Positions 1-45,468 of a DNA stretch of 45,468 nt are shown in pieces (positions within the stretch are counted from its first letter, which is position 1; the number at the start of each line of letters is the position of its first letter). A program made the position numbers and the translations under genes. The DNA comes from Lytechinus pictus. Taxonomy: Eukaryota. Location of the stretch: NCBI RefSeq assembly GCF_037042905.1, contig NC_087257.1, positions 24,012,533 through 24,058,000 of the forward strand. The letters run 5' to 3'. Under the pieces are notes generated by a model. It did no database searches and had not been told where the DNA came from. It saw only the letters and a program-made list of their open reading frames with translations.

Positions 1-11150: not shown

Positions 11151-13439
11151 TTATAACTCATCTCTGTCTTGAAGCTGTGCTACTGTAGCATGCTCCTCGA
11201 TAAATTCACTAAATTTTTCTACTGACCTATCGCCGCCTTCAAACTTGACAGGATTGTTCTTATCTGTTGCTTTTGAGAAATAAATTGTCGGAAATCCTGT
11301 GGTTGAGTACGCTGGATTTGATATATCATTGGCAGTAGCGTCCATCTTAGCGATGACTAGGTTCTTGGTGTTTGCATATTTCTTGCCTAATTTCTTGTAT
11401 TCCGGCTCTAATTTTTTACAATGTCCGCACCACGGTGCATAAAACTCAATAAGGACGTCTTTTGACTTATCCAGGACGATTTTCTCGAATGTTTTCCCGA
11501 CGACGGTCTTGACAGCTGCTTTGGATTTCTTTGGAATGGGCTGGGACTTGATGACAGGTTTTATGTCACCTATGGAAAAAAAAAAGCAGAAAGAATATCA
11601 ACCTTCAGTTCATGCAACAATGAAATTTCACATAACAGATCACAGCACAAATGAAGGTCTGAATCCATTAGAAGGGCACATGATCTCTAAAAAATCTGAG
11701 AATGCTTGATCCATAGATGACATTGTGGGGTCGACATGGTTTAGTGGTTCTGACTCTCCTCTTTCAATCAGAGGGTCGTGGGTTCAAATCTCAGCCATGG
11801 CATTTTACCTTATGCAAGAAATTTACCCACATTGTGCCGCATTCAGCCAAGGTGGGTGTTTCACAAAGCTGTTCGTAAGTTAAGAGCAACTTTAAGAACA
11901 ACTGGTGAACCTTTCTTACGCGCTAAATAATCATCAATGAACATTTAATGGTGAATATCATTTACCACAAGAAAGGTTCACCAGTCGTTCTTAACTTACA
12001 GACAGCTTTATGAAATGGCCCCCTGGTGAGGTGAATGGTAACCTGCAGGATTAATGCCTTGATTCACTGAGCGCTGGAGGCGGCCCGAGCTAAAGCTGGG
12101 GTAATAAATAATACATTATTTCTAGATAGATGGCGGTATATAGATGCCTACTACCGGTATTATTATCATTATTACTATTCTTTCTTTCTTATTTCATCTC
12201 AATGTGCCACCCAATGACTAAAAATGGGTACCCAGTAAGTTGTATGTAAGTTATGAACGACTTTTTTTTTAATGAACAACGGGTGATCCTTAAAAGGAAC
12301 TTCATCATCATCAATGAAAAATCAAGAGTGTATCATTTACCAAAGAAAGGATCACCAGTCGTTCATAGCCACTCATAACTTACTAACAGCTTTATGAAAC
12401 ACCCACCTGGTCCATTGGAATTATATATATATATACACATATATATAGATATTCACCTTACCATACGATCAAATACCCTTTGAAATCTGCATGTTGGTTA
12501 AAAGGTTGTACATACCATTCTGCCATGATCTGATGAAATCCCTGAGAACTTCTGATTCAAACTCATCCTCCGGTTCCAGTTTGTACTTCAGTCCACCAGC
12601 CCCAAATATCCCAACGTTGATGTCCTCACCGCTGTCATCGAGCTCAAGCTGCTTCAGCTCATTTGCAAATTCATCCTCATCGGCGATGGCGAAGAGGAGC
12701 TCGTCAAATTCATTGTCTTTAGCAACCTCAACAATTTTTTGACGATAGATCTCAGTGGCTGTGACATCGGAAGAGAGTAAATAAAAATAAACGGTTAACT
12801 TTAGATCCAGGAGAAGTTTTGAAGCAAAGGAAACCATGTCAAAGAGTGTATGTTATTTTGCGTGCATACTTTGACACAAATGACGGGGGTTCATAGAAAG
12901 AATTTCATAGCTCACAACTATTGTTTCTGTCTTTTGCAGTACTTTCTCTTTTAACCTCAAGTTTGACAAGCATTCTGCTAAATATGTTAGGTCATGTTCA
13001 TCACAATCGTGAACATGATACAATTGGAGCTCCCTTATCTTGAAAAAAAAAACCAACAAATAACAAAAGAAATCAATCGACTTCTAAGAAAAGAAGAGTT
13101 TAAAAAACAAATAAGATTATTGGAAAATAAATGTAGTATGATTTCATGGAATTGACCTCCCCCCCCAAAAAAAAAGGTAGATACATGTACACAGTTCATA
13201 CAAACACCTATTTACACACAAAATGGTCCACCAGATGCATAATTTCAGATAACACAGATCTATTCTGCAATGGAGCCCATTTCACAAACCCATTTGATCT
13301 TAAATGATTTAGACCTTATCTTATCATGAGTTGTTTTTTAAAGTAAAAAATAAGCTTTAAATCTTTCATCCTCCTTACCAACTCTGTGATCAAGACTCCA
13401 ATCCACCGAGTAGAAAGCCAACAGTAGAGGGCGGTCATT
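11151..13439 (-). pseudogene. PDIA4: Protein disulfide-isomerase A4 (ERp72), 3' fragment only (last two exons plus part of the preceding exon)
   Basis: Exons ~13439-13379, 12758-12516, 11569-11151 with phase-1 introns give RPLLLAFYSVDWSLDHRVATEIYRQKIVEVAK...FAIADEDEF...KPVIKSQPIPK...EFYAPWCGHCKKLEP...KMDATAND...FEGGDRS...RDEL*. This matches the PDIA4 b'/a' domains and an ER-retention signal. Similarity stops mid-exon with no good acceptor and no further PDI exons. Confidence 0.85.
11727..12110 (+). mobile_element. tRNA-derived SINE interrupted by a MITE (~11852-12022) in the last PDIA4 intron
   Basis: TGGTTTAGTGGTT A box and GGGTTCAAATC B box. The nested MITE is the same family as 9392-9529; another partial copy lies at ~12234-12407. 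Confidence 0.7.
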
Positions 13440-14502
13440 TTTAACAAGTCCGCCAATTGTTTGATTAATTAATCCTCCACAAAAATAATGCTAACGAATC
13501 CATTCGAAACACACTAAACCTAGTCGCACCAGCCATGATGGAGGGTCTCCCAACATGTCCAACGTTAGCCTCAATTCTATGTACCACAGTGTTGCCAGGT
13601 CCGAGCTGAAGAAAGTCCCCAAAAGGCACTCGAAAAATCTAATAATAAAAAAACGAAAAATTTAATAAGTCTTTCCTTTACTTTGGTTTTGATTTGTGTG
13701 TGCAAGGTCTATGGGGTGACAAAACCTCTGTTCTTAGTGCACCCACCCCCTTTCAGTCTGGAGCGCGCGCTCGTAAATCATATTTACTCGATAAGATAAT
13801 AAATCATCACCTTTTTTAGATACCCTGGTGAGCTGAGGCACGTACAAGTCAAGTTCATTCTCGACAAAATATGTCATTGCCATTACCATCGTTCATTGAA
13901 CAGAAACCATCAGAACCTCTGGCTGGGACTGTACACGGCTTATATTAATATAAGAGAAAACATCAATTGAGATATCGGGGTAATGCTTAACATAGCATTA
14001 GAAAGAGAGGAAACGATTTTACCGAGCTTATCGCAAAGGCATTTTAAGGTTTAAAAAAACTCCGAAAGCGTTTGATGCAACCTTTATATGTATTTTTGTT
14101 TAAAAAAATAAAAGAGTATATGTAGTCAGTATTTCCGGATGGGGAGTGTGTGGATAGGGGCAGTCGGCCCCTACCCTCATCTCCGCGAATGACCATGGAT
14201 GTAAATGTATGTCTATACGGAAAGTGCAATTTCCACAGTGAATATTGACCAGGTTTACGATAGAAGGGGATGAGGTCCGTGTTTTGCCCTCTCCTTTTAT
14301 GCCTTATCGCATAATACTGTATAACGTCGAGATGATCTTCCTCAAAATATTATGAATCTTGACCAAGGGCCCCCTTTTCTGGTAAAGTCCCGTATTAATG
14401 CTCTTATTTTAAACCTCTGTGAAATGAATAAATAAAAGATAAGATTGATTTATTAAAAAAGAATGTACATATTATTTTCAATAAGAATTAGCTTTAATTG
14501 TT

Positions 14503-14748
14503 NNNNNNNNNNNNNNNNNNNNNNNNNNNNNNNNNNNNNNNNNNNNNNNNNNNNNNNNNNNNNNNNNNNNNNNNNNNNNNNNNNNNNNNNNNNNNNNNNN
14601 NNNNNNNNNNNNNNNNNNNNNNNNNNNNNNNNNNNNNNNNNNNNNNNNNNNNNNNNNNNNNNNNNNNNNNNNNNNNNNNNNNNNNNNNNNNNNNNNNNNN
14701 NNNNNNNNNNNNNNNNNNNNNNNNNNNNNNNNNNNNNNNNNNNNNNNN
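14503..14748. other. Assembly gap (others at 20146-20343, 25288-25421, 34558-34778)
   Basis: Runs of N. Confidence 1.
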
Positions 14749-14749
14749 G

Positions 14750-17360
14750 CCGAGAGACTGTAAAGACGTACAGCAGAGAGGTTCGACTTCGAGCGGAATG
14801 TACACGATTCAACCTGATCATAACGGCTGGCCCTTCCAAGTCTACTGTGATATGGTGACTGATGGCGGTGGTTGGACGGTAAGTACATTATTTACAGAAC
14901 GAAATAAAATTTCAAAAATAAATACATACTTATTTTTTCCATAATTACCAAATTCCATTAATTTTTGAAATCTTTCCCTACATTTTCCAATTCCTTTTAC
15001 TATCATTTTCCATCGTCCACTCGCTTACTTTGCATCTGGTTTGATTAACCTGTTTAATTTCTTTCTTCTCTATTTTCAATTTTCTTTAAATGAATTTATT
15101 TTCAGTGACATTCAATATTAATTGACTCTGTAAGACATCGGCCGTACATACCGTTATGTTCTTCATATCAACATTCCTGATGAGTGCTGAACAGTATTAT
15201 AACATCTTAATAAAGAATGCCTTTACAAAAGAACTCCAAAATCCCTTATTTGCTGTGCATAATTTTTATCTCTGTTTTATTATCACCTACCTATTTTCAA
15301 AAAAATATTTCACCCTCCAACTTGGGAGAAATGTTGAACTTTCAGGTAGTAATTCGATGGTTCATGCATGCAGTAACAGATCATATCGTCTACATGTAGC
15401 ACATTGGTCGATAGATGGTGCCATAACAAAATCATGCAATTCCTGGTTCATGCTTTCAGCCTTCTATTTTTTTTCTTATGAATGGAAATTATGTTGCTCA
15501 TTGTATCTGATATGGTCAAATTTTGAAGACTTGACACATCATCAAAGTATGAGAATGGGCAAAATATTTATATACTTTATTTGATTAGTTCTATAAAAAA
15601 AATCGGGTAGTTATAGATGCCGAGTACCTCCACATTTTTAAGAGTGTTTCGTAGGTTTATAATACTCTGATGACTGAAATGCAAACGATTTGGGGAAAAT
15701 TGAAAATTTTGAGGCAGGTTTTTTTCCCATCTATTTTGAATAATTCCATATGAATTGACTGGAGGCAAATAATACCTTTCGCACGAAATAAAATGTCACC
15801 GACAGTGAGTATGTAAGTCATCATGTGCATATTTCAAATTCACCTCGTGCTATCAATATCAATCACAAAGTAACTAGCCATAGGCCTACATGCCATAAAG
15901 GTCTACATGTAGTCTATAAGTGTCATCAGCAAGCTTGGAAAAGTTATACAGTCATGTGTAACACCTAAATGCATGTCATCCAATGGAGCGACTTCTATCA
16001 GCCGTTGACATGCTTCACTTTTTTTGTTACAGGTCTTCCAACGCCGTTCGAATGGTTCCGAACAGTTCCGACGCGGCTGGGCCAGCTATCGGAGGGGCTT
16101 CGGCTCAGCCGATGGCGAGTTCTGGCTCGGCCTTGATCGACTACATCGACTTACGTACCAAGACGAATACGAACTCAGGGTCGATATGTCCGACTTCGAC
16201 AACATCGCAGTGCATGCTGGGTATACATGGTTTAGGGTAGACGGCACAGCGTCAAATTATAGGCTACACGTTGGAGAATACAATGGAATCGCAGGTACAA
16301 AAACGCCAAGGGAGCCAATAAGGGGGTCTTCGTTTCCCACGACCCACGAAGGATTCAAGTACATAGAAAATGTATTGTTGATTTATGACAAAGAACAAAC
16401 AAGAATTCTTTGTCGAAAATTTGTAAATCAAAACAGCAGTTTCGTCCTGGATTCTGGACAAACAACATATTTGCAATTTTTCGTCACCTTCGAAACTTAG
16501 GACGAAATTTCCTGTTCCGGTTCACCAATTTCCGACAAACACCTCCCAGCTGTGCTATGTCATCTCGGGCATTTTCAATATATTTACTATGTTCTTGAAT
16601 TTGTCCCCGTTGCATTTGCGAAAATACCCCAATGATAAACAACCGATTACACCGTAGAAAATTTGGCGACGTGCACTTGTTGCCCAAATGGCAGAAGGAT
16701 TATCAGCCTTTTATGACCTACTATGTATCAGTTTCTTCATTCATAATATTTTCAGCCCTTATGATATTTATTTCATCAAGGGATCTCACAAAAAAGTTCC
16801 ACCTCATCTGACTGTTCTGGTTCTAGGGGTTATTCATTTACAATTGAATCAATTCTAAGGGTGGCAACCGCGTAAAACGTGCTCAAAGCTTCCTCAAGAG
16901 CTATGACTTAACCATAACAAGGGAAGTGTTTATAAACATCGCAATTGCATAACGTTTATTGTTCATAAATCTCTATTCGACTTCGAATTTTTAAAAGAAC
17001 TATTGATGATTAAAACCCCTAGACGTGCCAATTTCCCTTAAAAACTTCCTTGAAAACTCAGGTCCAACTTAACTTAGTATTCTCATTGATTGATTTTCAG
17101 GTGATGCACTGTCCTACCACGATGGTCAAGAGTTCAGCACGAACGACCGTGACCACGATTCGACCAATACGAGCCACTGCGCCAGAGACTCCGGCGAAGG
17201 AGGGTGGTGGTTTAATCGCTGCCTTGAGGCCAACCCGAACGGTCTCTACCTCGGAGGCCACACGGAAAGGACACGAGAGGGCATCGTGTGGACACCATGG
17301 AAAGGGGCGAATTACTCGTTGAAGACGATACAACTGAAATTGCGCCCAGTTGCAGATTAA
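14750..17360 (+). CDS. Fibrinogen-related domain (FReD; ficolin/MFAP4/angiopoietin-like) protein, 5' end missing at assembly gap
   Basis: Exons <14750-14878, 16033-16294, 17101-17360 give PRDC...[13 protein letters not shown]|VFQRR...[14 protein letters not shown]...|[20 protein letters not shown]...CA...GGWWFNRC...NPNGLY...YSLK...LRP. Canonical FReD motifs and an open frame; AATAAA near 17443. Confidence 0.9.
16322..16630. mobile_element. ~310-bp foldback MITE family, copy 1
   Basis: Long imperfect TIRs (GGATTCAAGTACATAG/CTATGTTCTTGAAT); internal sequence is the reverse complement of 18546-18854 and 21105-21325. Confidence 0.7.
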
Positions 17361-18545
17361 AGGAGAAAGAAAATACAGCGGCAGTCATGGTCCAGCTACA
17401 TTGTGTAGCCAGTCACATCCAGAAGAGACATATACTCGATTGAATAAATAAGGACACTGAAAGAGATTTGGTGAGGACCCCTAAAGACAAAGAAGTGTCA
17501 ACCAGAAGTCAACAAGAGGAGCGATTTGTAGACTTGTGGTTTGGCGATATGACCGACATTAAAGAAGCCAAAGAACTTGGCTACATGCTGCGTATTACGA
17601 CATTAGACGATTTCAAGATCTTTTTTTTTTTTTTTTTTCATTATGGCAATGTGACTAAAGTTTGAGGGAAACATACGCCTCCATGATACCTCAAAAGTCA
17701 AATGATAAAATACTTGGTGATTTTTTTTTTTCAGCGAAGTCACTCCGAACTATTCAAAAACTCTCGATGACAACTATGCTAACAAAATTGTAATGCGCTC
17801 GGGTTTGATGAAGGTCTTGTTTGTAACTAGCTTTCATAGTCAGGTTTTGGAAGATGGTATTGCCTAAGCCTGTTTATGAAAGTGGTTGGTTAAGATTATC
17901 ATGGTTATTGTTATTGTAAATACTAGTTGAAAATATGAACACGTTCAACCCATGAAGCTCACTTTTAACCGATATCTGAGTTCAAAACAAATTGAAAGGA
18001 AAGTATGATACCGGACCAGTAATAATAATAATTAGGTTATACACATGAGCATGGCCATTAACTTGTAAACATGTATTGCATTGACGGGCTACCAACATTT
18101 ATGGAAGAATAAAAGGCTGAAATTGAGATGATCTAGCTTGGTGCATTCATGACGTAGGTAGGGTTGAAGTCGGTCTTATATGTGGAAGACAACATGAGCC
18201 GTTGATAAAAGAGTTGCATTTGATCGCAACTCAAAAAATCAAAGGCAAGTCCCTAATACGTCTCATACAAGTCCCTTTGATCAGTTGAGAATCAAGTTGT
18301 GTTTGATTTTTGGACTTACGTTTCATTGAAGCTGTTTTTTAACGGGTCACAGGTCTCAGGACGATGGAAACTGTACGAGCATGAACACTCCAGCCAATGA
18401 CATGCGGACGACGGGTTTATTTTCCCGCTCTTGGGATGCATCGCTACGTTCTGTTTGCAAAACCACATCTAATTTGTACGAATAATAATGTCATGAAAAC
18501 CAGGAATGAAGTACATGATTCGATAAGGGTTTTTTTTTCATTGCA

Positions 18546-18854
18546 GAGTTTTCGCTCCACTCTTCACAATGGGTTCAAGAAGACAGTAAATGTGTTCAAA
18601 ATACCCATCAAATGACAAGGAACAGCTAGGAGGCCTTTGTCGAAACTTGGTGAAACGGACAAGTAGTTTCGTCTTACGTTTTAGAACTAACGAAAAATTG
18701 CAAATATGTCGTTTGTCCAGAGCCCAGGACGAAAGTGCTGTTTGATTCACCAATTTTCGACAAAGACTTTTTTGTTATTCTTTGTCACGAAGGGCATTGA
18801 CAATACATTTCCTATGTTCTTGAATCTGTCGTGCGTGTTGAGCAAACACTCCCC
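18546..18854. mobile_element. ~310-bp foldback MITE family, copy 2 (inverted relative to copy 1)
   Basis: ACGAAAAATTGCAAATATGTCGTTTGTCCAGA matches the reverse complement of ~16453-16484. Confidence 0.65.
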
Positions 18855-20770
18855 ATTGTCTTCAGTATCTTAATGAATGAACAAGAAAACTGAACAATAG
18901 AGAATTCACTTTAATAATATTGTGTATTTATCATGTTTATGCGCCGTTTTATGTATTATATTTCCGAACTTCAAATGTGGCGTAGATTATACTCGGATTT
19001 TCTGACTATTGCCTTTACGTGTATTATGTACCAGGTGCTGTGTAAATGGAAATATTTTTAGATTTAACTTATTGAATATGCTTTTTTAATTATAGATTTC
19101 AATCATGTTATGTACTGTATATATGTAATGCTTATACTCGTTAGACTTCTATTGCCATTATTTTCTAATGATATATGGTTAGTGCTTATTGTATATCTAT
19201 AGCCAGTCCAACTGTGCGGGAGTGAAACATTCGTCAGGGGCCTTGTTAACTTGTGTGTTATAGTGGGAGTGGAATCCACTCAAAAAATTGATTAAAATAA
19301 TCATGTGGACTCTTTAACTCGTAAAAATATATGGAATTCAATTTTACATAAACAGTAATAACTGGTATTGTGATATCTATTATCTATCAATTTATTTACA
19401 TTAATTTATTTTGGGTACTTCTATAAAGACCGATATTTACAAAAGCTCGCTTTATTTAACGACAACACTTACATAATATGTCTATAGCACATGTTATTTG
19501 CTTTATCAGAAGTCTTTGAATGTTACACAAAATATACATTTTTGTACAATAGATACTTAAATTAATTGCTATTTGTGATAAAGGACCGCCATTTTCAAAA
19601 CATTTTTTGTTCCTTAAGGGCCTTTTCACACGTGAATCTTGAATCATCATTGTAATGATGATTACAATTCGTCTTTAGAATCATCGGACCTTTCACACGC
19701 TCACTCGAAAACTGTGATTTGAATGGAATGGAACTGGAATTCACCGGAGGAGTAGAATTTGAATTCGTGACTGTGATTAGCGTTTGTGATTCTAATCATG
19801 TTTTGGTTTGGTTTCACACGTGCTGAACATTTTTCATTAGCCTTATTTTTCACTGGAATCATCATTCAAATTACTATTTTTTGTTTACCGTCGAACCTAA
19901 CAATGACCTCCACGAAAAACGCTTCTCGTGGCTTTTTAAAAATGCACAATCAAACGCCTCGTATAAACTTTTCAGGGAAGAGTAATTATCATAACATAGT
20001 GATATGGATCCTACTCAAATGATTGGCTGAAATGCATCATGTGACCAGTAATTTATTTTAGCGAACAAATTTGCTAATAACCGGTACTGATGGCTAATTC
20101 TTTTGACCGGTCAGGGTTGTGAGACGACGATGGTTTATCAGATTANNNNNNNNNNNNNNNNNNNNNNNNNNNNNNNNNNNNNNNNNNNNNNNNNNNNNNN
20201 NNNNNNNNNNNNNNNNNNNNNNNNNNNNNNNNNNNNNNNNNNNNNNNNNNNNNNNNNNNNNNNNNNNNNNNNNNNNNNNNNNNNNNNNNNNNNNNNNNNN
20301 NNNNNNNNNNNNNNNNNNNNNNNNNNNNNNNNNNNNNNNNNNNTGGCTTGGGCATATTACACACTGGATACAGTCCAAACGCCCTCGGCTATGCTTCGGG
20401 AGCATGCTAAAGGTATATCTCGATCGTGAAATTCTTACCAATGCCCTAGATGATATGTATTATTTGTATATTATTCAATTCAGTGGCGCTGGAACATTCG
20501 GCTCAGACAAGAGTTGGGATCAAGCCGTTGTTTACACACAATAGAAGCATGGAGGGGGGTCTTTAGTCTACAAATGTAGACCCACGTCTGCAGTGTGTGT
20601 ACCACAGCTGATTCAAGGAGTCTGCATAGCAGACTAGGTTTACTGTGGGCTGCAGATGTGGCTCGCTTCGCTCGCCCTTTCAGGCTGGTTTGCTTCGCAA
20701 ACCAGCAGCAGCGCGCTTCGCGCGCTGAGATCCCACCTCACGAGCCATTCAGAGTCTGCATAGCAGACTA

Positions 20771-21325
20771 GGGGGCCTTCGCTTAGCGACGTACGGAGGA
20801 TTCAAGAACAGAGTAAGACCGTGTTTACACAGTGACTCGGCTCGTGGGTTCGACACATGAGACGTGCTCATCACCGCAATTTTATGCTGTGTAAATGCGA
20901 TCAGTGTGATCCGCGAGTCGTGTCGAACACGACGTATTTGATCCGCCAAAATCGTAGGTTTCAACCACTGATCTCTCCACTAAGGCGATCACAGTTACCC
21001 TCTTCGCAGCGTTCGACCCTGCTTGAGGATTCAACACTCGAGCCGAGTCGTGTGTAAACACGGTACATGTTTTGACAATGCCCGTCAAAATTTAATAGCA
21101 AAGAAAGTTGGGAGGTCTTTGACTGATATTGGTGAACCGGAACAGCATTGTCGTCCTAAGTTTCCGAGCTGACGAAAAATCGCAAAGATGCCGTTTGTCG
21201 AGAATCAATTTATTCATCAATTTTCGACATCTTGAGACTTCTTTGTATTTGTTTTAATGACGGGCATTGGACAATACACTTTATCTGTTCTTGGATCTCC
21301 CGTGTGTCGCTATGCCAAAACTCCC
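20771..21325. mobile_element. Foldback MITE family, copy 3, with a nested TIR element at 20818-21064
   Basis: Nested TIR ACCGTGTTTACAC..GACTCGGCTCG/CGAGCCGAGTC.GTGTAAACACGGT splits the left TIR of the host. Confidence 0.7.
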
Positions 21326-22669
21326 GAATAATGTTCCGTTGCCACTGAGTATATTACCGGATGAATATATTATACGATATATATTTGATTGAAATATTAC
21401 TGTGACCATGTTCAGATTTTCTCACATTCTCGTATTCTACACATCACATACCCCATACTTCGGATTATATTTGAATGTACTGTATTTCATTGTCTCATGT
21501 GTGAAATAAAATAGAAAAATACTTATTGGAAACAATTCATATGTATTCGTTGTCAGCTGTCTAGTCATGTTAAATTATCGTATAAAAGCAATTATGATAT
21601 GAAGGAGATTGCGATGATAATAAAACATAACGACAATAATAGTAGTAAAGGTTGCTATATAACAGCAACAATAATTTTAGTAGTAATATTAGTGAAAGTT
21701 ATAATAATGATAATAATAATATAGGGCAGTTGTATCACGCACATATCCACCTTGATAGGTGCTCCCATATATAAAACTGATAACAATAAAAGAGTTGGCC
21801 TATAAATAATTGGCGATGATAATAGTAATGATGATAACAATAATTGTAGTCCTATATTTACGCTAAGTATACAGTCAAATGCAAATCATTATCCATGATT
21901 GGTTGTTCTATTGTTCATATTATACTTGACCATATAGACTTATATTTACCTTCAACTGTAGAACTGGTTATATCTTTAATATTACAGGTCCATGAAGCAA
22001 TTTATATAACCAAACCGTGGACCAGCTTTTAAAACTGTAATGATTTCAAAAATCAGCCAAGAAGAAAAAGGAGGAACAAATAACTGGAACATAATCCAAA
22101 CTTTAATTTACCCCCGGGAATTTACCACGGTTTGGACAAAAACACATTTGGCACTAAAAATGAACTGAAGGGATAATGATTTCATCCGAATATGAACAGA
22201 TGTTATTTTATCTGCAATAAACAAACGAATTATGGATCAATAATAAACAGTACTATATGTAGGCCTACTATCTTATAGACAATAAATGCATTCACATGCG
22301 TGCCGACTAAAGCTGTGCAAATCGTTAGTGCGCATTTGTTATAGCTCTGGTTTTCTTGTTATAATAACCTTGATAAGAATTATAATTATTGATTCAGATT
22401 TACATTTTGCATTATAGATCAATGCTCGGTGAGTGTAGGCCATTCATGAAGGGGATACCACCTTTTAACTATTTCACAGTCCTTGTTTGCAACCATTATT
22501 TCAGTAGAGCCCTCGTCATTAAAACTAATCTGGGTTACGAACGATCGACCAAACGAAGATTAACTCATTATACGCGGCGGGTTTCGCGGTCAATTTCTTG
22601 AGAGCCATTTCGGGATTCTGGACCGACTGCAAGGCATAACGAATCCCAGCTAACTGGTCAGGCCAGACC

Positions 22670-24910
22670 ATGGACCGGTTCGCAAGTCTCCTGGGCATCA
22701 TTGTGACCGTCTTCGTACTCGTACCGGTACAAGGCCACATATCATTCCAGTACTGCAGGCCGAAGTGCCCAGAGTGTCCACAGGCGGGTCTTATCCCCTT
22801 GGAGGATTGGCAACTGAGAGAGATCCAGAATGCCCAGAAGAGGGTCGCCGCTCTCAAGACCAACCGCAGCATGACTTATAGCAACACCAGGCCTATCGTT
22901 TCAGGCTTTACAACCAGTCAGGTAGGGAGTGCAATGATGCCCTTTCATAAATGCGGTCATCTGTACCGCGGTATTATTTGCCGGTTACTATACGGGTATC
23001 AGGATCTATGAATATTAACCTACCCTTTTTCCCAAACTGCTATAAAATTATCAAGGGCTCGATCTGCACGTTCAATATAAGATATCAAGAAAACGTTGCC
23101 ATGCCTCTGTCCACCGCTTGCCAACGAAGTTGTTTCACCCACATTTTACTTCGAAATAAATTAATATCATCCACTTTTATACACTAAAATGCTTCTAGGT
23201 TACCCTTACATGCATGAATTAAACTCACCCGTTATGCTTTTTTACGAGGTTAAAAAAAACTTCTGGAGTGCGAAAATACAGATTTGCAGATAATACTTGT
23301 ATTTTTTATGTTATATTTATATGTAATTTTCATATTTGATTATTTTCTAACAGAAGGAACGATTGAGGGAATTATTCGGCCAATACTTCAGCACAGACAA
23401 AACATCAGCTGACGAAGACTTCATGTTGTTTGACGAAACTAACCCAAGTAGTCGACGGCGAAAGCGCGACCCCGATGATCACCTGACTCGGGTCTGTCCG
23501 GTTATCCGAACTCCGAATGTTCTTGTGACAGTCTATGATGCGGATGGCAACGTCTTACAAGTGATTCAGGTGAGCTTTCAGATTTCAGTTTTCCATACAA
23601 TAATGCAAATTGAAAGGAAACAATATGTAAATATCATAGTTGATATAGTTTGAAGTTTATGTAGAATATCTTCCTAAAACATTTCAATAAATTAAAATAA
23701 CAGTTTACTAAAAAATGTTTAGGCATAGCCATATAACAGTTAATAAAGCCTTTTCTCTGTATTTGTTTTTCATCATAAGCATAGTTTGGTAGTAGGGTCG
23801 TCGATCAATGTTTTGGATGGGGGGTGAAAAAGAAAAATTCCGTAATTGTCAGTGCGCTCTGCGCACAAAATTATCATAGGCCCTACCGAACTTTTCGCCG
23901 TCAAGTTAACACTTGCGTTTATGTCATGTTAAATTATTGCATATATATTTCCACTGCATTTTAAGATATATATTAGCATATATTACATAGGTTATATAGA
24001 TTCGAATCAGTGATAGGTCAATACGTCATCACGTGACCATAGCTGCGAGGATCGCATTTGTTATATTCTAGGTTTTGACGTCACCTCAGGGAATATACTG
24101 CGTTGTATTGTCAATTGCGGCGTTATATTCACTAAGGTGACGTCACTCGCTGCATACAAGTTGCGTAACAAGGCAGTTTATCTGATGTACGCGCTAATGT
24201 TAACGCGTCGATTGCATGAAGAACGCGCTTGATGTATTTAAAAAAAAATATATATTATGACGTAGATGGATCAGAGCTGTAGCAAGAATTTCGGGTTTGA
24301 GCCAGATGATGAATGCGATTTCTGATGGCGAATCCACATAGACTATATAATATAACAGATATTGCCTAGCCTATCGTTGTAATAAATAACATTTCATCTC
24401 CCCTCCGAAGCTATATTTTTCCCTCGGGATAATATTTTCCCTCAGCGCTGCGCGCTTCGGGCAAAACATAATCCCTTGGGAAAAATATAACTCCGTCGGG
24501 GAGAGGAAATGTTATATTCAAACTCTAGGTAGGCAATATCTGTATAATATAGGCCTATTCGTGTCAGTTTTGGTAATGCTATACCGTCAGACAAGACATG
24601 ATTTCTCGACATAGAGATGTATACTAATACATCTCTATGTTACTCGATGATTTTTTTTATATAGTCTCCGTTAATAGAAAAACATCTTATTTTTCTTGAT
24701 GTATCTCAGGCCGACGGTCATACACAACCGGTGTTCCGTGACAGATGTGCAAGCCCTCTCTCACCGCATGTAATCTCAGCTTCATGTATGCCGACTGTAC
24801 GGTTTGCTTACATGATTGGCTTCCATGTCGATATGAACAACCAGCCAACGCATATCCAAGCTTATCGTATTCAGATCGAGTCCTGTACCTCGATCATGTC
24901 AACGGGATGA
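22670..24910 (+). CDS. Secreted precursor, 222 aa, with neurotrophin/Spaetzle-like C-terminal domain
   Basis: Exons 22670-22921, 23354-23569, 24710-24910, both introns phase 0 and GT-AG. Signal peptide MDRFASLLGIIVTVFVLVPVQG, then CRPKCPEC, furin-type site RRRKR, and a 100-aa mature region with 4 Cys. AATAAA at ~25120 and ~25144. The gene model is firm; the family assignment is by eye. Confidence 0.78.
24351..24549. mobile_element. Palindromic MITE in intron 2 of the secreted-protein gene
   Basis: ACAGATATTGCCTA...TAGGCAATATCTGT with extended imperfect arms around a GCGCTGCGCGC centre. Confidence 0.7.
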
Positions 24911-24924
24911 CCAAGGTTTACATA

Positions 24925-25090
24925 CACTGTAAAAAATGAAGTGCGAATTTAGCACTTACAGTGCTTGTATAGTGACTGCACTACGAGTGCTGATTTTTTA
25001 GTTCAAATTTAAACTAGAATATCAGCACTCGTAGTGCAGTCACTATACAAGCACTGTAAGTGCTAAAATAGCACTTCATTTTTTACAGTG
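24925..25090. mobile_element. 166-bp near-perfect palindromic MITE with TA flanks (Tc1/mariner-type TSD)
   Basis: TA-CACTGTAAAAAATGAAGTGC...GCACTTCATTTTTTACAGTG-TA; the arms pair over ~80 bp. Confidence 0.85.
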
Positions 25091-25421
25091 TAAGAAATAT
25101 GGACCAGACACAAAATATGAATAAAGTCCGACAGGCAGTGAAAAATAAACAATTAACATATTTATTTATTTATTTATCAATTAATTAATCAATTTATTTA
25201 TCTATCTATGTATTAAATTATTCATTTATCAAGACCTACATTATTTCGCTAGGGTCAGGATCACTTTCATCGTGGTCTTGATATTGCNNNNNNNNNNNNN
25301 NNNNNNNNNNNNNNNNNNNNNNNNNNNNNNNNNNNNNNNNNNNNNNNNNNNNNNNNNNNNNNNNNNNNNNNNNNNNNNNNNNNNNNNNNNNNNNNNNNNN
25401 NNNNNNNNNNNNNNNNNNNNN

Positions 25422-25432
25422 GAAAAAAGACA

Positions 25433-25464
<32 letters not shown>

Positions 25465-25575
25465 AAGAAAAAAGGGAGAGGAAATGAAAGAAAGAGAAAA
25501 ATGAGGAAAGATTATTAAAACAAGAAAAGAAAATAAAGAAAGTAAACAAACAAGAAAGAAAAAACACAGAAAAAC
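25422..25575. repeat. GAAA-type low-complexity tract next to gap 25288-25421
   Basis: Visible directly. Confidence 0.9.
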
Positions 25576-25633
25576 ACTCCAGAGGAGGTGTTTAATGCTG
25601 CAAAAACTGACCAAATAGTCGCAGTCGATTCAG

Positions 25634-25790
25634 GGGAGCGTTTCATGAAAGGACTTGTCGGACGTTTTATCCGACAAGTCCTATTTTATCCGACAGTTAC
25701 CATAGTAACAGTACCTCTCAGCCAATCAACATCAGAGAAAGATGTCAGATCTGACAACTTGTCGGATGAAAATGTTGATGAAACACTCCC
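25634..25790. mobile_element. Harbinger-like MITE
   Basis: TIR GGGAGCGTTTCAT/ATGAAACACTCCC with CAG TSD; core GACAGTTACCATAGTAACAG shared with ~6690-6930 and ~40450-40590. Confidence 0.75.
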
Positions 25791-26469
25791 CAGGAAGGCA
25801 GAACAGGCCATGTAACCCACTCCCTGGAATCACGGATTTTTGTTGTTCTTGTTGTCTTATATATAGATGTATATTTTTCATCAATGATGATTCATTTTGT
25901 ATTTAATTTTACTCTCAAAAACTGTTCCTTGTCATGATTACTTCCCTCTCTTGTGAAGTATCATTCGGCATGTTTTTTATCTACTTGCGTGAAATGTGGG
26001 ATACCTATTCTTAATTAGTTATGCTTAATAGTATTGTTAGGGTAGTCGTTGTTACTGCTATATGTTTTTGTCTCTTTTTTAAAAGACCTATTATGTATAT
26101 TGTAGACGTTATTAGACATCGTTAATGTGATTTTAATTTATACAATTGTGCGGACATCAGGGGCCCGTCTTACAAAGAGTGTCGATTGATCCAATCAAAC
26201 ACAATTATGGAAAGCCAGCAACGTCAACATCTAAAATGCATGGGTTCAAATTTATTTTTTTAGATATCATGTATATACCTAAATTCATCGTTTTCTTGAA
26301 AGTTTGGTGTACTTCTCTTTGTTGTACAAAGGACATTGAGCAAATTTCCTGGAGAAAAACTATGACATGGATGGATTTCCATAATTGCATTGACGCCCAA
26401 TGGCGACAATGCATTGTTCTTGTTCCGTATTCCTATTCCGTCGTCTTCTTCTTCTTCTTCTTCCACCAA

Positions 26470-27952
26470 ATCCCATTTGTTTAACACATGGTTTTTGTTA
26501 GCTCTACCCTGGCTCCGTCCCTCATCCAAATTCATCCAAACTTGGTAGACATGTTGTCCAGCATCCCTAGTTGTGCACCTCGTCTTCCATTTTCCAAAAT
26601 CACTCATGCATGACCATCCAGGCGCCATTTTGTAAATTTCAAGTCCATTTGCATACCATTACTAATATCGTCCTAACTCCCGCATCCTGCATGTTACAGA
26701 CTTCTAACAAATTGCTATAGATAGTCAAAGAGTTGCTCCATCATTTGCGACGTATAACCTGACCTTCAAAATGCCATCTTCATGCCCTAAATTCAAATCC
26801 GAAATAGCCTTCCTTCAAAAACTTCATATTTATTGAAACGTAAAGTCAAATAATCGTAAAATGGCCATAACTTTTTTCTTTTTATTCAATTCGAGTTGAT
26901 ATTTTCAGGAATTGATACTGGCAACATATCATACATACGACTTAGTTTTCACGCATCATCGACCTTCCGGCATTTAAATAGCGCCCTCTAAAGTTTCAAA
27001 AACGCTTATCTTTGAATGCTCCTCATTGCGTCATGCATGGCCAAACCCGTACCCTTTTTTAGATTTAGGGTGTTCAAGATATGCCCATTCATGCCATTTA
27101 GAAAAATATATACCTTACAGCTGACGAAATATCTGAAAAATGCTCCCGAAAATCAGCAAAATACGCAAAAATGCACTATAATGCCAGCACAACTTCAACT
27201 TGCTCTTATTTCCTTATTATTGAAGCTTATCCTTTCTTACTTGGCAGATATGAGTATTGATATATACTTTAACCGTTCGTCAACCTTTTGTGACAGAAAC
27301 TGACATAGAGCTCACGTCAGCTTAAAATTATTGTGCAAAACTGTCATTTTTAATGTCTTTCTTTATATGGCATTTACTTCCGGTCTATTGCTTGCGCAAA
27401 AATAAAAGTGGTATCAATGTCACCGCATTGGAATGCCCTATCCAGTGATACCAAATACGACATAGGTTACAACAGAAAATTTCAAGATAAGCCAATCTGA
27501 ACACATGGTTTACTACTCACAGTGCACACATTATCAACAACAGAATTGTACACAATGTCTATGGCATAACGTATTATGCATGCACATCGTTCTGCTATGT
27601 ACTTTACACTGAGTTACGTTAATGAACTGTCAGGGAAATGTGTATGCGTATTCATATTACTCTCTGTGTCTTTCTCTCCCTTCTCTCTCTTTTTTTTGAG
27701 CGGCCATATGGTCTAAAAATGGCCCAATGGACGAAATCCTTTTGACTTGAGAATGTAACTTCCTATGGAGGGCAAAATGTACCAAAATCCACTTTGATTA
27801 ACATGTAATTTTTGTTAGTCTTCCCCTGCCTCCGCTCCTCATCCAAATTCATTCCGATTTGGTAGACATGTTGTCCATGATGCATTATTGTGTACCTCTT
27901 ACTAGTATTTCATTTTCTAAAATCATTCATGCATGACAGTGCATGCACCATT
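26470..27952 (+). repeat. Two diverged ~160-bp direct repeats (~26470-26630 and ~27783-27952) of an interspersed repeat family
   Basis: Shared TTTTTGTTAG...CTCATCCAAATTCAT...TTGGTAGACATGTTGTCCA...TCATGCATGAC...CCATTTTG. Confidence 0.65.
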
Positions 27953-30006
27953 TTGAGTGAGTGACATCATCATCTCTCTCATTTGGATGTAACTGGCTCG
28001 TTCATATAACTCTTTTGTTAAAAATAAGTGAAACTTTGAAATGTCATAACTTTCTTTTTTTACATCCGATTTTGATGAAATTTTCAGCATTGTGCTTGTC
28101 TGATTTTTCCCTATTGATCCAAATCAAAATTTCTATGAGGTGGACTTGACCTCTAAATCAGACACGTCAATGCATGCACATCGTAATGAAACGATTGCAG
28201 TTCTAGTTATAGTTGAGGTTGTTTGGATCAATAGTCCCGACCTTTCGTTGGAGAACGCGAACGCTTATTTACGACGTTAGTTGATTTTGGAAGAGACTTT
28301 TGAGCCCGTCGTCATGGTCGTAAAACTCTGTCCTGCAATGCAAATTGTGTGACATGAGATTTTTTTTCGTTTCGCATCTGCAACGGAAACATTCATTATG
28401 CGTTTCGTGTGCAAAATTCTGGTTGCTACTATGGTAACAGCGATATATCCGATCTAGGACGACTTTCCAAAGCCACATTTGGTTCCTCCCAGAGCTCGAG
28501 AGGCCGCCCGGGGGGCCCACTTCCATTGATCGAAGAGTGGATACCAGGCGCGACCACACGTAAAAAGGGAAAGAGTGGGCAAGTACGTTACGTATAGGCC
28601 TATGTAACGTTATAAGGGTGTCAAAAACCATGTTTAAAATACTGAAAAGGAGGATATGTTTTCAATACTTCGTAGGGTTTCACAAGCTAAATACTTGTTA
28701 AGAGATGCATTTTCATAATCTGGAAAAGCCTTGCTTACCTTGTTTAGGGTGCTTTTCGAAACCGCATGGTCGTGCCTGGTATCCACTCATCAATGGAAGT
28801 GGTCCCCCCGGGAATTCGAATCTATAATCCCCATTTCTGGGGGAAATAAAACATAATGCCCATTACATTGTGTGCTAGAGGCATATCGTTTGTGTAGGAG
28901 TAAACAAAAGAAAAAACGTCAGACGTATACATGATGTGTACATAATCAACGCATGCGAAATGGTTTCGGCTGGAGAGGTGATTTGACCCATGGAATCAAT
29001 TGCCAGAGATCCACCAATAATCCACATTAAATGCAATATCGATTCGATGGACTGTAATGATCTATATCTAAGCCTTAATTCAGTAAATTTTTCCTCACTC
29101 AATATGTAGTCGATTTGTTTGAAAAACCACTTTCTTATCCATGTCATAATCTATTGTAGGTCCTGCATTTCGAATATCTCCAGCCATCCGTCGTAATGTA
29201 CATGCATGTATGGTGCGGATTCTAAGTTTGATTTTATTGACTATAATGTACAATCAATCTTAAAAATCAAGTGTATGATTAAGCGTTAACTTTTGTGTAA
29301 GGGGACCCTAATATTAGCGTCCGTGAGGATTGCGAAAGGTGGCTAGTAACACTTTGTAAGACGGGCCCTAAAGCCCCTGAAGTGTTATCTTAAAGATCAC
29401 TGTTTCTGGCAATGTATTATGAAAACAAACTAATTGAAATGATTTCATGGGGGCTGCAGTTGAAATATTGAGTCGCGTATCTTACTATTCTAGTCACAAA
29501 TGACTGTCTTCGAATCAATTGTGACTAGAATTAGTAAAGCTGTTATTGAAATATTCGCGCCCAGCTAACATGGCTAGTGTAAGAACATGGTGGAGTGGGG
29601 TTTCAACTGACGCACTTTCTTATGTTAGTCAACCAAGATGACTCTCCATAGGAGTTTACAAATAAAGATAAATATATATTTGAATAACCATACAATTGCA
29701 GTCAGTGAAAACGTGATATTAACAGTAACTTCATCTTAAGATTGGATCAGGGTCTGCGAAACAGTGGGGGCTCCACTTTTTTTAAATATTAAACGGTGTA
29801 CAAAAACGTTAAAATATTTATCAGAGATTGGGTGGTCCTTTTCAGGACCAACACTTGCCCAGGAAAGATACATGGTGTACCGTGTAACCTACTACACTAA
29901 AATTCAACTAGTTGTGATTTTTTTTTGCATGGTCAGCCCCCACTTTTGGCTGACCCCCCCCCCACACACACACTTTCAAAACCCTTCTACGGCCCACATA
30001 GAATGG

Positions 30007-30168
30007 TAGTCTGCAAACACATGCTCATATTTGATATTTTAACTAAACCATGTCTAGAGTGAAGACTAGACTCCAAAGTCTCTCTGTGTGAATCTAGTCT
30101 CACTACTTTAGACTACATTATGCACTATATGCGAAAATGCGAAAACCAAGGGTCTGTGCCTGCAGACT
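30007..30168. mobile_element. Small TIR element
   Basis: TAGTCTGCA...TGCAGACTA termini with an internal AGACTAGA/TCTAGTCT inverted pair. Confidence 0.5.
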
Positions 30169-31991
30169 ACTAGTATATACCATAGAAAGGCTTCAAAGTT
30201 TACGTTTAAAAACTTCGTATAAAGCGTTGATGTGTTGTTGTTTTTATTATAGGAGGAAGAATTCACATGAATGTCCCTATCATTCTACTTCGTCGTACAA
30301 ACTGTGCTAGCGGAACATTTAATGTATTTGGGAAGATTTCTGTAAAATCTGTTTTTGGAGTATAAAAAAAAATCTCATTTCAATCAGATCACTGATAGGT
30401 TGGAAATTAAAAAACAAAGCATTAACGATCTTCTCTGTCATTTTTTGCGAGACAATGCGACAGATTTTAGGTTTTATTACACCGAGAGTGCATTGCAAAG
30501 GCCATCAAATTATGGCGCCATTTCTATCATGGCTATAGGGATCTAAACGTGTTTTTAAAAATGTGCCTTGATAACGATGTCAAAAAATCCTAACAAATAA
30601 ATCTTAATTAGGCCCACTTTTTTTCAAAAAGGAACAAATGAAAGAGCAATTAACCAGAATTGGACACTGATTTTCAAGGATTAATGCAGAATCGATTTAA
30701 TCTCATATACAGACCTGAAAGTGCATGAGGGATGACGTTAACAATTGCTCCCAAGTTTGCCATTGGTTTCCCCATCATTATGGCGGTAGAACTACTTAAA
30801 TCAAATGGATGGAATAAGGGCTTTTGTTATGAATGATTGACAGACGGAGGTGACATAACGGTATGGGGAGTGGTAGTGGAGACGAATGAAAGTGACGTCA
30901 TATTATTCTCAATTGAACCTTGTTAGAGTTACAAATTTACCTCTCCCTTTCAGTATCTGTTTCCTTCTCTTTTTTTCCCGTACTCTTTCTTAATTTTTGT
31001 CCCCTGCCCCCCCCCACTTTTGGCACCGGCCTTGTTGACAGACAAACGCGTTTGAAAAGATTAATGGCCAGATTCTTGCCTAAAGTCATCTCAATAGCGG
31101 TTCCTTTAACAACAAAAGAAAGAACCACCACCACTCAAATTACAAATTTCTTCAATGAAACCACTGACGCATATATACAACCCAAAATGACAAAGAAGAT
31201 GGCTCTTTCGGTTTATGAATATTCATTGGATCTCCAAAACCCTCTTTCGAGGGGATCAATACTTTTTATTGTGTACGATTTTGAAATGGGGTTACTATAC
31301 ATGTCATTCGCGTGGTTACGGACAAGGCCGACTTAGACATGTTAGATGAAGGTAAACAGGAAAGATATTCCTTCGAATAGTTCTCTTCAGCAATATCAGA
31401 CTGGAATTGGAAGGGGTTTGCTTCAGCAAGAGGAAGTTAACTTCTAGAAGCAGACTTCAAGAACAGCATTACAGTATAAATGTCAACGGAATCAGATCTA
31501 ATCTAGATCACTTCAAAAAGTAGGTAAACAGAATTTTGTCAGCGACAGAATCGTTCAACTTATTGTGACATCTGCCAGAACCTTGGTAGAATGGACCAGG
31601 AAATCATGGGGAAGAAATAAGTGCCAGTGGATTGTGAGGGGGACTCTCTCTGGACTATGCTATAGGTGAATCGAGATTGTGGCCTACGGTAACGCCTCAA
31701 GAATATCCAGCAGGACAGAACTTGGATGTCACAGAAGGAAAATATGATGTAATAAATATAAGCTGAGATACATATTTAGTTCAGATCAATGAAGAGGACG
31801 AATCTCACAGGAATTGCCTTTACTGTAAACATATTAGGAAATTTAAAGCAGAATTGAGGAAGATGAGGAATAGGAAAGGAAATATCATTGTTAGACATCG
31901 TCACATCAGGCATACTCACCAAGGTTAGAGACGATCAGGATGCAGTAAAATTACCGATGTGGACATTTTTTGTTGATGAGTGACTAGAAAC

Positions 31992-34900
31992 ATGGGATCA
32001 AAGGGATCAAAGATAGCTTCATCTCCGAAGCCAAAGGGTGAAGAAGAAGAGGAGGTAAGTTCCAGTGGTGCCAGCAACATCAACACCAGGAGGCGCAAGA
32101 AGGACCGTCATGGAGAAGCATCCTCCAGATCTCCGAAGTCGAACCGCAAGAAACACAAGCGGAAGATCACTCTGAACCCTCTGTCCTACCACAGCCATAG
32201 TGTCTTCAGTTCGATGGAAATCGACAAAACACTCCGGAAAAGTTCGGTGGACGTCAGGAACAAGCTGACGGACTCGATGAAGTCGATCAGATCGGACGCG
32301 TCGGTCTCGGACGCCTCGTGGTACACGGACAACAGTTCCGTGGAACTCATTGACCATGAAGTCTTCGAGTACCCATTTGAGAACTTGATCTTCGAAGGCG
32401 GAGGAAACAAGGGTTTGGCGTATGCTGGTGCTATCCGGGTGAGTTGTCATACAGATGTTGACATTGCTTTACCGGAATTTAATTTGGGTGACATCAATGA
32501 ACCTAACAGACATTTGCTCTATAAATTGCCCCTAAACATGTTTCTGCTATTTCTTCTTCTTGTTTGGTTTTCCATTGAATAAATTTATAGTAGTCTTTGA
32601 GTAAAACACCGTCAGTTAAAATTGTCTCAATGTATCAAACTGTCCGTTCATTATGTAGGGATCGTGCTCAGGCTCCCGATCCACCCCGCCTATAGATTAA
32701 ATATTTCGAAATGAAGGGCGGATAACAAGTAGGCCTAATGCCAGGAAGATGCCATTTGATTAAATCTTGTCATGGAATTGTAATTTAGTCCGTAGCCAGG
32801 CGAATGATATGTACATTGAAAATGTTCCTTTGACTTTTGTTTATACCTGCACAAAATGGAGATAAAGTTGAAATGAATGAGAAAATAAAATATGATTTAA
32901 GTCGTTCATCATGTGAATTAGAACCTAACGACTTGCGTCACCCCCCCCCCCCCCCCCCCCATCCGGCCTCATGAAATAGAAGGTTTTCTAGTTAGGCATT
33001 TGGAAATAATTTGTACACAAAACTTCAGTTCTATTTTCACATCGTCTTCATATGTGATTGAAGATGAATAATCGTAATGAGTCATCTCTAGGACCCCTTT
33101 AATATTATATTCACGATAACTAATCCATCTAATGGTACCCTTAATGGAATTCTTGTTCTTTGATTTACTGTTGAACATTGCAACCATGGTAATCACCATT
33201 AGATAGAAAAAGCTACCATAATAGTAACTTTATGCAACCGGGACCAGAACCCCTGAAAAATAATGAATAATCTCGGCATGACTGATTAGCATATAAATGT
33301 TCCGGGATAATCTGGAATTCGATCGATTTTTACAAAGGTCAATTGCAACGTCCGTTTTAATAGGATGCGCTTAAAATCGATAACCATTGTTTTCATGCAT
33401 TCAAGAAACGGTTTTAGTGTATTATTGATTTTCTTTGCAATAATAAATAGGTGTTCAGTTTTACGTTGATTTCTCTTCACGACGAGATCGTCAAGTTTAC
33501 ATTTTCCCTCGCCTGACCGAATAAATGTTGTAAACATTTTTAACAATTGGCAAAAAAAGTTAGTTTCGGTTATTTTTTGTTTAATTAAGTTGTTTGTCAA
33601 TATCATAAAATCTTTATTTAATTATTCATTTTATTCATCTGTTTATTTATTTATTAACAATATTTCAACAGGATGCCGAATCAACATAAAATTGCTCTCC
33701 CTTGGGTTCCTGCATAATTATTATAAAAACAATCAAAATATATTCTATAATACACAGTAAAATTAACATGAACAAATATACATACATACTATGATAGAAC
33801 ATAATATTATCAACATCTAAATCATTGTCATCAAGCTTCGTCAACGACACGTCATCATCGCTATCATATCACAGCAGCATATTACATAATCTTAAAGGAC
33901 AAGTCCATCCCAACAAAAAGTTCAAAGGAATAAAAAGATAAAAATCCAACGAGCATAACAATGAAAAATTCATCAAAATCGGATGTAAAATAAGAAAGTT
34001 ATGACATTTTAAAGTTTCGCTTGATAAAAAAACAGTTATATGCACATCCCGGTCGGTATGCATATGAGCAGACCGATGACGTCATTCACTTACTATTTCT
34101 TTTGTATTTTATTATATGAAATATGAAATATTATAATTTTCTCATTGTCAAGTGAAACAAAGATTAATTATTCCATGTACATGTGGAAATAGTATTACTT
34201 TATTTGGTTCAGTCAAGTTGGTCCTTACTGTCAAATCTGTAAAAAATGAAATATTGTATAATTCAAACAATGCAAAACAACAGAAATAGTGAGTGAGGGA
34301 CATCATCGTCTGTCTCATTTGCATGTCACTGAGTTGTGCATATCACTGTTTTGTGAAAAATAAGCGAAACTTTAAAATGTCATAACTCTTATTTTACATC
34401 CGATTTTGATGAAATTTTCAGCATTATGCTAGTTTGATTTTCTCTATTTATTCAAATCAACATTTTTCTGGGGTGGACTTGACCTTTAAGCACCACCATC
34501 GACATTATCACCGCCATCACCACCATCATCATCATCATTATCATCAACATCATCATCNNNNNNNNNNNNNNNNNNNNNNNNNNNNNNNNNNNNNNNNNNN
34601 NNNNNNNNNNNNNNNNNNNNNNNNNNNNNNNNNNNNNNNNNNNNNNNNNNNNNNNNNNNNNNNNNNNNNNNNNNNNNNNNNNNNNNNNNNNNNNNNNNNN
34701 NNNNNNNNNNNNNNNNNNNNNNNNNNNNNNNNNNNNNNNNNNNNNNNNNNNNNNNNNNNNNNNNNNNNNNNNNNNNNNCACCATCACCATAATCATCATC
34801 ATTATCATTATCATCATCATCACCATCGACATCATCATCATCACCACCACCACCACCACCACCATCATCACCACCACCAACATCATCCTTACCTTTTTTC

Positions 34901-37900
34901 TCTTTCTCTTTCTGTTACCAAGGAGCTTGAAAGAGTTGGAATATGGAAGAACATCAAACGACTCGGAGGGGCAAGTGCGGGGGCAATGACTGCGGCCCTC
35001 ATGGCGATCGGATACAACTCTTATGAACTGAAAGAATTTCTGAGCATGAACCTCCAGGGATATTTCCTAGGTAAGAAATTGAAGACCAACAACAGACGAA
35101 GAATAGACAGAATGTGGCTAGTTTTTTTTGTGAGGACCCGTTTCATAAAAAAAGTCTTGTTTTAATATTAACAAATGCAAAATTACTATAACAAATTTAC
35201 TATCAGCCAGTCAGATTGAAAGATTTCAGTAGCTTTTAACTGTTATTGCAAATTTGTTATTACATATGTATAACAAGTTTTGTGAAATGGGCCCCCGCAG
35301 TTATTCAATCTACCTTGTATAACGAAAAACATCTACCTGTTACCGGTATCGTGGGAAAACTGAAACATGGTGAGATATTTTTTTAAAGAAGCGTAAATTC
35401 ATGAATGTCAATTTTTTTGTAATACAATCAATACAGATGCAAGGTGCGCCACGTGTAGTCTTCTTCCAAACCTCCTGAGGCATTTTGGGTGGCATCCTGC
35501 GCGTCGTCTCTTCGAGTGGTTCGGAGATAGACTAGAGGAGCAGACTGGTGATGCCGATGTAACCTTTAAACAGCTGTACGACCGATTGGGCAAAGAGCTG
35601 TGTATCGTGGTCACCAATCTGAATCACATGGATGCCGAGTATTGTCACGTGAAGACTACGCCAAATATGCCGATAAGGATCGCAGTGCGCATGTCTCTTG
35701 CAATCCCAGGTGAGGAAATATAAGAACCATAAAAGTGATATGAATTAAAATGTCAAAATTGTACTGAAAGTATTTCTATCTTGCCAAGTCATTTAATAAG
35801 CATAATTATTGTCGACTTATTAACTTTTTATGACGACTTCAAGAAAGTTTGATCTACTTGTCGTCATGGTGACATAAGTTGACTTGAAAATAAGTTAAAC
35901 GTCGTCATGGTGACGTTAAGTATCTTGCATAATCGACATTAAAAAGTTATATGTTATCATGGAGATATAAGGTATATTACCATCACTTCTTCTAAAAATT
36001 ACAAGTCGCCATGGTAACATAATATAACTTGCTATGTCTACTTCTAAAAAGCTACCTGTCACGAAACACAGTATCTCATTCAGTCGAATTGGTAGGTTAT
36101 GTTTCTATTCACTTGTGAATCATGGCACTGACACCCTTTTCTTCAAATTGTATCTATTTAGGTTTGTTTGGTGCAGTGAGGTGTGAAAAACAAGGGAGTC
36201 ATGATTACTATGTAGACGGGGGTGTCCTCTGCAACTATCCTTTACATTGCTATGACGGTAAGTTTTTAAAAATAATCACATACGAATACTGGGCTTTAAG
36301 AAAATCTTATTTAAACATCGAATTGGAGCATAACGACATCAACACAGTTTATTTATCATAAACATGATATTTGATTAAGATCTGAGATATAACGATGAAT
36401 ACTTACATTTTTCAAAAAACTGAAACGGCCGTTAAGCGAGAAAATAAGCAACCCTAAATGAATAAAGAAGTCAATAGTAAATTTCCATATCCCATTCCAA
36501 ATGAAGAACATGCACAACGATGGTCATTTTGTTTCTTAAACGAAAAGAAGATTCCCAACTTTCGATGTCAACTTGCCGGTCAAAGAGTGCAATGCACCTT
36601 AACAATATAACTTAGAGAAGTTTGAATTATTTTGGATTGACAAATTTTGATTTTCGATAACAACTATAATTACAAAATTGTGTTCTCAAAGGTTGGTGGC
36701 TTTCGATGAAACCTCAAGACAGTATGCTGAGAAGACTTCAGCCACTTGAAGACATCGGTAAACTATGGGACAAGAAGGAACGATTTGGAACCATTAACCC
36801 GAAAACAATCGGACTCTACCTCGTAAGTATCTTTCGATGTATCTACCGATATTTATAGGAGAAATGGGACAGAATTACAGAAAGGATTTTGTCTCAGAGA
36901 TAGGACTCTTAAGCTTGCCGTGCATAAATGCAATTTAACATCAATATCCATTTAGAACTGACCGGGGCTTGATTGGTTTATCGGCACCGGCACCTCTTGA
37001 ACGGGAGGTCATGGGTTCCAAGTTGCTCCTTTTTGCCTTTTCCCAGCGGCGGTTGGCACATGATACAGTTCCTAGCGAAAGAACAGTCTCATCATTATCA
37101 ACGTGGCTACAAAAATAAATAAAAAGATATTAGACATTAATTACTTAAAAACTAAATGTCCTCTTGCTCCAACAGAGAAGCAGTGGCGTAGCTACGGGGG
37201 GCCTGGGGGGCACGTGCCCCCCTGAGATTTGGTGTGCCCCCCCCCCCCCCAGGTGCCCCCCTGAAAAAAATTGGCAGAGCAAAAAAAAGAAAAAAGGGAG
37301 AAAGAAGAAAAGAAAAAAGGAAAAGAAGAAAGACAGAAGAAAAAAAGAGAGGAAAATAAGAGGAGGGAGACGAGTGAGTGAAATAATGTGAAGGGAATAC
37401 TTGCAAAAAAAAAACAAATCTTTCTATATAAAACTTTTGCTTGCGTTTCGCGCCAGAATTGCCTGTTCGATGAGATTCATATCTTGCTCAATAGGCTGAT
37501 ATGGAGCAAGTTTTGAAGTCAATATACAAAATATATTTTAGCTCGGACATCGAGCTTTCATCAATTTTTTTTCATTAACAAATTTTAGTGCTCTAGCTGT
37601 AAAATGTCCCTTTTATAGTCTACATATCAGCATTTTTAAGCTCACGCTGCGTGGTCGCACTTTTTATAAGGCTCATGAGATTATTTCATGTTTATGATGT
37701 TTTATAAGAATAAAACTAAGAAGTGACTGATCGGGGGAAATGTAGGTGAAGATAATTTCGGGCCCCGTCCCCTATTGGCGAAAGTCGGATCCGCCCTTGT
37801 GACACATACACAACGGAAAAATGGTGCCCCCCTGAAAAAGCAAGGACCCCCCAGTGCCCCCCAGGACAAAAATCCTAGCTACGCCACTGCAGAGAAGGGA

Positions 37901-40900
37901 GAGGAAGTGGCGGATATGGCAGTATGCCTACAGGCGAATGCTATATTCTTCGGGTCTTAATGGCGAATCAAATTTTGAAGTTTATTCGATTATCATCAAG
38001 AAAGAGAGGTGCCGTACGTGGCCGAGTGGTCTAAGGAGCCTGGCTACACATGGACGGGGTTCGATCCCCGGCCGAGGCACCTATGCCCGTGAGCAAGGCA
38101 TATAATCGGCAATGCTCTTTTAATCTGCATTTAAATAAATGGAAATGGTACATGCATTATTGGTAAGGTGTGCATTTGCTGTTAGAAAAGTATAAGGGGT
38201 TTACTCATAATTGCACAAAGAAAATATCATAGTTTCAGATTGGGCCTATAGGCCTACAAAGCGTATACTTCATCGTTTTTATCCTAAAATTATACATACA
38301 TGTATGTAAATATAAACTTTGAACTTTTTTATTATCAAATTACATATCGTTCCAGTACAGCAGCGATGAACAGGATGTTATGGTTTCAAAGCTACAAAGG
38401 AGGAAAATGCACAATGTAAAACGACCTGACACAAAACTTTCCAAGTAAGAATATATATTTGAATGTCCACTATAATTTTCTTTCATGAGGGGCAGAAATA
38501 TTCGTGTTGTAAATATTGCATGTTATCATTATTCGAAAATTTTATGACATGTGTCATCAATTCGTTTGTTATAACGAAGTATTGATCAGTGAAATAAGCT
38601 TCTAGGATTTAAAGATAAAAAAAAAAAAAAAATTTAATATCAGATTAAGGGAAAAAGAATCGTAATCGATGAAAATGATTTATTAACGGAAATTGCAATG
38701 AATTATTCTTCAGTTTTGTAGGCTGACATTGCGGTAATAAAAAAGAACAGATCCGATATAATGACAGAAACTTTTTTTGCCAATTTGGAATATTAAACAG
38801 ATTCGCTTATATAAATATTCAAATCCCCCTCTTTTTTTTTTTCTTCTGGAAAAGGAAGAGGGAAGGAATCAGAGAGGTGAAAGACGCGGCCGTGCGCGAG
38901 CACGCTATCATTACCCAGGCGTTGTCGAGTTTTCTTAGACTCCTTGCCGAAAGCGACGTCGACGAGAGCGGCTCGATCACGAGAAAAGAACTCCAGCAGG
39001 CATTTTCCAAGAAGGTGGATTACTTTACGGACGGGCACCGTCGAACTCTTTTCGGGGACAACTGCCAAGTCGATGATATTTTCGACTATTTGAACCACGA
39101 AAAGGATGATGAGGTAAAGGACATGACGAGAACTACTAGCGTACTTATCATTACCATTATTATTTTATTTTGCACAATCCAAGAAAAAATACCAGCAATA
39201 GGATAAAGGGAGTCACATTGATGCCGGGAAAGGAAAAAGGGTGAAGTAACTATTAAGTATTGAATATTTACCCGAAGGTTTTCCAGGCCATGCGGTATTC
39301 GCAGGGTCTTTAATGAAACATTGTAGGTTTCAGAATCATAATTCGAATCCATTTGATTTCAGAATCATAAGTCTGGATGCCAAAAAAGTTGAAATAAAAT
39401 GTTTAAAAATACGGGAGTAATGGAAAACAGTAGGGAAAACGTTCCCCGTGAGTGGGGTTAAATTTTTTTAATGTGCAAATGTGCGCCCCGCCCCCTTTTG
39501 GGAAATAGCCATCCATACATCCGGCATTTGTTTAACCGTACTTGATAGTCTATCATCATCTCCTTTTAACGATTTCTCTTTCCTCACCAGATAACCTACC
39601 AGGAATTACAAGACTTCGCTGAGAAACGGGGCGTGGCCATCCAATCCAGTTTCGAGGGATACGGGAGAAAAGAGATCAAGTCATTTGGTCAGTTCCTCGG
39701 AGCTCTTTCCGACACCCTACTCGTTAATGTCAAAAGAATTTTTACCACGGTAAGTTCATTACAATGAATATACTGTATTTATTTATTAAACAATCTTTAT
39801 ACAGGATAAATATGTTCAGATAACATATACACTGTTTTTCAACATGGTCCTGTAGACATAGTAAATATCTAACAATGTACAGAAAAATGCATTAAACAAT
39901 CTAAATCCCTATATTTTTATTGTAGGATTTCAATGTGTTCTACCCCATTTTGCCAATTTTGTGCTAAGATGCGATCTATTAGAATCAATTTCGATACTGA
40001 CCAATTCGCACAGCTTTCAAACGTCAGAAATTTATTATATCATAACTTTCTCATTTACATCGGAATTTGATGTTTTTTTTTGTTTGATCTTTATCTTTCC
40101 ATTCAAACAATTAACCCGTTGACTACTGAATTGATAAGCTTTGTACAGGTCGCGCTTGGTTCCTAAGAGGCAATGGGTTAACTTTTGTAACAGCAGTAAT
40201 CTCTTTATGACACACTAATGTTTGTATATACTATCTATTATTTAAATATTCACAGGACGAGGACATCGGCCGAACGATTGGTATCGATACCGTCTATGTT
40301 GGTACCACTGATTTTGAACTGGAAGAGGGCGACATACAATTTTTGTTTGAGGTATTTTCATTTCTATGTTTATTTTTGGGACGAGACATTAAAATGAATT
40401 GCACACATGTACACTATTTCCTTCAGCTCTGATTGACGGAGGAGCACTGGGGCCGTTTCATGGAAGTTGCCAGCACTGCATGACGAGCTGCATTATCTGA
40501 CAGTTACCATAGTAACAGTCAGACAGCTGTGTTTCTCAGTCAAACAGATCCAAGGAAAGTTGTAAGATCCGACAACTTGCAGGATGAAAAAAGTGGACAT
40601 ATTAATGTTGATAAAGAGTCCCCGATATGGATAAATCTGATGTTGTATAAAATGTTTTATACAACAGAAAATAAAAGTTAGACACCTGGGGCCCGTTTCT
40701 CAACACCTGGACAAGTTAGTCATATCTTTATATTAAAAAAGTGGACATATTAATGTTGATAAAGAGTCCCCGATATGGATAAATCTGATGTTGTATAAAA
40801 TGTTTTATACAACAGAAAATAAAAGTTAGACACATGGGGCCCGTTTCTCAACACCTGGACAAGTTAGTCATATCTTTATCCACCGAGCACGGAGTTAGTT

Positions 40901-42765
40901 CCATTCTTACTAAACCTGTTTCACGAACTAGGCTTCCTAACTAGAATACCTTGATATCGATACCATCGGTAAAAAGAGCAGACGAGACGTAGCCTTAGTC
41001 ACAAAATTGCAAATATTGTGATGAATTGGGATATACTTTTTTTTTAAATAATAGCACAGGTAAATTATGCATCATGCATACTTAGACCATGAAGATTGGA
41101 GCATTCAATTGCTGAGAAAATTGAATTATGAATAATTTATTTTATGACAAAAAAATCACATGTGGACGTTGAGATGGGTACCCCTTGGATATCCAATTTT
41201 AATAGTTTACGAAAGTAAACCATAACGGTTTTCTTTGTAAAATGATGATAATTATACGGTCTTTTACGAATCCAAACATCATCGAAATATAGTTTAACAA
41301 TTTTTTTAAAATCTTTGATACCGAAACTTACGATTTGACAAATTCTATGCATAAATTAGAGATAGAATTTATCCAAATGTTAATAGGGGGCTGAAAACGA
41401 CAAATACGAGTCAAGTTATGGATGGCCTGACGTGGTAGAATCTTTATCGATTAAATTATTTTACTATTTCAAAATGAATGGTTTTGTGGCGTTTTACCAA
41501 CAGTTTTTATAGTTTCTTTGTATTATAATGATCATTGAAAGCATTATCCCACTTGTTTTGGGATGTAATTTCAACCTGTATTATTGATTACGTAAGATTA
41601 TAATTTTCAAATTTCTAGGCACTTTTGCATGTCATAGTCTACCCACGTGATGCCACTACGTCATTAAGAAGTTATGACAGGTTCGGAGGTGTCATAAATA
41701 TTTAGTGAGGTTGTTGTACCCGATCTTGGTAAAGAGGGCTTCGTGAAACGGTTAGCGGACAAGTAGCTCACTATCTCCGATTTAGTCAAGAAGTTAGACT
41801 TATGACGGTGTTGAGAAACGGGCCCCTGCGTTTCTCTGACAACTTGCCGAATGATAAATGTCCCAATTGGAGGATGAAAAAAGGGGACAAATTTTCCCAA
41901 TGTTCTCCTGGTCTCTGGCGGTTAAACTGATATTGTTGACAAGCTCAGATTTTGGGGAATCTCAACAAATTATTCCTTGTTCTCTCAACAAAATAGTCCT
42001 TGGCCTTCTTGATATTGCTTTAAACAGAATAGGGGAGATATATATATCATATTATTGATATGAATATACTTTTTATAACTACAGCAAGGAGAGCGAGCAG
42101 TTCGATCTTACCTCCGCCATCATGTGAGACTCCACGACCCACCTCTGAAGAAAGAACTGCGAGGCGGAAGTACAACAGAGAGCACATTACCCTATAGAGA
42201 ACCCAAGCAACAGTTTCACGCAGATCCAGAGCGAGCAAGGGACTCCAAACAAGGGTCTGCCGTTCTTTCCCGCACTAACTTACACGCGCATAACCTAAGC
42301 GTGAATGCAACATCGCAAGATACATTGGATAGGTCGGGCCCGTTGCCGAGTCGCCTGGACAGTGGACCGCCGATACTTATCTCGGAACCGATGGAAGAAG
42401 TGCCTCGTAGCCGCACCCGGTTGCCGCCACTCGAAGGCACTAGTCACAGAAGTCCCTCACCAACAAGGTTCGATGTTATCCCCATGGGCTCTCGCAGTTC
42501 GCTTCGTCTTGGGAACTCTCCGAGTTCATCTCCAAAGTTGCTTCATGGTGACAACTGCCCGAGTACATCTCCAAGGAGTATGTCTCCGGGCTTGTTTCAT
42601 GGCGGGAACACTCCGACGAGATCTCCGAGATTGATTCATGATGGATATTCTCCAAATACATCTCCTCGATCAAGGTCTGACGGGGAAAAGCTTGTACGTG
42701 CGAAGAGAGGGAAAAGGTCAGCAAAGGACTTGTCAAACAGTGCATTTGATCAGAACGATTCTTGA
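31992..42765 (+). CDS. Patatin-like phospholipase with internal EF-hand pair, copy B, complete, ~792 aa
   Basis: Exons 31992-32438, 34923-35070, 35437-35709, 36162-36257, 36692-36822, 38356-38444, 38855-39113, 39591-39749, 40256-40351, 42085-42765 total 2379 nt, all GT-AG with matching phases. Patatin motifs EGGGNKG (oxyanion loop), GASAG (nucleophile Ser), VDGG (catalytic Asp). N-terminus MGSKGS. EF loops DVDESGSITRKE and degenerate NHEKDDEITYQE. Confidence 0.9.
33896..34485. mobile_element. Non-autonomous Kolobok-type element (right-end partial copy at ~27955-28153)
   Basis: TTAA-AGGACAAGTCCA...TGGACTTGACCT-TTAA with long subterminal inverted repeats (AAAATTCATCAAAATCGGATGTAAAATAAG and its complement). 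Confidence 0.8.
34491..34886. repeat. (CAT/CAC)n microsatellite spanning assembly gap 34558-34778
   Basis: Visible directly; intronic, just upstream of the exon 2 acceptor. Confidence 0.95.
37181..37889. mobile_element. Same hAT-type element in copy B, intact TIRs, internal deletion
   Basis: TIR CAGTGGCGTAGCTA/TAGCTACGCCACTG; TSD CAGAGAAG at 37173-37180 and 37890-37897; lacks ~660 bp equivalent to 2939-3598. Confidence 0.9.
40689..41825. mobile_element. PIF/Harbinger-like non-autonomous element, copy B only
   Basis: TIR GGGCCCGTTTCTCAACACC/GGTGTTGAGAAACGGGCCC with 3-bp TSD CTG. Empty site ACAC-CTG-CGTTT at ~6910. The left junction is tandemly duplicated (second left TIR at 40837). Confidence 0.8.
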
Positions 42766-45468
42766 GAAAGGGCATTATTATGATTTTTCTTTTAATACAG
42801 AACAAAAAACTCTATTTTAATGCAGGTTCTGAGCGTCTTTCAATCAAATCAGATCAACCGATCATGGCTGTTGAGTTTCGATTTGGTGTTAACTTTAGTT
42901 TTGTCAGAGTAGGAAATTTGATTTTGATTTTCGCAAGAGTGGGGGACATCACATTATGCAAAATAGCGCTTATATATATCTGTCTAAGTGTGGAAATTTT
43001 TTTTTTGTATTTTCCCTGCAAATGCACTAATAAATGTAATTCAAAAGACACACAGTCTCTTAGATTTCAAATCTAACAAAAGTGAATTTGGTCTTTTTTG
43101 GAAATATTTATATGTATCCTCCCCCCCCCCCCCATTGACTAAACTCTGGCTAGTTATCAGGCAAAAGGCTACATTTAGATGCACATTTGAATACAGAAAC
43201 CTACATGTGTTGTAGTATGTTAGTTATTTACTTATAGTACAATTTGTTTCAATTATTGATTATGCATTTCTTATTTTTTGCACATAGGAAAACTATATGT
43301 AAGTCATCAATTTATTTGCCTAATTGCCTTCCACATTTATTTTTGCAATAAAAGTGAATTACGCAATTGCAATGATGGAAAATTCATCATTATGTTAGTT
43401 GTTTAACAATTAGAAACATTTGGAATTTATTTCATAGTTTTACTTTATAGCTGCACATGTTAGCCAACTAGGTATAGGCAAATGAACTGGTGCTTGACAA
43501 GAAACTTACCACTGTAATAAAGAAGAAATACTGGAGCAAAGTGTTAAGTTAACCAACCAATCAAATATATTTATTAATTTTTGCACATCATCATGTGCTA
43601 ATTATTGCTTTACATAACTACAAATGTGATCACATTTTCACTGTTGGCATTGATAAGAAATACTTTGACATAACATCAAGTCAGTGTGACATTTCAAAAG
43701 TGGAATGTGTTAACTCGTTAAGTCCAATTCACTATTTGGAAGGAATGATATTTTGTGACTCCATAAACTTTTAACCCTGAAGAGACAAAATATCCTTTTT
43801 TTTCTGAAAAAAGAAAGAAATTACAATAGCAGACCTCCTACCCCTTCATAACACAGAAATTTAGATAATTTTGCTCCAAAGATAACCTTACCAAAGATAT
43901 AGATATAAGTGAAGTGAACTAAGAAAATCAGTACTTATTTTGAGATAATAATACAAATATGGTATCTTCATCACTTTGGCAGTAATTTTTTTTATACATA
44001 CAAAAAATAGATTTCTCAAACAATACAATTGTTCCTAAAATGTTTAACGAATTTTTATAAAGAAGTACCGGTATTTTGGATGAGAAAATTGCTCACAATG
44101 TACATGTAATGCATTGTAAATCAATATGGGAAGAATTTTCCCCCACAAAATAAATAAAACAAAAGGGTATAAAAATGGGTAAGATTCACTTGGTCTACAA
44201 GTACTTCGTCTAATTCTGAGACACTCTTATACTACATGGGCCAAACCCAATTAGTCGGCTAAACCCAGTGGCCCGTATTCTGAACTCGGGTTTAAATTAA
44301 ACACTGGTTTAAAGTTGTAGTTTAACTATGGAAAGCCAGTTGTTACATATATTTCTAACAGTAGAGGTTCAATCAGCTCATTTGACTCCCAAAACATTAA
44401 CTACCTGGGAAGGATAAGTATGACAGTCTTCACCATTAAAGAATTAGTAAAGACCACAGTAAACATAAGAAGCAATCACTGTAAACAAAATTTTGAAACG
44501 TCTGGCTTCTCATAATTTTAGCACAGAGTTAGACATGGTCTAAGTTAAACCCGACTTAAGAATACGGGCCAATTAGTCCAATACCCACTTAGTCAATTTG
44601 TCTACATATTATTTACCGCTTTAAAAAATTAAGATTGGGTACCTTAACAGTTCATTTAATCAGAGAGACAAAGTAGTTGTACACCAACACCAAGTGGCAA
44701 TTTACCCCAAAATGTACCAAAAATGAAAAAAATATTTATGTTACTGGCATGTGGTCAGAACAAGGATTAGAGGAAAGCCCTTCTCAACTAATGCATATGC
44801 CTGTAAAATATGAAGTCATTAACTTGATCTGTGCACCTTTTAAAGATGGGTTAACGTGGTGACATTTGTAATTCAGTGAGTGTTGCTTCCTCTTTGTGTA
44901 TCTTGTTTTTAATTCTATCATATTCAATAACTGTGATTTTCTTCATTCTTCTGTGAATATTTTATTCTTAACTTTTATATACTTTCAATACCATTATATT
45001 GTGGCTGGTTATGAGGTGGAACTAAATTTTATCAAAAATTCTCGGTGGATTTTGACAAATACAAATATTTTTGTAAGATGTACAAAATAATGACAATCAC
45101 TTAACATTGTAATTTTCCCCCTATCTTTGCCAATAGATGGGGAAAAACCCAACATTTAGCTCTAGTTAACAAGGAAGAAGTATTGAAATACAATCCCTTT
45201 CAGCTATCATTAAAACATTTCACTTAAATCTGTATCAGTGCATACAAAGGCTTGTGAATGGTACTTCAAAGGCTCAGGGAAAATTTTGCCGTGTTTTGGA
45301 TTAATTTTATATTAACTTTAAACAAATGATATTTGTGAATTTCCACTGTCATGTTAACGATACAATATTGCTACCATATGTACACAGGCTAAGTGTATTC
45401 CTGATAATTCATTTATTAACATTAAACATACATTCTTACCATTTGATATAATATTGATGCAAATAAAT

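What the first reader, a model, noticed from the sequence alone, without database searches (positions are those of the whole stretch)
22670..24910. Secreted neurotrophin/Spaetzle-like ligand that has lost exactly the C3-C6 disulfide of the cystine knot
Seen: three exons give signal peptide + CxxxCxxC + prodomain + RRRKR + mature DPDDHLTRVCPVIRTPNVLVTVYDADGNVLQVIQADGHTQPVFRDRCASPLSPHVISASCMPTVRFAYMIGFHVDMNNQPTHIQAYRIQIESCTSIMSTG. Exon 3 is not in the ORF track in this frame. By eye it aligns with NGF: SVC~RVC, TATDIKGKEVMVL~TVYDADGNVLQVI, KQYFFETKC~TQPVFRDRC, SYCTTTHTFV~ASCMPTVRFA, IRIDTACVC~IQIESCTS. Known: neurotrophin/Spaetzle knots pair C1-C4, C2-C5 and C3-C6. Here C1, C2, C4 and C5 remain and both partners of the third bond are gone, a concerted loss suggesting a folded 'unknotted' variant rather than decay. 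An intron inside the mature domain differs from vertebrate neurotrophin genes. Inference: a possibly undescribed ligand family for Trk/p75- or Toll-type receptors.
Basis: partly seen in the sequence, partly recalled or inferred. Interest (0 to 1): 0.85.

Follow-up and report, generated by a model that had tools for sequence, protein, structure and literature searches.

The report
Four-cysteine Spätzle/neurotrophin-like sea urchin ligand
A real three-exon gene of the painted sea urchin encodes a secreted, protease-processed protein whose last 100 residues most resemble Spätzle/neurotrophin growth factors but carry too few cysteines to tie their knot; it evolves fast, has so far been found only in the genus Lytechinus, and is a variant of a known ligand type, not a new kind.

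Summary
Exons 22670-22921, 23354-23569 and 24710-24910 (+, GT-AG, phase 0) splice into a 222-aa protein identical to NCBI's "uncharacterized protein LOC135156459" of Lytechinus pictus. It has a signal peptide, a 100-aa prodomain with CxxxCxxC, an RRRKR site and a 100-aa end domain with 4 Cys.

No Pfam or PDB sequence hit is significant for this protein, and two AlphaFold runs failed (pLDDT 42-45). However, ESM-Atlas features and models put it and its L. variegatus orthologue nearest Spaetzle, then NGF, then IL-17. The orthologue also gives a sub-threshold Pfam Spaetzle hit (E 7e-4).

"Concerted loss of C3-C6" is not the history. The syntenic L. variegatus orthologue (78% identity) has 7 Cys in this domain. 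Both species lack C6, and L. pictus lost three further loop Cys, partly through an 18-bp deletion.

The gene evolves fast (dN/dS about 0.56). It was found only in Lytechinus and sits in a 37-kb tandem duplication. Exon 3 is about six times more diverged between the two copies than the rest of the block.

Knots lacking one disulfide are already described in invertebrate IL-17s. This scan also reported a similar four-Cys gene elsewhere in this genome. Expression, fold and receptor remain untested.

The parts
22670..22921 (+). Exon 1 (84 codons): start codon in a good context (accATGg), signal peptide, CxxxCxxC motif, first part of the prodomain. Donor is CAG|gtaggg.
   Evidence: identical to residues 1-84 of P0001
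22670..22735 (+). Signal peptide, residues 1-22, with likely cleavage after V-Q-G.
   Evidence: Hydrophobic core LLGIIVTVFVLVPV, Kyte-Doolittle 11-residue means up to 3.2. The cleavage site is inferred from the -3/-1 rule, not from a predictor.
22754..22777 (+). C29-x3-C33-x2-C36 motif at the start of the prodomain, invariant in all three copies.
22922..23353 (+). Intron 1 (phase 0, GT-AG).
   Evidence: same position in L. variegatus and in copy A
23354..23569 (+). Exon 2 (72 codons): rest of the prodomain, furin-type site, first 34 residues of the end domain (C1 and the first beta-hairpin).
23453..23467 (+). RRRKR (residues 118-122), a proprotein-convertase site. L. variegatus has RRRFKR at the same place.
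   Evidence: processing itself is inferred
23570..24709 (+). Intron 2 (phase 0, GT-AG), inside the end domain between Q156 and A157. It carries a 56-nt-arm inverted repeat at 24386-24515 and sequence absent from copy A.
24710..24910 (+). Exon 3 (66 codons plus stop): the remaining Cys (mature positions 47, 60, 93) and the second long beta-hairpin. It is the divergence hot spot between the two L. pictus copies.
25120..25149 (+). Two AATAAA motifs 210-235 nt after the stop codon, candidate polyadenylation signals.
   Evidence: motif only, no transcript data

Best explanation
The locus is an intact Lytechinus pictus gene (LOC135156459) for a secreted pro-protein. Residues 1-22 are a signal peptide. 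Residues 23-122 are a prodomain that opens with CxxxCxxC and ends in an RRRKR convertase site. Residues 123-222 are a 100-residue domain built of two long beta-hairpins, and it is a divergent member of the Spaetzle/neurotrophin branch of the cystine-knot cytokine superfamily. With only four Cys it can form at most two disulfides, most simply C1-C4 and C2-C5, so the ring-and-thread knot cannot exist. Its L. variegatus orthologue also lacks the C5-x-C6 pair. The inferred mechanism is cleavage by a furin-type convertase in the secretory pathway, release of the end domain as a (probably dimeric) ligand, and binding to an LRR-type receptor. A member of the expanded sea urchin Toll-like receptor family is somewhat more likely than Trk/p75, given the Spaetzle-like profile and the fast, loop-centred evolution. 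Shown here: gene structure, identity with the public model, orthology and synteny, Cys content, evolutionary rates, duplication. Inferred: fold, disulfide pairing, processing, dimerisation, receptor.
For: Gene model and identity to XP_063965091.1.

Orthologue P0003 in L. variegatus: 78% identity, same exon structure and same neighbours (fibrinogen-domain gene upstream, patatin/EF-hand gene downstream).

Constraint: pN 0.111 is below pS 0.186 (Fisher p 0.019). All indels are in frame. There is no stop in three copies. Runs of 22 and 18 invariant residues cover the predicted strands next to C1 and the last Cys, while the loops vary.

Superfamily: ESM-Atlas features 0.90 and 0.91 to Spaetzle clusters, with 187 and 196 shared features, and all ten best named hits in one clan. 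Atlas models (pTM 0.60-0.61) give TM 0.70-0.81 to a mollusc cluster partly annotated Spaetzle and to an unnamed echinoderm cluster. They give 0.55-0.67 to NGF/BDNF/NT-4 clusters, about 0.5 to IL-17 and 0.4 to PDGF.

Pfam Spaetzle, L. variegatus domain: E 6.5e-4 to 7.6e-4, spanning profile positions 17-92 of 96.

Both AlphaFold models, though poor, predict two long beta-hairpins flanked by the Cys.
Against: No family reaches Pfam's gathering score. The L. pictus proteins give no Spaetzle, NGF or IL-17 hit at all. A sub-threshold hit of similar size to an unrelated family (NPC1_MLD, E 0.004) shows the noise level. PDB sequence and profile searches find no cystine-knot chain. AlphaFold2 with 2-3 sequences gave pLDDT 42-45, and structure searches with those models returned nothing relevant, so the fold rests on ESM predictions only. 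dN/dS of 0.56 is high for a conserved signalling ligand. No homologue outside Lytechinus was found. No expression evidence was available. Which pair of knot Cys is missing (3/6 or 2/5) depends on an alignment that could not be verified.
Confidence: 0.6

Rival explanations
1. It is an invertebrate IL-17-type ligand of the 'T1C' kind, meaning a knot that has lost the Cys3-Cys6 disulfide, and it signals through IL-17 receptors rather than Toll or Trk.
For: PMC11087794 describes invertebrate IL-17s of types T1B and T1C that lost the 2/5 or the 3/6 disulfide while the other two bonds still tie the four strands. That is the pattern seen here. IL-17 clusters appear among the Atlas hits (0.85-0.86; TM about 0.5). 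Sea urchins have large, fast-evolving, tandemly arrayed IL-17 families (PMC5457136).
Against: There is no PF06083 hit at E<=10 for any copy. Spaetzle and NGF clusters rank above IL-17 by features and by TM in both species. Sea urchin IL-17s have eight conserved Cys. As far as I know they also lack a long furin-cleaved prodomain; that point is from my own knowledge and was not checked.
Confidence: 0.1
2. It is a young, lineage-specific duplicate of a Spaetzle/NT-like gene that is under relaxed constraint and losing its knot. On this view the product is decaying or functionless, not a working 'unknotted' ligand.
For: dN/dS is 0.56 overall and 0.58 in the end domain. Three loop Cys and six residues are lost relative to L. 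variegatus. No relatives were detected outside the genus. No expression data exist. There is a palindromic insertion 8 nt after the stop codon.
Against: The reading frame, both splice-site pairs, the signal peptide and the convertase site are intact in three copies and two species. All indels are multiples of three. pN is significantly below pS (p 0.019). The strands stay invariant while the loops change. Exon 3 diverges faster than the neighbouring introns, which decay alone does not predict.
Confidence: 0.15
3. It is not related to cystine-knot cytokines at all. It would be an orphan secreted pro-protein or pro-hormone whose resemblance to Spaetzle/NGF comes from composition and two beta-hairpins.
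For: Every sequence-based test is below threshold, and an unrelated family scores similarly. The first hairpin also gives weak RHS/YD-repeat hits (E 0.05-0.3). AlphaFold models are unconfident. The tool's own calibration says shuffled proteins reach Atlas feature scores of 0.9 in 4-10% of cases.
Against: Two orthologues that differ at 22% of positions give the same clan independently, with high shared-feature counts and TM up to 0.8 over 95 residues. The Pfam Spaetzle match is collinear over nearly the whole profile. The overall design (signal peptide, prodomain, polybasic site, about 100-aa C-terminal domain with Cys at the strand ends) is that of Spaetzle, neurotrophin and PTTH precursors.
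Confidence: 0.15

Closest known systems
Spaetzle family (Pfam PF16077; Drosophila Spz and Spz2-6, ligands of Toll receptors)
   Same: Signal peptide, cleavable prodomain and a C-terminal domain of about 100 aa made of two long beta-hairpins. It is the best family by ESM-Atlas features (0.90-0.91) and the only cystine-knot family hit in Pfam (L. variegatus orthologue, E 7e-4). The gene has several exons, with an intron inside the end domain.
   Different: Scores are below the family cut-off. There are four Cys (L. pictus), or seven with no C5-x-C6 pair (L. variegatus), instead of six knot Cys plus one interchain Cys. Cleavage is at a furin-type polybasic site rather than by a clip-domain protease cascade (the latter from general knowledge). 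The receptor is unknown.
Sp-NT2, the multi-exon, Spaetzle-like second neurotrophin of Strongylocentrotus purpuratus (Wilson 2009, PMC2772990)
   Same: A sea urchin NT/Spz-type precursor encoded by several exons, with Spaetzle-like features. It shows that such ligands are already known in echinoids.
   Different: Sp-NT2 is reported with all six knot Cys plus an extra Cys next to Cys V. Its sequence could not be fetched here, so orthology or paralogy with this gene is untested.
Invertebrate IL-17 ligands of types T1B/T1C, and vertebrate IL-17 (T2) (Huang et al. 2024, PMC11087794)
   Same: Members of the same superfamily that naturally lack one of the three knot disulfides. They are a precedent for working 'unknotted' ligands.
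   Different: No IL17 profile hit. IL-17 ranks below Spaetzle and NGF in feature and structure comparisons. A long prodomain with a convertase site is present here.
Vertebrate neurotrophins (NGF, BDNF, NT-3, NT-4; Pfam PF00243)
   Same: Furin-cleaved pro-protein with a C-terminal growth-factor domain of similar length. Atlas TM 0.55-0.61.
   Different: No significant sequence or profile match. Four Cys, not six. An intron splits the end domain. Evolution is fast rather than highly conserved.

Membership tests
Spaetzle (PF16077) | Profile match at or above Pfam's gathering score (27 bits) | tested here: not met
   L. pictus copies: no hit at E<=10. L. variegatus orthologue: 20.5-20.7 bits, E 6.5e-4 to 7.6e-4, profile positions 17-92 of 96.
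Spaetzle (PF16077) | Six knot cysteines (three intrachain disulfides), usually plus one interchain Cys | tested here: not met
   Four Cys in both L. pictus copies. Seven in L. variegatus, but only one in the last strand, so there is no C5-x-C6.
Spaetzle (PF16077) | Signal peptide, cleavable prodomain, C-terminal ligand domain of about 100 aa | tested here: met
   Residues 1-22, 23-122 (RRRKR at 118-122), 123-222. Conserved in the orthologue. Cleavage itself is inferred.
Spaetzle (PF16077) | Two-hairpin cystine-knot-cytokine fold | tested here: inconclusive
   ESM-Atlas models give TM 0.7-0.8 to a cluster partly annotated Spaetzle. My AlphaFold2 models had pLDDT 42-45, and their structure searches were uninformative.
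Spaetzle (PF16077) | Binds and activates a Toll-type receptor as a dimer | not testable with these tools
   Needs binding or signalling assays.
Neurotrophin (PF00243 NGF) | Profile or pairwise similarity to NGF-family sequences | tested here: not met
   No PF00243 hit. No NGF, BDNF or NT chain among PDB matches at E<=10 with either protein or with the profile. The only link is Atlas features 0.84-0.89 and TM 0.55-0.61.
Neurotrophin (PF00243 NGF) | Six conserved Cys paired 1-4, 2-5, 3-6 | tested here: not met
   Four Cys.
Neurotrophin (PF00243 NGF) | Furin-type cleavage between prodomain and mature domain | tested here: met
   RRRKR in L. pictus and RRRFKR in L. variegatus directly before the end domain. 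Motif only.
IL-17 (PF06083), T1C type | IL17 profile match | tested here: not met
   No hit at E<=10 in any copy.
IL-17 (PF06083), T1C type | Cys 1/4 and 2/5 kept, 3/6 lost | tested here: inconclusive
   The number and order of the Cys fit. The C47-C60 spacing of 13 would also fit a reading as C3-C4 (loss of 2/5). No verified alignment or structure was available to decide.
Cystine-knot growth-factor superfamily (structural definition) | A ring made by two disulfides, threaded by a third | tested here: not met
   Four Cys allow at most two disulfides in L. pictus. At best it is 'knot-less' in the way IL-17 is.

The most novel reading that the evidence does not exclude
The two L. pictus copies and the L. 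variegatus gene are a genus-specific, diversifying 'unknotted' Spaetzle-type cytokine that acts as an endogenous ligand for some of the roughly two hundred sea urchin Toll-like receptors. Its receptor-facing exon 3 is held apart between copies (or alleles) by diversifying or balancing selection, while gene conversion or recombination homogenises the rest of the 37-kb block. That would give echinoderm TLRs a first candidate protein ligand and a natural experiment on how this fold works without its knot.
Probability: 0.15. Interest if true: 0.75.

Novelty: new variant of a known kind. Interest (0 to 1): 0.45.

Why it matters
If the fold and processing are confirmed, this is a Spaetzle/neurotrophin-branch ligand that works with two disulfides instead of the defining three. 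So far that state is documented for IL-17s (PMC11087794). Sea urchins have a very large Toll-like receptor repertoire (PMC3367398), and as far as I know no endogenous ligand has been identified for it. A fast-evolving, duplicated Spaetzle-like gene next to a fibrinogen-domain gene is therefore a reasonable candidate to test. The comparison between species (7 Cys against 4 Cys in otherwise 78%-identical orthologues) offers a natural series for asking how much of the disulfide framework this fold needs. The significance is limited. The gene is already in public annotation, though unnamed. Related multi-exon NT/Spz-like genes are known in sea urchins. This scan already flagged a similar four-Cys gene elsewhere in the same genome. 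Nothing is yet known about expression.

Tried and rejected
1. Single exons as queries. Pfam and ESM Atlas gave nothing, because the pieces are too short. The exon-3 HMMER search of 1.84 billion representatives did recover the full public protein, which then served as the reference.
2. P0002, the only other hit of that search (E 1e-4). It is a 447-aa tandem-repeat ORF on a metagenome contig with no context, so I rejected it as chance.
3. Three word-indexed searches (whole protein, two-sequence profile, end domain only). They found only the L. pictus and L. variegatus proteins, so no deeper alignment could be built.
4. AlphaFold2 on the end domain of L. pictus (2 sequences) and L. variegatus (3 sequences). 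pLDDT was 42 and 45. Foldseek against PDB, Foldseek against AFDB Swiss-Prot and VIA-align wide gave only generic beta-sandwich or noise matches. This is uninformative, not negative evidence.
5. PDB sequence and profile searches found no cystine-knot chain.
6. RHS/YD-repeat reading of the YDADGNVLQVIQADGH hairpin. It rests on single sub-threshold matches (E 0.05-0.3) over 16-20 residues. I rejected it as a shared beta-hairpin motif.
7. NPC1 middle luminal domain (E 0.004 for copy A). It is sub-threshold and has no support from any other test, so I rejected it.
8. No paralogue was found inside the window by tblastn.
9. A literature search for the two LOC identifiers returned no paper.
10. Not done: any step that needed NGF, Spaetzle, Sp-NT2 or IL-17 sequences as input. 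No tool delivered them under an id and I did not type them.
Full report
**What is in the sequence.**
- The exons are 22670-22921, 23354-23569 and 24710-24910 on the + strand.
- Both introns have canonical GT-AG borders with polypyrimidine tracts, and both junctions are phase 0.
- The spliced CDS is 669 nt and encodes 222 aa with one terminal stop.
- Exon 3 lies in a 59-aa ORF, one residue under the default ORF cut-off.
- An HMMER search with the exon-3 peptide against 1.84 billion representatives returned a 222-aa protein identical over the whole spliced model. Its public name is "uncharacterized protein LOC135156459 [Lytechinus pictus]", XP_063965091.1, on chromosome record CM073238.1 of GCA_037042905.1.

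The genome is the painted sea urchin.

**Anatomy of the product.**
- Residues 1-22 have a charged start and a 14-residue hydrophobic core, and end in V-Q-G. This is a standard signal peptide; the cleavage position is inferred.
- Residues 23-122 are a prodomain that opens with C29-x3-C33-x2-C36. It carries an N-R-S sequon and a KR pair at 57-58, and ends in RRRKR (118-122).
- Residues 123-222 are the end domain, with Cys at mature positions 10, 47, 60 and 93.
- Both AlphaFold runs, although unconfident, place two long beta-hairpins in this domain. The first lies after C10. The second starts right after C60 and ends at C93.

**Relatives and gene history.** Three word-indexed searches of 5.8 billion proteins (whole protein, two-sequence profile, end domain only) and the exhaustive exon-3 search found only one other species. 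This is L. variegatus LOC121426895 (P0003, 233 aa, 78% identity).
- It is an orthologue. It has the same three exons and the same intron positions.
- It has the same neighbours: a fibrinogen-C-domain gene upstream and a patatin/EF-hand gene downstream.
- The cluster look-up showed a second L. pictus protein, LOC135156453 (P0004, 222 aa, 92% identity).
- That gene lies 36.85 kb upstream on the same chromosome, in a second copy of the same three-gene block.
- I could not decide whether this is a true tandem duplication or two haplotypes placed in tandem by the assembler.

**The cysteines.** Both L. pictus copies have the same four Cys and the same six-residue gap relative to L. variegatus. The L. 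variegatus end domain has seven Cys: the same four, plus three more in the loop between the second and third L. pictus Cys. Codon by codon, L. pictus has CAT and GCT where L. variegatus has TGT and TGC. The third extra Cys lies in the 18-bp indel.

Both species have a single Cys in the last strand (…I-E-S-C-T-S…). The C5-x-C6 pair that closes the ring of the knot is therefore absent from the whole known family.

Two conclusions follow.
- The protein cannot form a canonical cystine knot whichever alignment is right, because four Cys give at most two disulfides.
C6 is missing in both species, whereas C3 candidates exist in one. Without an outgroup I cannot say whether L. pictus lost them or L. 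variegatus gained them.

The 13-residue spacing between the second and third Cys would suit either C2…C4 with a shortened loop or C3…C4.

**Is it a Spaetzle/neurotrophin-type domain?**

Sequence tests are weak.
- The L. pictus proteins hit no cystine-knot family in Pfam even at E<=10.
- The L. variegatus end domain hits Spaetzle (PF16077) at E 6.5e-4 to 7.6e-4 and 20.5-20.7 bits, collinear over profile positions 17-92 of 96. That is below the 27-bit cut-off.
- A hit of similar size to an unrelated family (NPC1_MLD, E 0.004, copy A) shows the noise level.
- PDB sequence searches with either protein or with a three-sequence profile list no NGF, Spaetzle or IL-17 chain at E<=10.

My two AlphaFold2 runs had only two or three sequences and failed (pLDDT 42 and 45). 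Foldseek and VIA-align searches with those models returned noise. This says nothing either way.

The positive evidence comes from the ESM Atlas, which holds both proteins (pTM 0.60-0.61).
- By language-model features, the end domains of the two species independently land on Spaetzle clusters (0.90 and 0.91, with 187 and 196 of 256 features shared). NGF/Spaetzle, IL-17 and Noggin clusters follow.
- All ten best named hits are in one clan.
- By predicted structure they superpose at TM 0.70-0.81 on a mollusc cluster partly annotated Spaetzle and on an unnamed echinoderm cluster of about 200-aa proteins.
- They superpose at 0.55-0.67 on NGF, BDNF, NT-4 and arthropod NGF/Spaetzle clusters, at about 0.5 on IL-17, and at 0.4 on PDGF.

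Taken with the precursor design, I put membership of the Spaetzle/neurotrophin/IL-17 clan at about 0.8. Within that clan Spaetzle-like is the nearest label.

**Evolutionary rate.** Between species, dS is 0.21 and dN is 0.12, giving dN/dS of 0.56 (prodomain 0.41-0.46, end domain 0.55-0.58). pN is significantly below pS (0.111 against 0.186, Fisher p 0.019).
- All indels are in frame and no copy has a stop.
- The strands next to the first and last Cys are invariant over 22 and 18 residues, while the loops vary.

This is a constrained but fast-evolving gene. The pattern is more like an immune or reproductive protein than a conserved neurotrophic factor. At this rate an S. purpuratus orthologue could easily escape the searches I could run, so "Lytechinus only" is a detection limit and not a demonstrated range.

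**A divergence hot spot in exon 3.** Between the two L. pictus copies, exon 3 differs at 21 of 201 positions (10.4%).
- These comprise 12 amino-acid changes, several needing two or three nucleotide changes per codon, and 4 purely synonymous codons.
- Exons 1 and 2 differ at 8 of 468 positions. In 8.2 kb of the rest of the block, 1.8% of positions mismatch.
- The excess is highly significant (Fisher p 4e-10).
- Divergence falls off downstream: 5.6%, then 3.3%, then 0.5%.
- Polarised with L. variegatus, derived changes lie on both copies.
- Exon 3 is as different between the two L. pictus copies as between the two species (89.6% against 89.7% identity).

Synonymous sites are elevated too, so this is not simply positive selection on residues. 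It fits an old exon-3 split kept apart by selection, while recombination or gene conversion homogenised the flanks. An alternative is conversion of one exon 3 from an unseen paralogue. I could not discriminate between these.

**What is already known.**
- Wilson (2009, PMC2772990) described two neurotrophin types in S. purpuratus. One is the canonical single-exon Sp-NT. The other is a multi-exon, Spaetzle-like Sp-NT2 with the six knot Cys plus one next to Cys V.
- Huang et al. (2024, PMC11087794) classify invertebrate IL-17 knots into types that lack one disulfide (T1B without 2/5, T1C without 3/6, T2 without 1/4, T3 without Cys 5/6). Working "unknotted" members of this superfamily are therefore established.
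- Sea urchin IL-17s have eight conserved Cys (Buckley et al. 2017, PMC5457136) and do not resemble this protein in Pfam.
- No paper mentions either LOC identifier.
- This scan's own records hold a followed-up finding on another piece of the same genome, s1-294473. It describes a conserved sea urchin gene with a neurotrophin-like end domain and four of six knot Cys. A word look-up found no close similarity to my protein. It is thus a different locus of the same general kind. I did not test that claim.

**Most likely mechanism and verdict.** I read the locus as follows.
- It is a functional gene for a secreted pro-protein that is cut at RRRKR by a furin-type convertase.
- Cleavage releases a 100-residue, probably dimeric, Spaetzle/neurotrophin-type ligand held by two disulfides instead of a knot.
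- The gene evolves fast in its loops and is duplicated, or highly polymorphic, in L. pictus.
- A Toll-type receptor is my first guess, Trk/p75 the second and IL-17R the third. None of these is tested.

Confidence in this overall reading is about 0.6. The rivals are a T1C-type IL-17 (0.1), a relaxed or decaying lineage-specific duplicate (0.15), and an unrelated orphan secreted protein (0.15).

It is a new variant of a known kind and is moderately interesting. The most useful next facts are spliced transcripts, an outgroup orthologue, and a confident dimer model or disulfide map.

Noticed in passing
window 1-45468 with locus L004 (chromosome CM073238.1, 23,988,351-24,012,463): The block fibrinogen-C-domain gene, Spaetzle-like gene, patatin/EF-hand gene occurs twice in tandem with a 36.85-kb period. 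Non-coding identity between the copies is about 98%. The window starts inside the patatin gene of the upstream copy. With four N gaps in the window, a true segmental duplication and unpurged haplotypes cannot be told apart here.
   Followed up: partly
window 24536-25634, centred on exon 3 (24710-24910): Divergence between the two L. pictus copies peaks here. Exon 3 is 10.4% different (12 of 66 codons changed at the protein level), against 1.8% elsewhere in the block, and the difference decays downstream. Exon 3 differs as much between the two copies as between L. pictus and L. variegatus.
   Followed up: yes
window 24918-25097: A 180-nt palindrome (two 90-nt arms, 92% complementary, no spacer), MITE-like, starts 8 nt after the stop codon. 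It is absent from the upstream gene copy, so it is a recent insertion into the presumed 3' UTR.
   Followed up: partly
window 24386-24515 (intron 2): A second inverted repeat (56-nt arms, 82% complementary, 18-nt spacer) lies inside a stretch of intron 2 (about 23984-24535) that has no counterpart in the upstream copy. It is probably another small transposon.
   Followed up: no
window 23534-23569 and 24710-24721 (residues 145-160): The first hairpin reads like one bacterial/teneurin YD (RHS) repeat (Y-D-x-x-G-x-x-x-x-V…D-G-H) and gives weak hits to RHS_repeat, Tse15 and teneurin (E 0.05-0.3). I judged it a shared beta-hairpin motif, not homology.
   Followed up: partly
window about 14798-17360 (+): The upstream neighbour is a 200-aa fibrinogen-C-domain protein, conserved in this position in L. 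variegatus. Secreted fibrinogen-related proteins are often immune lectins in invertebrates, so the neighbourhood may be worth a look for co-regulation.
   Followed up: no
locus L003 5001-6344 (ENA metagenome contig ERZ25067868:ctg77528): A 447-aa ORF made of four tandem repeats of about 95 aa contains a stretch 47% identical to the last strand of the sea urchin protein (…IQAWRLQLSTCASVMS…). There was no context or family support, so I treated it as chance.
   Followed up: partly

Follow-up and report, generated by a model that had tools for sequence, protein, structure and literature searches.

A patatin-type lipase with an inserted EF-hand pair in the sea urchin Lytechinus pictus: a candidate for direct control by Ca2+

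The DNA analyzed here (45,468 nucleotides of Lytechinus pictus, contig NC_087257.1 of assembly GCF_037042905.1, forward-strand positions 24,012,533 to 24,058,000; hereafter, the window) contains a gene in which the motifs of a patatin lipase are combined with a pair of EF-hands, and raises the question of whether a phospholipase may carry its own Ca2+ sensor. Ten exons at 31992-42765 of the + strand, when joined, give a single frame of 792 amino acids (aa) without internal stop; all the introns are of the GT-AG type, and the stop codon is located at 42765. The features of this gene and of its neighboring copy are as follows.

31992..32438 (+), exon 1 (aa 1-149): MGSKGS, acidic run, basic clusters, disordered linker and GGGNKG glycine loop
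31992..32009 (+), MGSKGS: predicted N-myristoylation motif (G2, S6) in the sequence
32397..32414 (+), GGGNKG (aa 136-141): oxyanion-hole loop, which aligns with the glycine loop of VipD
34923..35070 (+), exon 2: nucleophile elbow GASAG with Ser167, at 34968-34982
35437..35709 (+), exon 3: HVKTTP and AVRMSLAIPG
36162..36257 (+), exon 4: catalytic Asp308; DGG at 36215-36223
36692..36822 (+), exon 5: GWWLSM, a segment typical of the clade; penultimate core strand at aa 360-366
38356..38444 (+), exon 6: leads into the insertion; 3' end matched by loose read ends
38855..39113 (+), exon 7: EF1 loop DVDESGSITRKE, canonical, at 38955-38990, following the long stalk helix (392-428)
39093-39113 (+), part of exon 7: initial seven residues of EF2
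39591..39749 (+), exon 8: remaining part of EF2, a degenerate loop; the insertion ends at about aa 508; helix 513-529
40256..40351 (+), exon 9: RTIGID, the last core strand, and TTDF loop, both common to EF-less relatives
42085..42765 (+), exon 10: closing helix 558-583, then a disordered, poorly conserved Ser/Pro-rich tail with 10 SP/TP sites
28..7861 (+), exons 2-10 of a second copy, exon 1 of which lies just upstream of the window

The spliced product is identical, letter for letter, to the database protein P0001 (L. pictus LOC129275250), although this match is not independent, because the P0001 record was probably derived from the same assembly. Stranded RNA reads of three runs covered exons 7-9, the joint 7-8 being spanned by 6, 4 and 4 reads and the joint 8-9 by 5, 5 and 1, and loose read ends matched exons 6 and 10; the four junctions that flank or join the EF-hand exons are thus confirmed by RNA. 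These reads fit the gene and its near-identical neighbor alike and do not distinguish the copies. Among the indexed runs containing exon 1, none was recorded as RNA. An artefact of assembly or splicing was rejected as the source of the EF insertion, since the reads join exons 7, 8 and 9 and since intronless bacterial genes possess the same insertion. The second copy encodes an identical protein over exons 2-9; in its exon 10, codon 671 (7493-7495) is a stop, and 15 other residues differ. The duplication extends over about 35 kb and might represent two haplotypes placed one after the other in the assembly.

The patatin motifs GGGNKG, GASAG and DGG, on which the original prediction was based, were found intact at 32397, 34968 (from aa 165) and 36215 (from aa 308), the last one within YVDGG at 36209, while RTIGIDT and VGTTDFEL start at 40271 and 40298, respectively (all +). 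In the segment MSLAIP (284-289), the Ser and Pro of the bacterial block III motif ASxxxP, as described in PMC5127104, are kept, with a spacing longer by one residue and with Met in the first place. The Pfam Patatin model (PF01734) matched aa 132-318 with an E-value of 1.5e-23 and 84.5 bits at a cut-off of 27.7. D308 and G309 are invariant across 82 aligned members, and the Ser-Asp dyad is intact in 79/79 named animal and 155/155 bacterial members with both sites aligned; in several paralogues, the catalytic Ser is replaced by Gly. The AlphaFold model has the patatin alpha/beta fold, with Z scores of 18-24 against eight solved patatins and Foldseek E-values as low as 8.5e-12. By these motifs, the profile score and the model, the 792-aa protein belongs to the patatin-like phospholipase superfamily, and lipid hydrolysis is predicted for it.

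In the model, the EF pair is located within an insertion of about 125 aa between the last two core strands, after the Ser167/Asp308 dyad. The spacing of these strands reaches 180 residues, versus 52-56 in 14 of 15 EF-less relatives, the remaining one having an unrelated low-complexity insert in this place. The claim that the pair resides in the catalytic region holds insofar as it is situated inside the alpha/beta fold, but it follows the catalytic Asp and falls outside the Pfam model. The helix-loop-helix occurs twice within the patatin fold: EF1 comprises helix 392-428, loop, strand 436-437 and helix 438-446, and EF2 comprises helix 467-474, loop, strand 481-482 and helix 484-493, with the two short strands paired and with pLDDT of 92-96 (in blocks of ten residues). 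Residues 412-495 superpose on the EF-hand domains of polcalcin and RASEF (Z 7.4 and 7.1; rmsd 3.6-3.8; 65-69 residues aligned); a search of the ESM Atlas with the insertion alone as the query gave no usable match.

Ligand positions 1, 3, 5 and 12 of EF1 are occupied by the canonical D, D, S and E, and those of EF2 by N, E, D and E, with Asp at position 6; the first loop fits a PROSITE-style EF pattern, and the second one, NHEKDDEITYQE, does not. Given Asn at position 1, Glu at position 3 and Asp at position 6 of EF2, one site may be lost. The EF scores in Pfam are borderline for the L. pictus protein: EF-hand_6 gave 25.1 bits at a cut-off of 25, and EF-hand_7 gave an E-value of 2.3e-4 over 427-490, under its cut-off. 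Comparison with the Strongylocentrotus purpuratus protein P0002 revealed 66/82 identical residues in the EF pair, which comes close to the closing core segment (76/88) and greatly exceeds the tail (93/207). Among the relatives, the insertion proved to be real and conserved: Glu occupies position 12 in 89-100% of the loops, in animal and bacterial groups alike, and both groups also conserve Gly6 and a hydrophobic residue at position 8. At least one strictly canonical loop is present in 52/62 named animal and 138/152 bacterial proteins with both loops aligned, while both loops are canonical in only 18/62 and 19/152, respectively. The description of EF1 as canonical and EF2 as degenerate is correct for this protein, but not family-wide, where EF2 is the canonical loop; to judge from sequence, the degeneration of EF2 is confined to the echinoid lineage of this protein. 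In the amphioxus subgroup P0081-P0089, the loops are lost and the dyad is retained; therefore, the enzyme can do without the loops.

MGSKGS and the basic clusters RRRKK (32088) and RKKHKRK (32145), which had been combined into a putative membrane anchor, are all in place on the + strand, and the region aa 32-60 contains 14 K/R versus 2 D/E. MGSKGS fits the N-myristoylation consensus, Met-Gly with Ser/Thr at position 6; among animal EF-patatins, a start of the MGxxxS/T form is enriched (34/74 named animal members that begin with Met and have the glycine loop versus 1/119 bacterial proteins). An acidic run (aa 17-21) stands between Gly2 and the basic cluster, which counts against the anchor, and the cluster could also represent a bipartite nuclear signal. 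The pLDDT of the model is below 50 at aa 1-44 and 84-109.

The same architecture was found in many marine invertebrates, from placozoans and corals through amphioxus, in some protists and in a few bacteria; none was seen in vertebrates, insects and nematodes. Its assignment to an invertebrate family was therefore too narrow, as protists, Myxococcota and Actinomycetota possess it as well (33-41% identity). The EF-patatin of Cystobacter is compact (497 aa, model pLDDT 91.5). That the bacterial copies stem from contamination was rejected in view of the complete Cystobacter chromosome, where chemotaxis genes adjoin the gene, and of gene GC content close to that of the locus. As far as sequences can tell, a gene passed long ago between eukaryotes and bacteria, and the shared architecture is its trace. 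In the best tree, the bacterial EF-patatins are nested among the eukaryotic ones, with EF-less bacterial patatins as the sister group, but the nesting was not significant in the AU test (p = 0.172). The ancient bacterial origin proposed earlier thus fits the patatin scaffold, because its named EF-less relatives are bacterial, but for the EF-hand form the best tree leans the opposite way. An anti-phage role in bacteria gained no support, the PADLOC and NCBIfam matches being weak and far under the cut-offs; among 42 neighbors of 14 of the 39 bacterial loci, there were neither defence families nor CBASS/cyclase genes. Two scans of viral contigs revealed no viral members, and a phage collection gave one weak match (E 6e-6). 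Twelve JGI entries are labelled 'arachidonate 5-lipoxygenase'; a lipoxygenase fusion was rejected, as no such domain occurs in 11/11 of the labelled proteins with a Pfam list, which is weak evidence, or in any of the 7 proteins obtained in the search for longer forms.

How might the inserted pair act? The insertion stops immediately ahead of the conserved helix 513-529, which, by the model and by analogy, likely gates the lipid pocket; its match with CapV alpha10 was obtained by counting back from the ends of the aligned range and is not a residue-level superposition. In CapV, a shift of alpha9 drags alpha10 via the loop at this place, and the pocket opens (PMC12480259). We give an even chance to the protein being a myristoyl-anchored phospholipase A/lysophospholipase, with the EF pair in its core, that is directly switched on by Ca2+. 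The Gly2 myristate, aided by the basic cluster, would tether the protein to a cytosolic membrane, and at rest helix 513-529, the probable counterpart of alpha10, would close the pocket. In the L. pictus protein Ca2+ would be taken up mainly by EF1, whereas most relatives would use EF2; the change would be relayed through the stalk helix, 37 residues long, and through the short connection to helix 513-529, the pocket would open, and fatty acid and lysolipid would be released. The protein would thereby do the job of cPLA2, i.e., Ca2+-triggered lipid release, via an inbuilt EF-hand switch and not a C2 domain.

Other readings of the same data have to be weighed against this one. The canonical loop differs by lineage, proteins with both loops canonical are in the minority counted above, and EF-degenerate members retain the dyad; moreover, the solved proteins most closely related to it depend on protein activators, in the case of ExoU on ubiquitin (PMC5127104). 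Such observations would suit an active lipase in which the EF pair is structural or forms a docking surface for a partner or for self-assembly, with Ca2+/Mg2+ bound constitutively and with a protein cofactor as the activator, as in VipD and ExoU. We consider this rather unlikely, since metal binding would demand just the conservation that is seen at Glu12, at Gly6 and at the hydrophobic position 8, and since nothing here matches the activator domains at the C-termini of VipD and ExoU: the overlap ends at VipD 411 of 530 and at ExoU 450, and the region past aa 586 is disordered in our model. The insertion site itself is compatible with either sign of the Ca2+ effect, so that Ca2+ on the EF pair might also shut the pocket as an inbuilt brake of the iPLA2beta type, with membrane remodelling proceeding at rest and pausing in a Ca2+ spike. 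Although Ca2+/calmodulin acts on iPLA2beta as an allosteric inhibitor (PMC5823874), the nearer relatives stay closed in the resting state until a signal opens them, as does CapV (PMC12480259), and the groove of VipD is covered by a loop (PMC3521694); a brake therefore seems decidedly improbable.

It would be surprising if the protein were not mainly a phospholipase, but hydrolyzed neutral lipids, transferred acyl groups (e.g., of sterol esters) or served as a non-catalytic scaffold. The GGGxKG loop retains a basic residue, which in CapV (R21) binds the lipid phosphate (PMC12480259), and the nearest solved relatives are named phospholipases. Such functions would nevertheless be in line with four long proteins in which the EF-patatin module is fused to a Patched/NPC1 sterol-sensing domain, with a YiiX/YaeF permuted papain-like gene directly downstream at 8 myxobacterial-type loci, with the paralogues having Gly for Ser, and with the Bacillus patatin PisP, perhaps of a different clade, which had no phospholipase activity on egg yolk in one assay (PMC13752580).

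Returning to the Ca2+-activated phospholipase, we suggest, tentatively and with more doubt than confidence, that EF-patatins constitute a class of intracellular phospholipases gated directly by Ca2+, that this class is ancient and has been overlooked, and that it moved between eukaryotes and bacteria without losing the sensor. If so, Ca2+ would have a third link to lipid release, in addition to cPLA2 with its C2 domain and iPLA2beta with calmodulin, and myxobacteria and freshwater actinobacteria would own a eukaryote-style Ca2+-to-lipid switch. If Ca2+ gates the enzyme, marine invertebrates would have a Ca2+-triggered source of free fatty acids and lysolipids absent from the vertebrate PLA2 scheme. 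With the compact Cystobacter protein, the mechanism should be readily testable in E. coli.

The ExoU/VipD-like class of invertebrate proteins is already published: sea urchin, Nematostella, Trichoplax and lancelet proteins were placed in the Pat_ExoU_VipD_like CDD family, without accessions for those of sea urchin (PMC5127104). For the EF-hand version, no description was found in the literature surveyed (titles and abstract starts, mostly of non-subscription papers), and none of the solved patatins matched here has its own EF-hand sensor. With VipD, VpdC and ExoU, the L. pictus protein has in common the glycine loop, GxSxG and DGG, together with their sequence context. VipD and ExoU occupy the top five PDB rows in both the sequence search (best E 2.4e-13 and 2.6e-8, respectively) and the profile search (2.5e-24 and 3.3e-21), and VipD is the best fold match (Z 24.1, rmsd 2.7, 249 residues aligned), which bears out the proposed proximity of the core to ExoU/VipD rather than to PNPLA. 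Unlike these injected effectors, the L. pictus protein is encoded by an intron-bearing host gene and has the EF-hand insertion and a predicted myristoyl start; its score with the VpdC model is 62 bits at a cut-off of 1000. The EF-less YqhO-like patatins (Bacillus, Clostridium, Nitratidesulfovibrio plasmid genes and Cystobacter paralogues) are 35-40% identical over the catalytic part and agree in the TLG strand, the pocket helix, the RT strand and the TDF loop, but lack the insertion and the GWWLSM segment. The CBASS phospholipases CapV (Z 22.1, rmsd 4.0, 281 aligned) and CapE (Z 20.9, rmsd 3.7, 268 aligned) have this fold, too, and keep the pocket shut until a second messenger opens it (PMC12480259); their sensor is a cyclic dinucleotide site, where the L. 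pictus protein has the EF pair, and the CBASS_lipase model scores 17 bits at a cut-off of 200.

Animal PNPLA1-9 (ATGL, NTE, iPLA2beta, iPLA2gamma) share the patatin fold and the Ser-Asp dyad. Fold comparison with iPLA2beta gave Z 19.5 (rmsd 4.3, 276 aligned), and iPLA2beta was absent among the 9 PDB sequence matches at E up to 1. Separate patatin genes are present on four other contigs of the L. pictus genome, which we take, by motif context, to be of the NTE, iPLA2beta, ATGL and iPLA2gamma types. No orthology to a PNPLA emerged: in a tree containing no human PNPLA sequence, the nearest relatives were bacterial and protist EF-patatins, followed by EF-less bacterial patatins. In iPLA2beta, Ca2+ control is exerted via the separate calmodulin, whereas here the EF pair is inbuilt.

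The cPLA2 enzymes (group IV) have a related fold (Z 13.8, rmsd 4.7, 268 aligned); a PF01735 (cPLA2) search of the L. pictus genome gave no match, the control likewise being without a match anywhere. In a study of sea-urchin egg exocytosis, 0/66 predicted urchin PLA2 sequences were C2-bearing cPLA2, and the study did not take the matter beyond this (PMC6523306); the EF-patatin family is a candidate for the role. Ca2+-triggered fatty-acid release is what cPLA2 and the proposed L. pictus enzyme would have in common; cPLA2 docks on the membrane in a Ca2+-dependent manner through its C2 domain (PMC6523306), whereas the L. pictus protein, in which Pfam detected no C2, has a predicted myristate anchor and a putative sensor within the catalytic fold itself.

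The open reading frame of the EF-patatin gene consists of ten exons separated by GT-AG introns and encodes 792 amino acids with no internal stop; all the motifs on which the original prediction was built were recovered in place on the + strand.

Exons of the EF-patatin gene and neighbouring features (window coordinates, strand, feature)
11154-12852, -, protein disulfide isomerase, 3' exons (WCGHC thioredoxin domain, E 1.6e-26; RDEL end)
14749-17357, +, fibrinogen C-terminal domain gene, FReD type (E 2e-29 and 2e-25)
22667-24907, +, exons of a small secreted-looking protein (hydrophobic start, RRRKR site, Cys-rich end)
31992-32438, +, EF-patatin exon 1
34923-35070, +, EF-patatin exon 2
35437-35709, +, EF-patatin exon 3
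36162-36257, +, EF-patatin exon 4
36692-36822, +, EF-patatin exon 5
38356-38444, +, EF-patatin exon 6
38855-39113, +, EF-patatin exon 7
39591-39749, +, EF-patatin exon 8
40256-40351, +, EF-patatin exon 9
42085-42765, +, EF-patatin exon 10

The predicted protein is identical to its database copy P0001 (Lytechinus pictus LOC129275250), a record likely derived from the same assembly. Exons 7-9 are covered at a depth of 5-11 by stranded RNA reads of three runs, which bridge the 7-8 and 8-9 joints and extend into exons 6 and 10; since the second EF-hand loop (EF2) straddles the read-supported 7-8 joint, it is confirmed as spliced. EF-patatin is a real, expressed gene. Its intron 9 contains a direct tandem repeat with a 148-base unit (98.6%, window 40584-40879).

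The window is part of a tandem duplication spanning about 35-39 kb, as a comparison of window 1-13436 with 34783-45468 plus flanks (L011-L013) showed; 24.6 kb aligned at 94.9% identity, with multi-kb indels. The duplicated units carry the patatin gene, exons of the protein disulfide isomerase and the gene for the secreted protein; the fibrinogen-domain gene is excluded, being present in a single copy between them. The small secreted-looking protein, which had no Pfam match at E 0.05, recalls a putative cystine-knot growth factor precursor. In the 1251 bases of exons 2-9 of the second patatin copy 2 changes were found, both silent; exon 1 has 4 further changes and exon 10 has 19. This upstream copy contains an in-frame stop, codon 671 (window 7493-7495), which results in a 670-aa form missing most of the disordered tail. 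The second copy may be the other haplotype or have arisen by recent duplication and, whichever its origin, the pattern of changes indicates that the patatin core, but not the tail, is under constraint.

Residues 1-120 of the protein are largely disordered and contain MGSKGS, an acidic run and a basic cluster, while the Pfam Patatin match (132-318) spans GGGNKG, Ser167 and Asp308. In the AlphaFold model (alignment of 82 rows; pTM 0.68; pLDDT mostly >85 over 121-490) the core sheet is extended by strands 360-366 and 541-545, followed by a closing helix, 558-583; the tail beyond 586 is disordered and poorly conserved. The model superposes on VipD over 124-581 (Z 24.1, rmsd 2.7, 249 aligned), and its residues 412-495 match EF-hand domains (Z 7.4 and 7.1). 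The EF-hand pair, originally assigned to the catalytic region, therefore does lie inside the patatin fold in the predicted model, its position being refined to after the Ser167-Asp308 dyad. The two strands are 180 residues apart here vs 52-56 in 14 of the 15 EF-less relatives, and the extra ~125 residues (about 392-508) comprise a long helix, the first EF-hand loop (EF1), a linker helix, EF2 and a short helix.

A loop was regarded as strictly canonical with D at position 1, D/N at 3, D/N/S at 5, I/V/L at 8 and E/D at 12. Both loops could be aligned in 62 of 84 named animal proteins, where EF1 was strictly canonical in 24 and EF2 in 46, and in 152 of 158 bacterial ones (78 and 79, respectively). 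Conservation of the loops among relatives was borne out, at least one being canonical in 52/62 animal and 138/152 bacterial proteins; Glu12 is retained in 89-100%. The description of EF1 as canonical and EF2 as degenerate holds for the studied protein but not family-wide, where it is mostly reversed; the homologues P0002 (S. purpuratus) and P0006 (Diadema) display the same swap as the studied protein, and an amphioxus subgroup no longer has the loops.

The proposed invertebrate family indeed has many invertebrate members, but is not limited to them and extends to protists and bacteria. Named animal members come from cnidarians, a placozoan, molluscs, an annelid, nemerteans, echinoderms, hemichordates and amphioxus, with about nine loci in the L. 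pictus genome; no vertebrate, tunicate, arthropod or nematode member was among the named matches of these non-exhaustive searches. Protists are represented by the kinetoplastid Papus ankaliazontas, the diatom Thalassiosira exigua (with degenerate EF loops) and one MMETSP transcript. A pattern search of GTDB genomes gave 46 matches, 39 of them relatives (27 Actinomycetota, 7 Myxococcota and 5 Pseudomonadota by record title), with both loops in 35 and, in full-length proteins, 33-41% identity to aa 121-585; several MAG taxon labels look wrong, because those rows group with Actinomycetota/Myxococcota. A search with the Cystobacter fuscus protein, whose model (pLDDT 91.5, pTM 0.89) has the same layout as the urchin one, retrieved 420 relatives (E up to 1e-10), most of the 120 listed carrying an EF-hand Pfam match; within its phylum the gene is rare (5 of 301 genomes searched, centre genome included). 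In the ESM Atlas, three eukaryotic clusters and one 73% bacterial cluster carry both the patatin and EF-hand families.

Several observations were made on these relatives. In P0137, P0196, P0206 and P0240 (1367-2271 aa), likely protist genes, the EF-patatin module is joined to a Patched/NPC1 sterol-sensing domain, a hint that it may take part in the handling of sterols or lysosomal lipids. In 8/39 bacterial loci (L016, L018-L022, L031, L043; e.g., L031:6380-7066), all of one myxobacterial-type branch, the gene directly downstream, often touching the stop codon, is of the YiiX/YaeF permuted papain-like type (PF05708). The actinobacterial locus L038 bears a lipoxygenase-like ORF (3094-4602, -; PF00305, E 6e-6) facing away from the EF-patatin gene and having no copy in the other bacterial loci. 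Gly replaces the catalytic Ser in the divergent members P0080, P0139, P0157, P0163-P0166, P0172, P0180, P0189, P0191 and P0209, which, judging by this residue, are likely pseudo-enzymes. The EF-less relatives P0210, P0213 and P0223 (360-470 aa) share the Met-Gly-x-x-x-Ser/Thr start of animal proteins and may stem from eukaryotes or giant viruses; a scan of viral contigs with P0223 gave no match.

In the tree (91 rows, 316 columns, insertion excluded; 3/94 selected rows omitted as partial or fused) all EF-clade proteins stood on one branch vs 15 EF-less rows (100/99), five with an organism name, all bacterial, and ten without; therefore, the insertion likely arose once. Bacterial EF-clade members formed a single group (100/98) joining two sterol-sensing fusions (92/79) and then other protist-like rows (78/79), the non-animal, non-bacterial label being inferred for 15/18 rows so labelled; the animal group includes three rows without organism name (80/93). 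Constraining the eukaryote-side rows together cost 14.7 log units and was not rejected (p-AU 0.172). Transfer from a eukaryote to a bacterium is slightly favoured over the reverse, given the topology of the best tree, an EF pair of eukaryote style and the scattered range in bacteria.

We consider the protein very probably an active acyl hydrolase, and at least one Ca2+ site is likewise probable, if a shade less so. In CapV a straight alpha10 shuts the pocket; on activation alpha9 moves and, by way of the connecting loop, drags alpha10 along, so that the pocket opens (PMC12480259). If residues are counted backwards from where the alignment ends (model 585, CapV 341), helix 558-583 would correspond to alpha11, loop 546-557 to loop 299-311 and helix 513-529 to alpha10; this mapping would place the insertion in the alpha9-alpha10 loop, CapV's activation lever. 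Ca2+ binding would then shift helix 513-529 and open the lipid pocket at the membrane, which the protein would reach through a predicted myristate; an MGxxxS/T start occurs in 34/74 named animal members vs 1/119 bacterial. The chances of activation by Ca2+ seem evenly balanced. Counted against the proposed mechanism are the inhibition of iPLA2beta by Ca2+/calmodulin (PMC5823874), the ubiquitin requirement of ExoU (PMC5127104) and the inactivity of Bacillus PisP on egg yolk (PMC13752580). The proposed mechanism is specific and cheaply testable.

The protein is not a PNPLA orthologue. In databases the EF-hands carry automatic annotation and the proteins are at times named 'Calmodulin'; our literature searches found no paper on the EF-hand form of this patatin class. 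The class itself (Pat_ExoU_VipD_like) is known and already in print, and the sensor architecture is common to animals, protists and bacteria; besides VipD, the model superposes on each of PlpD, CapV, CapE, patatin and iPLA2beta (Z 19.5-22.3).
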